From: Candidatus Marinacidobacterales bacterium
Lineage (GTDB): Bacteria; Acidobacteriota; Vicinamibacteria; Marinacidobacterales; DATDRI01
Assembly (NCBI GenBank): GCA_965226495.1
Contig: OZ245365.1
Location: forward strand, 1 to 64,000
DNA: 64,000 nt
Direction of reading: 5' to 3'
In this document: piece by piece, positions 1-64,000 of the stretch
Layout: each line of letters opens with the position of its first letter
Position numbering within the stretch: position 1 is the stretch's first letter
Program-made: the position numbers and the translations under genes
Notes under the pieces: generated by a model
The model's input: the letters and a program-made list of their open reading frames with translations, nothing else
Told to the model about the DNA's origin: nothing
The model's database searches: none

Positions 1-428
1 AATCGCGGGCTCTTTTGCTCGTCAGCTCGCCGGCGACGACTTCGCCACTCTGCTCGTCGACACACAGATGGAGCTTGCGATAGTCCCTGCTATTTGGTGC
101 TCTGCGCAGCTGGCTGGCGTGGACAGCGAGACCGCTGCTGTCGATCAAGATGTGCAACGGCGTCTTCTGCTTGTCTTGGTAGAAGGGGACCTTACCCAGC
201 TTCGCCTTGCGCCTCGAGATCGTGGTGTGATCGGGCACATCATTGTCTAGCTTCATCAGAGCGAACAACGACCGCAGCAATCCCTCGTTCTGCCTAGATG
301 ACAGATGAAACACCATGCCCAGGGTGACAGCCGTCTCGATGGCGTGGTTCGAGTACTTGCGTTGTCGGCCCGGTTTCCTCCTCCTTGGCCGGGGCGCGTC
401 CCAGTTCACAAGCTTGCCGGCGGTGAGC
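1..428 (-). pseudogene. IS5-family (IS903 group) transposase fragment, frameshifted
   Basis: Minus strand reads ...YSNHAIET...EGLLRSLF..VPDHTTISRR / LHILIDSSGL..YRKLHLCVDEQSGEVVAGELT, matching the motifs of the intact transposase at 13160-14122; cut by a MITE at 429. Confidence 0.75.
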
Positions 429-542
429 TGCCTTGGTGCATAAATACAGGTAAGTCATTGATTCCATTGACCCTGCTGTTTTTGGCCCAAAAACGTAACC
501 TGCTGATTCCTTTAGAGTTGTCCAGAGTTATGCACCAAGGCA
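429..542. mobile_element. 114-bp MITE (family C), TIR TGCCTTGGTGCATAA
   Basis: Perfect 15-bp terminal inverted repeats; near-identical copies at 14959-15072 and 23904-24017. Confidence 0.85.
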
Positions 543-644
543 GCCCTGCGGCGCGAAATACCCTGGATTCTGCGCGGATTCCAAGGGCGTCTAAGCTGCT
601 GATTTGTGGTCTTTTTCAAAAGGGCCGCGTTTTGGCACAGGACG
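543..644 (-). repeat. Partial MITE A / TIR-B transposon end
   Basis: Reverse complement of about 2862-2963. Confidence 0.85.
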
Positions 645-969
645 AGGTCGTCCTGACCAGGGCAAGCCTGCGGGAGATCATTGAGAATCCGCCCGCAGCA
701 CATTGGCGAGGCTGAATTGTTCCTACCGGGATGTATGAAGCTCGCGCGACAGCCAGTCGCACGCCCTGCTCCGCCGATCGTGGGGTGCCTGTGGCCGAAT
801 CACGACGGGGGGGACAACGAAGGAGCCTGGCCAGAAGCCTGCTGCGCCGGACAGTTCCCCCGCTGATGCCCAGGGTGCCGACTATAATAATGATGAAGGA
901 CACGCAGCACTGCACTGGTTCCTTGGCGGAGGCTGCAAGTGAGGCGCTCACGAAAATCCAGCAAGGCGA

Positions 970-1638
970 TTGAGTGCCATATGCCCAGTAGTCGTCCCCC
1001 GTCGATTCAAGACGACGAAGCCGGATTCGAGCGGCGCTCGCCCGATGGACCTCGTGGAGCGCGACTTCAACGCCACACGCCCGAACGAGCTCTGGGTTTC
1101 GGACCTGACCTACATCGCCACGTGGCGCGGCTTCGTGTATGTCGCCTTCGTCATCGACGTCTTCGCTCGACTCATCGTCGGTTGGCGAGCGACGACATCG
1201 TTGACTGCCGGCATCGCTCTCGATGCGTTGGAGCAGGCGCTGCACGAGCGCCGACTAAACCCAGAAGATCCATTGGTGCATCACAGCGATCGCGGCGTGC
1301 AGTACGTCTCGATCCGTTACACCGAGCGGCTCGCCGAGGCGGGCATTGAGCCGTCCGTCGGCAGCCGAGGCGACTCTTACGATAACGCTTTAGCTGAATC
1401 CATCATCGGCCTCTACAAGACCGAGGTGATCCGTCGACGTGGGCCCTGGCGTGGTCTCGAAGACGTTGAGTTCGCCACCCTCGAGTGGGTCCATTGGTAC
1501 AACACGCAACGACTCTTGGAGCCGATCGGAAATGTCTCCCCCGTCGAGTACGAGATCAACTACTATCGGTCGCAGGAAGGCTCGCTAGAGATGGCGAGAC
1601 TCAACTAAAATAGTCTCCGGAAAACCCGGGGCGGTTCA
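970..1638 (+). mobile_element. IS3-family element, 3' part (OrfB integrase core plus right end)
   Basis: WVSDLTY, HHSDRGVQY, DNALAES DDE motifs; ends CCCGGGGCGGTTCA. Confidence 0.9.
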
Positions 1639-1639
1639 A

Positions 1640-1757
1640 ACGTCCCGGCGCGCAAGTCTTGAGTTCGTTTGTGTTTTTGGACAGGACGCCTCTTAGGACC
1701 GGAGGGAACGGCCCGGCCCGCGGGTCTTGAGTTCGTTTGTATTTTTTGGACACGACG
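1640..1757 (-). repeat. Two tandem copies of a CGTCNTGTCC-type transposon end
   Basis: TCTTGAGTTCGTTTGT..TTTTGGACA(G/C)GACG twice; a third similar copy at about 7270-7318. Confidence 0.65.
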
Positions 1758-1839
1758 CGATGCTCGTTTGTCGGGCCCGTTTCGAACGGAATATTCCGGA
1801 CTCGCGACGATCTCGGAGCGGCCGTACTATAAAGGCAGG

Positions 1840-2505
1840 ATGACCGAGGATCCGATGGAACGCGTCGCCCGGTTCTTGGACCGGGGACAATTTAGTGACG
1901 CGCTGCAGTCCGCGAAAGAAGCGGTCGGTAGGGTGCCGGAAAGCGCGCGGTCTCACTACGCGCTCGGCCTCGTCCTCACTCAGTTAGACCGTATTCCCGA
2001 AAGCGCGCGGTCTCACTACGCGCTCGGCCTCGTCCTCACTCAGTTAGACCGTATTCCCGAAGCCGATCGCTCTTTTGCTCGCGCCGCTGAGCTCGACCCG
2101 GAGTACGTCCTCCCTTGTCGCCTGGAGCGTTCAGAGTTCGAGAGTGTGGTGGAAGGGGTCTTGGCGTCGTTGCCGACCGAGTTCGCAAGCTATCTGCAGA
2201 ACGTGGAGGTCGCGGTGGAGGCGGCGCCGTGTCGAGACCTTCTTCAAGAGGCAGACATCGAGCACGACCTCCTCGGCTTCTATCAAGGCGATACGATTCA
2301 GAATAGTGAGTGGGGTCTTCCCGACCGGATTGTCCTTTATCAGAGAAATTTGGAGAATATCTCGTCCGATCGCGCGAGCCTGATCAGAGAAGTTCGGGAC
2401 ACCGTCTTGCACGAGGTGGGCCACCACCTCGGGATGGAGGAGGATCAGCTCGAGGAAATCGAAAAGGAGTTCGATGATCTGGATGATAAGGGATCGAGCT
2501 CTTAA
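1840..2505 (+). CDS. TPR + zincin-like metallopeptidase (DUF1025-like)
   Basis: HEVGHHLG motif and LLGFYQG..PDRIVLYQRN; N-terminal TPR with an exact 60-bp tandem duplication; ATG at 1840 chosen as the likely start. Confidence 0.8.
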   Translation: MTEDPMERVARFLDRGQFSDALQSAKEAVGRVPESARSHYALGLVLTQLDRIPESARSHYALGLVLTQLDRIPEADRSFARAAELDPEYVLPCRLERSEFESVVEGVLASLPTEFASYLQNVEVAVEAAPCRDLLQEADIEHDLLGFYQGDTIQNSEWGLPDRIVLYQRNLENISSDRASLIREVRDTVLHEVGHHLGMEEDQLEEIEKEFDDLDDKGSSS

Positions 2506-2558
2506 TCACTATTGACCTCCCCATCGCTTCCAAGCGAGCGCACCAAACATGAAGACCC

Positions 2559-2861
2559 CGTCCTGTGCCAAAACTCGGCCCTTTTGAAATAGGCCATAAA
2601 TCAGCAGCTTAGTGTCTGTGTTTGCGCCGGGGCCAAGGGCCGTGCGCTTTACAATCGTCTAGCCCGAGGGTGTTATCTTCAGATCCATGATGACGTACCA
2701 CGCGCAATTCCTACTGCTCGTTGTGGCTGGCTGGGTCAATCGCCAGCAGCAGGATGTGATCGACTACCAGCAAGAGGAGAACCGTGTGCTCCGAGCCGGG
2801 CTTCGGGGCAAGCGTCTCAGGCTCTCTGACGACGACCGGCGTAGGCTCGCCGTCAAGGCCC
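2559..2861 (+). mobile_element. TIR-B end plus N-terminal fragment of its transposase
   Basis: Near-identical to 20605-20908; truncated by MITE A at 2862. Confidence 0.85.
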
Positions 2862-3009
2862 CGTCCTGTGCCAAAACTCGGCCCTTTTGAAATAGACCAC
2901 AAATCAGCAGCTTAGACGCCCTTGGAATCCGCGCAGAATCCAGGGTATTTCGCGCCGCAGGGCTGACTTCCGACCCATGGGGCTGGCGGATGAATAAATA
3001 GAAGGCACA
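2862..3009. mobile_element. 148-bp MITE A (TIR-B end joined to end D)
   Basis: Starts CGTCCTGTGCCAAAACTCGG and ends GGATGAATAAATAGAAGGCACA; partial copies at 543-644, 8301-8418, 14905-14958, 19641-19765, 23528-23575. Confidence 0.8.
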
Positions 3010-3024
3010 GGAGCTCTGAGGCTT

Positions 3025-3108
3025 ATCGCACGCAGCGTGCAGCTTTCCCGCACTACGCGCTCCTGCACACTTCCCGCGAAGGGTTATGTGACCTATCGAG
3101 CCGGGGCG
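3025..3108 (-). ncRNA. Group II intron fragment (domain V region)
   Basis: Near-identical reverse complement of about 10464-10547. Confidence 0.7.
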
Positions 3109-3145
3109 ACCTTGGGTGCCCGCCTACGGTCTCGAGAAAACGAGT

Positions 3146-3391
3146 TTACGAATCCTTGGTCTTGAGCTGGGCTTTGTTTTCTTGAATGAAGGCGCGGATG
3201 TCATCTGTCATCTTGAGCAGTTTCTCCCACTGCTCCTTGTATAAGGTCACCGGGAAACGGCCCAGTCCGTAAACGGAGACGCCGCCCTTCTGGCTGACTT
3301 TGAGGGAGAGCTCTTTCTCACTGCGCTTCTTGAGCGTTTCATTCTCAGCTTGCAAGCGCTCCAGTTCTTTCTTCATTTCTTCCGGTGTCAT
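3146..3391 (-). CDS. Small hypothetical protein (about 81 aa)
   Basis: Coiled coil followed by LKVSQKGGVSVYGLGRFPVTLYKEQW; start placed at ATG 3391. Confidence 0.7.
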   Translation of the reverse strand: MTPEEMKKELERLQAENETLKKRSEKELSLKVSQKGGVSVYGLGRFPVTLYKEQWEKLLKMTDDIRAFIQENKAQLKTKDS

Positions 3392-3615
3392 GTCGCTCAC
3401 GATTTGCCTCCGTGCTTTCGACTGTGTCGCCTCTATCCGATGAAACAGATGAGTCCCCGAGTGAGACACTAAAGCGTAGCCCTGCCCCATCCCCGTCCGC
3501 GTACGATGCGGCCGGGCTCCGCTGGATAATAGCAGGTACGAGATTCGCTCAAGACCGTACGAGATGGCCCGTACGTCGTACTGCTCGGAGCGGGAGCCAA
3601 GCCGAGCCGCGTTCC

Positions 3616-3695
3616 CGTCCTGTGCTAAAACTCGGCCCTTTTGAAATAGAGCATAAATCAGCAGCTTAGTGTCTGTGTTCGCGACTGGGCCAAGC
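3616..3695 (+). repeat. Solo TIR-B transposon end
   Basis: CGTCCTGTGCTAAAACTCGGCCCTTTTGAAATAGAGCATAAATCAGCAGCTTAGTGTC. Confidence 0.85.
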
Positions 3696-4024
3696 CCGAA
3701 ATCTGATCGTTCGTGCATAGCATTTGTCGAAGGTCCTCACCCATTTTCTGGTGCGCTCAGCCTAGAGATAGGTCGCGTCGGTAGGACAGGGCCAGGACGC
3801 GCAGGCGGCCCCGTACTGTGATGCTGAACTGCGCCGAGTATCCCGGAGCGAGTTTTAGTTGAGTCTTGCCATCTCGAGCACGTTATTGCGTCGGTGGTCT
3901 GGCGGCGACAGCGTGCAGTATTTCCAACGCGTCGAAGAAGAGTTCGCAGGACGTCGCTCTCATGGCTGTCTGTCCATCGATACGGGATCTTCTTTTTTGC
4001 GGATCACAGGCACACCAAATCCTC

Positions 4025-4474
4025 TTAGCGCGGCTTGGTTACTTCGAGTCGGATGCCTGCGGCCCGGCACAGGAATTCCAACCTATCGGAGACTTGCTTC
4101 CAGCCGGTGTGCGTATCCACGTAATAGCCGCCGACGAGCTTGGCTGTCCCTTTGTTTACTTGATCGGGATTATTGATATACACAAGTTCTGGAGTTTCAG
4201 CGACATAACAACGTTGCTTGTTGCTGGCTTGAAAGTCATCGGCAGCCAGCTCCGCCGCCTTCGCAATCGACCCAGGAAGCGAAGCCTCAACCTCCTCGAA
4301 GGTTGTACATAGTGCCTCTGCCACGCTGCGCGGCTGAAATTTTGCGCTAATTCTCCAGCGCTGCGACTTGTAGCGGAACGAGATAGTCCTTTGCGTTGGG
4401 TTCCAGCGCAAGGCCACGAGATTTTTTGGATAAGTTTCCATCGGCAAGGCTATCACACAGCTGCCTTGGTACAC
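4025..4474 (-). CDS. Hypothetical protein
   Basis: 149-aa ORF with plausible composition; no family recognised. Confidence 0.4.
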   Translation of the reverse strand: MYQGSCVIALPMETYPKNLVALRWNPTQRTISFRYKSQRWRISAKFQPRSVAEALCTTFEEVEASLPGSIAKAAELAADDFQASNKQRCYVAETPELVYINNPDQVNKGTAKLVGGYYVDTHTGWKQVSDRLEFLCRAAGIRLEVTKPR

Positions 4475-4519
4475 AACGTTCCGAAGAGCCGGGTCGATCC
4501 CCGTCGACGGAGGGGACGT

Positions 4520-4802
4520 AGACGTTCCAAAGCCCCATCAGGGACTCGAATAGCTCATTGGCTGCGCCGACATTGTCGAACTCCGGCAGCTCACCTTCCC
4601 AACAGCTCTCTATAGCCCGGAGGGGCGATGCGTCGAGCTTGGGCGTCGCGATGTTGCCGAGGAGTCGTGTGCGGACGACATGGAATGACGTCGGACACGC
4701 ATAACGCTCCAATAGAGCGCGAACGGCCTTGTCGCCAGCGTATCGGAGGGAACGTTTCTTCATGCTCGGTCCAATATTCTCACGATTGACCTGCTTGACC
4801 AA
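4520..4802 (-). pseudogene. Truncated hypothetical protein
   Basis: Protein-like N-terminus (ALLERYACPTSFHVVRTRLLGNIATP...LMGLWN) that runs into unrelated sequence near 4520. Confidence 0.4.
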
Positions 4803-4935
4803 TCCGCTCCCTGGATGAAGTGATTGTCCATCAGTAAATTCCCGGAATCTTTGGATTGGCCGCGACTACGGTTTGCAGCGCCTCGACCACCGCCGCGTCC
4901 CGCGTGGTGGTGTCCACCGGCGGGGCATACGAGGG

Positions 4936-5325
4936 CGTCCTGTGCCAAAACTCGGCCCTTTTGAAATAAACCATAAATCAGCAGCTTGAACCGCGTCATG
5001 TCCGAAAATTCGAACTGAGCCGAAAGCTCGAATCCTGGAGGCGTTGTCGAAATTCGCGGAGACCCGCCGACGCGGCACGGGGAGTCGAGCGAAGACGTCG
5101 ATGACGAAGGCGACATACACGAAGCCGCGCCACGTGGCAACGTAGGTCAGGTCCGACCGCATAGGAGTTCGGGCGCGCCAGTTGGACGGAACGGATGGTC
5201 TGCAGGAGAGGTCTGCTCGGGGTCGCCTATCGCAGAGCCAGTACCGCGTCGGCTGGTCTCTGCAAGTTTTGAGAACGCCTCTAGGATTCGACCTTGCCGC
5301 TCCGTTCGCGTTTTCGGACAAGACG
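4936..5325. repeat. Cluster of transposon ends around a short IS3 fragment
   Basis: TIR-B at 4936; CGTCATGTCCGAAAA (4994) and the inverted CGTCTTGTCCGAAAA (ending about 5325); minus-strand SDLTYVATWRGFVYVAF at about 5085-5160. Confidence 0.7.
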
Positions 5326-5345
5326 GGTCTCTCGTGCTGGACGAC

Positions 5346-6461
5346 TCAGGGGGCGGCGGGTCCGAGTGTTTCCTCCAGAAAAGTCAGCGTCGCAGCGTTG
5401 CGGAGTCGACACACGACGTTCTGGTTCGCGAAAATCCCCGGCATCGTGTACGCATCGGATACGGAGACAGTCTGAATCCAGCGTACCGCTGCCAGCCACT
5501 CGCACTTCTTTGCATCGTCGGAGTTTTTCTTCAGGCCTGGCTGGTCGAGTTCTGCGTCGAGTATCGTACCGGTCTCCCCGATCTTAAAGTCCTTTACCGG
5601 CACAGCCTTGGCCACGACCTCACCCAGTCCAACGTATCCCGCGCCTTTCTGATACGCATAGATCTTGTCTCCAGGCTGCAGCTTTCGTAGTGAGCTGCTC
5701 CATTTATGCCCGCCTCCGGCCGACACGAAACCGTATCGGCGGAAATCCTCCCACCTTCGTGAGTTTCCTTCGGCGACGTTTACGTAGAAGTAACCGGTCC
5801 AGTCGCCCCGGATTCGATTACGCTGTGCAATGCTCTTCTCTCGGATCCGCACTTGGTAGTCGGCGGCTTCGGGCAAGGGGATTATCTGCTGCACATCAAG
5901 TAGTACACGAGCTCCAAGTCGGTAGGGCGAAATTCGGATGCAGCGGATATCAAGGTCGCGCCCGCTCAACCACATCACGGCGGTCGTGAGTTCTCGAGAG
6001 AAGTCCTGGGCGACGAGCAGGATTCGAACGTCTGAGGCGAAGCTCTCCTCGTCGACATCGTCCCATGCGAGAAAATCAAGAATCTCCTGCTCTGGGTCGG
6101 TGTCCTTGCCATCGAGCTTGAGGACTTCACGATAGGCTTCTACCGCTTGCGCGAAGGTCATCGTCGAGACCATTGCTGCGTAGCGGAGTGCCTGCAATTC
6201 CATGTGGCCACCATCTTCGGTTCTCTTCAACTCAATCACTACCAGATTGGCGTTCCGGTCAAGGGCGAGCAGATCGATGCGACGGCGACTCTCTTCCCAG
6301 TTCCCGTACTCTTCCGCGATCACGAGCAAATCTTTGTCCAGAATATCGATTCGCGACCTGAGAATTTTTTGTAGGTCTTTCCTCTCCTTTACTCCCTCGG
6401 CGATGAAGGAGGTCTTCGGCAGCTGGACGATTTGGTCTTTCTCAAGTTCGAAGATGCTCAC
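5346..6461 (-). CDS. PD-(D/E)xK nuclease (NucS/DUF91-like) with C-terminal EVE/PUA-like domain
   Basis: RIDLLALD..LVVIELKR...LQALRY nuclease motif; C-terminus RRWEDFRRYGFVSAG..LQPGDKIYAY..GYVGLGEV. Confidence 0.75.
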   Translation of the reverse strand: MSIFELEKDQIVQLPKTSFIAEGVKERKDLQKILRSRIDILDKDLLVIAEEYGNWEESRRRIDLLALDRNANLVVIELKRTEDGGHMELQALRYAAMVSTMTFAQAVEAYREVLKLDGKDTDPEQEILDFLAWDDVDEESFASDVRILLVAQDFSRELTTAVMWLSGRDLDIRCIRISPYRLGARVLLDVQQIIPLPEAADYQVRIREKSIAQRNRIRGDWTGYFYVNVAEGNSRRWEDFRRYGFVSAGGGHKWSSSLRKLQPGDKIYAYQKGAGYVGLGEVVAKAVPVKDFKIGETGTILDAELDQPGLKKNSDDAKKCEWLAAVRWIQTVSVSDAYTMPGIFANQNVVCRLRNAATLTFLEETLGPAAP

Positions 6462-6740
6462 GAATCACCTCTACAAAACGCGATAACGCTGCCAGATTTG
6501 TCGAGCCGCGCAGCCGGATGCAGGGCCGGAAGTGTGGGCCTGCGCGGTGAGCATGGGCCTCTGCCCCCCTTCGGGTGGCCTTTGCTGCTCGCACGGGGTC
6601 TGCTCCTTCAGCGAATCGACCAGGCCGGACGGGTCGAGATTACCATAAGACTCGTTGTATTCCTTGAGGGTGAGACGGCCCAGCGTCATGGCCGAGATTA
6701 GCGACCTTGTTGTGGGGCGGATGAATGAATAGAAGGCACA

Positions 6741-7150
6741 GCTGAAGAAGGGTCGGGAGGTGATCGCTCGGTACCGTCAACGATTCCCGAGCGCGATGAA
6801 GTGCATGGAAGAGACCCTCGAAGCGTGTCTTCAGGCGCTACGCCTTCCTGCGGCGCATCACAAAAGGCTTCGCACGTCGAATCTACTTGAGCGCACGTTC
6901 GGAGAGCACAAACGTCGCACAAAGGTCATTCCTCACTTCTTCACCGAGGAGGCCGCGATGAAACTCTCGTTCGCTGTGCTCTTGGCCGTCGCAAACAAAT
7001 GGCGCGGCGTGAGGATGGATGTCTTCGCCGCTAGGAAAGTCGAGGAGCTTCGCAACGAGCTTCTCCCGCAAGGCACGTCGGAGGAATCAGCAGCTTAAAC
7101 CGAGCGCGGGGAACCGTACGGAGATTTGACAGGAAAATTAAGACTTGACC
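6741..7150 (+). mobile_element. IS256-family 3' fragment, preceded by end D (6718-6740)
   Basis: RLRTSNLLERTFGEHKRRTKVIPHF motif. Confidence 0.8.
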
Positions 7151-7318
7151 GTTCTCGAAATTCGCAGAGACCAGCCGACGCCGCACTGGCTCTGTGATAG
7201 GCGCTCCCGAGCAGACCTCTCATTCTAGCTCCCATTGCCAACCAAACCTAGACACCTCATAATCCGAAACGTCCCGGCGCGCAGGCCTTGGGTTCGTTTG
7301 TATTTTTGGACACGACGG
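7150..7318. repeat. Probable MITE with CGT termini
   Basis: Left part matches the reverse complement of about 5207-5278; right part matches 1640-1689. Confidence 0.55.
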
Positions 7319-7426
7319 CTAGAGTGGCGGTTCAACAACAGGAAGAACGGCCATATCTTCCGCGATACGTTACGACGCATCATGGCTACCGAGACCCTTA
7401 CCTACAAGAAACTGACGGCAGCCTAG
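7319..7426 (+). pseudogene. IS1595-family transposase C-terminal fragment
   Basis: EWRFNNRKN..IFRDTL...LTYKKLT. Confidence 0.65.
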
Positions 7427-7448
7427 GAGACGTCGGAAAGTCCAGGCG

Positions 7449-8018
7449 TTAAAAGGGAACCTCAGGAAACTCAGCCGCAAATTCTCGAGCTTGTTCCACT
7501 CGACCCCTTGACGAGTAGTCGGTAACCTTCACAACAAAATCTAGCAAGTGCTTGAGGATTGCTCCATTGCGTAAATCTTCCACCTCATCGGGAAGGTATG
7601 GAAATTTGATGTTGAACTCATCTTTAAGTCGATTTCTATGTTTTTGTAGATCCACCCAAAGGTCTAAGCGTGGAGAGTGTGACTCTAGGAATTTAACACT
7701 GAACTTGAGCTCTTTTAAGATTTCCTCAAGCTGGCCGTGCATTTCCATGAAGGATTCTCGTGAGCCTAGTAACTGACTCTTTTGGCTCGCCAATCTCTTA
7801 TTTGGGACCAGCCTATACTTTTGAACAATCTCTCTACACCATGGATACGTAGTCTGGATAAGTAGAAGCGTTCCGCATCCAACTAGAAGAAAATTCCACC
7901 ACTGCCATTCGGTCATGGTAGGAAACCACCGCTGCCAGACCTCAACATCATCTAGCATGCCTGGAATTCCGACAACATGCATGAGCAAGGAGAACGCCAG
8001 TTTGAAAATGCGAAGCAT
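7449..8018 (-). CDS. Hypothetical membrane protein (AT-rich)
   Basis: 189-aa ORF with hydrophobic N-terminal segments. Confidence 0.55.
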   Translation of the reverse strand: MLRIFKLAFSLLMHVVGIPGMLDDVEVWQRWFPTMTEWQWWNFLLVGCGTLLLIQTTYPWCREIVQKYRLVPNKRLASQKSQLLGSRESFMEMHGQLEEILKELKFSVKFLESHSPRLDLWVDLQKHRNRLKDEFNIKFPYLPDEVEDLRNGAILKHLLDFVVKVTDYSSRGRVEQAREFAAEFPEVPF

Positions 8019-8056
8019 CCGAGCATGCTATCGGCTACCACTGCGTTAGTCCAGTG

Positions 8057-8300
8057 GGTGCTTCCGCCATCGAGTGTTGCTACGCCGCGTTTGAATGCTA
8101 GTGTCAGTTGGCCTGCCTGTGTCGGCGAACGCCATTAACAAGGATGTCGGCGCGCATACGAAGATGTCTCTGAACGTCAAGCACCGCGTGGTAAGCTCAG
8201 CCGGCATCGCCGAAAGAACTGCGTCTCTGGAAATCAGGCTCAAACTCTAGCGCGCGAGCGGGTTACGCGGCAGCCACCAACACTTGATTGCGGAAGCACC
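8057..8300. mobile_element. 244-bp MITE, TIR GGTGCTTCCGCMATCRAGTGT
   Basis: 21-bp imperfect inverted repeats; a left-end copy at 16891-16932. Confidence 0.75.
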
Positions 8301-8418
8301 AATAGACCACAAATCAGCAGCTTAGACGCCCTTGGAATCCGCGCAGAATCCAGGGTATTTCGCGCCGCAGGGCTGACTTCCGACCCATGGGCTGGCGGAT
8401 GCATAAATAGAAGGCACA
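8301..8418 (+). repeat. Truncated MITE A
   Basis: Matches about 2891-3009. Confidence 0.85.
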
Positions 8419-8469
8419 AGGAAACGCGCAATTAAAGAATGGGACGCATTACTTGAAGATGTAGAATGA

Positions 8470-8496
8470 AAACGCCCCGGATGGGCCGGGGCGTTT
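8470..8496. terminator. GC-rich hairpin, possible terminator
   Basis: AAACGCCCCGG-ATGGG-CCGGGGCGTTT. Confidence 0.45.
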
Positions 8497-8598
8497 AAGT
8501 TGACGCGATGGCGCCGCTCACTGCTAGGTGAAGCTCCAGTATCTCCCACCTAGCAGGTCGTGTCAACCTCTTCTAACTGAGCGGTAGAGGAATGAAAG

Positions 8599-8793
8599 AT
8601 GCAAGTTACTACCCGCAGAGTTCACTCTGATGGAATCTGTGAGTTTTGGTGTCCGCTATGCGACGCTCAGAAGTTAATTTCTTCCGCTAAGATAGGCACA
8701 TCACAATACGTCCAGGCAAAACACAAGGTTTACGAGCACATGAAAAGCTGTCACGGGCTAGAGGAATCAGAGGTGACCTGGTTGGCTGAATAA
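8599..8793 (+). CDS. Small putative zinc-finger protein
   Basis: CPLC...HMKSCH; purine-rich RBS-like sequence upstream. Confidence 0.5.
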   Translation: MQVTTRRVHSDGICEFWCPLCDAQKLISSAKIGTSQYVQAKHKVYEHMKSCHGLEESEVTWLAE

Positions 8794-8918
8794 TTCCTGG
8801 CCGTGTTGTTTATTTCGATGAACTTCTCAAATTCAGCCCTAAGCCATTCCTCAGTTGGCCATGCCCATCGCTCTGCTTCGGTCTCCGGTACATATTCAAC
8901 TTTGATTTTCAAGGAGCC

Positions 8919-9136
8919 TGAACCGCCCCGGGTTTTCCGGAGACTGTTTTAGTTGAGTCTCGCCATCTCCAGCGAGCCTTCCTGCGACCGATAGTAGTTC
9001 ATCTCGTACTCGACGGGGGAGACATTTCCGATCGGCTCCAAGAGTCGTTGCGTGTTGTACCAATGGACCCACTCGAGGGTGGCGAACTCAACGTCCTCAG
9101 GACCACGCCAGAGCCCACGTCGACGGATCACCTCGG
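8919..9136 (-). mobile_element. IS3-family right-end fragment
   Basis: Near-identical reverse complement of about 1421-1638. Confidence 0.9.
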
Positions 9137-10389
9137 TGTCCCTTCCATAAACTCGAGCTGCGTGAGATTAGCGAGCTGCCTGCAACCAGGATGCTTGGGT
9201 CGTCTTCATGTAGGACGTTTCGAGGATCGGCGTCGGCTCTACTCAGGGGTATAGGTGTAAGCTGGCGCGAAGTCCCGTAGCCGTCCCGAGCGGATCGGCT
9301 CAAGCAGCGCGTCGAGTGTAATAATGATGGAGACCACCGACCTTTGGAATGGCTCTCACTTTGCCCATCGCCGGTGACTCTACCCGGCGAGGCTCAGGCG
9401 CGTCCTTCTCAAGCGACAAATGAGTCCGGCACGAATGATAGTAGTCGACGTATTTGCGTAGGATTCGCTTCAGGTGCCGCTCATCAAGGACGATCACGTG
9501 GTCGAGACACTCACGTCGAATGGAGCCGATCATCCTTTCGACAAATGGATTCTGCCACGGGGAGCGCGGTGCGGTAAGGACCTGCTCGATCCCGAGACCG
9601 TCGACGCGAGTATCGAAGTACGCTCCGTAGGTCTGGTCTCGATCCCGTACCAGGTACCGAGGCGCCGTGTCCCATGGAAAAGCATCGACCATTTGCTGCG
9701 CCGTCCACTCGGCGGAAGGATGCTCGGTGACATTGAAATGAACGATACGGCGACGGTCGTGGCGAAGGACGATGAAGACGAACAGAACTCTGAAAGTTGC
9801 GGTCGGCAAAGTGAAAAAGTCGAGCGACACCAAGTCGTTTGCATGATTATCGAGAAAGCTCCGCCAAGTATGGGACGGTGGGGTGCGATGACGAACCATA
9901 TACTTGGAGACGGCTGCCTGGGAAATGGAGATGCCTAGCTTCGCCAGCTCGCCATGCACGCGGGGAGCTCCCCAGAGAGGGTTGGCCCTGCTCATGTTCC
10001 GAATCAGCTCACGTATTTCGGGAGCAACGCCTGGTCGTCCAGGCCTACGCCGTCGGCTCTTCCAAGTCCAATATCGTCTGAACCCACAACGGTGCCAGCG
10101 GATGACCGTCTCAGGTTTCACGATGACGAGGACGCTCTCCCAGTCAGTCCAGATTCTGCGCAATAGCACCCAAAACCCGCGGTCGACCTTCGAGAGCCGC
10201 GGCCGTTTCACGGAACGGCGGAGGACGGCGAGCTGCTGGCGAAGAGCGACATTCTCGAGAGCCAGCTCGCGACGAGCCTTGAAGGTAGAGATGAGAGCGC
10301 GAACCAACGACGAAATCATGCCGGCATGGTGCCGGCAGACCGGAGATTAATCAAGTTTGGTGCGCGCGGATGAATAAATAGAAGGCACA
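9137..10389 (-). mobile_element. Complete IS with integrase-core (rve-type) transposase; source of end D
   Basis: Imperfect TIRs TGTCCCTTCCATAAAC / TGTGCCTTCTATTTAT; no target duplication seen. Confidence 0.85.
9300..10319 (-). CDS. Integrase core domain (DDE) transposase
   Basis: WGAPRVHGEL, DFF, RDRD, PWQNPFVERMIGSIRRECLD. Confidence 0.9.
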   Translation of the reverse strand: MISSLVRALISTFKARRELALENVALRQQLAVLRRSVKRPRLSKVDRGFWVLLRRIWTDWESVLVIVKPETVIRWHRCGFRRYWTWKSRRRRPGRPGVAPEIRELIRNMSRANPLWGAPRVHGELAKLGISISQAAVSKYMVRHRTPPSHTWRSFLDNHANDLVSLDFFTLPTATFRVLFVFIVLRHDRRRIVHFNVTEHPSAEWTAQQMVDAFPWDTAPRYLVRDRDQTYGAYFDTRVDGLGIEQVLTAPRSPWQNPFVERMIGSIRRECLDHVIVLDERHLKRILRKYVDYYHSCRTHLSLEKDAPEPRRVESPAMGKVRAIPKVGGLHHYYTRRAA

Positions 10390-10660
10390 AGGCGATGGAT
10401 GTACGCGACTGTCGGACTGTTCACAGATTACCGAGTTCGATATCTGGTCGCTTCGCCGAAAGACGCCCCGGCTCGATAGGTCACATAACCCTTCGCGGGA
10501 AGTGTGCAGGAGCGCGTAGTGCGGGAAAGCCGCACGCTGCGTGCGATGTGGCGGGGGCTGGAAACGGACTTACGGTGCGGCTAGTGAGGCACTCCCACAG
10601 GAAACGGGGAGAAACAGATAGGCCGCGCCTACGGAGCACCGCGCCAGCCCTCGACCCTAC
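10390..10660 (+). ncRNA. Group II intron 3' end (maturase C-terminus, domains V-VI)
   Basis: RRWMYATVGLFTDYRVRY..stop; DV-like GCGCGTAGTGCGGGAAAGCCGCACGCTGCGTGC; DVI GGGGCTGG...CCAGCCCTCGACCCTAC ending in AC. Confidence 0.8.
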
Positions 10661-10811
10661 CGGGGACATCCTGCCGCCGGGCGTTACGTTAACGTCCAAC
10701 CTCGCTGTCATCTTCACGCTGAACCAATACACTACCTCTCCTCCCCCGTGCTGGTGCACGCCGCTCCCATTCTTCACTATCCATCATTGGCCTCCATTAG
10801 CCTCAGGGTTT

Positions 10812-11279
10812 TCAAGCCATATCGTTCATGTGCTCTGAGAATGCCTCGGATATCATTTCTTCGGAGTATCCCTTTTTCATAAGGGCGGCCTTTTTTTTCT
10901 TTTGGATTGCCAATGGGTCATCCTCCAAGAATGCCTCGCAGTAGGCCTCAAACTCTGGCTCTTGATGGAGCAGGGCTACGTTCTTATGCAATGATTTTGA
11001 AAGTTCTTCTCTATCCAACCCCTTTGTTCTCATCATTGATTCCAGTATCGTTTTGTTGTCCACGAAGAACCTCTGGAATTCGTGCTTGTCGAACTCAACC
11101 AGTCCAATTGCAGTTTCTCGGCATGGGTTGTTTGTGTATGCGTCCAGCAGTCTTGCAAGATCTTTTGGGATGACCCCTCCTCCAAAGGTCTGTATCAAGA
11201 GGTCTTTTGCAAATTCCAAGTCGCAATTTGAGAAGGTCTCCTTCCAATATCTTTTTTTCTTTAATCCAAAAAGGTCCAT
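10812..11279 (-). CDS. Hypothetical protein (AT-rich)
   Basis: 155-aa ORF with ATG and AGGGG RBS-like sequence. Confidence 0.55.
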   Translation of the reverse strand: MDLFGLKKKRYWKETFSNCDLEFAKDLLIQTFGGGVIPKDLARLLDAYTNNPCRETAIGLVEFDKHEFQRFFVDNKTILESMMRTKGLDREELSKSLHKNVALLHQEPEFEAYCEAFLEDDPLAIQKKKKAALMKKGYSEEMISEAFSEHMNDMA

Positions 11280-11457
11280 GAATTTTCCCCTTTGTTAGGA
11301 GACTAGAGATGGGCGTTACACATCAGACGTGGAGCCGAGCCGGCCATATCCACCTCGTGAATTGCATACGGAACGGGCAACTACCCCACACCATAAGCTG
11401 TTAAGCCTATACTAATCAATAGGTGGCATAAGGACACCGCAGGTTCGACCGGAACCC

Positions 11458-11679
11458 ATGCGGCACGGCGGCGATGCCGAGTTCTTTAATCAGCGAGCCT
11501 TGGTCGAACGGGATAACCAGATCGTCGATGTCGACGGTTTCGCGAACTGGGGCAATCTTGGATCGACTGTCGACTACGACAATTCCGGGTTTGTCGGCGG
11601 TGCGCTAATCGGGAAGCAGTTCGAGATCGGCAGCGCGCTGCTCAGAGTTGGACTCAACGGGACATGCGTCAAGGGATAA
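11458..11679 (+). pseudogene. Outer-membrane porin-like fragment
   Basis: DYDNSGFVGGALIGKQFEIG..LRVG beta-strand pattern. Confidence 0.35.
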
Positions 11680-11924
11680 GCCGATTAAGAATGCGTACCT
11701 TGAGTGTGAGGGAATTTCTAGAGCATACTCGATGGAGACTAAACAGCATCTTATGTCGATCGAGGCGAATTAAAAATGTCCAGGTGTTCAAGCATCGACA
11801 TCGGTCGTCCGATTGACCTCGAGCCCTCAAAAAGATTGAAGTCCGTAGAGCTTTTGAAAATCCTACCCCGATTGGCGAATACGGACCGTGTGATTGGACC
11901 AGCGAACTTGGGCCAATCGGGGAT

Positions 11925-12420
11925 CCCCAGAAGCTCGGAGGCTTTTTTTGGATCTCGAGCATCGTTTCCACCCGAGCGAGACGACGCTTCAGGCGCGCAT
12001 TCTCACGCTCGAGTTCCTTGAGCTTCGGGTCCTCTGCCTTTGCCTTCCGCCCCCGTTTCCTCAATGCCAGGCCTGCCTTGGCGATCTCGTCTCGTTGGCG
12101 GCGCCACGCCGAAAGCTGTGAGGAGTACAAACCCTCTCGACCCAGAAGCGCGACAATATCCCCGTCACCCTTGCAGGCATCAGCTTCGCGAACGATCCGC
12201 AGCTTGTACTCCGCTGTGAAGCGTCGACGCTTCGGACGTTCACTCACTTCGGGATCCGCTACCATCGCCTCGCGGCCGGCGTTGATCTCCACTCGCCCTA
12301 CTGGCTCCTTCCGACCCCGCCGAGTTCTCTTTCTCAGTCAATAAATTCATCCATGACCCTCCTCTGCCCTCGACACTAATTTCAAGGGACGAAGTGTCTC
12401 AGGGATGTTGACACGGAGGG
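11925..12420 (-). mobile_element. IS3-family left end plus OrfA, truncated
   Basis: PKRRRFTAEYKLRIVREAD..REGLYSSQLSAWRRQ; A7 run at the OrfA end; OrfB missing. Confidence 0.75.
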
Positions 12421-12597
12421 GAACGGCGGAGGACGGCGAGCTGCTGCCGAAGAGCGACATTCTCGAGAGCCAGCTCGCGACGAGCCTTGAAGGCAGAGAT
12501 GAGAGCGGGAACCAACGACGAAATCATGCCGGCATGGTGCTGGCAGACCCGAGATTAATCAAGTTTGGTGCGCGCGGATGAATAAATAGAAGGCACA
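12421..12597 (-). mobile_element. End D plus N-terminal fragment of its transposase
   Basis: Near-identical to about 10213-10389. Confidence 0.85.
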
Positions 12598-13092
12598 GGA
12601 GGAGTTTGTGGCCATTCGGAGCGCGTTTCGACCACTAACGCGAACGAGGCGGCCGGCTTTGTTGATGATGCGGAAGCGGATGGTGCGGATGGTGTTGCAG
12701 CAGATGGGTGCATGTACGCTTTCGAGAGATGCCTTTCGTTTCAGCGATGGTGTCGAGCTGAAAGCTGCGACACAGGTTGTGTGCGAGCACGTTCAACTGT
12801 TGCCAGGCGCTATTGGCGGCATAGCTTTTAGTGGGCACGACGTCGAGAGCGAACTGGCTGCGCAATTCGGCGAAGGTTTTCTCTTGGCCGCCTCGCCCAG
12901 CAGCGAAGTACCAAAGGCGTTGGACGGTGAGCGATTTGTTGGTGGCGACGGCTGAGTACTCGAAGTAGCCGTCGTCTGGAGAAAACAGGTCGAGCTGGAA
13001 GTTCTTCGCCGTTCGATGTCGAACTCGCTTCCGATAGATCGCGATCCGGACGGTGATATTCCAGGGCTCGATGAAGTGTTTGATGGAGAAGC
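12598..13092 (-). pseudogene. IS1380-family transposase fragment
   Basis: FQLDLFSPDDGYFEYSAVATN..GRGGQEKTFAELR..ANSAWQQLNVLAHNL. Confidence 0.65.
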
Positions 13093-14177
13093 GGCGTTGT
13101 TGCACCGCTCTGGCTGAGAGCAAAATGCGCCTCTTGTGGTGGCCGAGGTATGTTCGACCATGAAGTATCCCAAGCGCAGCCAGTACAAGCACGCGAAGCA
13201 GAAGAAGTACCACGTTTCCAACTGGGCGGAATACAACGAAGGGCTGCGCCGCCGAGGCGATTTGACGGTCTGGTTTGACGAGGAGGCAATCGCGAACTGG
13301 AAGGCCGACAAGACCGGTAAGCCTGGCGGTCAACGGGTCTATTCAGACATGGCGATTGAAACGGGCCTGGTTGTCCGGATGGTGTACAAGCTCGCCTACC
13401 GACAAACCGAAGGCTTCTTGCACTCGATCGCCTCGCTGCTCGGGCTCGGTATCGAGATCCCGGACTACTCGACGTTGTCTCGGCGGTCGAGGCTGCTCCG
13501 CAAGAAGCTGCGGATTCCGAAAGCCGCAAGCAATCAACCAATCCACCTGATGATCGATAGCACGGGCTTGAGGATTCATGTTGGAAACGCTCGCAAACCG
13601 CCAAAGCAGCGCGCATGGCGCAAGTTGCACATCGCCGTTGATCGCGAGACAGGGAACATTGTTGCGTCCGAACTGACGGCGTCACGAGCTCGAGACGCAA
13701 CCCGAGTCCCCGCTTTGCTAACACAGATTCAAGCACCTCTAGTGTCGGTGGCGGCGGACAGTGCATACGACAAGGAAGCGGTCTACGAAGCCATCGAAGC
13801 GCACAGTCCTGGACGAAGGACGCGCGTGGTGATTCCGCCGCAACGAAACGCGACGCTCAGTCAGAATTCGAACACCGCCATGCAGGAGCGCGATCGCCAT
13901 ATTCGTGCAATCGAAAGACACGGCCGACGTGAATGGTACAAGCTCTCAGGCTACACCAAGCGAAGCATGGTGGAGAACGCGGTCTATCGTTACAAGGCGA
14001 TCATCGGGCCGGAGATGCGGGCTCGAACGTTGGCGAGGCAACGAGTTGAACACCGAATTGGGTGCGAGATACTCAACAAGATGGCTGCGCTCGGGATGCC
14101 CGATACGTACTGCGCCGGGTGACTCTGCAACCGGCACAGGGAGGTCAGCGATTTGCTCCGGGCCGTGCAACAACGCC
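13093..14177 (+). mobile_element. IS5-family (IS903 group) element, complete
   Basis: TIRs GGCGTTGTTGCAC / GTGCAACAACGCC; second copy at 27232-28317. Confidence 0.9.
13160..14122 (+). CDS. IS5-family transposase
   Basis: NWAEYNEGLRRRGDLT, IDSTGL, WRKLH, ADSAYD, RSMVE. Confidence 0.9.
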   Translation: MKYPKRSQYKHAKQKKYHVSNWAEYNEGLRRRGDLTVWFDEEAIANWKADKTGKPGGQRVYSDMAIETGLVVRMVYKLAYRQTEGFLHSIASLLGLGIEIPDYSTLSRRSRLLRKKLRIPKAASNQPIHLMIDSTGLRIHVGNARKPPKQRAWRKLHIAVDRETGNIVASELTASRARDATRVPALLTQIQAPLVSVAADSAYDKEAVYEAIEAHSPGRRTRVVIPPQRNATLSQNSNTAMQERDRHIRAIERHGRREWYKLSGYTKRSMVENAVYRYKAIIGPEMRARTLARQRVEHRIGCEILNKMAALGMPDTYCAG

Positions 14178-14580
14178 GCTAAGGGGCAAGGCTGTGGTCC
14201 TTGCGTGGTTTCCGAAAGCGTTTACCGGTGGTTGAACGGCCGAATGCAAGTCGCTCCGTGAGAGCGGCGACGAAATCCGTGCTTTTGCGGTCAACTACTT
14301 CGCCGCGAGCTGTGACACGGTCAAGACTAACAAGGAATTCGCCGAATCTCTCTCTCTCGACTATCCGATCCTGAGCGATCCCGACAAAGGCGTCGCGAAG
14401 TCCTATGGGGTCGTAACGGTGAAGCGTGAATTGCCGCACCGCTGGACTTACTATGTCGACGCCGAAGGCAAGATCCTCTACATCGACAGAAGCGTCAACA
14501 CGCACAGCGCGGGAGCGGATGTCGCGGCGCGATTGAAGAGGCTCGGAGTTGTGCTCCGCAAAAAGTCGATCCAGCGTTGA
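14178..14580 (+). pseudogene. Peroxiredoxin (BCP-like) with in-frame TGA at the peroxidatic position; 5' end removed by IS5
   Basis: KAVVLAWFPKAFTGG-TGA-TAECKSLR...LDYPILSDPD...RWTYYVDAEGKI; not in the ORF track. Confidence 0.8.
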
Positions 14581-14904
14581 TTGCGCGGTTTAGACCAAAG
14601 TCATCGTTGCCAAGGGTAAAAAAGTTCAAAGCTTTCCCGGCGGGAAGACGTCCGACGTCCGAGGAAATCGTGGACGCGTTTGTAGGGCCAACAGGAAACC
14701 TGCGCCCCCACGGTGCGTGCCCAGGCAGTGGTGTTTGTTGAGCAACGATAAGATGGTTTTGCGCTGGTCTGCCGGGATGTCGAGAGGCCGGTCTACTCCC
14801 ATGTTTCTCCGCTCATGGTCTGGTAGAGGCCGATGGCATCGACGATGAAGTCCTGCGTCAAGCCCCGGGTAGGCTTGCGCCTTCTCGCCGTCGTAATCAT
14901 GAGC

Positions 14905-15072
14905 TGTGCCTTCTATTTATTCATCCGCTAGCCCAGGGGTCGGAAGTCAGCCCTGCGGTGCCTTGGTGCATAACTCTGGACAACTCTAAAGGAATCAGCA
15001 GGTTACGTTTTTGGTGCAAAAATAGCAGAGTCAATGGAATCAATGACTTACCTGTATTTATGCACCAAGGCA
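14905..15072. mobile_element. MITE A end with nested MITE C (14959-15072)
   Basis: End D sequence followed by TGCCTTGGTGCATAA...TTATGCACCAAGGCA. Confidence 0.85.
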
Positions 15073-16470
15073 ATGGCGAGGAGCTTCTCCTCCAGTAGGA
15101 GGAAGATTTGTCCCTCGATCGTGTCAGCGGACACGAGATTGTAGACCTGCGCCGTGTGCTTCTGGCCGTAGCGATGAATACGCCCGATGCGCTGTTCAAC
15201 ATCCATCGGATTCCAAGGCAGGTCGTGGTTGAACAGGACACGCGCGAATTGCAGGTTGATCCCTTCGCGTCCCGCCGCCGTGCAGATAAGCACTCGCGGG
15301 CCATCGTTCCGCTTGAACCGTCGTTCCGCCGCAACCTTCGCACCGTGATCTCCGCCTTTCAATACCTCTACGCCCGTGCCTGGAAAATGTTGGCCAATAG
15401 AGGATCGCAAGGTGTCCACACTGCCGAGGTAGGTCGTAAAGATGACGATCTTTTCAGCAGGATGCACGGCCCAGAGGTCGCCGAGTCCCCGCAGCAGTTC
15501 GTCCGTTTTAGTCTCTTCGTCCAACGGCAGCTTTTCCAGTAGCTCCTTGATCCGTCCGCGCTCCGCAGGAAGCGCGACAGAAACCAGTGTCGCCGCTGAA
15601 TCCTCTTCGGACGCTGCGGTCAATTCCGTTCCGTCCGACACTACCGCCACCTTCTCGCCCAGCTTACGCAACAATTGAATCTTCGCCTCCGCCAAGAGGC
15701 GATCGGCTTCAGCGCACCCCATCGCGTCGTTGGGAAGGCTGTGCATCTGTTGAATGAGGTTGCGGGCGTCAGACATCGCGCGGTGTCGACCATCAGTATC
15801 CAAGTTGTCGTCGCAGACAACAGCCTCGTGGATGGTCAGCATCAGCAAACGCCGACGAAGGGTCATGCCGACGGCGGCGAAGCTCGACGCCGCGATCTTC
15901 TGGAAGATCGTCATCACAAAACCGAGCACGCGCCCTTCCGTGCCTGCCTGCGCGGCGAGGTTGTATCCGTCAGAGAGGTACTCCGTCAGGGCATCGTAGA
16001 ACCGTTGCTCATACTCGGACAGGTGAAACGCCTGCGTGTGAACCTGCCTGCGGCAAAACAGCGGTTCGCCGTGCGCGTCGCAGGCGTCGGCCTGAGTGCG
16101 GCGAAACACTACCGCGTTGAGGCGGTGGCGATTCTCTAACATGTCCTCCGGGTTCTGGAACAATCTCGGATCGAGAAGACGAATGAGCATCCAGAAACGA
16201 AAGTGATCGCCTTGGTGTGGTGTGGCGGACAGGAGAAACAAGTCTCGGCTGTGTTCGCGGAGCGCCTCGCCGAGCTTGAAATTGTGCGTCTTCTTCACCT
16301 TCTGCCCAAACTTGTACGCCGTCAAGTGGTGGGCCTCATCGAACACGATCAAGTCCCACGGTGGAGCTTCGAGCAGACGCCGCACTCGGGCCGGACGTTT
16401 AAGTGTGTCGATGCTGGCGATCAGGCGGTTGTGCTTCGCGAAGGCGTTGCTGCGCCTGTCGGTGACATCC
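15073..16470 (-). pseudogene. SNF2-like helicase, internal fragment
   Basis: DEAH, LSATPH, REGINLQ, DLPWNP..EQRIGRIHRYGQ; both ends cut by repeats. Confidence 0.85.
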
Positions 16471-16558
16471 CGTCCTGTGCCAAAACTCGGCCTTTTGAAA
16501 CAGACCGTAATATCAGCACAGCTTAGTGTCTGTGTTTGCGACCGGGTCAAGAGCCGTG
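16471..16558 (+). repeat. Solo TIR-B end
   Basis: CGTCCTGTGCCAAAACTCGGCC...CTTAGTGTCTGTGTTTGCGACC. Confidence 0.8.
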
Positions 16559-16579
16559 CTTCGGCTACCCACCCAACTT

Positions 16580-16879
16580 CTACCGGTCGGCAAGGGGTTC
16601 CGAAAGCAACCGCAGCGCCGCTGCCAGGAGTCGATCCTTCCAGGCAACGCGTTCCCGCCAGTGGTCGGGGATGGCGTTCAGGCCGTAGAGGGCCGCAGTC
16701 GCTCCCCAGCGCTGAATCGCGTCGAGGTCGGTGTCGAGATCCCGCTTCCAGGGCCCGGATATTGCGTAGCGATCGATCCTACCGGGGCACTGCGAGAAGC
16801 CGATCCGGCCCCGGCCGTCGCCCAGGGTCATCGCCGTGATGCGCAGTGGGTGGCTCTCGCTGGTTCTTGCCGTCGGCAT
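16580..16879 (-). pseudogene. Internally deleted CDKN3-like phosphatase / ADP-ribosylglycohydrolase fusion
   Basis: N-terminus RTSESHPLRI..GRIGFSQCPGR..WKRDLDTDLDAIQRWGA joined to C-terminus AALYGLNAIPDHW. Confidence 0.6.
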
Positions 16880-17002
16880 GGACTCTATTCGGTGCTTCCG
16901 CCATCAAGTGTCGCTACGCCGTGTTTGAATGCGAAGATTGGTTGCGGCTTCGCTGCCATGTGGTTTTCTGTGTTGCCGCCTCGGTCTTCTACAGATACGA
17001 AT

Positions 17003-18706
17003 CTACTTCTTCTCCGAGAAGACCGGCGGGGCCTGCGGAATCGCCGCTCCATCGTGCCTCGGCTCGGAAGCCCCGTAGTGGACGCCGGTACCATCGCTCA
17101 TCACTGCCTGACCGGAACCGAAGCCCCCGGTGCGAGGTGGGATAACGTCGATCTCGTGCCCGAGCGCGCCGAGCTCTTCACGCACCGCCTCCGGGATCCA
17201 GGATTCCATCCGAAGGTCACACCCGTCGAAGCTACCTTTCGTGAAACGGCCCGCCTCGAGCGCCTCCTGTATGTTCATACCGTAGTCTACGATGTTCGCT
17301 ACGTACTGGGCATGCGCCTGAGCCTGGTTCCAGCCACCCATGATGCCGAAGCCGATCCGGACGTCACCTTTCTCCATGAAGGCTGGAATGATGGTGTGCA
17401 ACGGTCGCTTTCGCGGCTCGAGTGTATTCGGCTGGTCCGGCTCCATCGTGAACAAGGCCCCTCGATTGTGGAGCATGAAGCCCGCACCCGGCGGCACCAA
17501 TCCCGAGCCGAAGCCAGAGTAGTTGCTCTGGATCAACGAGACGATATTGCCGTCCTTGTCGATGACGGTCATGTAGATCGTGTCGCCGCCCTCAGCGTCG
17601 GTTACGCCAGGGAACTCCGAAGGCGTGACGGAGCACCGCGCCCGGGTCGGGTCGATGAGCTTCGCTCGTTCCGCTGCGTGCGCCTTGTCGAGCATCTCGG
17701 GCACCGGAATGGGCGAGAACCGGGGATCGCCAACGTAGTGAAGCATGTCGGCGTAGGCAAGTTTCTTGGCCTCGATCATGACGTGGAGCGCTTTGGTGCT
17801 GTGGAAGCCGTAGTCTCCCAATGGGAGCTCCTCCATCAAATTCAGCATCATGAGCGCCGCTATCCCCTGGGTGTTGGGGCCGATCTCATAGACGTTCCAG
17901 CCGCGGTAGATCGTCCTGATAGGTGTGACCCACTCCGGCTCGAACTCGGCGAGGTCTTCGGCGGTGAAGACTCCATCCATCTCCTTTGAAATGGCGAGGA
18001 TCGCCCCCGCTGTCTTGCCTTTGTAATAGCCGTCGCGACCGTTTTCCGCGATGCGCCGGAGCGATGCTCCCAGATCGGGGTTGCGAAAGATCTCGCCCGA
18101 CTTCGGTGCGCGACCATCGATGAGAAACGTCTTGGTGGCATTCGGATGTTGCTTGTGCAAATCCTCCGAGCGCTTCCAGCTCCTGGCAATCACTTCGGAT
18201 ACGGGAAAACCGTTCTCCGCGTAGTAGATCGCGGGTGCGAGGATCTCAGTGAAGGGCAGTGTTCCGAATCGGCCGCGAAGCGCGTCCCAGCCGGCCACGA
18301 CTCCGGGAACGGTGACGGCGTAGATGCCGCGGCGCGGCATCGTCTCGATGTTCTTCGAGGCGAGAAACTTGATTGTGAGCTCTTTCGGCGCCCAGCCGCT
18401 CGCGTTCAGCCCGTAGAGCTCGCCACCCTCCGCCATATAGATGATGGCGAAAAGATCCCCTCCGATGCCGTTGCCGGTGGGCTCCATCAGGCCGATGGTG
18501 GCGTTCGCGCCGATGGCGGCGTCGATCGCGTTGCCCCCGCGCTCGAGAATTTGAACGCCCGCACGCGCGGCCAGGGGTTGGCTCGCGGCGACGATGCCGT
18601 ACTCCGTGGCGACCATCGAGCGACCCACGAAGGGTTTGGCGTCCTCTCCGATCGCGAACGGAACCGCTACAACGATGACCAGCGTTCCCATCAAAGCTCG
18701 AAACAT
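17003..18706 (-). CDS. ggt: Gamma-glutamyltransferase
   Basis: GGNAIDAA, GIGGDLF, GDT autocleavage Thr, PRKRPLHTI; signal peptide. Confidence 0.92.
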   Translation of the reverse strand: MFRALMGTLVIVVAVPFAIGEDAKPFVGRSMVATEYGIVAASQPLAARAGVQILERGGNAIDAAIGANATIGLMEPTGNGIGGDLFAIIYMAEGGELYGLNASGWAPKELTIKFLASKNIETMPRRGIYAVTVPGVVAGWDALRGRFGTLPFTEILAPAIYYAENGFPVSEVIARSWKRSEDLHKQHPNATKTFLIDGRAPKSGEIFRNPDLGASLRRIAENGRDGYYKGKTAGAILAISKEMDGVFTAEDLAEFEPEWVTPIRTIYRGWNVYEIGPNTQGIAALMMLNLMEELPLGDYGFHSTKALHVMIEAKKLAYADMLHYVGDPRFSPIPVPEMLDKAHAAERAKLIDPTRARCSVTPSEFPGVTDAEGGDTIYMTVIDKDGNIVSLIQSNYSGFGSGLVPPGAGFMLHNRGALFTMEPDQPNTLEPRKRPLHTIIPAFMEKGDVRIGFGIMGGWNQAQAHAQYVANIVDYGMNIQEALEAGRFTKGSFDGCDLRMESWIPEAVREELGALGHEIDVIPPRTGGFGSGQAVMSDGTGVHYGASEPRHDGAAIPQAPPVFSEKK

Positions 18707-19024
18707 GATCTCACCTCAATCCTGACTTTTCTTCGGCCATTGCTAGTGCCGTTCCAGCTTGTTCCGGCAAGAGAGAATGTTGCCTGTCGACTGCGATGTC
18801 AACTCCAAGGAGTCGGCTCGAGCGGCCATATTTGGACCGGCACTAGTCGCGGCGGGCTGGAGCTTCAAACTACAATCCGCGCCGTCTGGAGGAGCTCGTC
18901 ATGCCACATGTCAAGATGGTTCGTCTCGCCTGCATCGCGGGCTGTCCCTGATGGGTGAGTCTTTGCTCGGTGCGAGGGCGTCGCACGACGCCCCTCCCGT
19001 CGATGCCCTCGCGAGAACGGTGTG

Positions 19025-19167
19025 GGTCGAGGAGTTCGACATCTCGCCCGGACGGGAACCTCATCGCGTTCAAGTCCGCCAAAGCCGGCACCTACGACAT
19101 CTGGACGGTGCCGACAGCCGGGGGCGAACCGATGCAGCTCACCGCCATGCCGGGTCGCGAGATGGCG
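19025..19167 (+). pseudogene. PD40/TolB-like repeat fragment
   Basis: PDGNLIAFKS..GTYDIWTVPTAGGEPMQLT. Confidence 0.6.
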
Positions 19168-19460
19168 CCGCTCTCCAAAACCTGATCAAGCCTGATCAGG
19201 CCCAGGTTCCCGCTTCGCAGAGGATCGTTTCACTTCCGCTCACGCCGAAGCCAGGGCGTTCCTCTCCACAGGCTTGACTTCCGGTGGAGCTCACCGTATG
19301 CGACAAATTCATCGCGGCGTTCGCATCACGGTCTTTCGTAAGGCCGCACGCCGCGCATCGAAACTCGCGCTCGCCCAGCGACAAGCTCTCCTGGATGGCA
19401 CCGCACCCGCTGCACGTCTTTGAAGACGCGAACCAACGATCGACAACGGCTACGTGGTTG
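19168..19460 (-). mobile_element. TnpB C-terminal zinc ribbon plus right end (IS607/IS605-like)
   Basis: [31 protein letters not shown]; ends ...GAGAGCGG. Confidence 0.8.
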
Positions 19461-19575
19461 CCATCGGGCTCGCTTATGACCTGGCCGCGAGGAATTTCCT
19501 GGCCGGCGCGGTGAACCGGGTGATCCTGGCGACCGACGGCGATTTCAACGTCGGTACGACCGATCAAGGGAGTCC
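19460..19575 (+). pseudogene. vWA (YfbK-like) fragment
   Basis: [25 protein letters not shown]. Confidence 0.65.
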
Positions 19576-19591
19576 AGCCCGGTCACCTCCC

Positions 19592-19765
19592 TGTGCCTTC
19601 TATTTATTTCATCCGCGCCCACCGAACTTGATTAGTCTCCCGTCCTGTGCCAAAAACTCGGCCCTTTTGAAATAGACCACAAATCAGCAGTTTAGACGCC
19701 CTTGGAATCCGCGCAGAATCGAGGGTATTTCGTGCTGCAGGGCTGTCTTCCGACCCCTGGGCTGC
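19592..19765 (+). repeat. End D fused to a TIR-B/MITE A segment
   Basis: TGTGCCTTCTATTT... followed by CGTCCTGTGCC at 19641. Confidence 0.8.
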
Positions 19766-19901
19766 GGCGAGCGACAGGCCCACCGGGGGTGCGCACGGCT
19801 GACTCAAATCGGCTGCGGGGTGAGCTACGGGCAGCGAACTTCGCACCCGGAAGTCCCTCATTAGACTGGACTTTATCGAGCACAAGAGCGAACGTTCGGG
19901 G

Positions 19902-20333
19902 ATGCCGCAGGATACAGGGGTTGGCCGGAACGTCGTTTTGGACGGTTTGGACTTCGCCAGCCTGCGGCGGGTCTGGGAGCAGACCTTTGGGGCTGCTCCG
20001 TCAAGCTCGCTCTCGCGTATCTTCATGCGCCGCGTTCTCTTGCACGAACGCCAGTGCCGGACCTATGGCGGGCTTTCGGCTACAACCCGGCGCGCTCTGG
20101 CCGCCATGGCGAACGAGACACCAAGCTCCGGCACTCCCGCAGGGTCCGTTTCTGCCGGCACCCATCTCGTCCGCGAGTGGAATGGCCGGACCTACCAGGT
20201 CGAGATACTCGACAACGGCTATCGGTTCGATGGCAAAACCTATCCGTCCCTCACTACCATCGCAAAGCGAATCACCGGCACCCACTGGTCAGGACCACGC
20301 TTTTTCGGTCTGACGCCCAAGCGCAAGGCCTAA
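19902..20333 (+). CDS. DUF2924 family protein
   Basis: GTHLVREWNG..YPSLTTIAKRITGTHWSGPRFFGL. Confidence 0.85.
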   Translation: MPQDTGVGRNVVLDGLDFASLRRVWEQTFGAAPSSSLSRIFMRRVLLHERQCRTYGGLSATTRRALAAMANETPSSGTPAGSVSAGTHLVREWNGRTYQVEILDNGYRFDGKTYPSLTTIAKRITGTHWSGPRFFGLTPKRKA

Positions 20334-20334
20334 C

Positions 20335-20604
20335 ATGAAGAAAATCCGTTGCGCCATCTATACGCGAAAGAGCGCGGAAGAGGGTCTCGAACAGGAGTTC
20401 AACTCCCTCGATGCGCAGCGAGAGGCCTGTGCCGCGTATGTTGCGAGCCAGAAAGCGGAGAGCTGGGTGCTGCTGCCAACCGTCTACGAGGACGCGGGGC
20501 TCTCGGGAGGAACCCTGGAGCGCCCGGGCCTGCAGCGCTTGCTCGCCGACATCGACGCAGGTCTCGTCGAGCAGATCGTGGTCTACAAGGTCGACCGGCT
20601 GACC
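20335..20604 (+). pseudogene. Serine recombinase, truncated
   Basis: RCAIYTRKS..EQEFNSLDAQRE..SGGTLERP..VYKVDRLTR, cut by TIR-B. Confidence 0.88.
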
Positions 20605-22039
20605 CGTCCTGTGCCAAAACTCGGCCCTTTTGAAATAGACCATAAATCAGCAGCTTAGTGTCTGTGTTTGCGACCGGACCAAGGGCCGTGGGCTTTACAA
20701 TCGTCTGGCCCGAGGGTGTTATCTTCAGCTCCATGATGACGTACCACGTGCAATTCCTACTGCTCGTTCTAGCTGGCTGGGTCAACCGCCAGCAGCAGAA
20801 TGTGATCGACTACCAGCAAGAGGAGAACCGTGTGCTCCGAGCGGGGCTTCGGGGCAAGCGGTCTCAGGCTCTCGGACGACGAGCGGCGCAGGCTCGCCGT
20901 CAAGGCCCAGGCTTTGGGCCGCGAGGCGCTGGCCCAGATTGCGTCGGTTGCCACACCCGCTACGCTTCTGCGTTGGTACCGCTGCCTCATCGCAGCCAAC
21001 TACGATGGCAGCAAGAACCGGAGCCCAGGCCGACCTCCGACGGCGAAGGACATCCGTGAGCTCATTGTGCGCGTGGCGCAGGAGAACCCGACGTGGGGAT
21101 ATACGCGCCTGCGAGGCGCACTCAAGAACCTAGGACATAAACTCGGACGCAACACTATCAAGAGGATCCTCGCCGAGCACGGTATCGCTCCTGCGCCGGA
21201 GCGGGGCAGGAGCATGTCGTGGAGCACCTTCATCAAGGCTCATTGGGGCGCCATCGCTGCGACAGACCTGTTCACCGTCGAGGTTGTAAACCCGTTCGGG
21301 CTCGTCCGCTACCATGTCCTGTTTGTTCATCGATATCGACCACTCGCTGCGTGTGCATCGGTGGGATAACGTCGGACCCCAACGGGGGAGTGGATGAAGC
21401 AGGTGGCAAGAAACCTCACGGACATGTGGGATGGTTTCCTCCTTGGCAAGCGATACCTCATCCACGACCGGAACCCGCTATTCACCGAGGCGGTACGTTG
21501 GGCTCTTGAGAAATTCAGGCGTGAAGCCCCTGCGCCTTCCCGCCAATAGTCCGAATCTGAACGCATACGCGGAAAGATTCGTTCTCTCCATACGTCGAGT
21601 GTGTCTCGACCGCTTCGTACCTCTCAGTGAGCGACACCTGCGCACAGCGGTAACCGAATACGTAGTGCACTATCACACAGAACGGAACCACCAAGGTCTC
21701 GGCAACGAGCTCCTCACACCTCTGCCGGCAAGCGCGAATAGCGCTGGCCCCATCGTGTCGCGAGAGCGACTTGGGGGGCATTCTCAACTACTACTGCCGT
21801 GCCGCGTAGATGGTCGCCGGCGACGGTAGCCCCTCGGCGGGCTCGACCGGCGTAGCGTTGGAAACAGCTTCAGGAACATGCTTCGCTATTCGCTCTCGAC
21901 TAGGTGGTCATCTGCATGGTGACGACCCGCCCGCCCAAGACGATTGTAAAGCCCACGGCCCTTGGCCCGGTCGCAAACACAGACACTAAGTTGCTGGTTT
22001 ATGGCCTATTTCAAAAGGGCCGAGTTTTGGCACAGGACG
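20605..22039 (+). mobile_element. IS with about 102-bp TIRs (TIR-B) and a frameshifted integrase-core transposase (about 20733-21809)
   Basis: 20605-20706 is the inverted repeat of 21938-22039; [25 protein letters not shown] motifs lie in different frames. Confidence 0.88.
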
Positions 22040-22631
22040 GGGTCCGTGTGAGAAGCGCTGTCCCTGAGGGGGCTGGCTCGGACGGGGCAAGCCGCACAGA
22101 CCGGGACATACCTTGTTGCGCCAGGCGCTCGCGCAGTCCGGCTTCGAGCGCATGAACGTGGGCCACGAGGACCGACCTCCGTGGCTCCAGGGGGACGCCA
22201 AAACACGACATGGTGCGTTCGATGAAGGTGCGAGCTGCCTCCGGCGAACCGAGGAAGCTTGCAGCCTTTTTTCCATTCGGGAGCCACTTCTTGCGGCTTC
22301 ATAGCGTTCTGGGCGAAGCGAGTCCGGGAGCGTTTCTCCTTCTCCGAGACGTCGCGCCAACGGGTTTCGACGAGGCGAGCACCGTCCTTGAGACGCAGAT
22401 CGAGTGTCATCTGCTCCCTACCGCCCTGGCGAAGCATCATCGAAGCCATGAGGGCATCGGTGACGGGGCCCCGTTCGTCCGGGAGGGGCACGGTCACGCC
22501 AGTCACCTTACGGATCTCCTCGGCCTTGCGCAGGATGACGTCGAGGACGGCACCGTCGATCGCGCTCGCCGGCGAGAACATCATGATCGAATGGACGAGT
22601 TCGGCGGGCTGGCCGAAACGGTCGACGCGGC
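22040..22631 (-). pseudogene. Helicase C-terminal fragment (DrmD-like)
   Basis: DGAVLDVILRKAEEIRKVTGVTVPLP..SRTRFAQN. Confidence 0.5.
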
Positions 22632-22941
22632 TGTGCCTTCTATTTATTCATCCGGGCGCCCCGAACTTGATTAGTCTCCGGTCTGTCGGCACCATACCTG
22701 CTTGATTTCGTCGTTTGTTCGCGCTCTCATCTCCGCCTTCAAGGCTCATCGCGAGCTGGCTCTCGACAATGTCGCTCTTCGGCAGCAGTTCGCCGTCCTC
22801 TGCCGTCCGGTGAAACGGCCGCGGCTCTCGCGAAGGTCGACCGCGGGTTGGGTAACTGTAAAGCCTAGGGGGCCCTTGGCCCAGTCGCTAAGCTGCTGAT
22901 TTATGGTCTATTTCAAAAGGGCCGAGTTTTGGCACAGGACG
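22632..22941. mobile_element. End D plus transposase N-terminus joined to an inverted TIR-B
   Basis: Similar to 10200-10389 (reverse complement); ends TTTTGGCACAGGACG. Confidence 0.8.
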
Positions 22942-23509
22942 GGGTCAGCATCTTTGCGCTGATCTGGATTGCAGGCCAAGCACTAGCGGTGTTGATCGCT
23001 CTGGCCGGATTGGTTGGGCTTCTTTACCTCTGGCTAAAAATCGTCCTCTGAAGCATAAAAGGCTGCGACGGCTCGCGCAGGGAAGAGGAGTAAGAATGCC
23101 TAAGCGAAAGTACAATCGCTTTGTCTTGGACCCGCGAGAAATCGCGGATCCGGCCACATCGCCGAGCCAGGCCGAAATCCGACTGGCGGTAGAAAGAACA
23201 CTCCGAAAGAGCGCGAATCGAGATCTTCGAGAAGGCCGAGAAAGCCAAAGCCGATGGCAAAAAACTCTCGGAGAGAGACCAGACGATGTACGACCACTTT
23301 GCCAAGGAGTACCCGTATCTGGTCCCGGAGCGCCGCAAGGAGCTGCAGAAGAGACTGGAGCGATTTATCCAGCCCGCAGAGGGAATCCGGGCAGCAGATG
23401 AGGGGCCGACTGTAGAGGAGGTTAATGAGGCCGCTCGCCGGATCTTGGCCGAGAGAGAGGCCAAGGCCAGGGCGAAGAAGAAGCAGAAGTCGTCACCGAG
23501 AGAATAGGG

Positions 23510-23903
23510 CGACCAGCCCAGCCCTCCAGAATCCGCGCAGAATCCTGGGTATTTCGAGCCGCAGGGCTGGCTTCCAACCTGTTCATCATTATTACTGGTC
23601 CGGGACTGGACTCTAGGCCCCGGACCGCCCTCGAGCACATGCTGGATAGCGTGGTCAGCGCGCGAGGGAAGGTGCTGAGGACGAACTTCTCGGCGACCAG
23701 CCGAGTAACGCGAGCGACCAAGCTGACTCAGGCTGCCTCTCGCCACTCGTATCGATGGTGCAGTTCACCGACTCGCAGCAGTGCGACGACTTTCGCCGTA
23801 GGAGACGGTCGGTGCGCGACCGTTCTCAAGCTCGGTGTGTCCTTGTTCAGCCCCAAGTGGCAACGGTCCTCATGATAGTAGCTGATGTAAGGCGGAAGCA
23901 CCC
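23510..23903 (-). mobile_element. 3' fragment of another integrase-core IS
   Basis: YYHEDRCHLGLNKDTP..VGELHHRYEWREAA; downstream region shares the MITE A internal sequence. Confidence 0.7.
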
Positions 23904-24063
23904 TGCCTTGGTGCATAAATACAGGTAAATCATTGATTCCATTGACTCTGCGATTTTTGGCCCAAAAACGTAACCTGCTGATTTCTTTAGAGTTATCCAG
24001 AGTTATGCACCAAGGCACTGATTTATCGGCTATTTCAAGAGGGCCGAGTTTTGGCACAGGACG
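23904..24063. mobile_element. MITE C (23904-24017) nested against a TIR-B end (24018-24063)
   Basis: Sequence identity to the other copies. Confidence 0.85.
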
Positions 24064-24953
24064 GGGATTGGTACACGTTTCTGAGCACCCGACCGGACAT
24101 AGATGAGGTGAACTTCTGGCAACCGAGCGGCGGGCGCCGTTTCCGAAGCTTGGATATCGGTGATCCCTTTCTGTTTAAACTGCACCATCCGGAAAATTAC
24201 ATCGCAGGCGGCGGTTTCTTCGGACGGTTCGTTCAAGCGCCCTCGCGCCTCGCATGGGACGCGTTCGGCGAGAAAAACGGCGCTCCTTCGTATGACGCGA
24301 TGCGAGCGCGCATCGAAAAGTACCGACGAGAATCCCTCGCGCCCCATGACGATTACACCATCGGTTGCATCCTGCTGCAGCAACCCTTCTTCTTGGACAG
24401 AGCGGACTGGATCCCAGCTCCGGCTGATTTCAAAAAAAACATCGTTCAGGGGAAAGGGTACGACTTGAGCAGTGACGTCGGCCGTGAGCTCTGGGAAGCG
24501 GTGCAGGCGAAGCTCACCGTCGCTCACGCCGTCACCGCTGGCGAGCCAGCTCCCATGTACGGCGATCCTGTGCTAGTGAAGCAGCGCCTTGGTCAGGGAA
24601 CGTTTCGACTCGCGGTGACCGACATCTATGAGAAACGGTGCGCGGTGACTGGCGAGAAGGTCCTTCCTGTATTGGAAGCCGCCCATATCCAGCCTGTAAG
24701 TGTGGGTGGAATGCATAGCGTGGATAACGGCGTCCTCTTGCGATCGGACGTCCACACCCTATTCGATCAAGGGTACGTGACGGTAACGCCGAATTTCGAA
24801 GTCCGCGTGAGCTCGCGTCTACGAGACGAGTTCCACAATGGCAAGCATTACTACCGATTCGAGGGGCGCGCGATCTGGCTGCCGAAGACTGAGGCCGAGC
24901 GACCCAATCGAGAGTTTCTTGAATGGCACGGCGACAGTGTCTTTCGAGGGTGA
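24051..24953 (+). CDS. HNH endonuclease with putative PUA-like N-terminal domain; native start replaced by TIR-B
   Basis: DEVNFWQP..FLFKLH..GGGFF; RLGQGTFR..CAVTG..LEAAHI..NGVLLRSDVHTLFD. Confidence 0.85.
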   Translation: MAQDGDWYTFLSTRPDIDEVNFWQPSGGRRFRSLDIGDPFLFKLHHPENYIAGGGFFGRFVQAPSRLAWDAFGEKNGAPSYDAMRARIEKYRRESLAPHDDYTIGCILLQQPFFLDRADWIPAPADFKKNIVQGKGYDLSSDVGRELWEAVQAKLTVAHAVTAGEPAPMYGDPVLVKQRLGQGTFRLAVTDIYEKRCAVTGEKVLPVLEAAHIQPVSVGGMHSVDNGVLLRSDVHTLFDQGYVTVTPNFEVRVSSRLRDEFHNGKHYYRFEGRAIWLPKTEAERPNREFLEWHGDSVFRG

Positions 24954-24965
24954 GGGAAACATGCC

Positions 24966-25680
24966 ATGACTTGGATTGCTGGCGTCGATGGCTGCAAGGC
25001 AGGCTGGGTCGTCGTCCGGCTCGAGCTGGATGCTCGTAGCATAGCGATTGACGTCGTGGACGGGATCTCCGTGGTTCTCGACTCGGAGAAACCCGCCCGA
25101 GATTCTGTGTATCGATGTTCCGATCGGACTTCTGGACGAGGCGGTTCGTGGGGGGCGAGAGTGCGACAAAGCGGCGAGAAAACTTCATGGAAGCCCTCGT
25201 TCGAGTAGCGTCTTTTCGGCTCCAGCACGCCCGGCTCTCAAGGGCCGAAGCTTCGAGGAAGCGCTTCGTCTGAATCGCGAATCGTCCGCGCACGCCGTGG
25301 GTATCAGTCAACAGTGCTTCGGTATCATTCCTAAGATTCGGGAAGTCGACGACTACATGACTCCTGAACTGCAGGGGCGGGTTGTTGAGGTCCATCCCGA
25401 GCTGGTCTTTTACGAAATGAGTGGTGGCAAATCGGTCAAAGAGGGCAAGAAGTCCAAAGGGGGCCTTGCACATCGGCTGGAGTTGTTGGCAGAGGCTTTC
25501 GACTTCAACGCGTCGGAGCTAGTGGAGAATCACCGGAGCTCGAAAGTGGCTCGGGACGATATCGTGGACGCAATGGCCGCGTGTTGGACCGCGGAGCGCA
25601 TTTTGAAAGGGGAAGAGGTCCGCGTGCCCAACGAGCCCGTTCGGGATTCGAAAGGGTTGCTGATGGAAATCGTGCGCTAG
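24966..25680 (+). pseudogene. DUF429 predicted nuclease (RNase H-like), one frameshift near 25090-25105
   Basis: AGVDGCKAGW, then IDVPIGL..RECDKAAR..EVHPE..DDIVDA in the next frame. Confidence 0.8.
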
Positions 25681-25692
25681 TCTCCTTCAGTC

Positions 25693-26538
25693 CTACTCTC
25701 CCGCGATAGTCTCCGCGAGCCACGCTGTTAACTCGGGGTAGACCGCAAGGTCGAGGACGAACTCTTGCCCTTTTGCGACGACACTCAGATGAGCGCGTTG
25801 GCCCTTCAGCGTCCAACGGTCTAATGAGCCGTGATACGTCAAAGGAGGTCGTCCGCTCGGTAGGAACCCGCTGGGCAAGGACCATTCCGAGGCATTCTTC
25901 GCCCCTTGCGCGGTTAGGCGTCGCTTGTCCGAGGCGAATTCGAAAACGCCAAACCCGCGAATCGCGCCTACATCTACGCCTGGCAACGAGAGTGCCTTAT
26001 TCGCGACGTAGAGCGTGTTCGTCGGATCTGGCGGGAATGCTAGGTGAGGATGGGCTTGGGCCCATCGCCACTCGCTACCACCGCTACGAACGACGTCGTC
26101 GACTGGAGCTACGTCGCCGACCTGCAGCCAGCCCCAAACATGATGTTCTGGCCGTCCCAATTTCCTCAACTCGTCGTCTACTGGCTGAAACGAGCCCCAG
26201 AAGAGGAAGACGTCGCCAACGCCGACGCCTTGATTTCGAAGGTGACCTTGAGCGGCTCTGTGTTGACCCAACGTTGCCCGCCATCCTGGATTTCGAGGAG
26301 CTAGGTTTCTCACAAGATCTGGGTCGAGGTGTGCGCGATAGTCGCTTCTCTGTTTGCCGCGAGTCAGTTTTGCGACGACGTCTCCAAGGTTGCGCCCGCG
26401 CCAGGTCAGGTCTTTGTAGCGCACCGGCGAACGCTTGTCCGGGATCGGAAGGGAGATCATCGAGCCGTCCGGGAAAATGGGACTCGGGCATCCGCCGCTC
26501 GACGAGTCGAATCCCTTCCGGCTCAAGATTAGCCGCAT
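25693..26538 (-). CDS. Nucleotide modification associated domain 3 (Nmad3) protein
   Basis: ILSRKGFDSSSGGCPSPIFPDG..SLPIP..HLDPDL..GQ..AQGHL..GDVFLFWG..HPH..GQEFV. Confidence 0.8.
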   Translation of the reverse strand: MRLILSRKGFDSSSGGCPSPIFPDGSMISLPIPDKRSPVRYKDLTWRGRNLGDVVAKLTRGKQRSDYRAHLDPDLVRNLAPRNPGWRATLGQHRAAQGHLRNQGVGVGDVFLFWGSFQPVDDELRKLGRPEHHVWGWLQVGDVAPVDDVVRSGGSEWRWAQAHPHLAFPPDPTNTLYVANKALSLPGVDVGAIRGFGVFEFASDKRRLTAQGAKNASEWSLPSGFLPSGRPPLTYHGSLDRWTLKGQRAHLSVVAKGQEFVLDLAVYPELTAWLAETIAGE

Positions 26539-27155
26539 CGCGTCTTTCCCGGTTGCCAGGAGGTGTCGTCCGTGGGCCAGTGCCTCGGTTGGCCCCGAAT
26601 ACCTTGTGGTCGAGCTTTCAAAAAATCGAGGAGAGCCGACTTCTCCTCATCAGTGAAGTTCAGGCGGTTGAACCGAGCGGGCGGTTGAAAGGCGACGTGC
26701 GCGGGAAACGGCACAGCATCTCCGCCGTAGTAGCAGAACCGTTTCGCGACCAGGACACGCTCGCCGTTGAGGTCGTGGGCCATTCCCCTTTTGTCCTCGC
26801 GGTCGTTCTTGTGATCCCAATGCTGCGACCGAAGTTGTCGGAAATCGCCGTCGCCTATTGGTGCGTAACAGTTGTCGCCGCATTTATCCACGATTGGTGC
26901 TCCTTTGCGCCAACGCGGACGCTTGGACCTGAATCTGCGATCCGACCAATACTCTTCGAACGTAAGCGACTCATCCACCCTCATGGCATAAGCGAGATGG
27001 TTGTCGAGCTTCCTCGGCGTAATTCCGACGATCCAGTCTCCTGGACGCGCCTTTCGCCGGATGGCGGGCTTGCAGCACGCGAGCGTGCACCAGCCAAAGA
27101 ACGGATTCGGCGCGAAGCCTGAGTCGGCTTTGAGGATGTACGCGTAGATACGCAC
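26529..27155 (-). CDS. Nucleotide modification associated domain 2 (Nmad2) protein
   Basis: YILKADSGFAPNPFFGWCTLACCKPAIRR..GDWIVG..GDNCY. Confidence 0.85.
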   Translation of the reverse strand: MRIYAYILKADSGFAPNPFFGWCTLACCKPAIRRKARPGDWIVGITPRKLDNHLAYAMRVDESLTFEEYWSDRRFRSKRPRWRKGAPIVDKCGDNCYAPIGDGDFRQLRSQHWDHKNDREDKRGMAHDLNGERVLVAKRFCYYGGDAVPFPAHVAFQPPARFNRLNFTDEEKSALLDFLKARPQGIRGQPRHWPTDDTSWQPGKTRCG

Positions 27156-27231
27156 TACAGCCAGCCTGGGCAGTTCTCTATCGATTCATTTTCGTGCATC
27201 GACTTGCGCGCGACTTTTTGGGCCTCGCGAT

Positions 27232-28317
27232 GGCGTTGTTGCACGGCCCGGAGCAAATCGCTGACCTCCCTGTGCCGGTTGCAGAGTCACCCGGCGCAGT
27301 ACGTATCGGGCATCCCGAGCGCAGCCATCTTGTTGAGTATCTCGCACCCAATTCGGTGTTCAACTCGTTGCCTCGCCAACGTTCGTGTCCGCATCTCGGG
27401 CCCGATGATCGCTTTGTAACGATAGACCGCGTTCTCCACCATGCTTCGCTTGGTGCAGCCTGAGAGCTTGTACCATTCACGTCGGCCGTGTCTTTCGATG
27501 GCACGAATATGGCGGTCGCGCTCCTGCATGGCGGTGTTCGAATTCTGATTGAGCGTCGCGTTTCGTTGCGGCGGAATCACCACGCGCGTCCTTCGTCCAG
27601 GACTGTGCGCTTCGATGGCTTCGTAGACCGCTTCCTTGTCGTATGCACTGTCCGCCGCCACCGACACTAGAGGTGCTTGAATCTGTGTTAGCAAAGCGGG
27701 GACTCGGGTTGCGTCGCGAGCTCGTGACGCCGTCAGTTCGGACGCAACAATGTTCCCTGTCTCGCGATCAACGGCGATGTGCAACTTGCGCCATGCGCGC
27801 TGCTTTGGCGGTTTGCGGGCGGTTCCGACATGAATCCTCAAGCCCGTGCTATCGATCATCAGGTGGATGGGTTGAGTGCTCGCGGCTTTCGGAATCCGCA
27901 GCTTCTTGCGGAGCAACCTTGAGCGCCGACACAACGTCGAGTAGTCCGGTATCTCGATACCGAGCCCGAGAAGCGAGGCGATCGAGTGCAAGAAGCCTTC
28001 GGTTTGTCGGTAGGCGAGCTTGTACACCATCCGGACAACCAGGCCCGTTTCAATCGCCATGTCTGAATAGACCCGTTGACCGCCAGGCTTACCGGTCTTG
28101 TCGGCCTTCCAGTTCGCGATTGCCTCCTCGTCAAAACCAGACTGTCAAATCGCCCCGGCGGCGCAGCCCTTCGTTGTATTCCGCCCAGTTGCGAACGTGG
28201 TACTTCTTCTGCTTCGCGTGCTTGTACTGGCAGCGCTTGGGATACTTCATGCTCGAACATAACCTCGCCACCACCATAGGCGGATTTCGCTCTCAGCCAG
28301 AGCGGTGCAACAACGCC
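27232..28317 (-). mobile_element. IS5-family (IS903 group) element, second copy, frameshifted
   Basis: Same TIRs as 13093-14177; one extra base in a homopolymer near 28135. Confidence 0.9.
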
Positions 28318-29003
28318 CGTTCGAGCTGAAGAACAGCCTCACCAAGCAGACGGTCGAGGACGCCACAGAGCAGTACAAGCGTGACCGCGACCCTCGTGAG
28401 AAGCTCTTCGAGTTCGGCCGCTGCGTGGCGCACTTCGCGGTGGACGACCACGCGGTGCAGTTCTGCACGCACCTCAATGGAAAGGGCTCGTGGTTTCTGC
28501 CCTTCAACCAGGGCTGGAACGACGGCGCCGGGAACCCGCCGAATCCGGATGGCCTCAAGACCGACTACCTGTGGAAGCGGATTCTCACTCGCGACGGGCT
28601 GACGGACATACTGGAGAACTACACGCAGGTCGTCGAGACCAAGGATGAGAAGACGGGCAAGAAGAGGAGGAAGCAGATCTGGCCGCGCTACCACCAGCTC
28701 AACGTGGTGCGACGGTTGCTGGCCGACACGCGCCGGCATGGCGCAGGGAAGCGGTATCTCATCCAGCACTCGGCCGGTAGCGGGAAGTCCAACTCCATCG
28801 CTTGGCTCGCCCACCAGTTGATTGGGCTGCGGAAGGACGCTGCCGGGGTGTTCGACTCCATCATCGTGGTCACGGACAGACGCATCCTCGACCGGCAGAT
28901 TTGCGACACGATCAAGCAGTTCGCCCAGGTCGGGGCCACCGTCGGCCATGCCGAACGCTCGGCCAACCTCCGCATGTTTATCGAGAGCGGCAAGAAGATC
29001 ATC
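28318..29003 (+). pseudogene. hsdR: Type I restriction subunit HsdR, N-terminal fragment
   Basis: FELKN..QY, PRYHQ, QHSAGSGKS, VVTDRRILDRQ. Confidence 0.85.
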
Positions 29004-29598
29004 ATCTTCTTGAGGATGTTCGAGAGGCGGTCGAGTTCGGCTTCCGGCCTGTGGCCGCCGCCGTTAGTCGGAACCGGCTCGATCTCCGCGTCCTCGTCCG
29101 CCAGTTGGACGTGTCTCGCCGCCTTCTTCTCGACCCGGTAGCTGTCCATGTCGATGGATTCAAGAATGCCTTTGGACAGATCCTCTTCCACGGGCGCGGG
29201 GAGCTTCGGTACGAGGAAGTTCAGGAAGATAGAGAGCTTCTCCCACTCGGCGTTCGTGTACGGCAGGATTGAGGCGAGGAAGCCGTACGCGCGCTCGAAC
29301 GCCTTGGCCTTGCCTTTGAAGTCTACCTGCCCGTCCTCGTCGAGCTGCTCCTTGTAGAACGCGACGCAGGCGTCGAGGATGGGGTCGAGCTGGTCGCGGT
29401 CCGCCCCATCCAGGTAGAGCGTCACGAGCTGGTCGATCTTCGTGTCGGCATACACCTGATAGCCGTCGAGCGCGGCCTTGAGGTCGTGTAGCTTGTTGGG
29501 ATCGGTCTCCTCGCTGAGGACCGTCGTCCGGTAGTAGTCAGCAAATGCCTCTTGGATGGTGTCGGCATCGTTCATGAAGTCGAACACGAACGCGTCGT
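29004..29598 (-). pseudogene. hsdR: Type I restriction subunit HsdR, C-terminal fragment, inverted
   Basis: FVFDFMND..IQEAFADYY..TDPNKLHDL..F.RAYGFLASILPY. Confidence 0.75.
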
Positions 29599-29863
29599 TC
29601 ATTTCTGAGAGATTTCGGGAACGAATCAGTTGCGATCGGCCTGCATGCGATAGCGGAGGTGCTGCAGTGATCTGCGTTTCCCCATTTGCACCGGGGAGGG
29701 CGACTCCTCGAACAGCCGTCAGAAGCACTTGCAGCGGTGCGTGAGAGCCTCGTGGCAGGAGGGGTGGGTGTCAAATCTCTGGCGGCTGATAGGTCGGAGG
29801 CTGCTAGGCAAGTTCGCGCGAAGAGTACAGTGAGCAGTTCGAGATCGGCGAGCTAGGGGGGCG

Positions 29864-31009
29864 CTACCGCGGCGGCAATGCCGACTCCCCGAGCCCATGG
29901 CTCCGGGTTGGTACCGGTGGTATCCGACGAACCCAATACATCCGCTGGCCGTCGCGGTCCAGGAGAGGATCGATTCCGAAACTCTCCTTTATGGAGGCCG
30001 CCCACCGCAATCGCCGCGGCTTCCCCAACCGCAGCTGTCCCAAGAGCGCGAAGACCGCGTCATGGGTGTGGCTCTTCACGCGAGGCGCGAGAAGACCGAA
30101 GTATCGGATGTTGTGCCGGTAGCGGTCGGAGACATGATCGGCCAGGGCAGCCAAAAACTCAGCTGGCGTGTAAGTGGTCTCGACCATCTGTCTCGTGCGC
30201 GTGTCCTTCGTCAAAAATTGGATTTCTTGACCGTCAATCTTCCGGAACCGGTGTTGTGCAATCGGGGGGCGTCGGGCGTAGCGGCCTGCATATCCCAGGA
30301 ACTGCTTCTTGCTCCGAAACCGCTGGATGTTGATGTTCCACCACCGTTCGTACTGCTCCTTGAGCAATTGCAGCAATGCGCGGCGAGTCATGTCGGTGTC
30401 CAGGACGCCGGCCCGAGCGGCTTTCCGCAGAAGCGTGATGACCGCGTAGCGCCACATCGGCATCAGAGCCTTCCGGTCTAATGAAGCTCTCTTACGCCAT
30501 CGAGCTCCATCCTCACGGAGGCCACCCTCGGAGACCAAGATGTGCAGGTGGCTGTTGAAATTCAGGTGACGGCCGTAAGTGTGAGGAATCACGACAATCA
30601 TGAGTCGGACGCCGTATTTTTGCCGCGCCCACTGCTGCAGCACCTGTGCGCCCAGGACGGGCAGATCGTGCAGGAGATGCCGGTTGCGCTGGAACAGCGG
30701 CCAGAGCAGATCCGGCATGGTCAAGCAGACGTGGGCGTACGGGACATCGGGCAGCTCCCTCCACTGGTCGCGTTGCCAGGCGCGGGTCGCCTGATACCCA
30801 CAGCTGGGACAGGCCCTTGATTTACAGGTGTGATAGACCACCCGTTCTTCACGGTCCGACGCAAAGACTTCCGCACCGAGGGCCTTGGTACCGCAATCGA
30901 TCACTTTGGCGAACGCCTCCCTCACGGCGGGACGAGTCTCGTCGCAATCCCAGACCTCCCGATGCGTCTTCAAGATCTGTCTGAGCGGTCGCGAGCGAGC
31001 AGAAGTCAT
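29864..31009 (-). CDS. IS91-family Y2 (HUH) rolling-circle transposase-like protein
   Basis: CKSRACPSCG zinc-binding motif, HTYG..NSHLH (HUH), YAGRY (Y2), IRYFG; ATG overlaps the upstream stop. Confidence 0.88.
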   Translation of the reverse strand: MTSARSRPLRQILKTHREVWDCDETRPAVREAFAKVIDCGTKALGAEVFASDREERVVYHTCKSRACPSCGYQATRAWQRDQWRELPDVPYAHVCLTMPDLLWPLFQRNRHLLHDLPVLGAQVLQQWARQKYGVRLMIVVIPHTYGRHLNFNSHLHILVSEGGLREDGARWRKRASLDRKALMPMWRYAVITLLRKAARAGVLDTDMTRRALLQLLKEQYERWWNINIQRFRSKKQFLGYAGRYARRPPIAQHRFRKIDGQEIQFLTKDTRTRQMVETTYTPAEFLAALADHVSDRYRHNIRYFGLLAPRVKSHTHDAVFALLGQLRLGKPRRLRWAASIKESFGIDPLLDRDGQRMYWVRRIPPVPTRSHGLGESALPPR

Positions 31010-31959
31010 CGAGGGTTGTTCTCCAGCAGCTCGTCGTAGCACGCTCGCGTCACCACCACGGCGCGCCCTGGAACCTCGGCGACGGCCACGGTGATGTCGT
31101 CCGCGTCGAGCTTCGCGAGTCCGCCGAGCACGATGGGCGCCACGTCGTCGACCGGTCGGACAGAATCACCAGCTTCGATGTGCGCTTTGACCAGCCGGTC
31201 GATCGTCTTCTTGATGGTCCCTCGATGCAGATGGTCCCACAAGGCATCGCTTTGCTTCTTCGGGGACAGTTTCCTCCACTGCCAGGCCCGATGGATGCTG
31301 ACCTCGCCTCGCAGGAGCTGTTCCTGAACTTCGGGAATCACGCTGTCCAAGAGCTGCTTGGTTTTGGTCACGTTGCCGCTCGAAACACCGGCGATGCGGG
31401 CGATGTCTCTCCGTACGTCTCTGCGCGTGTCGTTCGTCAAATTTGACGACGGCGTGTCGTTGCCTCTCGCCAACTGCGGTCGACCGCGGCGTTCCCGGAA
31501 GTACGGCTCCAGATGCAAGGCCAGCACGATGCGGCCATAGGCGTTGAGGCCGTCTGAGGCCCGGTGCCGTTGGAGCACGACCTGCAGAGCCTCCTCCTCG
31601 GACAGCTCGTATTCGAGGCAGGGCAGCATCGGCTGTGCCCGTTCGATCGCCACCTGCCACCGCGCGTATCCGTCAAGAATGATGTCGTCCGTCGTCGTCA
31701 ACAACGGCTCGTGGAGCGGCCCAGGCTGCTGACCCACCCGCCACGCCCTTGTCGCAGCGAGCGGTCGGCACAGCTTTTGGTAGACCGGATGCGGGCGCAA
31801 CGACGTGGTGGAGCGATCGACCAATCGAGGCCGAGACGAGCCATCATGACGCTCGGAGGTGTCGGCAACAGCGTCGCGCCGAGTGTCCCCGCCGTCCAGG
31901 CGCGCGACGCCCGGCAGGTCGGAGGACTTGCCGGGGCTGAGTATTGAGCGCGTGGTCAT
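31006..31959 (-). CDS. ParB-like protein with HTH
   Basis: LRPHP..PLL..IILDGYARW..A; IARIAGVSSGNV HTH. Confidence 0.7.
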   Translation of the reverse strand: MTTRSILSPGKSSDLPGVARLDGGDTRRDAVADTSERHDGSSRPRLVDRSTTSLRPHPVYQKLCRPLAATRAWRVGQQPGPLHEPLLTTTDDIILDGYARWQVAIERAQPMLPCLEYELSEEEALQVVLQRHRASDGLNAYGRIVLALHLEPYFRERRGRPQLARGNDTPSSNLTNDTRRDVRRDIARIAGVSSGNVTKTKQLLDSVIPEVQEQLLRGEVSIHRAWQWRKLSPKKQSDALWDHLHRGTIKKTIDRLVKAHIEAGDSVRPVDDVAPIVLGGLAKLDADDITVAVAEVPGRAVVVTRACYDELLENNPR

Positions 31960-32198
31960 GGCTGGGGTTGCTGCTCCGGGGAAGCAGTCTTTCCGCGCTT
32001 GTCAAACTGCCCAGTCAGCCAGACGTTCACCTCGGCTTCGGCCGAAGTCGACCAGGTCTGCCAGTGGCCACCAGCCCACGTTCCCGTCTGTCCGGAGGCA
32101 CAACATCTAATTAGGTTAAATGCTTGTGGCAGCGTGAAGTCCAACGTCCCGCGCACCTGCTCCACAGTGGCTGTGAGCCGATGATTCAGATGAGGCAT
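31956..32198 (-). CDS. Small hypothetical protein
   Basis: 80-aa ORF, ATGA-coupled to the ParB-like gene. Confidence 0.5.
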   Translation of the reverse strand: MPHLNHRLTATVEQVRGTLDFTLPQAFNLIRCCASGQTGTWAGGHWQTWSTSAEAEVNVWLTGQFDKRGKTASPEQQPQP

Positions 32199-32231
32199 GA
32201 CCTGAACCGCGTTGAATCAGCGAAGGTCCTG

Positions 32232-32501
32232 CTACCGGCGGCCATCGATCGTCTGGCGTTCCAATTCCAGGCGTGCCACCAGGGCGCGTATCTCATCGTC
32301 GGTCCTGCCGGCGATCCGCGCGGCGTTAACGGCGGACACTTCGCCAGCCGGCCAACCCACGGCGCGAGCACCAAGGCTCACAGGTTTTGGCCAGAGGCCT
32401 TGGGCGATACGCAGGTACAACGTAGAGCGCGGATAGCCGGATTCAGCTTGAACTTGCTTGCGTCGGAAAATTGCCAGCGTCGAGTAAGAGAACTGTGCCA
32501 T
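32232..32501 (-). CDS. alpA: AlpA family regulator / excisionase
   Basis: RRKQV..SGYPRSTLYLRIAQGLWPKPVSLGARAVGWP..EV. Confidence 0.88.
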   Translation of the reverse strand: MAQFSYSTLAIFRRKQVQAESGYPRSTLYLRIAQGLWPKPVSLGARAVGWPAGEVSAVNAARIAGRTDDEIRALVARLELERQTIDGRR

Positions 32502-32580
32502 GTCTTGCCCCTTGTGGAGCGTTCCCGGCTCATCCGGGGAACGACATGGCGATCAGAGCATGGGCGAGGCCGTGCGTGGT

Positions 32581-32614
32581 CGCAATTGCGGAAACTTCTT
32601 CCGCAATTGCGGAA
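32581..32614. promoter_or_regulatory. Tandem palindromes, putative operator upstream of alpA
   Basis: CGCAATTGCG (32581-32590) and perfect TTCCGCAATTGCGGAA (32599-32614). Confidence 0.5.
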
Positions 32615-33349
32615 CTAGTTGGAGATCTTACCTCGTCGTTCAAGAGCGTCGGGGATGCGTTTCAGGTGGTCTTCGATGGTGCGCGCAGAAACCCTTGCGC
32701 GAAGCCCTATGGTCTGCGCCTCAATGACTTCACCCGCTTTAGACGCCTTGGAGATGTCAATGTTCGCCGCACGAGCAAGTGCGGCAATGATGGTCAAGAG
32801 CGTTGCCCGCTCGCGCTGCTCCAGAGGTTTATCGAGAGGATCCATGGTGTCGCCCGGTTTCGACGGTTGTTGTTCTTCGGGCCCGAGTGAAGGTGAAGCA
32901 AGGCTGGCAGCGACCGCGTCGAGGGCCTGGGGTCGGACCACGAGCAGACTGCCGACATCGAACGACGTGTCAAAACTGGAAAATAGTTGATAGACCACGT
33001 CATCCTTCCCCGTGACGTATGCCACCGGAATGTCGAATACCTCCACACGGGTGTCGAGCTTGACGTTGGGCAGCCCACACCTCGCTCGGTACCGGGTTTC
33101 TAACTCAGGGCGAACAGGGCCTTTCAGGAGGAGATCCCACACTCCTTCAACCTTTTCCGACTCGGCTCCCTCACAGTCTTGGATTGCTGTCATGGGTTTC
33201 AGGAGATTCACAGACAGTTGAAGCTTGCCATCCAGGCCCAGTCGGAGAATGTCATCCTCGTCAACATCGACGCCGGTCTCGGAAGACAGGTAATCTGCTG
33301 CCTCGTCGAGGTTCAACCACTCGCGGAGCTTCCAAAGGTTAGAAGTCAT
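32615..33349 (-). CDS. Island-associated hypothetical protein
   Basis: KLREWLNLDEAADYLS HTH-like start; ATGA overlap with the integrase stub stop. Confidence 0.7.
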   Translation of the reverse strand: MTSNLWKLREWLNLDEAADYLSSETGVDVDEDDILRLGLDGKLQLSVNLLKPMTAIQDCEGAESEKVEGVWDLLLKGPVRPELETRYRARCGLPNVKLDTRVEVFDIPVAYVTGKDDVVYQLFSSFDTSFDVGSLLVVRPQALDAVAASLASPSLGPEEQQPSKPGDTMDPLDKPLEQRERATLLTIIAALARAANIDISKASKAGEVIEAQTIGLRARVSARTIEDHLKRIPDALERRGKISN

Positions 33350-33480
33350 GCCCGGATCGCCACAATACCAGCCGGTGTCGAGGTGGCAAATCTGGCCCAC
33401 GACTCCATCAAGGCTCGACGACGCTCAAACAGGTCCGTGCGGCGATACGCCGCCTCGGTCTTGTCACGTACATGGGTCGG
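33346..33480 (-). pseudogene. P4-like tyrosine integrase, C-terminal stub
   Basis: H..DKTEAAYRRTDLFERRRALMESWA; the rest of the gene is absent. Confidence 0.75.
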
Positions 33481-33589
33481 GTCCTGAGAGCACTCCAGAC
33501 CCATGATGGCCGCCTCGCTGAATCGCCGGCTCGCTTCATCAACGTCTATGAACAAATCAGGAAGACAGGAGGCTCGGGCGGCAGCACGA

Positions 33590-33675
33590 TGGCGGAGGGA
33601 GAGGGATTCGAACCCCCGGACCTCTCGGTCAACGGTTTTCAAGACCGCCGCCTTAAACCGCTCGGCCATCCCTCC
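33590..33675 (-). tRNA. tRNA-Ser (anticodon UGA)
   Basis: GGAGGGATGGCCGAGCGGTTTAAGGCGGCGGTCT-TGA-AAACCG..GGTTCGAATCC..TCCCTCCGCCA; variable arm; encoded CCA. Confidence 0.95.
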
Positions 33676-33704
33676 GCGCCTGTCTCAAGGAGTTATTGTA
33701 CCGC

Positions 33705-33880
33705 CCCCTGACGAGTTTTGGTTATGGCACCTCCGTAATTTGGGTGGCCCGCGGTGATTTGGATGACCCCCTGACTCGGTTCGGTTGTAGCAACCTCGTA
33801 GTTTGGGTGGGCAGCTGTGATTTAGGTAGTCCCCTTGACGCGGTCTGGTTGAAGCAACCTCGCCATTTTAGGTGGCCGCA
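33705..33880. repeat. About three degenerate 63-bp tandem repeats
   Basis: CCC(C/T)TGAC..GGTT..C.TC..TTT.GGTGG units begin at about 33705, 33768 and 33831. Confidence 0.6.
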
Positions 33881-34197
33881 CGACGAGGGGAACTCCGTGA
33901 CCTGGCTGGCCCCGCTACTGCGGGTGCATTGGGCTTCGAATTGAAAAAGCGGCGTGGGGATTTTCTCCACGGGTGATGAGGGCGAAAGCCCTCAGGGCTG
34001 GACTCTAGGAAGAAGTTATGGACCCATAACTCCTTATTTAACAACGGATTGAAAGATCGAATAGCAAGGTGTTCTAACGACAAACTTGTTTCCTCTGAGC
34101 ATGTTTCTTGCAAAGTACCGCGTCGACTGGAGCAGGGGTTCTCGCCACTGGATTCTCTTGTGCCTGCGAGCGACGCCCGACTCAATCGAGACTCGAT

Positions 34198-35499
34198 ATG
34201 ATAGAAGCGGACGGGGTCCCATACCGAGAGCGACTGGACGAGATACTGCTGCTGCTGGTCCGACACGGCAGCATGGCATTGCTCCTTGTCGATCTCTCTC
34301 AGTTGAGCCAGGTGGAGCACGACTACGGTTCCAAGGCCTACGAAAAGGTTTTGGACGACGCCACGCAGCTCTTTCGAGACTTGCGCGGTGGAGAGGTTCG
34401 CGCCACCGATATGCTGGCGAGCAGCGACAAGGGAGGCGACGCCTTTCTCGTGTTCCTCTCTCCAAAGCGTACCGGAGGCCCAGCGCGAATCGCCGAGCTC
34501 GAGGCAGCGGCGGCGAGGATCGAGAACTACTTCGACCAGAGGTTGTCAAAACTAGCATCGCCGTATGTGCAAAATCTCAAGGTGCCGGTCGGATACAGTC
34601 TCGTGCTCCACAATCCACTGGTCATGGCGGAAAGGTTGGTTACCCGACTCGTAAACGAGGCGTGGGAGTGTGTCCGCTATCAGCAACTGCAGAAGGCGTT
34701 CAAGAGTCGAGCCCAGATACTCGAGATTATCCTCAACGACAATTTGAAAACGCTCTTTCAACCGATCTTCAGAATGGACAACAAGGAAGTGATGGGTTAC
34801 GAGGCGCTTTCCAGGGGGCCGGAGGGAACGGTGTTTCAGAGTCCGCTCAATCTCTTCGAGGGGGCGGCCGAAGCCGATCTCGTCTTCGAGCTCGATCGCG
34901 CGTGCCGTCTCCGCGCACTCCGGAGCGGCCAAGGACTTTCTATGCCGACCAAGCTCTTCATCAACATTCTCCCGTCTTCTATGTACGATCCCGATTTCCA
35001 TGGCGCCCGTCTCCTGGACCGGCTGGAACAATTGGGGATCGCTCCCGAGCAAGTCGTACTTGAGGTCACCGAGAAGTACGCCATCGAGAACTATTCCCTT
35101 TTCGGTGAGGCGGTGCGCAACTTCACCAAGATGGGAATCGCGATCGCGGTGGACGACATCGGTGCCGGGCATTCCGGTCTGGAAAAAATCGCCAACCTGA
35201 ATCCCAAGTACTTGAAGTTCGACATCGAGCTGGTAAGGGATATCGACGCCAGTTACGTCCGCCAGGAGATGGTGAAGGCCCTCAAGATCTTCGCCGACAA
35301 GATGGGCTCCACGATCATCGCCGAGGGAATCGAGCGGCAGGAAGAGCTCGAGACCCTTCTGCAACTCGGCGTCGATCACGGCCAGGGCTATTTGCTCGGG
35401 CGACCCGAAAAGGGGTTGGGCGAGCACCAGTCGAAATCGGAGCTCCGCTTAGCGGACGAGCCCAAGCTCCATAAGGTTGCGACGAAACCCGCCTCCTAG
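34198..35499 (+). CDS. EAL phosphodiesterase with degenerate GGDEF domain
   Basis: GGDAF; YEALSR, DDIGAGHS, AEGIE, QGYL; start uncertain. Confidence 0.88.
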   Translation: MIEADGVPYRERLDEILLLLVRHGSMALLLVDLSQLSQVEHDYGSKAYEKVLDDATQLFRDLRGGEVRATDMLASSDKGGDAFLVFLSPKRTGGPARIAELEAAAARIENYFDQRLSKLASPYVQNLKVPVGYSLVLHNPLVMAERLVTRLVNEAWECVRYQQLQKAFKSRAQILEIILNDNLKTLFQPIFRMDNKEVMGYEALSRGPEGTVFQSPLNLFEGAAEADLVFELDRACRLRALRSGQGLSMPTKLFINILPSSMYDPDFHGARLLDRLEQLGIAPEQVVLEVTEKYAIENYSLFGEAVRNFTKMGIAIAVDDIGAGHSGLEKIANLNPKYLKFDIELVRDIDASYVRQEMVKALKIFADKMGSTIIAEGIERQEELETLLQLGVDHGQGYLLGRPEKGLGEHQSKSELRLADEPKLHKVATKPAS

Positions 35500-35503
35500 G
35501 ACA

Positions 35504-36805
35504 CTAGGCAGGCTGAGCGGCAGTTATCCTCTCGAGCCCATCGAGATAAGGCCTGAGTGCTTTGGGGATGCTGACCGAACCGTCGGGATTCTGAAAGTTC
35601 TCCAGGATGGCCACCAGCGTTCTTCCCACTGCGAGGCCGGAGCCGTTCAGAGTGTGTACGAATCGAACCTTGGATTTCGCGTCCGGCCGGTAACGTATCT
35701 TCGCCCGTCGAGCCTGGAAGTCGGTGCAGTTGCTGCAAGAACTAATTTCTCGAAAAGCGTTCTGACCGGGAAGCCATACCTCGATGTCGTAGGTTTTGGC
35801 GGCAGAGAAGCCCATGTCTCCCGTCGATAGTGCCGCCACCCGATAAGGAAGCTCGAGCCTCTTCAGAACCTCTTCGGCGTCAACCGTCATCTTCTCGAGC
35901 TCTTCGAAAGAGGTCTCCGGGGTAGTCAGCTTGACCAACTCCACCTTGTTGAATTGGTGCTGGCGAATGAGTCCTCGCACATCCTTTCCATAGGAGCCGG
36001 CTTCACTCCGGAAACAAGGCGTGTAAGCGGTGTAGTAGATGGGAAGTTGAGCGCCATCTAAGACTTCGTCTCGATGCAGGTTGGTAAGCGGCACTTCGGC
36101 GGTCGGGACCAAGTAGAGGTCGCGCTCTCGAACCCTAAAGAGATCCTCCTCGAACTTGGGAAGCTGTCCGGTGCCTTCGAGGGAGGCGCTATTCACGAGG
36201 ATGGGGGGAAGCACCTCGCGATAGCCGTGGCTGTTGGATTGCAGATCGAGCATGAAATTGATGAGGGCTCGCTCGAGCTTGGCTCCGAGATCCAGGTAGA
36301 CCACGAAGCGGGCTCCCGACAGCTTGGCCGCCCTATCGAAGTCGAGGATGCCGAGCTCCGTGCCGATCTCCCAGTGCGGCCGTGGTGGGGAATCGAACTG
36401 TGGCAACTCGCCATGCCGTCGCACCTCGACGTTGGCTGAGGCATCGGGTCCCACCGGGACACTTTCATGGGGAAGGTTGGGGACGTTGAGCAAAATTTGG
36501 CGGAGGAGCTCTTCCACTTCGCGTTGCCGTTCCTCTTTGCCTTTGATGACATTAGATGCTTCTCGCAAACGGCTGCGCAGGGCGTCCGCTTCGTCCTTTT
36601 TCTTTTCCTTGAGTAATGCTCCGATCTGTTGCGACTCCTTCTGGTGGTCGTGGCGCATCTGGCTGATTTCGGTCTGGAGGCTCTTGCGTTCGCCGTTTAA
36701 CGTCACGACTTCGGAGAGGTCGACGGAGATCCCACGGTCTTTGAGCTGTGTAGAAACTAGGTCCAGATTGTCAGCGACGAAGTTGAGGTCCAACATCGGT
36801 GACAT
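35504..36805 (-). CDS. serS: Serine--tRNA ligase
   Basis: [45 protein letters not shown]. Confidence 0.97.
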
Positions 36806-36983
36806 GTTAGTCCTCTCCCGTTCCCGATTCAAAGCCCTGCTTAGGACCGTCGGCCATTGGCGGGAGCGGTTGACCCCGACCACAAATCCTTCTGCACCCG
36901 ATCGCACTATTTTGTGATCGGGGTTAAGATGCGCACTGTTTCCTTTCTGAAAGTCCGCGTACAGCCGAGTATAGGATGAAGAG

Positions 36984-37862
36984 ATGACGCATCCAGCCAG
37001 ACTCCGTAAGGCTGTGCTCCCGGCCGCGGGGCTCGGCACTCGTTTTCTCCCGGCCACCAAGGCTCAGCCGAAGGAGATGCTGCCCTTGGTGGACAAGCCA
37101 CTGATCCAATATGTTGTGGAGGAGGCGGTGGCGGCAGGAATCGAAGACATCATCATCGTCACCGGCCGCGGCAAGTCGGCCATCGAAGATCATTTCGACG
37201 TCTCGTTCGAATTGGAGAGGTTCCTGGAGGAGCGCGGAAGGGATGCCGAGCTGGCGACGGTTCGAGCCATCTCCGACCTGATTCAAGTTTCCTACGTGAG
37301 ACAGAAAGAGGCGCTTGGGCTCGGACATGCGGTGGGAGTTGCAGAGCATCTTGTTGGGGACGAGCCCTTCGCCGTGTTGCTCGGTGACGATCTCATCGCG
37401 AGCGAGGTGCCTTGCACTAAGCAGATGTTGGAAGTTTTCGAGAAAGAGCAAGGGCCGATCCTGGCGGTGATGAAGGTGCCTCGCGAGGAAATCGGAAGCT
37501 ACGGCGTCATCGCCGGCGAACAAGTAGGCGAGCGGCTCTATCGGGTCCGGGACATGGTGGAGAAGCCGGCTGCCGATGAAGCTCCGTCGGATCTCGCCAT
37601 CATCGGTCGCTACATCCTTACTCCAGACGTATTTTCCCATTTGGCGCGAACCGAAAAAGATCAGCGTGGCGAGATCCAGTTGACGAACGGTTTGCGCAGT
37701 CTGGCCTCCGAGCGTCCGGTCTTCGGGTACGAGTTCGAGGGGCAGCGTCATGATTGTGGGAACAAGCTAGGCTTCCTCAAAGCGAGCGTAGAGTACGCGT
37801 TGAAACGCCCCGATCTGGGGGCTCCCTTTCGGGACTATCTGAGACGTCTGCAGCTAGACTAG
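36984..37862 (+). CDS. galU: UTP--glucose-1-phosphate uridylyltransferase
   Basis: [25 protein letters not shown]. Confidence 0.95.
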
Positions 37863-38025
37863 CCTCCCCGGCTCTTCCTTAGCTGGCGTCCAGGAAACGT
37901 CACTTCTTGCCCACCCGTGGGTGTCTTTACCCCCACCCTTTGGTCGAGTGGCCTAGCAAGTTACATTGTCACAATAGTTTGTAGAGATTTCTCTCTGGCA
38001 CGGATTCTGTATTCCTGTTGTCTTT

Positions 38026-40476
38026 GTGGAACTCTACTTGGTCTACAGGGCATCGGCCGCGGGCCCGCTGGACGACGTTTTGCGGGAAATCGTGCCCTAC
38101 CTCGGCTGGAAGTACGGCCAGAAGATCCTCGTTCTGGTGGCTATCGTTTGGGCGGTCCGCTGGTTTCTCGCGCGGTCTGGAGCCGGAGGCGATGGGCTAG
38201 TCGCTACTTTGTTGGGAAGGCTCTTTGGTCAGGGTTTCGAGAACGGCAAGCTTCGCCGCGAGGCGGCCCGAGCGGCGAGGGCCCGCGACTGGTTCGGAGC
38301 CGGACAACTTTACGAGGAACTCGGCGAGCTTGGCAAAGCCCTCGACTGCTACGAGAAGGGTGAAGAGCACCGCTTGTGCGGAGAAATCTGTTTGCGCATG
38401 GGTCGTAAAGACTACGCCGCCGATTGGTTCGTTCTTGCCAACGAAAAAGTTCGTGCCGCCCGTCTGTTTGCTGAAGCGGGGAAGTTGGAGCGTGCCGCCG
38501 AGATCTACCTCGAGGCGGGCTCGGCCTTGGAAGCGGCGGCGATGTTCGGCAAGGCCGGGAACTTCGAACGCGCCGGGGAGCTCTACAGTCGAGGTGGTTA
38601 CTATCTGAAGGCCGGGGTCGCCTATGAGAGCGCCGGTGATTTCCGGAGGGCGGCGGAGCTCTTCGAGCGCCAATTGGGCGAAGTCTCGGCCGGGGCGCAA
38701 GGGTACCTCTCCGAAAAACAACGACAGGAGCTGGCCCGGCTCTCGGCTCGTGCCGCGAGCGGCTTTCAAAAGGTGGGCGAACGAAAAAGGGCCGCCTCTA
38801 TTATGGAACGCGGTGGCCAATACGGCCTCGCCGCGGCGGTGTGGGAAAAGTTGGGCGAGCACAAGCGGGCCGCCGAGCTCTACCGAAAATCCGGCCAGAT
38901 GCACAAGGCTGCGGAGATGTTCGGGGAAGTAGGGGACTCGAGAACCGCTGCCTCGCTCGAAGGCGAGCACCAACTGTCGCTTGGAAATCAGCCGGTGGCG
39001 GCGGAGTGTTTCTTGAAGGCCGGTGACCCGGTTCGTGCCGCTGAGCTCTTCGAGACTCTTCAGGAGTACGGGCGGGCCGCCGATTGTTATGAGAATGCGG
39101 GTGCCTTCGCGGCAGCCGCCGATGCAGCGCTTCTTGGTGGGGACAAGTCTCGCGGGGCTGGTTTCCTGGAGAAGGCCAAACAGTTCGATCGCGCTGCGGA
39201 GCTTCGCATGGAGCTCGGTCACTTCGAGCCAGCTGCCAAGTTCTTTGCCGAGGCGGGTCGATTCTTCGAGGCCGCGAAAGCCGCCTCCCAGGCGAATTTG
39301 GAAAAAGATATGGTGGGTTATCTGCAACAGGTGCCCCCGGATGACACGCACTATACGAACGCGACCGCCCAGCTGGCTAAATTATTCCTTCGCCGCGGCT
39401 GGACCTCCCTCGCGATCGAAAAGCTACAGAGGGTGGTGGGACAAGCGGATGTTCGCGCCGACAATCTTCATCTTTGGGATGTCCTCGCGCAGGCTTATGA
39501 AGCCCAGGAGGATTTTCAGAAGACCGCCGATGTTCTACACCAAATTATGGGGGTGCAGTACAACTACGAGGGTGCCGACGAGCGCCATGCGCGAGCACTC
39601 GAACGGCTCGCCGCAGAGAAGTCCCGGGAAATCGAGCTCGAAAGCCCGGCGACGGCCCTAGGCGGTGGCACCAACGGCAACGGCCATCGGTACGAATTGC
39701 AGAAACTGCTTGGCAAGGGGGGGATGGGCGCGGTTTACCTTGCTTTCGACAGCTTGCTCAAACGACCGGTGGCCTATAAGGTCCTATCGGCCGAGCTGGC
39801 CCGGAGTGCCGACGCCCGCGATCAGCTCTTGGCCGAAGCGCGTGCTGCGGCCGCTCTCAACCACCCCAACATCATTACCGTCTTCGACATCGGATTTAAA
39901 GACGATCAGCCGTTCATTTGTATGGAGTTGGTGGAAGGTGAGAACTACGCCAAGATTCTCCGAACCAAGAAGCACCTCCAGATCTCCGAGGCGATGCATC
40001 TCCTCGTATCGGTCTGCCAGGGACTCGAGCATGCCCACCGTCGAGGAATAGTGCACCGGGACCTGAAACCTTCCAATGTGCTGCTGACCACTGAGAATCG
40101 AGTAAAAATCGTCGACTTTGGGCTCGCGCAGCTCAACCATGGCGACAAAGTGGTGGATGGGAACATGTCCATATCCGGAACCCCGAAGTACGTCTCACCG
40201 GAGCAAGCGCGGGCCCAGCCGACCGACCCTCGATCGGATATCTACTCGTTGGGTGCCTCTTTGTACGAGATCCTGGTCGGCCACGCCCCCTTCACCGAGG
40301 GGAATTTGGTGATGCACCATCTTTACTCGCCGGTTCCTCCCCTGCGGAAGACTCGACCCGAGATACCCGAGCCTTTGGAGGAGCTGGTGTTGCACTGCCT
40401 CGCCAAGCAACCCCAGGAGCGATTCCAGTCCACGGGGGAGATTCTCGCCTTCGCCCAGGCCGCCAAGCTTCTCTAA
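38026..40476 (+). CDS. Helical-repeat (TPR-like) protein with C-terminal Ser/Thr kinase
   Basis: Many AAELF repeats; GKGGMG, HRDLKPSN, DFG. Confidence 0.9.
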   Translation: MELYLVYRASAAGPLDDVLREIVPYLGWKYGQKILVLVAIVWAVRWFLARSGAGGDGLVATLLGRLFGQGFENGKLRREAARAARARDWFGAGQLYEELGELGKALDCYEKGEEHRLCGEICLRMGRKDYAADWFVLANEKVRAARLFAEAGKLERAAEIYLEAGSALEAAAMFGKAGNFERAGELYSRGGYYLKAGVAYESAGDFRRAAELFERQLGEVSAGAQGYLSEKQRQELARLSARAASGFQKVGERKRAASIMERGGQYGLAAAVWEKLGEHKRAAELYRKSGQMHKAAEMFGEVGDSRTAASLEGEHQLSLGNQPVAAECFLKAGDPVRAAELFETLQEYGRAADCYENAGAFAAAADAALLGGDKSRGAGFLEKAKQFDRAAELRMELGHFEPAAKFFAEAGRFFEAAKAASQANLEKDMVGYLQQVPPDDTHYTNATAQLAKLFLRRGWTSLAIEKLQRVVGQADVRADNLHLWDVLAQAYEAQEDFQKTADVLHQIMGVQYNYEGADERHARALERLAAEKSREIELESPATALGGGTNGNGHRYELQKLLGKGGMGAVYLAFDSLLKRPVAYKVLSAELARSADARDQLLAEARAAAALNHPNIITVFDIGFKDDQPFICMELVEGENYAKILRTKKHLQISEAMHLLVSVCQGLEHAHRRGIVHRDLKPSNVLLTTENRVKIVDFGLAQLNHGDKVVDGNMSISGTPKYVSPEQARAQPTDPRSDIYSLGASLYEILVGHAPFTEGNLVMHHLYSPVPPLRKTRPEIPEPLEELVLHCLAKQPQERFQSTGEILAFAQAAKLL

Positions 40477-40505
40477 GACCCCGTAACCGTGATAAAAAAG
40501 TCCGC

Positions 40506-41459
40506 ATGCGCGGACGATATCTACTGGGAGTGTTCGTGCTCCCGAGCCTACTGAGTGCTTTTTCTTTGCCCGGTGTCGGCGACGATTCCGATTACCGGGT
40601 AGTACATGGCTGGCCCTCCCTTCCCGAGGGCTTCGCCCTAGGGCAAGTGCCTGGCGTCGCCGTCGATTCACACGATCACGTTTTCGTGTTCCATCGCGGC
40701 AATCGTCCTATCATCAGTTTGGATGGCGAGAGCGGGGAGATCGTAGCCTCATGGGGTGACGGTCTCTTTGGGAACCCGCACGGGTTGGCAATCGACCAAG
40801 AAGACAACGTGTGGGTCACCGACATGGGGTCGCATCAAGTCTTCAAGTTCAGTCACGAAGGTGAGCTCCTCATGACGCTGGGTGAGAAGGATGTGCCGGC
40901 TTGGGATGAGACGCATTTCAATGAACCGGCGGACATTGCGGTGACGCCAAACGGCGATTTCTACGTCGCCGACGGATACGGAAACCAGAGGATTGCCAAG
41001 TTCTCTAAGGAGGGTCGTTTCCTACTCGAGTGGGGCAGCAAGGGCGAGGAGCCGGGAGAATTTGGTCAGCCGCACGGAATCGCGCTCGATGCCGAGGGCC
41101 GAGTCTACATTGCCGATCGCACCACTTCTCGAATTCAGGTCTTCGATGAGAACGGCAAGTTTCTCGATCAGTGGAAGTCCGAGGAGCTCGGAAGCCCCTG
41201 GGGTTTAGATGTCGGGCCCCGAGGTTTCTTGTACATGGTGGACGGTGGTGACTTCAAAGAAAAGCCTCCCGAGCGCAATCGGGCTTTGAAGCTCGATCTT
41301 AAGGGAAACATTCTTGCCAAGTGGGGCTCCTTCGGCAAGTACGACGGACAGTTTTATTGGGCCCACGACGTTGCGGTCTCGAAGAGCGGCGCGGTTTACG
41401 TCGTCGATGTGAACGTCGGAATGCGCGTACAGAAATTTATCCAGCTGGAAAGCCAGTGA
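40506..41459 (+). CDS. NHL-repeat protein, peptidyl-alpha-hydroxyglycine lyase-like
   Basis: PHGLAID, YVADGYGNQRI repeats; signal peptide. Confidence 0.85.
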   Translation: MRGRYLLGVFVLPSLLSAFSLPGVGDDSDYRVVHGWPSLPEGFALGQVPGVAVDSHDHVFVFHRGNRPIISLDGESGEIVASWGDGLFGNPHGLAIDQEDNVWVTDMGSHQVFKFSHEGELLMTLGEKDVPAWDETHFNEPADIAVTPNGDFYVADGYGNQRIAKFSKEGRFLLEWGSKGEEPGEFGQPHGIALDAEGRVYIADRTTSRIQVFDENGKFLDQWKSEELGSPWGLDVGPRGFLYMVDGGDFKEKPPERNRALKLDLKGNILAKWGSFGKYDGQFYWAHDVAVSKSGAVYVVDVNVGMRVQKFIQLESQ

Positions 41460-41472
41460 TCATTACGCGTGA

Positions 41473-42580
41473 TTAACTACGAATCTGTAGCTGTCCTGCT
41501 GGTATGTCGGCGATTCGCGAGAGGGGGGACGTCTCGGCTTCGCCGGGTGAAAGCAACCCAAAAATTTCATCCGTGATGCCGAAGGTGGCCATCGCGTTTC
41601 GCAGGTCGTCGACCGGCTTGTCTTGTCCTTCCTCCGAGAGGCGGAACGTGCCGTAGTGCATCGCGAGACTTCGAAAGGCCCCGAGCTCTCGGTGCGCCCG
41701 CACCGCTTCGGCGGGATTCAGATGCACCGGCCCCATCAACCACTGGGGTTCGTAGGCGCCGATGGGAAGGATGGCTAGCCGTATGGGACCGAATGTCTCC
41801 GCCGTCTCCACGAAGTGCGCGCCGTAGCTCGTATCCCCCGCGAAGTACACGCCTCCGCCCGGGCTCGCTATCAGAAAACTCACCCAAAGGTTTCGTTGTC
41901 GATCGACGAACCCGCGTCCGGAGAAATGACGGCAGCGTTCCGCAATGATCGAGATCGGCTCGACGTCGAACGCCTCACCCCAGTCGAGCTCGCGTATACG
42001 CTCGATCCCGTGTCGTTTGAGCATCGCACGATTGCCCAGCCCGACGACGAACTCGGGATCGTGCTTTTTCGCGAGCGCATTCAGGGTGGGGATGTCCGTA
42101 TGATCGTAGTGGTTGTGACTGACGAGGACAAAATCGATCGGCGGAAGCTCGGCGAGTGCCAATCCCGGGGCATGACGTCGGCGTGGACCGATAAAAGAGA
42201 AGGGGCTCGCGCGTTCGGACCAGACCGGGTCGGTCAGCAAGTTGATGCCGTCGAGCTGAATGAGTGTCGTGGCGTGGTTGATGAAAGTGACCCTTAGCTC
42301 GCCGGGACCCACTCGTTCGGGAGGAGGGGGGCGCCTTCGGTATGTCGCGCCAATTGTCCCAAGGCCCCGAGTTCGTCGTAAGCAGATACCGGATGCCCTT
42401 GCCAAAATTCGGAAGCTCCACCGGTTCCCGATTTCGGAAATGCTCACCATCGAAATGATCGGTTTCCGGGCCCGAGTAGCCGGGTGCGCTGACCCAGCGC
42501 CCGATGACGTTCGAGACGATGAAAACGAGTCCAACGACACCCAGAAACGCATAGAGCATAGTAACCAGTAGTCCCTTCAT
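41473..42580 (-). pseudogene. MBL-fold metallohydrolase (NAPE-PLD-like), frameshift near 42330
   Basis: SHNHYDH, FAGDT, PIGAYEP; the N-terminus (TDHFDGEHFRN) is in another frame. Confidence 0.8.
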
Positions 42581-43034
42581 CCGGTAGGACCGGGCCTGCT
42601 AAGCCTAGGGCCGTGACCGAACCCTCCAGGGGGGTCAGCGCACATGAACGCCCGCTTACTTACGTTTGCGGGACGCTTTGGGTCGGGCTCCAGCTTTCCG
42701 TCTCGCCGAGCGGCGGGAATCCGAAGATTTCGCCTGGCGCGTTCGTGCCGCGCTCGGCTCGTATCTCCAAAGCGTTCCGTCCACCATCCCACTCACGAGG
42801 AGTCGCCCGTCGACGATCGAGCAGCCGTTGAAATACGCGCCCTTCTCACGTTGGACCCCCACCACGCGACCTTCGACCAGGTCGACTGTCACGATATACC
42901 CACCCTCATCGACTACGCCATCCGGTTTTCGTACGCGCTGGGCTGCGAATCCCATAGCGTGGGCGCCGCGCGTTCCGCTTCGACGATCGTTTTCCCGTTA
43001 GATCGGTTCAGAATCAGAAGATGGCCATTGTTAG

Positions 43035-43937
43035 TCAGGCCTTCGGATGACTCTTCTCGTACACCTTCAAAAGCCTGGCTGTCGAAAGGTGAGTGTACTT
43101 CTGCGTCGTCGATAGGCTCGAGTGGCCGAGCAGTTCTTGTATCGATCGCAAGTCCGCTCCACGTTCGAGTAGGTGTGTGGCAAAGGCGTGTCTGAGGCTG
43201 TGAGGCGAAAGCCCCGAGCGAAGCGCCGCCTGCGTCAAATACTTTCGAACCAGGCGGTGGACGCTCCGTGAAGTGAGTCGCTGTCCGCGCGCGTTCAGGA
43301 AGAGCGCGTCGGTGCCCGGTCCTCGCCGGGCGAGCTCTTGTCGGTCTTGAATGTAATTTTCGAGAGCCGCCGCCGCTGGCTCACCGTAAGGGACGAGCCG
43401 TTCTTTGCGTCCCTTTCCTTGGGCTCGCACCAGTCGCGCATCCCGTTCGATGGAGCTGCGATCGAGCCCCACCAATTCGCCGACCCGGAGTCCCGTTGCG
43501 TAGATCAACTCTAAGATCGCGTAGTCGCGCCTCCCGAGCGGCTCTGTCCTGTCCGGAGAGTCGATGAGTCTCTCGACCTCGCTTTCTTCCATGCGATCAG
43601 GGATTTTCTTTTCTTGCCGAGGGGTTGCGATCAAACGAGCCGGGTTCTTCTCGAGTCTCCCTTCGCGTGTGAGAAATCGGAAGAACGTGCGAAGGGCGGC
43701 GAGCTTGCGAGCGATCGAAGATCGCGCCGTCCCTTTGTTGTGTAGGTGAGCAAGAAACCCGCGGAGCGTCAGCACGTCGACGTCCCCGGGAGTGAGCTTC
43801 TTGGGGTCCATGCCCCACTCATCGACGAGAAAGCCGGTGAACTGATTGAGGTCGGCGCGGTAACTCTTGACGGTGTGCGCGGAGACTCCGCGCCGGTGTT
43901 CCAAATCGTCCAAAAACGCTTTCTGGGCGCCCAGCAT
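43035..43937 (-). CDS. xerC: Tyrosine recombinase XerC
   Basis: YATGLR, GKGRKER, HSLRH, LGH, TQKY; context next to trmFO and topA. Confidence 0.88.
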   Translation of the reverse strand: MLGAQKAFLDDLEHRRGVSAHTVKSYRADLNQFTGFLVDEWGMDPKKLTPGDVDVLTLRGFLAHLHNKGTARSSIARKLAALRTFFRFLTREGRLEKNPARLIATPRQEKKIPDRMEESEVERLIDSPDRTEPLGRRDYAILELIYATGLRVGELVGLDRSSIERDARLVRAQGKGRKERLVPYGEPAAAALENYIQDRQELARRGPGTDALFLNARGQRLTSRSVHRLVRKYLTQAALRSGLSPHSLRHAFATHLLERGADLRSIQELLGHSSLSTTQKYTHLSTARLLKVYEKSHPKA

Positions 43938-45268
43938 CAGTGAGGCGTTTCTTTCGTGATGGTAACGGAGTTCGCTGAGGCGGCGAAGTCATCGATGTCG
44001 TTCAAGGCGCGTCGCCCGAGCTCCCGTTTGCGTTCGCTCTTTTTTCGCACGTGTGTTTCGAGGCGCGGGAAGAGTCCAAACGCAATGTTCGTGGGCTGAT
44101 AATTCTCGGTGTTGGAGTGAGAGATGTAGAACGCCAGCGACCCCAAAGCCGTGGTGCGCGGTGGCGTCAAAGGCGTCAGCTCACGAGACAATCGAGCCGC
44201 GTTGATCCCGGCGAGAAGCCCAGAGGCCGCCGATTCGGTATAGCCTTCCACTCCCGAGATCTGCCCGGCAAAGAACAAGTCGGCGCGTTGGCGCGTCTGA
44301 AACGTTGATCTCAACACCGCGGGCGAGTTGATATATGTGTTGCGATGGATCATTCCGAAGCGGGAAAACTCGGCGTTCTCGAGGCCGGGGACCATCCGGA
44401 GCAGATTCCTCTGTTCGCCCCACTTGAGCTGATTCTGAAAACCGACGATGTTGTAGAGGCTCGCGGCCAAATCGTCCTGGCGAAGTTGCACTACGGCGAA
44501 AGGCCGTTTTTCGGTGCGGGGGTCGATCAGGCCGACCGGTTTCAGGGGGCCGAAGCGGAGCGTGTCGTAGCCACGACGCGCCATGACCTCGATGGGAAGG
44601 CATCCTTCGAAGAACTTGTCGATGTCGTGGAGATCGACGGAGGCGGCCGATACCAGCGTTTCATGGAATCGCTGGTACTCCTCCTCGTTCATTGGGCAAT
44701 TGATGTAATCGTCCCCACCCTTCCCATAGCGTGAGGCGCGAAATGCCTTGGTCATGTCAATGCTTTCCGCTTCCACCACCGGGCTGAGCGCATCGTAGAA
44801 GTAAAGACTCTGTTTGCCGGTGAATCGAGTAATCGACTCCGTCAGCGCTTCCGAAGTGAGAGGTCCACTCGCGACCACGACGATCCCTTCTTCCGGGATC
44901 GAAGGGACTTCTTCTCGGCGCAGCGTGATTTTCGGAGAGCGAGTGATCGCTTCGGTCAAATGAGAGGCGAAGAGGTTACGGTCGACCGCAAGGGCGGAGC
45001 CGGCGGGTACTCGCGCTCGGTCCGCTGCTTGCATCACCAGGGAGTCGAGCCGCCTCATCTCCTCCTTCAAAACGCCGTGAGCGGTTTCGAGGCGATCGGA
45101 TCGGAGGGAATTGCTACAAACAAGCTCGGCCAGTTGGTCAGTGCGATGGACGGGAGTTGGACGGTGGGGTCGCATCTCGAAGAGATGAACCGGGGTGTCC
45201 CTTTTGGCAATCTGCCAGGCCGCTTCGACTCCCGCTAGCCCGCCGCCGATTACCGTGACGTGCGGCAT
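43937..45268 (-). CDS. trmFO: tRNA (uracil-5-)-methyltransferase TrmFO
   Basis: GGGLAG.EAA, AELVCSNS, AGQISGVEGY. Confidence 0.95.
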   Translation of the reverse strand: MPHVTVIGGGLAGVEAAWQIAKRDTPVHLFEMRPHRPTPVHRTDQLAELVCSNSLRSDRLETAHGVLKEEMRRLDSLVMQAADRARVPAGSALAVDRNLFASHLTEAITRSPKITLRREEVPSIPEEGIVVVASGPLTSEALTESITRFTGKQSLYFYDALSPVVEAESIDMTKAFRASRYGKGGDDYINCPMNEEEYQRFHETLVSAASVDLHDIDKFFEGCLPIEVMARRGYDTLRFGPLKPVGLIDPRTEKRPFAVVQLRQDDLAASLYNIVGFQNQLKWGEQRNLLRMVPGLENAEFSRFGMIHRNTYINSPAVLRSTFQTRQRADLFFAGQISGVEGYTESAASGLLAGINAARLSRELTPLTPPRTTALGSLAFYISHSNTENYQPTNIAFGLFPRLETHVRKKSERKRELGRRALNDIDDFAASANSVTITKETPH

Positions 45269-45294
45269 TTTGCTATGTGTCTAGGCCATTGTGT

Positions 45295-47796
45295 CTAGGT
45301 GGCGCTGGTTTCCGCGGTTTCCGCACTCTCCTCGGTTTCCTCGGTTTCCTCGGTTTTCGCGGCGGTGCGTTTGAACTTGCACTCTTCCTTGTAACAGGCC
45401 AAATAGTCCCCGTCGCGCTTGGAAGTCTTTTCTATCAACAGCGGAGCGCCACACTCCGGGCAGGGCTCGTTCACCGGCTTGTACCAGACGGTGAAGTCGC
45501 AGTCGGGATATTGGCCACAGCCATAAAAGAGCTTGCCGCGTCGCGAGCGTCGCTCGACAATCTGTCCGCCGCAGGCTTCTTTCGGGCAAGCCACGCCGAT
45601 TTCCTTCTGCTTGATGTATTTGCAGTCCGGATAGTTGCTGCAGGCGGTGAACTCTCCGAAGCGACCATGTTTGAGAACCAAGTGGTTCTCGCAGCGGGGA
45701 CACTTCTCGTCGAGCGCAACATCCGCCTTCGACGCTACACTTCCGTCCTTGCCACGAAGGATGCGTCGCGTATTCTTGCAATCGGGATACCCCGAGCAGG
45801 CTAGAAACTGACCGTAGCGGCCCTTCTTGAGTACCATGGGCTTCGTGCATTTCTCGCAGGTCTCGCCTTCGAAATTGTCTGGATCGGCGGAACCGTTGAC
45901 CCCGTAATTTTGCACCTCGCGGGTGTTCCGGCACTCGGGATAGGCCGAGCAGGCGAGAAAGTGTCCGAACCGGCCCCACTTGATGACCATCTTCGAGTTG
46001 CACTTATCGCAGGTTTCTTCGGTAGGGATCTCTTGTGCCTTCACGTTGGTCATGTTGGTCTGGGCTTCTTCGAGATCCTTGCGGAACTTCTTGTAGAACT
46101 CGTCGACCGTGGAGAGGTAATTTGCTCTGCCCTCCTCGATATCGTCCAGGAGCTCCTCCATACGAGCGGTGTATTCCACCTCCATGAGGTCGGCGAAGTT
46201 CTTGGTCAACAGATCGGTGACCAGGAAACCGAGCTCGGTGGGCACGAACTTGCGTTGTTCCTTATTGACGTACTCTCGATACTGAAGCACGGAAAGGATC
46301 GACGCGTAGGTGCTCGGACGGCCGATACCTTTCTCTTCGAGCTCCTTGACCAGAGACGCCTCGGTGAATTGCGGCGGCGGCTGGGTGAAGTGCTGCTCCG
46401 GGTTGATCGACTGGCGGCTTAGTTGCTCATCCTTCTCGAGCTTCGGGAGCTTGCCAGAGGTCTCGGTAGGAGGGGCCTTGGTATCCGCTTCATCCGTCTC
46501 GGAATCCTTTTTGGTGGCTTCCTCGTCCTTGCCTTCCTCGTAGAGGCCGAGAAAGCCCGGGAACTTCATCACTGAACCGCGCGCCCTCAGGTCGTAGCGG
46601 CCGGCCTTGATGTCCACCACGGTCTCATCGAAGACGGCGGGCGGCATCTGGGACGCAACGAACCGATTCCAGATGAGCTTGTAGAGCTTGTACTCGTCCT
46701 TGTCGAGATAGTCCGAGACACTATCCGGCTCGCGCATGGAGGAGGTAGGCCGGATGGCCTCGTGCGCGTCTTGAGCCCCTTTCTTGCTTCGAAAAACGTT
46801 CGGTTTGTCGGGAACCATTTCCTTCCCGAAGCGCTGGCCGATGTACTCGCGAACTTCTTCCAAGGCTTCGTTGGCCACTCGCGTCGAATCGGTCCTCATA
46901 TAGGTGATGAGACCGATCGGACCTTCGCTGCCGAGCTCGATGCCTTCGTAGAGCCTCTGCGCGACCATCATGGTGCGCTTGGCAGTGAAGCTGAGCTTGC
47001 GCGCCGCCTCCTGCTGGAGCTTGCTGGTGATGAAGGGCGGGACCGGGTGTCGCTTCCGCTCTTTGGCGGTAATCTTGGCGATCTGAAACTCGAGTTTTTC
47101 GAGCTCGGACGTAACCTCGCGAGCCCGTTCCTCGTTGTTGATGTCGAAGGCCTTGCCTTTGATCTTGACGAGCTTGGCCATGAACGAGGGAGGCTCTTTT
47201 CCAAGAAGCTCCGCATGGATCGACCAGTACTCTTCCGACTTGAAGGCCTGGATTTCTCGTTCGCGGTCACACACGAGACGTAGAGCAACCGATTGAACGC
47301 GTCCCGCGGATAGCCCTCGACGTACCTTGTCCCAAAGGAGGGGTGAGAGCTGATAACCCACCAAGCGATCTAGGACTCTCCTCGCTTGCTGTGCGTCGAC
47401 TTTGTTCTGGTCGATCTCCCCGGGGTTTTTGAAGGCCTCCTGAATCGCTTTCTTGGTGATTTCGTTGAACATCACACGATGGATCTTGTTCTTCGGTCCC
47501 TTCAGCTCTTCGGCGAGATGGAAACAGATGGCCTCACCTTCACGATCGGGGTCGGGCGCTAAGTAGACATCCTTGACCTTCTTGGCCGCCTGCTTGAGCT
47601 CGGTGAGCAATTTTTTGCGCTTCGGAATGACGACGTAATTTGGATTGAAACCCTTGTCGACATCCACACCAAGCTTGCTCTTCGGCAAGTCCCGGACGTG
47701 TCCCATGGAGGCTTTGACCAGGTAGTCCCGTCCCAGGAATTTGTTGATGGTTTTCGCCTTCGCAGGCGACTCTACGATAACCAGCGATTTGGCCAT
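45295..47796 (-). CDS. topA: DNA topoisomerase I
   Basis: VESPAKAKTI, SAGRVQS, ITYMRTDS, C-terminal zinc ribbons. Confidence 0.97.
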   Translation of the reverse strand: MAKSLVIVESPAKAKTINKFLGRDYLVKASMGHVRDLPKSKLGVDVDKGFNPNYVVIPKRKKLLTELKQAAKKVKDVYLAPDPDREGEAICFHLAEELKGPKNKIHRVMFNEITKKAIQEAFKNPGEIDQNKVDAQQARRVLDRLVGYQLSPLLWDKVRRGLSAGRVQSVALRLVCDREREIQAFKSEEYWSIHAELLGKEPPSFMAKLVKIKGKAFDINNEERAREVTSELEKLEFQIAKITAKERKRHPVPPFITSKLQQEAARKLSFTAKRTMMVAQRLYEGIELGSEGPIGLITYMRTDSTRVANEALEEVREYIGQRFGKEMVPDKPNVFRSKKGAQDAHEAIRPTSSMREPDSVSDYLDKDEYKLYKLIWNRFVASQMPPAVFDETVVDIKAGRYDLRARGSVMKFPGFLGLYEEGKDEEATKKDSETDEADTKAPPTETSGKLPKLEKDEQLSRQSINPEQHFTQPPPQFTEASLVKELEEKGIGRPSTYASILSVLQYREYVNKEQRKFVPTELGFLVTDLLTKNFADLMEVEYTARMEELLDDIEEGRANYLSTVDEFYKKFRKDLEEAQTNMTNVKAQEIPTEETCDKCNSKMVIKWGRFGHFLACSAYPECRNTREVQNYGVNGSADPDNFEGETCEKCTKPMVLKKGRYGQFLACSGYPDCKNTRRILRGKDGSVASKADVALDEKCPRCENHLVLKHGRFGEFTACSNYPDCKYIKQKEIGVACPKEACGGQIVERRSRRGKLFYGCGQYPDCDFTVWYKPVNEPCPECGAPLLIEKTSKRDGDYLACYKEECKFKRTAAKTEETEETEESAETAETSAT

Positions 47797-47947
47797 GATC
47801 CTAGTTTAGCGCCTCATGCAAGTTTTTTACCAACGGAGGTTCAAACAGGGATTCCGTCTCCCCCATTTATCCAGATCAAAGGTCGTCACTAACGAGTATC
47901 TCGGTCAGCATCAACCGAGGGCTCAACTCGGCTAATGAGTCCGACAG

Positions 47948-49072
47948 TCATCCTTTAATCCAGTAAAAACCTCCAGGCAACCCACTCACCAGCCCCTTGA
48001 TCCGAAGGCCGGCGAGCGCGGCCATAACCCTCGCCGGCGAAATGCCGGCGAGCTCGATCAAACGATCCGTATCTACTGTGCCAGAGTGTCGTAATCTATT
48101 GAACACGATCTGCTCGTCTTCTACAAGTTCCTTCGGGGAGACAGCCGATCGTCCATCCGCAGGCCCCCCTTCGGCTAGTCGCTCTTGGATCTCTGGTCTC
48201 AGCTCGTCGAGCACGTCCCCGACACAGGTGACGAGCTTGGCGCCATCTTGGATGAGTCGATGGACGCCGGTCGTGGTCTTGGAGTCGATCGGACCGGGTA
48301 CCGCGAACACTTCGCGGTTCTGCTCGAGCGCGTGACGAGCCGTAATGAGTGAGCCGCTTCGCTCCGCGGCCTCGACGACGACAGTTCCCAAGGTCATGCC
48401 GGCAATAACGCGATTGCGCATAGGAAAATGGCCAGGCAGCGGCGGACTCGTGAGTGGCAATTCTGAGATCACCGCGCCTTTCTCCGAGATCTCTTCTGCG
48501 AGCCGCCGGTGCTCGGGTGGGTAGATTCGATTGAGGCCGGAGCCCAAGACCGCAATCGTCCGTCCCCCCACTTCGAGTGCTGCACGGTGAGCCACGGCGT
48601 CGATGCCGCGCGCCATGCCGCTGACGATCGAGGCGCCTCGTCGAGCCAGTTCCGCAGCCAGTCTGTGACAGACAGCCATGCCGTAGGCGCTCGCCCGGCG
48701 CGAGCCGACCAGGGCGATGGAGTTTTCGTCGTCCTCGTCCAGGCTGCCCCATAAATAGAGGACCAGTGGAGGATCCACGGTCATCTTGAGAGAGGGTGGG
48801 TAATCGGCGGCCATCAAATCGAGAAGCCGGAACCCTTGCCGTGTAGCGTTTCGGTACTCGCCCTCGGCCTGTGCGATAAGGGTTCGAGGAATGGGGGAGG
48901 CCAAGCAGGTAAGGGCAGCTCGGTAGCTTTCGAATCGGCGGACTAACTCGACCTTTTTCCGCAACGGTAGCCCGGGGAGAAGGGAGAGGGCGAGGGCGTC
49001 AATCTGGGATGGCTGGGATGGCTGGGCTGGCGGGCCCCCTGGATGTTTGGCTGGGGCAATGGGTCGGTTCAT
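47948..49072 (-). CDS. dprA: DNA-processing protein DprA
   Basis: VGSR, SGMARGID, FPMRNR, SGSLITA. Confidence 0.93.
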   Translation of the reverse strand: MNRPIAPAKHPGGPPAQPSQPSQIDALALSLLPGLPLRKKVELVRRFESYRAALTCLASPIPRTLIAQAEGEYRNATRQGFRLLDLMAADYPPSLKMTVDPPLVLYLWGSLDEDDENSIALVGSRRASAYGMAVCHRLAAELARRGASIVSGMARGIDAVAHRAALEVGGRTIAVLGSGLNRIYPPEHRRLAEEISEKGAVISELPLTSPPLPGHFPMRNRVIAGMTLGTVVVEAAERSGSLITARHALEQNREVFAVPGPIDSKTTTGVHRLIQDGAKLVTCVGDVLDELRPEIQERLAEGGPADGRSAVSPKELVEDEQIVFNRLRHSGTVDTDRLIELAGISPARVMAALAGLRIKGLVSGLPGGFYWIKG

Positions 49073-49304
49073 TCCTTTTTGGCCTCTTAGTCTCAGTAAT
49101 GCCGGTTACAGCAGCGCCGAGGCTGCCCGTCTAAGCTTGGCGCCCGCAGGCTGTGGCATGAGGTAAGGGACGAGAAAAGGGCGGCTTCACCACCCCGCTC
49201 GGCCGTGCTTGCAGGACCCTGGGGCGTGGGATAACATACGGTGGCCTGCCTGCCCCCTGTGAAGGCGGCTTTTTTCATCTGACCGCCCCGTGCTAGGAAC
49301 GCCT

Positions 49305-49703
49305 ATGCGAAAGCTCGAGCACCGGTTGAGATCACGGATTACCACCCTCCTTGCACTCGCGCTCTTAGCCCTTGCCTGCCCGGCGTTCGCCGATCAGAAA
49401 CCCGAAGAGGTTGCCAAGAAGGAAGTCGAATTCGGGATCGAAGTTGCCCGAATCGGCCTCTGGCGCGAGGCGGTTTATCGATGGCAAAAAGCCGTAGAGA
49501 TCGACCCGTCGAACGCAAGTGCTCGTAACAACCTTGGGGTTGCCTACGAGCAAGCTGGCCAGTTCGACCTCGCCGACGAACAATACAAGCGGGCGCTCGA
49601 GCTGGACTCCAACAACCTGTACATTCGTCAGAACTACGAGCTTTTCAGGGAAGCCTATGAAAAAAGAAAGAGGAAGACCGGACGCAGCCGCCGTAGTCCG
49701 TAA
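49305..49703 (+). CDS. Exported TPR protein
   Basis: Signal peptide; NNLGVAYEQ TPR motif. Confidence 0.8.
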   Translation: MRKLEHRLRSRITTLLALALLALACPAFADQKPEEVAKKEVEFGIEVARIGLWREAVYRWQKAVEIDPSNASARNNLGVAYEQAGQFDLADEQYKRALELDSNNLYIRQNYELFREAYEKRKRKTGRSRRSP

Positions 49704-50514
49704 CCTTAGGAAGTTTGCCGCTAAAGTAGGAACCGGCGCTCTAGCCCTTACCGGAACCCTGTTCGCCATTTCCTTGGGCTCCTGTACCAATTACTACGAA
49801 GTACCGATCGAGATCCCGGTATCCGCTAAGCTCGATGTCTCCAACTACAACCGCGTCCTGGTCGCGAGTTTCGTCACTCAGACGACGGAAGACCTGGATC
49901 TCGATGCCGAAACGGTTCGCCTTTTGCGTAACCAGCTTCGAACACGTTCTCAGTTGCGGGTCTTGGAAGCGGAACTGGCGCCGCTCGGAGATTTTTCTGA
50001 GACGACTTTGAAGGGGAGCGGAAAGCTCGAGGAGTTCCGTCAACTGGAGGAGGAGGCGAGAGCCGAGGGCGAGGAAGAGATATCGAGGCAAGAGTGGATC
50101 GATATGGAGCAAGACAAGCTGCTTGCCGACTCAGACTATTGGAAGAAGATCGGTGAAGAGTATCAAGATCCCCTCATCGTCAGCGGCCGATTAACATTCA
50201 GCTCCGAGGCACGGTCTGGTTTTGCTCGAGGTGACCGCTACGTGCGGGACGCCTACGGCCGCCCGCGCTTGGTCCGCAGCACGCAGTTTCAGGAGAGGAC
50301 CGGCTTCATCTTGAACGCGGAGTTCTATTTCATCGATGGGCGTACCGGCAAATCAATTCACCGCGAGCGGTTTACCGAAGAGGTAATCTACGGTCGGGAC
50401 GAGAAAACTTCGGCCCTGTCCTCCTATTTCGAGCTGATGGATCGTTTGCTGCCCAATTTCCTGAGTATCCTGAGCCCCCAAACATTTCGAGGAACGCGTA
50501 TTCTCTTGAAATGA
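49657..50514 (+). CDS. Putative lipoprotein
   Basis: Hydrophobic stretch plus LGSC lipobox; start uncertain. Confidence 0.65.
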   Translation: MKKERGRPDAAAVVRNLRKFAAKVGTGALALTGTLFAISLGSCTNYYEVPIEIPVSAKLDVSNYNRVLVASFVTQTTEDLDLDAETVRLLRNQLRTRSQLRVLEAELAPLGDFSETTLKGSGKLEEFRQLEEEARAEGEEEISRQEWIDMEQDKLLADSDYWKKIGEEYQDPLIVSGRLTFSSEARSGFARGDRYVRDAYGRPRLVRSTQFQERTGFILNAEFYFIDGRTGKSIHRERFTEEVIYGRDEKTSALSSYFELMDRLLPNFLSILSPQTFRGTRILLK

Positions 50515-50621
50515 CCGACAACGATCTGATTCAACAACGATAGCAATCCAAGCTAGCGAAGCCGCTTCTTTCTTCGCTCGGTCTTGGGATCAACAGGTAG
50601 ATTCAGCAGCGAGGTACGGCA

Positions 50622-53600
50622 ATGAGCGACGTAGCGGGAAGTCTCAGACGGATCGGTGGGGCGACATTGGTCTTCATACTGGTAGCCGGCTCCACCGGGG
50701 CTCAACAGGCGCAATTCCGACCCTACTATGGCAAGAACAAGGTCCAATACGACCACCATGCCTGGCACGTGTACCGTTCGCCTCACTTCGAGGTGTATTA
50801 CTACCCCGAGTTCGAGCAACATCTCGGCCGCGTGGTGAGCTATGCCGAGAGCGCTTACGAGAGGGTATCGAACGAGCTCAAGCACGAAATCTCTTTTCCC
50901 ATTCCGCTGATTCTCTATAAGACCTTCTCCGAGTTCGCACAGACCAACCTGTTGCCCTTCGAAGTTCCGGAAGGCATCCTCGCGTTCGCCGAGCCGGTGC
51001 GGGATCGGATGGTGTTGCCCATCGATGAGCCGCCGGACAAGCTCCAAGAGCTCATCATTCACGAGCTGACTCATATCTTCGAGTTCGACATCATCCCCCG
51101 CTCGTTGGTGCGTCGTTCGGTTCCTTTGTGGATCGATGAGGGACTCGCCGACTACATGACCGGCAAGTGGGATTCGTTGGATCTGATGACGATCCGCGAT
51201 GCTGCGGTCACGGATAATATCCCGACTTTTGAGGAGCTCAACCTGGGATTCTCCAGAACACCCTACAACTTCGGTCATGCCATCTTCGAGTTCATGGAGG
51301 AGCGGTTTGGTAAAGAAGGCATCCGCCGGTTCTTGTTCTCCCTCCGTCGGGCCGTGGTGGGAGGGGTGGGCTCCGACGTCTATCAGCAGGCATTCCGAAT
51401 GGACCCTGATGAGTTCGATCGGCAATTCCGCAAATGGATTAAGGAGCGTTTCAAGCCCTTTCGGGACAAGGAAATCCCTTCCGACTACAGCCAGGACTAT
51501 TCTCCCAATCCGCGGCGGCAAGGAAAGTGGGTGGCGGCGCTCACGGCGGCTCCGTCCCCCTCGCGGGAACTGGCAGCGGTTCTGAGCTTCAACCGGCGTG
51601 ACGGAGAGCTCGACGTCGTCCTCATCTCCGGCAAGGATGGTTCGGTGATTAGAAACCTCACTCCCGGCTATACCGGGGAGTTCGAGTACATCCCGCTAGT
51701 TGGGCAGGATTCGTTTCTGGGGGCCGCCTTGGCGTGGACACCCGACGGCGCGCACGTGGCTTTTTTCGGTAGGTACCAGAAACGTCGCGCCCTAGTTCTC
51801 GTCAATGTACTCAACGCCAAGGTCGCTCGCCGCTACGTGATGCAGGACGACCAAGCGGCCTTTCCGAATTTCGGGCCCGATGGTAAGTACGTCTACTACG
51901 CGGCGTTGAAAGACGGTGTCGGTGACATCTTTCGAATGGACCTCGACACCGAAGAGGTCAACAACATCACCCAGGACGAATTTCGCGACAAGTTCCCGGT
52001 CGTCGATTCGGAGAGTGAGTGGCTCTACTATTCTCGCCGCATCAGCAGCTACGACAAGCTCTACCGCCTGAAACTCGACAACCCCGAGGAAAAAGAACAG
52101 TTGACCTTCGGTCCCTACGACGATTCTGCTCCGACTTTCTCGACGGACGGCAACCTACTTTTCCACGTTTCCAACGAGGACGACAGTATTTACAACCTTC
52201 GCTCGCTGGACCTGGAAACGGGGGATATTCTCCAGTACACCGACGCGCTGGGAGGAAATTTTGCTCCTGCGGTCGTCCTTGACGACAAAGGAACCGAGCA
52301 GCTCCTCTTCACCAGCTACTACAAAGGTGACTATGGACTTTATCGTTTGAGTCTCGAAGAACCAGTCAAGGAGATCACCGCCGATCAGATCATCCGCACC
52401 GAGGGGCCGGTCATCGACTTCGTGCCTCCCGTTCTCCATCAAGTTATTCCGGAGAACAAACGGAAAAAGGGGACATTCGAAAAGCTCTACGTCGCCGGTG
52501 CACCGCCGATCGCGGTAGGAGTCAATAGCGACGGTAGCTTCTTCGGAGGCACCGGCATCCAGTTCAACGACGTGTTGGGCGATCAAAATTTCAGCTTCTT
52601 CGCCTTGTCGGTTCGTGAGTTTCGAAATTTCTCCGGAAATTACACTAACCTTGGACACCGACTGCAGTACTCGGTCACCGGCTTCGATACCACCAGCTTT
52701 TTCTTCACCAATCCGTTCATCCTCGGCCAGCAACGCAATTCGTTCAGCCGTGCCGGTGAGATTGCGACCTTGAAGCAGACTGGTGCGACCATCGCGGCCA
52801 TCTACCCACTAGATCGTTACCGGCGCTTCGAGTTCTACACCGGCTACATCAACCAACGGACTCAGTTCCAGAATCCGTTTCTCGACCCCGACATCAACGT
52901 GGGTGGCGTCGGGTTCGATCCGGGAGTATTTGCCGCTTTTCAGAACTCACTCGACCGGCGCTTTCCGACCGGGGACATCCTGCCGATAGGTGTCACGTAC
53001 GTTTCCGAGACGACTCGCTTTCGGAATTTTGGGCCGCTGGCTGGCAGCACGATGCTCGTCGGCTTCAACGTATCGCCGGGCGGGCCCTTTCTTTCTCGCT
53101 ACACGCTGCAGGCCGATCTGAGAAAGTATCTGCAGCTCACCGGTAGCAGCTTGGCGGCACTGCGCGTGCGGGGTTTTAGTAGCCGTGGGGACAATCCCGA
53201 CTTCTTCTGGTTCGGCGGCGACAATACGATGAGGGGCTACCCCTTTCAGGGATTCGTTGGTAACCGTGGATTCCACGCCAACGCCGAGCTTCGTTTCCCC
53301 ATCATCGACGCCGCGATCACACCGATCGGACTTTTCGGGCCGTTGCGAGGGACGGTGTTCGTCAATTGGGGAGGGGCGGCGTTCGAAGACGAGGCGTTTC
53401 AGGTGTTTGCGAGCGACCTCCGGATCTCGAGAGTGGACGGCCGCGTCGTAGACGGGTGGGGCACCAAGGATACCGTGGCGTCCTGGGGTTTCAGCTTAGG
53501 CTTGAACGCCTTCGGACTCCCGCTTCATTTCGACTGGGTGAAGGTCACCGACTTCGCCTCGACCGTCACGAACAATCTCTCGCTTCGAAACGAGACGCAG

Positions 53601-53630
53601 TTCAAGTTCTGGATGGGGTTCGATTACTAG
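50622..53630 (+). CDS. Peptidase-MA / PD40 / BamA-TamA-like outer-membrane protein
   Basis: HELTH..W..EGLA; PD40 repeats; MRGY and a C-terminal barrel ending in GFDY. Confidence 0.8.
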   Translation: MSDVAGSLRRIGGATLVFILVAGSTGAQQAQFRPYYGKNKVQYDHHAWHVYRSPHFEVYYYPEFEQHLGRVVSYAESAYERVSNELKHEISFPIPLILYKTFSEFAQTNLLPFEVPEGILAFAEPVRDRMVLPIDEPPDKLQELIIHELTHIFEFDIIPRSLVRRSVPLWIDEGLADYMTGKWDSLDLMTIRDAAVTDNIPTFEELNLGFSRTPYNFGHAIFEFMEERFGKEGIRRFLFSLRRAVVGGVGSDVYQQAFRMDPDEFDRQFRKWIKERFKPFRDKEIPSDYSQDYSPNPRRQGKWVAALTAAPSPSRELAAVLSFNRRDGELDVVLISGKDGSVIRNLTPGYTGEFEYIPLVGQDSFLGAALAWTPDGAHVAFFGRYQKRRALVLVNVLNAKVARRYVMQDDQAAFPNFGPDGKYVYYAALKDGVGDIFRMDLDTEEVNNITQDEFRDKFPVVDSESEWLYYSRRISSYDKLYRLKLDNPEEKEQLTFGPYDDSAPTFSTDGNLLFHVSNEDDSIYNLRSLDLETGDILQYTDALGGNFAPAVVLDDKGTEQLLFTSYYKGDYGLYRLSLEEPVKEITADQIIRTEGPVIDFVPPVLHQVIPENKRKKGTFEKLYVAGAPPIAVGVNSDGSFFGGTGIQFNDVLGDQNFSFFALSVREFRNFSGNYTNLGHRLQYSVTGFDTTSFFFTNPFILGQQRNSFSRAGEIATLKQTGATIAAIYPLDRYRRFEFYTGYINQRTQFQNPFLDPDINVGGVGFDPGVFAAFQNSLDRRFPTGDILPIGVTYVSETTRFRNFGPLAGSTMLVGFNVSPGGPFLSRYTLQADLRKYLQLTGSSLAALRVRGFSSRGDNPDFFWFGGDNTMRGYPFQGFVGNRGFHANAELRFPIIDAAITPIGLFGPLRGTVFVNWGGAAFEDEAFQVFASDLRISRVDGRVVDGWGTKDTVASWGFSLGLNAFGLPLHFDWVKVTDFASTVTNNLSLRNETQFKFWMGFDY

Positions 53631-53906
53631 GAAATCACTTAGTGCGCGTGGGGCCCCACCGCCGCCTGGCTAGCTCTGGTCAAAGCAACCACGTAATTTG
53701 GCGGCCGGCAGGCGGCTACCCATGGGCTCGCTCGTCCATCAATGGCGCGGGGCCCCACCCCCACGCCTCATGCTCCGTCGGCAGGCGACTCCGCATGGGC
53801 TCAAGGCTGCGCTCGCGCCTAAAACCACGGCCGGGTTCCCTTGGCTTCCTCACTTCGTGGCCAATTCCTCCCGGCCGGGCGGGCCTGCGGCCAGCAAGCA
53901 GGCGGG

Positions 53907-53935
53907 TTGACAGGGGCGTTTCAGCTCCATAAAAT
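53907..53935 (+). promoter_or_regulatory. Sigma-70 promoter of the rplU operon
   Basis: TTGACA-17 bp-TAAAAT. Confidence 0.8.
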
Positions 53936-53958
53936 AGGGGGATCTCTACGGTATGTAG

Positions 53959-54291
53959 ATGGGAGGAAAGCTCTTGTACGCGATTTTCGAAAGCGGTGGA
54001 AAACAGATTCAAGCCTCTCCCGGTGAACGGGTTCGAGTCGAGAAGCTCGAGGCCGAGGTCGGGTCCAAGGTTCGGTTCGAGCGGGTGTTGTTGCTGAACC
54101 AGGATGGGAAGGTTCAAGTCGGCAAGCCATACCTCGATGGAACCATCGTCGTGGGAACGGTCCTCGAGCAGGCTCGAGATCGAAAAGTTTTGGTCTTCAA
54201 GAAAAAGCGTCGAAAACAGTACCGCCGGACTCATGGACACCGGCAACCCTTTACCGCCGTCGAAATCGAGAAAATCGAAGGCGAGAAGTAG
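53959..54291 (+). CDS. rplU: 50S ribosomal protein L21
   Basis: YAIFESGGKQ..GHRQPFT. Confidence 0.95.
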   Translation: MGGKLLYAIFESGGKQIQASPGERVRVEKLEAEVGSKVRFERVLLLNQDGKVQVGKPYLDGTIVVGTVLEQARDRKVLVFKKKRRKQYRRTHGHRQPFTAVEIEKIEGEK

Positions 54292-54348
54292 ACAAGGACC
54301 CGCGGTCCCCGCAAGTTAACAAAGTCAACAAGGTCAAAAGGACTCTTC

Positions 54349-54612
54349 ATGGCACACAAGAAAGGTCAAGGCAGCTCCCGGAACGGGCGGGACAGCAACT
54401 CACAACGTCTCGGCGTCAAAGCGTTCGGTGGCCAGTTGGTCACGGGAGGTACTATCCTCGTCCGCCAGAGGGGGACTCGCTTCAAACCAGGAGACAACGT
54501 GGGGCGCGGTAAAGACGATACGCTTTTCGCCCGTTCCAACGGCATCGTTCAGTTCCGGGATCGAGGTCAGCGCGGGCGCTTCATTAGCATTATTCCCCGA
54601 GCGACTTCGTAG
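54349..54612 (+). CDS. rpmA: 50S ribosomal protein L27
   Basis: [16 protein letters not shown]. Confidence 0.97.
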
Positions 54613-56375
<1,763 letters not shown>

Positions 56376-56401
56376 CCGCCAGGTAAGGGCCAGGTAACTA
56401 A

Positions 56402-56770
56402 TTGACACAGAAGAAGCTAACACTGCGAAGCATGGGGAAGGAACTACGGGTGGCGGTCAAGGCGTCCCAGGAAAAGAAGGCCGCCGATCTTGTGGTATTG
56501 GATTTGAGAGGGCTGGCCAGCTTTACCGATTTCTTTTTACTCGCTTGTGGAACATCGACTCGACAGTTGAAGGCGATCGCGGATGCGGTCGAAGAAGCGC
56601 TCGCGAGCAAGGGCATCAAGCCAGGCCACGTGGAGGGTTATCAGCAAGGCGACTGGATCTTGATGGACTACGTGGATTTCGTGGTTCACGTCTTCACTCC
56701 TCGTAGCCGAGCCTATTACAACTTGGAGCGTCTCTGGGGCGATGCGGAGCGTTTAGCGATAGCGAGTTGA
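56402..56770 (+). CDS. rsfS: Ribosome silencing factor
   Basis: WILMDY.D.VVHVF..R.YYNLERLW. Confidence 0.93.
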   Translation: MTQKKLTLRSMGKELRVAVKASQEKKAADLVVLDLRGLASFTDFFLLACGTSTRQLKAIADAVEEALASKGIKPGHVEGYQQGDWILMDYVDFVVHVFTPRSRAYYNLERLWGDAERLAIAS

Positions 56771-56888
56771 GGAGTTCGCGTAGGGAGCTGAAGGCTGCGC
56801 GTGGAGCCATCAGCTGTCCCGAAGCCGCTTGCCGGCGAAGGGACGGCGGTGGGGGTGGGGCCCTGCCGCACTAATATTGAGGCACTAA

Positions 56889-57881
56889 ATGTCCAAATCT
56901 TCTGACGCGACCGACACGAAGAGTGGAGCCGTGGCGCGTGAGCTCTCGAGTGCTTTCGTTGCTCACGACCCCCAGATGGTCGAAATCGTCGCCCTACTTC
57001 AACGCCTCGCCAACGCACCCACCAATGTTTTGCTTTCCGGGGAAAGCGGAACCGGAAAGGATTTAGCCGCCAGCGCGCTTCACTACTGGGGCAAGCGGGC
57101 CGCTGAGCCGATGGTCAAGGTGGATCTTCCGACCATCCCGGCCGAGCTCATGGAAAGTGAGCTGTTCGGATACGAGAAGGGTGCCTTTACCGGAGCTCAG
57201 GGGACCAAGCTAGGCAAGCTAGAGCTTGCAGGCGAGGGGACGATCTTCTTAGATCAAATCGGAGAGCCGGTGCCGGCGCTTCAGGCGAAGCTGCTTCGGG
57301 TGGTGGAAGACAAGACCTACGAACGCGTCGGTGGGACGCGGACGCTTACCGTTCAAGCACGCATGGTTGCATCGAGTACGGGTAACTTGATGGAAGCGGT
57401 AGAGCGCAAGTCTTTTCGACGTGACCTGTTTCACCGTCTGAGTATTTTCTGGATTCAGTTACCGCCGCTTCGGGAGCGCCGGGACGATATCGTTCCGTTA
57501 GCGCAGCACGTTCTTCGGCGAGAGGGCGAGCGGCTGGGCGGAAATTTCCCCGAGGAATTCGCGGACGGTGTATTGGAAGCGTTCCGCAACTACGTTTGGC
57601 CGGGGAATGTCCGCGAGCTCAAAGGAGCCGTGGAACGCGCTGGGCTGGTGGCACAGGGATCCCGCATAGAACGCGACGACCTGCCCGATTCCGTATTGGA
57701 CAGTCCTTCGGTAACGTTTCGCCTGGGAAGTAAGGATAAACCGACTCTGGTCGATGTCGAAAAAAGCTACATCGAGCGGACTCTCCGTTACGTAGGGGGA
57801 AATCAAACCCGAGCCGCGAAGATTTTGGGAATCAGCCGGAAGGCGCTCTGGGAGAAGCGCAGGCGGTATGGTATGGACTAA
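56889..57881 (+). CDS. Sigma-54-interacting regulator (AAA+ and Fis HTH, no sensor domain)
   Basis: GESGTGKD, GAFTGA, WPGNVREL, HTH. Confidence 0.88.
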   Translation: MSKSSDATDTKSGAVARELSSAFVAHDPQMVEIVALLQRLANAPTNVLLSGESGTGKDLAASALHYWGKRAAEPMVKVDLPTIPAELMESELFGYEKGAFTGAQGTKLGKLELAGEGTIFLDQIGEPVPALQAKLLRVVEDKTYERVGGTRTLTVQARMVASSTGNLMEAVERKSFRRDLFHRLSIFWIQLPPLRERRDDIVPLAQHVLRREGERLGGNFPEEFADGVLEAFRNYVWPGNVRELKGAVERAGLVAQGSRIERDDLPDSVLDSPSVTFRLGSKDKPTLVDVEKSYIERTLRYVGGNQTRAAKILGISRKALWEKRRRYGMD

Positions 57882-57893
57882 ACTGGAGCGTAG

Positions 57894-59258
57894 ATGAGAT
57901 TCAAGACCCTGTTTAGCCTGCTGATGATATTTGTGGCGGTCTGGTTTTTGGCGTCCACGATCGCCATGAACCGGGCTCCGGTGGAGATCAGCCTGGCCCT
58001 CCTCCAGCCCCTCAGCTTGGAGCTGTGGATGGCGCTGTTAGGGGCCTTTGGCGCCGGGGCGGCAGTCATTCTCTTTTTCGATCTCGCCGGTGGGGCGCGG
58101 CGCTTCGCGCAAAACTGGAGGGCCCATCGGCTCAACCGTGCACACGAGAAGACCGAGGACCTCTATCTCCATGGTTTGGACGATATGGTGAACACGCGCT
58201 ACGAGGAGGCGGTGGTCTGCTTCGACAGCGTGCTCTCGCGAGAACCTGAGCACCTGAATGCACTCATCAAACGGGGCGACAGCCTCCATGTGCTAGAGCG
58301 TTATCGGGAAGCGGCGGAGTCGCTGAAGCGCGCGACCCGGCTTGCCCCTCAGCATTTGGTGGCACTCTACTGCCTGTCGGACGTCTACCTAGATCTCGGC
58401 GACTGGGAACAGGCGGAAGACGTGCTCAAGAGTATCATCCAGCTCGATCCTCGAACGACCGTCTCTGCTCATCGAAAGCTCCGCGAACTCAAGATCAGAC
58501 AGAAGAACTGGCAAGCTGCCGATGAGCTTCAGACCAAGGTAGAAAAGATGGTCACGTTGAGCGCCGAGAAGGAGAAGGCCAAAGCAGTTTGGTTGGGTAT
58601 TCGCTTCGAAGTGGGCCGAGCCCAACTCTCACGGGGCGAGCCGAAGGAGGCCATCGTCTCATTCAATTCCGTGATCAAGCGCGACCCCCAGTTCGTCCCC
58701 GCCTATCTGAAGCTTGGTGAGGCGCACGAGATGGCCGGACAGACGAAAGAGGCTCTGGTTGTTTGGCGCATGGGCTACAAGACCACCGGTTCGACGGAGT
58801 TTCTCGCGGCGATTCAGAATTTCTTCCTTGCGAACGAGGAGCCCGAGGAGGCGATCGGAGCTTGGAAGCAGGCGATTGTACTTTCCGACAACGAAGCGCC
58901 ACTACGATATTGCTTAGGGAAATTGTACTACCGACTCTTCATGTTGGACGAGGCCTTACACGAGTTCCGTCAGATCGAAGATACGGTCAGTGGTCTTCCA
59001 GCTCTCCACGTCTACATCGCGCGAGTTCTAGAGAGCCAGGGAGACTTCAAAGAAGCACTGAGCAAGAGTAAGACCGTTCTCGGCGAGGTCGGCGGATTGA
59101 TGCAGGACTATGACTGCGGCTCTTGCAAGACGACGTATTCAGAATGGAGCGACTATTGCGAGCATTGTCGGAAGTGGAACTCGGTCCAGCTCAGCGTACG
59201 TGCCGCGGTCCGACCTGAACCCACGATTCGACCCGCTCCGACTTGGTCCACCTCCTAG
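57894..59258 (+). CDS. LapA/LapB-like TPR protein with rubredoxin tail
   Basis: Two N-terminal TM segments, TPRs, CGSC...CEHC. Confidence 0.75.
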   Translation: MRFKTLFSLLMIFVAVWFLASTIAMNRAPVEISLALLQPLSLELWMALLGAFGAGAAVILFFDLAGGARRFAQNWRAHRLNRAHEKTEDLYLHGLDDMVNTRYEEAVVCFDSVLSREPEHLNALIKRGDSLHVLERYREAAESLKRATRLAPQHLVALYCLSDVYLDLGDWEQAEDVLKSIIQLDPRTTVSAHRKLRELKIRQKNWQAADELQTKVEKMVTLSAEKEKAKAVWLGIRFEVGRAQLSRGEPKEAIVSFNSVIKRDPQFVPAYLKLGEAHEMAGQTKEALVVWRMGYKTTGSTEFLAAIQNFFLANEEPEEAIGAWKQAIVLSDNEAPLRYCLGKLYYRLFMLDEALHEFRQIEDTVSGLPALHVYIARVLESQGDFKEALSKSKTVLGEVGGLMQDYDCGSCKTTYSEWSDYCEHCRKWNSVQLSVRAAVRPEPTIRPAPTWSTS

Positions 59259-59271
59259 GTCCCATTCCGGG

Positions 59272-60021
59272 ATGTCAGGCGTATCGCTCGAGACTGGTCC
59301 GGTGCGAACCATCCTCGCGGGCCTCGTTGCCATTGGGTTCCCATCGCCTTGTCTCATTTGCCGGGCATCTCTCGAGTGGCCGCTCGAGGGACCGATCTGC
59401 GATCTCTGCTGGCGGTCGATGCCAATGATCATGCCGCCCTATTGCCCGCGTTGCGGCATGCCCTTCGGGGAGACGGTGGCGCCCGGACTATGTGGCCCGT
59501 GCCGTGTGGAAAATGGACGCCGCTTTCGCCGTGCTCGCGCGTTGGGGCCATACGATGGGGGCCTGAAAGAGACGCTCCTCTCCCTGAAGTTCGGCGGGCG
59601 GTCCCGCCTGGCCTCGACCTTGGGGAAGAGGGCGTTTCGATCGATCCTCGCCACCGGCGAACTGGACGCGGGGGCGGCGGTTGTCCCGGTGCCACTTCAT
59701 TGGCGTCGTCGTCGTGAGCGCGGATACAACCAGGCGGAGTTATTGGCGAAGGCCATCGCAAAGGTTGCCGAGCGACCCTGCTGCTCGGCCCTGGTCAAAG
59801 TCGTGCCGCGTCCTCCTCAATCCGGGTTGAGCGCGGGTGCGCGTCGACGAAACGCGGCCGGAGCCTACCGCGCGCGGCTTCCAGCTTGGCTCCGGCGCAA
59901 GCGTCTGTTGCTGGTCGATGACGTCTTCACAACGGGCGCGACGGCCGAGGCGTGCACGCGGGCGTTGCTCGGTGCCGGTGCGCGGTCGGTGGACGTCCTC
60001 ACCGTAGCCCGCGTTCCGTAG
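59272..60021 (+). CDS. comF: ComF family phosphoribosyltransferase-like protein
   Basis: Zinc-binding CxxC motifs, RGYNQA, LVDDVFTTGAT. Confidence 0.88.
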   Translation: MSGVSLETGPVRTILAGLVAIGFPSPCLICRASLEWPLEGPICDLCWRSMPMIMPPYCPRCGMPFGETVAPGLCGPCRVENGRRFRRARALGPYDGGLKETLLSLKFGGRSRLASTLGKRAFRSILATGELDAGAAVVPVPLHWRRRRERGYNQAELLAKAIAKVAERPCCSALVKVVPRPPQSGLSAGARRRNAAGAYRARLPAWLRRKRLLLVDDVFTTGATAEACTRALLGAGARSVDVLTVARVP

Positions 60022-60082
60022 AAAGCTGAAGAGTGGCCGCTTTTTGATCCCTACTATGGAAAGGGTCTAGAATAGAGGCGAC

Positions 60083-60919
60083 GTGTTCAGAGGAGCGATG
60101 ATGTCGAGGCGGAGCATCTTTTTGTTGTTTTTCATTCTCGCGGTGGTGGTCGGATGGACCGGCCACGGATTGGCCTGGGGTGACGTGGCCTATCGACTTG
60201 CGCTAGAAGAAGCGATCGATGCGTTACCCAAGCCGCTCAAGAACTTCTACAAAGACCGGAAGGTCTATTTGACGCAGCAGCTAGAAGACGTGACCATAAC
60301 CGCACCGAGGTCTGTTTTCGAGGTCGATCTGTTGGAGCCCTTCCCCTTCGACAATCTATCGCTCGATAGAGAGTCGGCGGTTCGGACATATGGGGAGGAC
60401 AAGCTCGGCGAGGTCGGAGATCTGCCGTGGAGGATGATCGAAACCTACGAAAAACTCACCGAGGCGTTCAGGCAGATGGACCTCGAGACGATCGATATGC
60501 TTTCGGCGGAGCTCCTACTGTACGTCGCGGACCTGAGTCAACCTTTGATCGTGTCGAAGGAAGGCGACGGCGACATGATTAGTCAGGAAGGCTTTCGTGA
60601 GCGCTTCGACAGCCGGTTGCTGGACATCTATGGGAGCAAGTTGAAGGTGGACGCGTCGACCGCGATTTACCTTGACGACCCCAACGCGTACATCATCTCC
60701 ATGCTCGTCCGCTCCTATGTCTGGGTGGATAACCTTCTGCTGTACGATTATCTCTCCCGCAAAGGCGTCTCGAGCTATGACCGGTTCTACTACGAGGGGC
60801 TCTGGCTTCGCGCCGAGGAGATCGTCAATGAGCGTGTCTCGGATGCTGCAGAGGATGTCGCGAGTTATTGGTATACGGCGTGGAGCAAGGCAGGAAGGCC
60901 GGATCTACCCAAGAACTAA
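60083..60919 (+). CDS. S1/P1 nuclease- or Zn-PLC-like exported protein
   Basis: AWG after the signal peptide, GDLPW, YVADLSQPL, ASYWYTAW..AG.P. Confidence 0.6.
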   Translation: MFRGAMMSRRSIFLLFFILAVVVGWTGHGLAWGDVAYRLALEEAIDALPKPLKNFYKDRKVYLTQQLEDVTITAPRSVFEVDLLEPFPFDNLSLDRESAVRTYGEDKLGEVGDLPWRMIETYEKLTEAFRQMDLETIDMLSAELLLYVADLSQPLIVSKEGDGDMISQEGFRERFDSRLLDIYGSKLKVDASTAIYLDDPNAYIISMLVRSYVWVDNLLLYDYLSRKGVSSYDRFYYEGLWLRAEEIVNERVSDAAEDVASYWYTAWSKAGRPDLPKN

Positions 60920-61054
60920 CTTTAGCAGGGTGCTGGGGAATGCACTGCAGCCTGCGCGAGCCGAGCGAGCCCGGCCCGCATGGGCCGACGAAAGGAGCGC
61001 CGAGCGAGGAGCGAGGCGCCAAGCGCGCGAACGAGGAGTGAGCGCGCATTGATG

Positions 61055-61969
61055 CTAGTAAGCTTGGAAACTCCTGACCGTCCAGACATCGATTCCCCGA
61101 AAAACCAAACCCACATAAGCTGCGACCAGCAGCCAAAAGGCGAACCTTACCGCGGGTCTTTCGGCCAGCGCCGTGAGTAGCTTCTCGGTCGCAACGTACA
61201 TCTCGTGGGACGCGACCGCGAACGGGGGGAACCCCAAGAAACCGGCAACCGGCATCTCGAAGATTGGCGCCCAGTCGAAAAAGGGTATCTCGTAGACCCA
61301 CTTACTTCGCGCCCAGAAGTTCCAGCATTCCCAAAGGAGGCCACAGATCATTCCTGCACCGGCCAACCGATAGAGACTTCCTGGTCCCCGTTCGCGGATC
61401 GTCCGCAAGACTCCTTTTCCGCCCAGGCGAAAGTTGAGGGCGGCAAAAAATACCGGAGGCCCTAACCAGATCAAGGGGAAGAAGTAGAGGGGCCAAATCC
61501 AGGGCAACAGGCTTCCGAGCAGTCCCATCCACAGCAGGCGGTTCGGCAGCTTGGGCGGGAGGGTTGAACTTGGAGCCGATGGGGGTCGCCAAAAGACTTC
61601 GAGGAGCTGGGCAGTCACGAAGATGCCGGGCAAGACAGTAGCGTAGGAGAGTGCATAGCCAAACCATCTCACGGCGAGTTCGGAAGGGATCTCGACGTAG
61701 TACCAATTCCCGAGGCGGAAGTTTGTTAACTCGAATGTGGCCCAAATGGCGATGGACAACAACAACAACCTCGGTGCCTGAGGGTTGGAGAGGACGATGC
61801 TCGTCCCGCCCCGCCTCCGGAGCCACGCGTCGGCGAACACGATGTAGCTCCACCAAGCGAAGGAGTAGTACCAAGTAGCGAATGGCTCCCACCCGGCCAA
61901 CATGCTTGCGGTGGCCACGGCAAAGACCGCCGCCGCCCCACCCATTGCTATCAAGTCCAATCGAATCAC
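61055..61969 (-). CDS. Integral membrane hypothetical protein
   Basis: Multiple TM helices; WECWNFWA..KW.Y..IFEMP..GFLGFPPF. Confidence 0.75.
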   Translation of the reverse strand: MIRLDLIAMGGAAAVFAVATASMLAGWEPFATWYYSFAWWSYIVFADAWLRRRGGTSIVLSNPQAPRLLLLSIAIWATFELTNFRLGNWYYVEIPSELAVRWFGYALSYATVLPGIFVTAQLLEVFWRPPSAPSSTLPPKLPNRLLWMGLLGSLLPWIWPLYFFPLIWLGPPVFFAALNFRLGGKGVLRTIRERGPGSLYRLAGAGMICGLLWECWNFWARSKWVYEIPFFDWAPIFEMPVAGFLGFPPFAVASHEMYVATEKLLTALAERPAVRFAFWLLVAAYVGLVFRGIDVWTVRSFQAY

Positions 61970-62058
61970 CGTTTTGCCCCGGAAGCCCTAATTCAGGAAA
62001 CTGAAACTCCTAAATGCTACAATAGTTCGGGGGAGCGTTTCTTCTCTGCTCTGGGTCA

Positions 62059-62802
62059 TTGATCCGGCAGCAACTTCGCGTTCTTCCTGGTGACAGGAGT
62101 CACTCCACCTCAAACAAACCGTGGGATTTGGTGCCGCCTAGCAAGGATCGATCGACAGAGACATTGGTCTCTGAGCTTGCCGACCGGGCACTCATCGACC
62201 GGTGCGTGGCTCGACGGTCCGTTGTCGAGAAGGAGGCGGCCTGGGAGGAGATCGTCCGCCGCTACCGCCGAAAGGTGTTTGGGATCGCCTACAAGTTCAC
62301 CGGCCGGTACGAAGAGTCCGAGGACCTGTCTCAAGAGATTTTTTTTCGCGTCTTCCGATCTCTCGATCGATTCGACCGCGGCGCCGATTTCGGCACCTGG
62401 CTGTACTCGGTTAGCCGGAATCACTGTATCGATCACTATCGGAGCGGCCGCCGGGAGCGCGAGGCGCTGGTCGATCGAGAGATCAGGATGGAGGATATGG
62501 TTTCTAGTCGATTCGATCCGCATCGATCGCTGGAGGCGTTGGACCATAAACAGTTGCTGTCGCGCGCCCTCGAGGAGCTACCCGCTAAGCTCCGTGAGGC
62601 GGTGGTGTTGAGAGACATTCATGGTCTAACCTATCAGGAGATCGTGGACCGTCTCGGGCTGCCGGAGGGCACGGTGAAGAGCCGAATTAATAGAGGCCGT
62701 TTGGAGCTGGGGCGGGTACTGTTGGCTGCGAACGGCAACGATTTATCGAAGGGAGCTGCCACCGAAAAGGCAGGCAAACATACCTATGAATCTCCAAATT
62801 GA
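62059..62802 (+). CDS. ECF RNA polymerase sigma factor
   Basis: EDLSQE, TWLY..RN, GTVKSRINRGR; start uncertain. Confidence 0.9.
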   Translation: MIRQQLRVLPGDRSHSTSNKPWDLVPPSKDRSTETLVSELADRALIDRCVARRSVVEKEAAWEEIVRRYRRKVFGIAYKFTGRYEESEDLSQEIFFRVFRSLDRFDRGADFGTWLYSVSRNHCIDHYRSGRREREALVDREIRMEDMVSSRFDPHRSLEALDHKQLLSRALEELPAKLREAVVLRDIHGLTYQEIVDRLGLPEGTVKSRINRGRLELGRVLLAANGNDLSKGAATEKAGKHTYESPN

Positions 62803-63121
62803 ATCATCGGGCGAAGTAAAAATAGTTCGCATCAAGGAAGCCAAGCTGGTCTATCCCAAATTGACTGATTTTTTTGGGGAAGTCTCCGGGCTCATGGAGT
62901 CCGGTACTCGGAAGCTTATTATCGATCTATCGGATGTAAGCTACATCGACAGTGCTTCCATCGGCTGTCTCATGGATATATATCGACTGATGTCGGAGCG
63001 CTCCGGTTCGCTGAAGTTGGTAGGGTTACAGGAGCGAGTGGAGACGATGGTCAGTTTGACGGGACTCCATAATCTGGTAGACGTTTACCGTGAAGAAAAA
63101 ACAGCTCTGGACAGCTTCTGA
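62786..63121 (+). CDS. STAS domain anti-sigma-factor antagonist
   Basis: IIDLSDVSYIDSASIG. Confidence 0.88.
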   Translation: MNLQIESSGEVKIVRIKEAKLVYPKLTDFFGEVSGLMESGTRKLIIDLSDVSYIDSASIGCLMDIYRLMSERSGSLKLVGLQERVETMVSLTGLHNLVDVYREEKTALDSF

Positions 63122-63124
63122 GGG

Positions 63125-63517
63125 ATGCCCGACATGAAGAGAACCAAGATTAGTCAGGTCGGCGCCGCCGAGCTCAGGAAAATAAAGATGCTAACTGGCC
63201 ATGAGATTCCTCTCGATGGGGATCTTCTGTACGTTTTGGAATCACTGTATCGGGAGGTCACCCTGAAACAGGAGCTCAAGGCGACCTTCGAGGACGTGAT
63301 GCAAGAGATCAACCACCTCGTGGAGGAGATGGACGAGGTTTCAAGAAAGCGCTATCTAGTCGAGAGTCTTTTCTTGAACACCGTGACTTATGAAAACGAA
63401 AGGCTGGGCGCGTATATGAAGACGCTGACCGGAGGGGCGGAGGAGGCTAAGGCGATCGACTCGGGTCAAACTGGCCAAACAGACAAGGCCGGTGAGCCGG
63501 AGAGTGAAGATTCTTAG
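63125..63517 (+). CDS. Hypothetical protein
   Basis: 130-aa ORF in the same operon. Confidence 0.7.
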   Translation: MPDMKRTKISQVGAAELRKIKMLTGHEIPLDGDLLYVLESLYREVTLKQELKATFEDVMQEINHLVEEMDEVSRKRYLVESLFLNTVTYENERLGAYMKTLTGGAEEAKAIDSGQTGQTDKAGEPESEDS

Positions 63518-63548
63518 CGTGAACAAAACGAACAACGAAGGAGAAACG

Positions 63549-63986
63549 ATGAAGAGACTAGCCGGCACGTTGTTAATGCTAGCTTGGATTGGTCTTCCGA
63601 CGATGACCGCGATGGGTCATCAGAGCAAGAGTGCGACCAAGCCGGTGAAGGGGCCGGCAATCGAAGTGACGCCAGAGTTACACGACTTCGGTAAAGTCGA
63701 GCAAAACCTTACCCTCGATACGGAGTTCGAGATCCGTAACATTGGTACGGTGGAAGTGAACATCGGACGTATCTCGACTTCTTGCGGTTGCACGGCGGCA
63801 CTCACTGCCGATCAATTGGTGAAGCCCGGCGAGTCGACGACTCTCAAGGTGACGCTGGAGACGAGGCGTTACAAGGGGCGCATTACGCGCAGCGTCTCCA
63901 TCGCGTCGGACGCCGTGAATAAAATCTCGACCGTCAAGGTAACGGCGTTCGTGCTCGAAACGACTGAGGAATTACCGCCGAGATAG
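63549..63986 (+). CDS. DUF1573 domain exported protein
   Basis: HDFG..F..RN.G..SCGCT..PGES. Confidence 0.8.
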   Translation: MKRLAGTLLMLAWIGLPTMTAMGHQSKSATKPVKGPAIEVTPELHDFGKVEQNLTLDTEFEIRNIGTVEVNIGRISTSCGCTAALTADQLVKPGESTTLKVTLETRRYKGRITRSVSIASDAVNKISTVKVTAFVLETTEELPPR

Positions 63987-64000
63987 GTTTCCCTAGAAAG

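Follow-up and report, generated by a model that had tools for sequence, protein, structure and literature searches.

What does an IS91-type HUH protein do at the end of a row of genes that starts next to a tRNA gene and recalls a P4/PICI-like satellite? This question is raised by a locus in the window, i.e., the whole stretch of 64,000 nucleotides of Candidatus Marinacidobacterales DNA that was analysed, in which a sequence-only reading had assigned the HUH protein to the replication-gene slot of such a satellite. Our analysis argues, with a probability of about 0.6, that the block derives from a composite rolling-circle transposon of the IS91 family and has since decayed. In related loci, the right end is of the IS91 type, as in an annotated Shigella copy, target tetranucleotides adjoin it, att repeats were not found, and minimal units hold only the ParB-like and HUH genes. 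Thus, the core represents a transposon of the IS91 family, with an accessory subunit that is new, rather than a Rep gene that a P4/PICI-like island has borrowed.

As had been read from the sequence, six co-oriented ORFs lie downstream of the tRNA-Ser gene (Table 1), which was recovered by ARAGORN and Rfam and is a host gene flanking the element rather than one of its components; its 3' CCA end adjoins the truncated left side of the element. The ORF list places these frames on the minus strand at 33346-33669, 32615-33400, 32232-32501, 31956-32198, 31006-31959, and 29864-31042. Given internal ATGs at 33349 in the second frame and at 31009 in the last one, these ends confirm the three ATGA stop/start overlaps already noted at 33346-33349, 31956-31959, and 31006-31009. 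On the other side, homology to HsdR sets in at 29596 (minus strand, codon D45), in agreement with the abrupt start of the hsdR fragment reported near 29598, and the GAAC at this junction is the tetranucleotide expected to adjoin an IS91-type end. The candidate end proposed at 29600-29863 indeed corresponds to the terminal region of the element.

Table 1. Features of the element and its flanks in the window
Feature	Position	Strand	Basis or remark
tRNA-Ser(TGA)	33590..33675	-	ARAGORN; Rfam tRNA, 59.1 bits; synteny with L025
Non-coding gap between tRNA and integrase stub	33472..33589	-	Alignment with L025, L001, L003, L027
Integrase remnant, last 41 codons of a P4-type tyrosine integrase	33349..33471	-	Stop codon at 33346-33348
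orf244, hypothetical protein	32615..33349	-	tblastn to close relatives
AlpA-family small helix-turn-helix protein (excisionase/transcription regulator type)	32232..32501	-	Pfam Phage_AlpA PF05930
orf80, doubtful ORF	31956..32198	-	Family searches empty
ParB-like accessory protein	31006..31959	-	Foldseek; linkage to HUH gene
IS91-family Y2 HUH transposase	29864..31009	-	NCBIfam NF033538; Pfam; invariant residues
3' terminal non-coding region of the element	29601..29863	-	End motif (oriIS-like) in relatives; degenerate remnant only in the window
GAAC tetranucleotide at the hsdR-fragment junction	29597..29600	-	Sequence; start of HsdR homology

The last gene encodes an IS91-family transposase. 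Its product scored 249.2 bits against the NCBIfam IS91 family transposase model NF033538 (cut-off 125) and matched Pfam Y2_Tnp (3.1e-35) and Zn_Tnp_IS91 (4.6e-16). The zinc-binding N domain, HxH motif, and YxxxY recognized earlier were borne out, C67, C70, H154, H156, Y240, and Y244 being invariant in a 23-sequence alignment, and a dN/dS of 0.16 to 0.21 was obtained for the gene. Annotated plasmid IS91-family transposases are 33 to 36% identical to it over 90 to 98% of the length, and a long branch separates the family from two plasmid IS91-family proteins in what is a quick tree only.

Immediately upstream, the partner protein had no match in Pfam or NCBIfam, and a profile search of PDB sequences found ParB at an E value of 0.022. 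ParB_N was matched in 7 of 38 family members (best E, 0.025), the sequence thus staying under the Pfam threshold. An AlphaFold2 model (pLDDT, 76.6) returned Noc, ParB, and KorB as top Foldseek matches (E about 1e-6, probability 1.0), and this predicted fold supports the label "ParB-like." The protein combines a ParB/Srx-type N domain, a helix-turn-helix, and a long C-terminal helix with a predicted HUH contact. While the N domain and helix-turn-helix share the fold of the ParB/Noc/KorB family, the arginine-rich GERRxRA box of that family aligns with DGHARWQVA, so that CTP binding by the ParB-like protein is doubtful; moreover, the block has no ParA partner, and the protein is paired with a transposase.

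This pairing was surveyed in 80 related public loci, of which 67 were evaluable for linkage. In 62 of the 67, the ParB-like gene lies directly 5' of the HUH gene and shares its strand (it is absent in L020, L047, L061, L072, and L075), with an NTGA stop/start overlap in 35 of 64 loci; the homologue survey therefore did not reveal the HUH gene as a solitary IS. Pairwise identities of the two proteins correlate (rho, 0.74; 57 loci), compared with 0.28 for AlpA and HUH, 0.45 for tyrosine recombinase and HUH, and 0.0 for AlpA and recombinase, and dN/dS of the ParB-like gene is 0.34 to 0.41. With alignments built in this analysis, a complex of both proteins was predicted at a score of 0.77 against 0.00 for the best of three controls; 116 of the 157 solved complexes, and 2 of the 215 mismatched pairs, attained this mark, runs had at least 58% of contacts in common, and partner pLDDT was at least 70. 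The family core is a two-gene operon, the ParB-like gene being translationally coupled to the Y2 HUH gene, followed by a terminal motif. The claim that the HUH gene is not an independent IS holds as far as its tie to the ParB-like gene is concerned. The coupling put forward as its reason, however, is no argument against an IS, since IS91 itself couples orf121 to tnpA (available part of PMC13181058).

The conserved end sought downstream of the HUH gene was found in the relatives. Its consensus reads ...GAAAT..TTTTTG(A/T)TTTTCCTATAGAT and lies 76 to 855 bp 3' of the HUH gene (median, about 250 bp); allowing up to 4 substitutions, its 19-nt core occurs on the same strand within 1 kb downstream in 62 of 73 evaluable sequences. 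Only stray or orphan copies were seen on the 5' side of the HUH gene (L008, L013, L048, L050, and L051), and no left end resembling the motif was found in family loci. The same type of motif, TTTTTCAATTTCCTATACGT, stands ~150 nt 3' of an annotated Shigella-plasmid IS91-family transposase. The four nucleotides after the motif (n = 62) are CAAG (18), CGAG (9), AGAT (8), TGAA (7), TTAA (4), GAAC (4), or others (12); 59 of the 62 have A as their third nucleotide, for which the background is 0.205. According to the available part of PMC13181058, IS91 targets are 5'-CTTG, GTTC, and CTCG, each having T as the second nucleotide, to which CAAG, GAAC, and CGAG correspond.

As had been suggested, the six-ORF block moved as a unit without an intact integrase, because two copies in one chromosome, L001 and L003, share 98.4% identity over 4478 bp, up to the motif. 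The window's Marinacidobacterales subfamily is thus a composite of integrase stub, orf244, AlpA, orf80, ParB-like, and HUH genes that moved as a 4.48-kb unit. L011 and L012 likewise share 99.7% identity across about 5.2 kb, up to the motif, and 10 assemblies carry at least two loci, with 7 in one Rhodospirillaceae metagenome-assembled genome. Neither transposition intermediates nor empty sites were observed.

What varies lies upstream. Relatives often carry a full integrase and AlpA beside a tRNA, as the sequence-only reading had anticipated. Within 7 kb of the HUH gene in the 80 loci, AlpA was found 21 times upstream and never downstream; for tyrosine recombinases (coverage of at least 0.6) the counts were 27 and 0, and for serine recombinases 4 and 1, the recombinase search panel being drawn from these same loci, so that unrelated downstream recombinases could have escaped. 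Recombinase and AlpA types require 24 label changes on the HUH tree. Integrase, serine-recombinase, and AlpA modules are thus variable additions on the upstream side. The minimal units of ~2.5 kb carry the ParB-like and HUH genes only, and the recombinase-free units L052, L054, L056, and L058 have the same ends.

By analogy with IS91, we propose that the HUH protein would nick at the conserved right end, and one strand would be displaced leftward across the transposase gene. The left end, which is poorly conserved, would be cleaved next, releasing a single-strand circle, to be inserted beside CTTG, CTCG, or GTTC without target duplication. The ParB-like protein may be the counterpart of IS91 Orf121, a coupled accessory subunit binding the transposase and probably DNA. 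Termination further left, i.e., one-ended transposition, would let DNA upstream of the core travel along, which could explain why integrases, serine recombinases, and AlpA occur only upstream and in shifting combinations.

P4/CP4-57-type tRNA islands and PICI-like satellites have a tRNA-int-orf-alpA left end, and this order of tRNA, integrase, small orf, and AlpA is found in L004, L007, L016, L018, L039, and L046 and, in remnant form, in the window. It is, however, unlikely that the family are such elements, in which integrase and AlpA would excise and integrate, the HUH protein would replicate the circle by rolling circle from the downstream motif, and the ParB-like protein would be a partition or loading factor. 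Full P4-type integrases (Arm-DNA-bind_3, Phage_int_M, and Phage_integrase domains) do lie upstream and co-oriented in L004, L005, L007, L014, L016, L018, L022, L038, and L039, with partial ones in L013 and L019, and AlpA (Pfam/tblastn) stands between integrase and ParB-like genes in L005, L013, L016, and L039 among 24 loci scanned. A recombinase follows a tRNA 3' end within about 80 to 320 nt in at least 14 loci, always co-oriented with HUH, and in L009 the ParB-HUH pair sits inside an island bounded by a tRNA-Thr repeat of at least 40 nt. That IS91-type proteins can initiate replication also favours this reading; Wang et al. in 2018 (cited in PMC6563490) reportedly described SNJ1 RepA as one that does. 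Yet the motif marks the boundary of the mobile unit, with IS91-type tetranucleotides, where a replication origin would be internal, and no attR repeat follows it: a direct repeat of the tRNA 3' end of at least 12 nt was absent downstream in 17 of 18 tested loci, and 10 integrase-bearing loci gave only 11- to 13-nt chance matches. Units with the 41-residue integrase stub of the window subfamily, or without recombinase, are still duplicated or spread, recombinase and AlpA are incongruent with the HUH tree and with each other (rho, 0.0 to 0.45), and no primase, helicase, Rep, or ParA gene was found alongside.

The left ends are not accounted for by simple IS91 logic. The element starts straight after a tRNA or tRNA-like ...CCA at all 7 resolved junction sites, in three subfamilies: after TCCGCCA (L003/L027, L025/window, and L001/L002), after GAGCCA (L011, L012, and L024), and after tRNA-Arg (L054/L058). 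The pseudo-sites of L012 and L001/L002 share only the last 6 to 7 nt. This looks more like site-specific targeting than random capture, which does not predict the constant place of AlpA either (immediately 5' of the ParB-like gene, -1050 to -1800, in all 21 AlpA loci); nor does random insertion into islands predict the co-orientation of tRNA and HUH gene in tRNA-recombinase loci. These junctions would suit a hybrid cycle in which HUH makes a right-end/left-end circle that a cis or trans recombinase integrates at tRNA 3' ends, the junction or left end being attP. A serine recombinase, such as L011 and L012 encode, needs no long repeat, and the integrase of GIsul2 can move the ISCR-related CR2-sul2 unit (available part of PMC9376610). 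We nevertheless hold this cycle to be unlikely, as right flanks show HUH-type tetranucleotides and not a second attB half, those of L011 and L012 are unrelated, the integrase-stub-only subfamily sits at three different sites, and the recombinase-free units end alike. Very unlikely is an integrative mobilisable element with HUH as relaxase, the motif as an oriT hijacking a conjugative pore, and the ParB-like protein as an accessory relaxosome protein. Relaxosomes typically include small DNA-binding accessory proteins, and relaxases share Y2 HUH chemistry, but the weak NCBIfam matches to MobF (14.1 bits against a cut-off of 100; E, 0.027) and MobQ (E, 0.081) are below threshold while the IS91 model is far exceeded. 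Up to 7 loci per assembly, the motif at a boundary with target tetranucleotides, and no match of the ParB-like protein among 72,556 plasmids also speak against it.

The preferred reading, an IS91-family transposon, finds its closest parallel in IS91 itself (orf121-tnpA, oriIS/terIS). According to the available part of PMC13181058, the Y2 HUH transposase of IS91 has, as in the family, a zinc-binding N domain, and the accessory ORF upstream overlaps the transposase start with its stop codon; likewise common to both are a conserved end 3' of tnpA beside CTTG, GTTC, or CTCG of the opposite strand, a lack of target duplication, a second end that is poorly defined, and the transport of DNA from upstream. 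The family and the Shigella copy have the TTTCCTATA-type end motif in common. The family differs in its distant HUH protein, its accessory of 280 to 370 aa with a ParB fold (121 aa for Orf121), its frequent recombinase and AlpA genes, and left ends adjoining tRNA CCA ends. GIsul2/ISCR2, in the available part of PMC9376610, is likewise an island in which a P4-type integrase and alpA occupy one end, with an IS91/ISCR-type gene at the opposite one. However, GIsul2 inserts at guaA and its three att sites share a core, whereas att cores were not found in family loci, whose HUH is IS91-type and not ISCR-type (34.2 bits against the ISCR clade Ia model; cut-off, 925) and has a ParB-like partner. The rolling-circle (IS91-type) element family is widespread and, again differing from IS91, its hosts are mainly Acidobacteriota.

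In the window copy, the AlpA, ParB-like, and HUH genes are intact. It had been thought that only the integrase had decayed; this proved wrong, as the left-terminal ~378 bp, which L025, L001, L003, and L027 have straight after the tRNA CCA, and a recognizable end motif are gone too. Homology to L025 and L001 starts at 33588 and that to L004 extends to 29758, and the 19-nt core had no match in the window at up to 4 substitutions, its alignment row being a degenerate remnant. Judging from these losses, the window copy has most likely lost the ability to move by itself. The integrase stub, present also in L001, L003, L025, and L027, is 78% identical to residues 436 to 476 of the 476-aa L007 integrase (BLASTP) and matches an NCBIfam integrase-domain model at positions 367 to 400 of 413 (E, 0.003). 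orf244 (63 to 71% identity in L001, L003, L025, and L027; 41% in L007; tblastn) has no Pfam, NCBIfam, or PHROG family, its nearest Atlas clusters are all unnamed, and with a dN/dS of 0.56 to 1.48 it is fast-evolving and kept only in close relatives. orf80, without a match in Pfam, NCBIfam, and other family searches, is split in L027, is cut to 27 codons in L001, and has a dN/dS of 0.71 versus L025; on these alignments, neither ORF is well supported as a gene. The AlpA gene between them matches Phage_AlpA at 2.9e-10, with a dN/dS of 0.14 to 0.36.

The block beside tRNA-Ser(TGA) belongs to a clade of IS91-family rolling-circle transposons equipped with a ParB-fold accessory subunit and with modular recombinase and AlpA additions. 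Its HUH protein scores 249.2 bits against the NCBIfam IS91 family transposase model NF033538 (cut-off 125) and matches the Pfam families Y2_Tnp (PF04986) and Zn_Tnp_IS91 (PF14319), and its cysteines, HxH motif (H154, H156) and YxxxY motif (Y240, Y244) do not vary across an alignment of 23 sequences, its own and those of 22 relatives. The sequence-only reading was correct on the anatomy of the block, including three ATGA stop/start overlaps that follow from the ORF-list coordinates, and rightly suspected HUH-driven mobility of the block as a whole.

Features of the block beside tRNA-Ser in the window
Feature	Coordinates	Strand	Basis
tRNA-Ser(TGA)	33590-33675	minus	ARAGORN, Rfam
ORF whose upper part, overlapping the tRNA, is spurious	33346-33669	minus	ORF list
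orf244 ORF (ATG at 33349)	32615-33400	minus	ORF list
AlpA-family protein	32232-32501	minus	PF05930, 2.9e-10
orf80	31956-32198	minus	ORF list
ParB-like gene	31006-31959	minus	ORF list; fold
HUH gene (ATG at 31009)	29864-31042	minus	NCBIfam, Pfam

The same reading had taken the block for an integrative island using the HUH protein for replication. In favor of an island, the window has the AlpA-type regulator/excisionase (PF05930) and a tRNA-Ser gene abutting the block, and one related locus, L009, does carry its ParB-like/HUH pair inside a 10.3-kb island bounded by a tRNA-Thr repeat of at least 40 nt. The functional tyrosine integrase of P4/PICI-like elements is lacking, the "integrase" of the window being only the final 41 residues of a P4-type enzyme (78% identity to residues 436-476 of the 476-aa protein of locus L007), and no replication module, whether a primase/helicase or a Rep with an internal origin, was found among the domains of the six ORFs (Pfam, NCBIfam, PHROG). 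Apart from L009, no direct repeats of the tRNA 3' end were found within 12 kb; comparison of the 700 nt upstream of 10 integrases with the 2.5 kb downstream of HUH gave only chance matches of 11-13 nt, and in the window no repeat of the tRNA 3' region exceeds 10 nt, those of that length lying at unrelated places. As the conserved motif downstream of the HUH gene is moreover terminal in the relatives and not internal, replication by the HUH protein was not borne out, and the evidence points to a transposon carrying island parts rather than to an island with a borrowed replication protein. Translational coupling of the HUH gene to the ParB-like gene had also been advanced against an insertion sequence. 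Passages of PMC13181058 describe an upstream gene, orf121, whose stop overlaps the tnpA start of IS91, and the ParB-like gene occupies this very position; coupling is therefore no argument against an insertion sequence.

The right end of these elements is defined by an oriIS-like motif downstream of the HUH stop, with the coding-strand consensus GAAAT..(A/G)TTTTTG(A/T)TTTTCCTATAGAT and a median distance of ~250 nt from the stop to the motif end. It was found in 66 of 81 sequences with a fuzzy 30-mer and in 62 of 73 evaluable sequences with a 19-nt core (at most four substitutions), and an annotated IS91-family element of a Shigella plasmid shows TTTTTCAATTTCCTATACGT in the corresponding position. 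In the recent copy pairs L001/L003 (98.4% over 4478 bp, on one chromosome) and L011/L012 (99.7%), homology ends at the right-end motif. The 4 nt that follow (n = 62) are CAAG (18), CGAG (9), AGAT (8), TGAA (7), TTAA (4), GAAC (4) or others (12), with A as third base in 59 of the 62. Read on the other strand, CAAG, CGAG and GAAC become CTTG, CTCG and GTTC, with T at position 2, the type given in passages of PMC13181058 as the target and cleavage signature of IS91, IS801 and IS1294. No copy of the motif, direct or inverted, was found at the left end, nor were target-site duplications or flanking repeats found at L001/L003, at L011/L012 or at 17 of 18 tRNA-adjacent loci. Additional right-end motifs without an adjacent HUH gene occur in L014 (11392-17118, five copies in a row on one strand), L005 (13361 and 16645), L018 (17264), L039 (11893), L050 (6363 and, on the minus strand, 9170) and L065 (4392), and may represent orphan ends, tandem insertions or non-autonomous derivatives.

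At the left end, every resolved junction in three subfamilies follows the CCA of a tRNA or tRNA-like sequence, copies of the L001/L003 type beginning with TTTAAATGCTG. A scan for T-arm plus acceptor sequences gave 41 matches upstream of HUH versus 9 downstream; ten of the upstream matches are 1-2 kb from the HUH start, and eight of these ten are inverted tRNA 3' parts that form the left edge of the unit. Cleavage in the tRNA T-loop (GTTC) was rejected because the boundaries lie at the CCA end and not in the loop. Inverted 3' parts comprising T-arm, acceptor and CCA were seen at the left edge of the ParB-like/HUH units of L052 (8699-8746), L056, L073, L062, L067, L032, L076, L077 and L078, ~850-1280 nt upstream of the HUH start. 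L052, L056 and L073 have a truncated tRNA-Arg(CCG) half in common, and the DNA beyond it differs. In L073 (~2355-2381), the left-end motif of the element itself (TCAAATCAATCACTTACCC) recurs in inverted form immediately left of the inverted tRNA fragment, so the motif adjoins a CCA end on both sides of the fragment.

The ParB-like gene had no Pfam, NCBIfam or useful PHROG match, and a profile built from 38 homologues found ParB weakly among PDB sequences (E 0.022). Its AlphaFold2 model (pLDDT 76.6) gave Noc, ParB and KorB as first Foldseek matches (E 8.7e-07 to 1e-05 over 200-235 columns), so that a ParB N-domain fold and a helix-turn-helix are both present in the predicted structure. CTP-dependent ParB proteins have the nucleotide-binding boxes GERRxRA and ENLQR; of the former, only one arginine is kept here, GERRWRA pairing with DGhaRWqvA in the HMM alignment to 7bnk. 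No ParA-like match was found among the ORFs scanned in the block (Pfam), and a search of plasmids with the ParB-like protein gave no match.

In this clade, the HUH transposase is obligatorily paired with the ParB-fold protein. A tblastn search with the six window proteins located the ParB-like gene at most 1.3 kb upstream of HUH, on the same strand, in 62 of the 67 loci where the HUH N-terminus is present and upstream sequence extends for at least 1.1 kb (the others being L020, L047, L061, L072 and L075). In 35 of 64 loci, ParB-like stop and HUH start share an NTGA overlap. Pairwise identities of the two proteins are strongly correlated (Spearman 0.74, 57 loci), compared with 0.28 for AlpA and HUH, 0.45 for tyrosine recombinase and HUH, and 0.0 for AlpA and recombinase. 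Moreover, the ParB-like protein is predicted to bind HUH: the modeled complex, built on custom alignments, had a confidence score of 0.77, against 0.00 for the best of three controls. Of 157 solved complexes, 116 attained this mark, as did 2 of 215 mismatched pairs. The runs agreed in at least 58% of contacts with partner pLDDT of at least 70, and the interface would consist of residues 111-130 and 185-202 of HUH and, in the ParB-like protein, of the long helix formed by residues 241-264. Literature searches on IS91 with ParB, ParB-like, integrase ORF or tRNA returned no description of such a pairing. Some IS91-family entries may carry an upstream integrase ORF. Small hypothetical ORFs also lie just upstream of tnpA in the annotated IS91-family copies on a Shigella plasmid (L081, 700-888) and a Pseudomonas syringae plasmid (L082, 1678-2223). 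Upstream accessory ORFs may thus be commoner in the family than passages of PMC13181058 suggest, where the accessory ORF is treated as peculiar to IS91 itself.

The clade is large. Both proteins have many homologues; those of HUH are at 57-97% identity, and 1554 proteins had E ≤ 0.001 among 8000 candidates scored. Scanning species-representative genomes with the 23-sequence HUH alignment flagged 183 stretches as candidates; 159 of these were confirmed, and loci L001-L080 are the best 80. The hosts of these best 80 of 159 loci are mainly Acidobacteriota (Vicinamibacterales, Ca. Marinacidobacterales, Bryobacterales, Terriglobales), with some Rhodospirillaceae, Micropepsaceae, Gemmatimonadota, Dormiibacterota, Chloroflexota and Tectimicrobiota, and Acidobacteriota of soil and marine habitats are the main hosts of the clade. 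More than one locus is present in ten assemblies, and seven loci were counted in one MAG of Rhodospirillaceae. A plasmid search with HUH matched nothing but annotated IS91-family transposases, at 33-36% identity.

The modules upstream of the pair vary. When 117 ORFs of 24 loci were scanned against Pfam, P4-type integrases were identified upstream and co-oriented, complete in L004, L005, L007, L014, L016, L018, L022, L038 and L039 and incomplete in L013 and L019. Tyrosine integrases of other kinds are encoded on the opposite strand in L009, L060, L066 and L080, and L011 has a large serine recombinase. With a tblastn panel built from these same loci and 7 kb searched on each side of the core, tyrosine recombinases (coverage ≥0.6) were upstream in 27 loci and downstream in none, serine recombinases upstream in four (one outside the unit) and downstream in one, and AlpA, always directly in front of the ParB-like gene, upstream in 21 and downstream in none. 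These counts are one-sided, and module labels are scattered on a quick HUH tree (24 changes, compared with a mean of 27.6 after shuffling); recombinases and AlpA are therefore real companions on one side of the pair, though often exchanged. The minimal units of ~2.5 kb (L052, L054, L056, L058) consist of the ParB-like and HUH genes only. In L002 (7088-7438, minus strand), at the site orthologous to that of L001, the upstream module is replaced and an IS200-like Y1 transposase is present (Y1_Tnp, 7.2e-32).

The CCA left junctions, the bias in tRNA parts and the position of AlpA are not predicted by random capture; the ParB-like/HUH pair may itself select targets, or it may cooperate with recombinases. 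Cooperation has a precedent in GIsul2, whose integrase, according to passages of PMC9376610, moves an ISCR2-related unit. For targeting, we propose tentatively, at a probability of about one in five, that the ParB-like and Y2 HUH proteins are the two subunits of one rolling-circle transposase, in which the ParB-like subunit would steer cleavage or insertion to the 3' CCA ends of tRNA genes and of tRNA-like remnants. Orf121, the protein encoded at the equivalent position in IS91, is described in passages of PMC13181058 as restraining transposition, improving termination and lowering one-ended transposition. If such steering exists, an IS91-type element would home to the same hot spots as integrases, and repeated fusion with integrase, AlpA or serine-recombinase modules would produce hybrids mobile by either route. 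It would also make the element a target-directed IS91 relative, a behavior undescribed for the family; to our knowledge, transposition has been demonstrated for only four IS91-family elements. The clade shows rolling-circle transposon and site-specific recombinase modules becoming physically joined beside tRNA genes, which bears on the construction of genomic islands and on the pickup of neighboring genes by IS91/ISCR-type elements.

The quick HUH tree puts the window in a group with L001, L003, L025, L002 and L020, all from Ca. Marinacidobacterales, and its gene order from integrase stub to HUH is common to L001, L003, L025 and L027. Three sites carry the 4.48-kb unit. One follows tRNA-Ser(GCT), in L003 and L027; another follows tRNA-Ser(TGA), in L025, whose tRNA side shows synteny with the window (86%); the third, in L001 and L002, is a non-tRNA site. 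At all three, the left flank ends with TCCGCCA and the element begins with TTTAAATGCTGTAAAC. Every copy has the same integrase stub; hence the unit spread after integrase loss. dN/dS is 0.16-0.21 for HUH, 0.34-0.41 for the ParB-like gene and 0.14-0.36 for AlpA, and is high for orf244 (0.56-1.48) and orf80 (0.71). Neither orf244 nor orf80 fell into a family of Pfam, NCBIfam or PHROG, an Atlas search with orf244 returned unnamed clusters only, and relatives have a disrupted orf80. The AlpA genes of the window and L025 (8509-8775) hardly differ (dS 0.014), compared with dS of 0.25-0.47 for HUH and the ParB-like gene of these two loci; the element is thus mosaic, which suggests that copies have recombined.

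The window copy itself is an ordinary relic beside a tRNA gene, in a rearranged restriction-gene region. The AlpA, ParB-like and HUH reading frames are intact; relative to L025, ~378 bp are missing between the tRNA CCA and the stub, and the copy has no left terminus. Toward its right end, similarity to relatives tapers off beyond 29843-29758, and the end motif has no match at up to four substitutions in 19, leaving a degenerate remnant only. The 23 nt before 29601 were considered as a divergent real end motif and rejected, 9 of 19 positions matching by eye; the motif there is absent or degenerate. An hsdR fragment on the minus strand was identified by tblastn against plasmids and pairwise comparison (74% identity to HsdR residues 704-907 of a Meiothermus plasmid), whereas PDB and NCBIfam searches with it found nothing. 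Its homology starts at codon D45 (29596), directly preceded by GAAC (29600-29597), an IS91-type target tetranucleotide; this puts the end of the element at ~29601, at a distance of 263 nt from the HUH stop, compared with 288-299 nt in close relatives. With both termini missing or degenerate, the window copy is probably immobile.

The hsdR gene beside it is split on opposite strands (28305-29596). The plus-strand piece (28320-29006, residues 175-403) meets the minus-strand piece (29596-29009, residues 704-907 of a 1006-aa homologue) at ~29006-29009, and residues 404-703 and both protein ends are missing, which implies an inversion and deletions beside the element. An IS5-family transposase gene (27287-28060, minus strand; NF033579, 196.6 bits) adjoins the truncated 5' side of the hsdR fragment. 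Two adjacent minus-strand genes (25693-27155) encode the nucleotide-modification-associated domains Nmad3 (4.9e-76) and Nmad2 (2.9e-52), and L002 has a stretch 70% identical to this region. A repeat of ~49 nt, 90-100% identical and in both orientations, is scattered through the window (24018-24066) and the related Marinacidobacterales loci, being present in L001 (3774-3822), at four places in L025, and in L027, L020, L002 and L003; it looks like a short repeat of the REP or MITE type.
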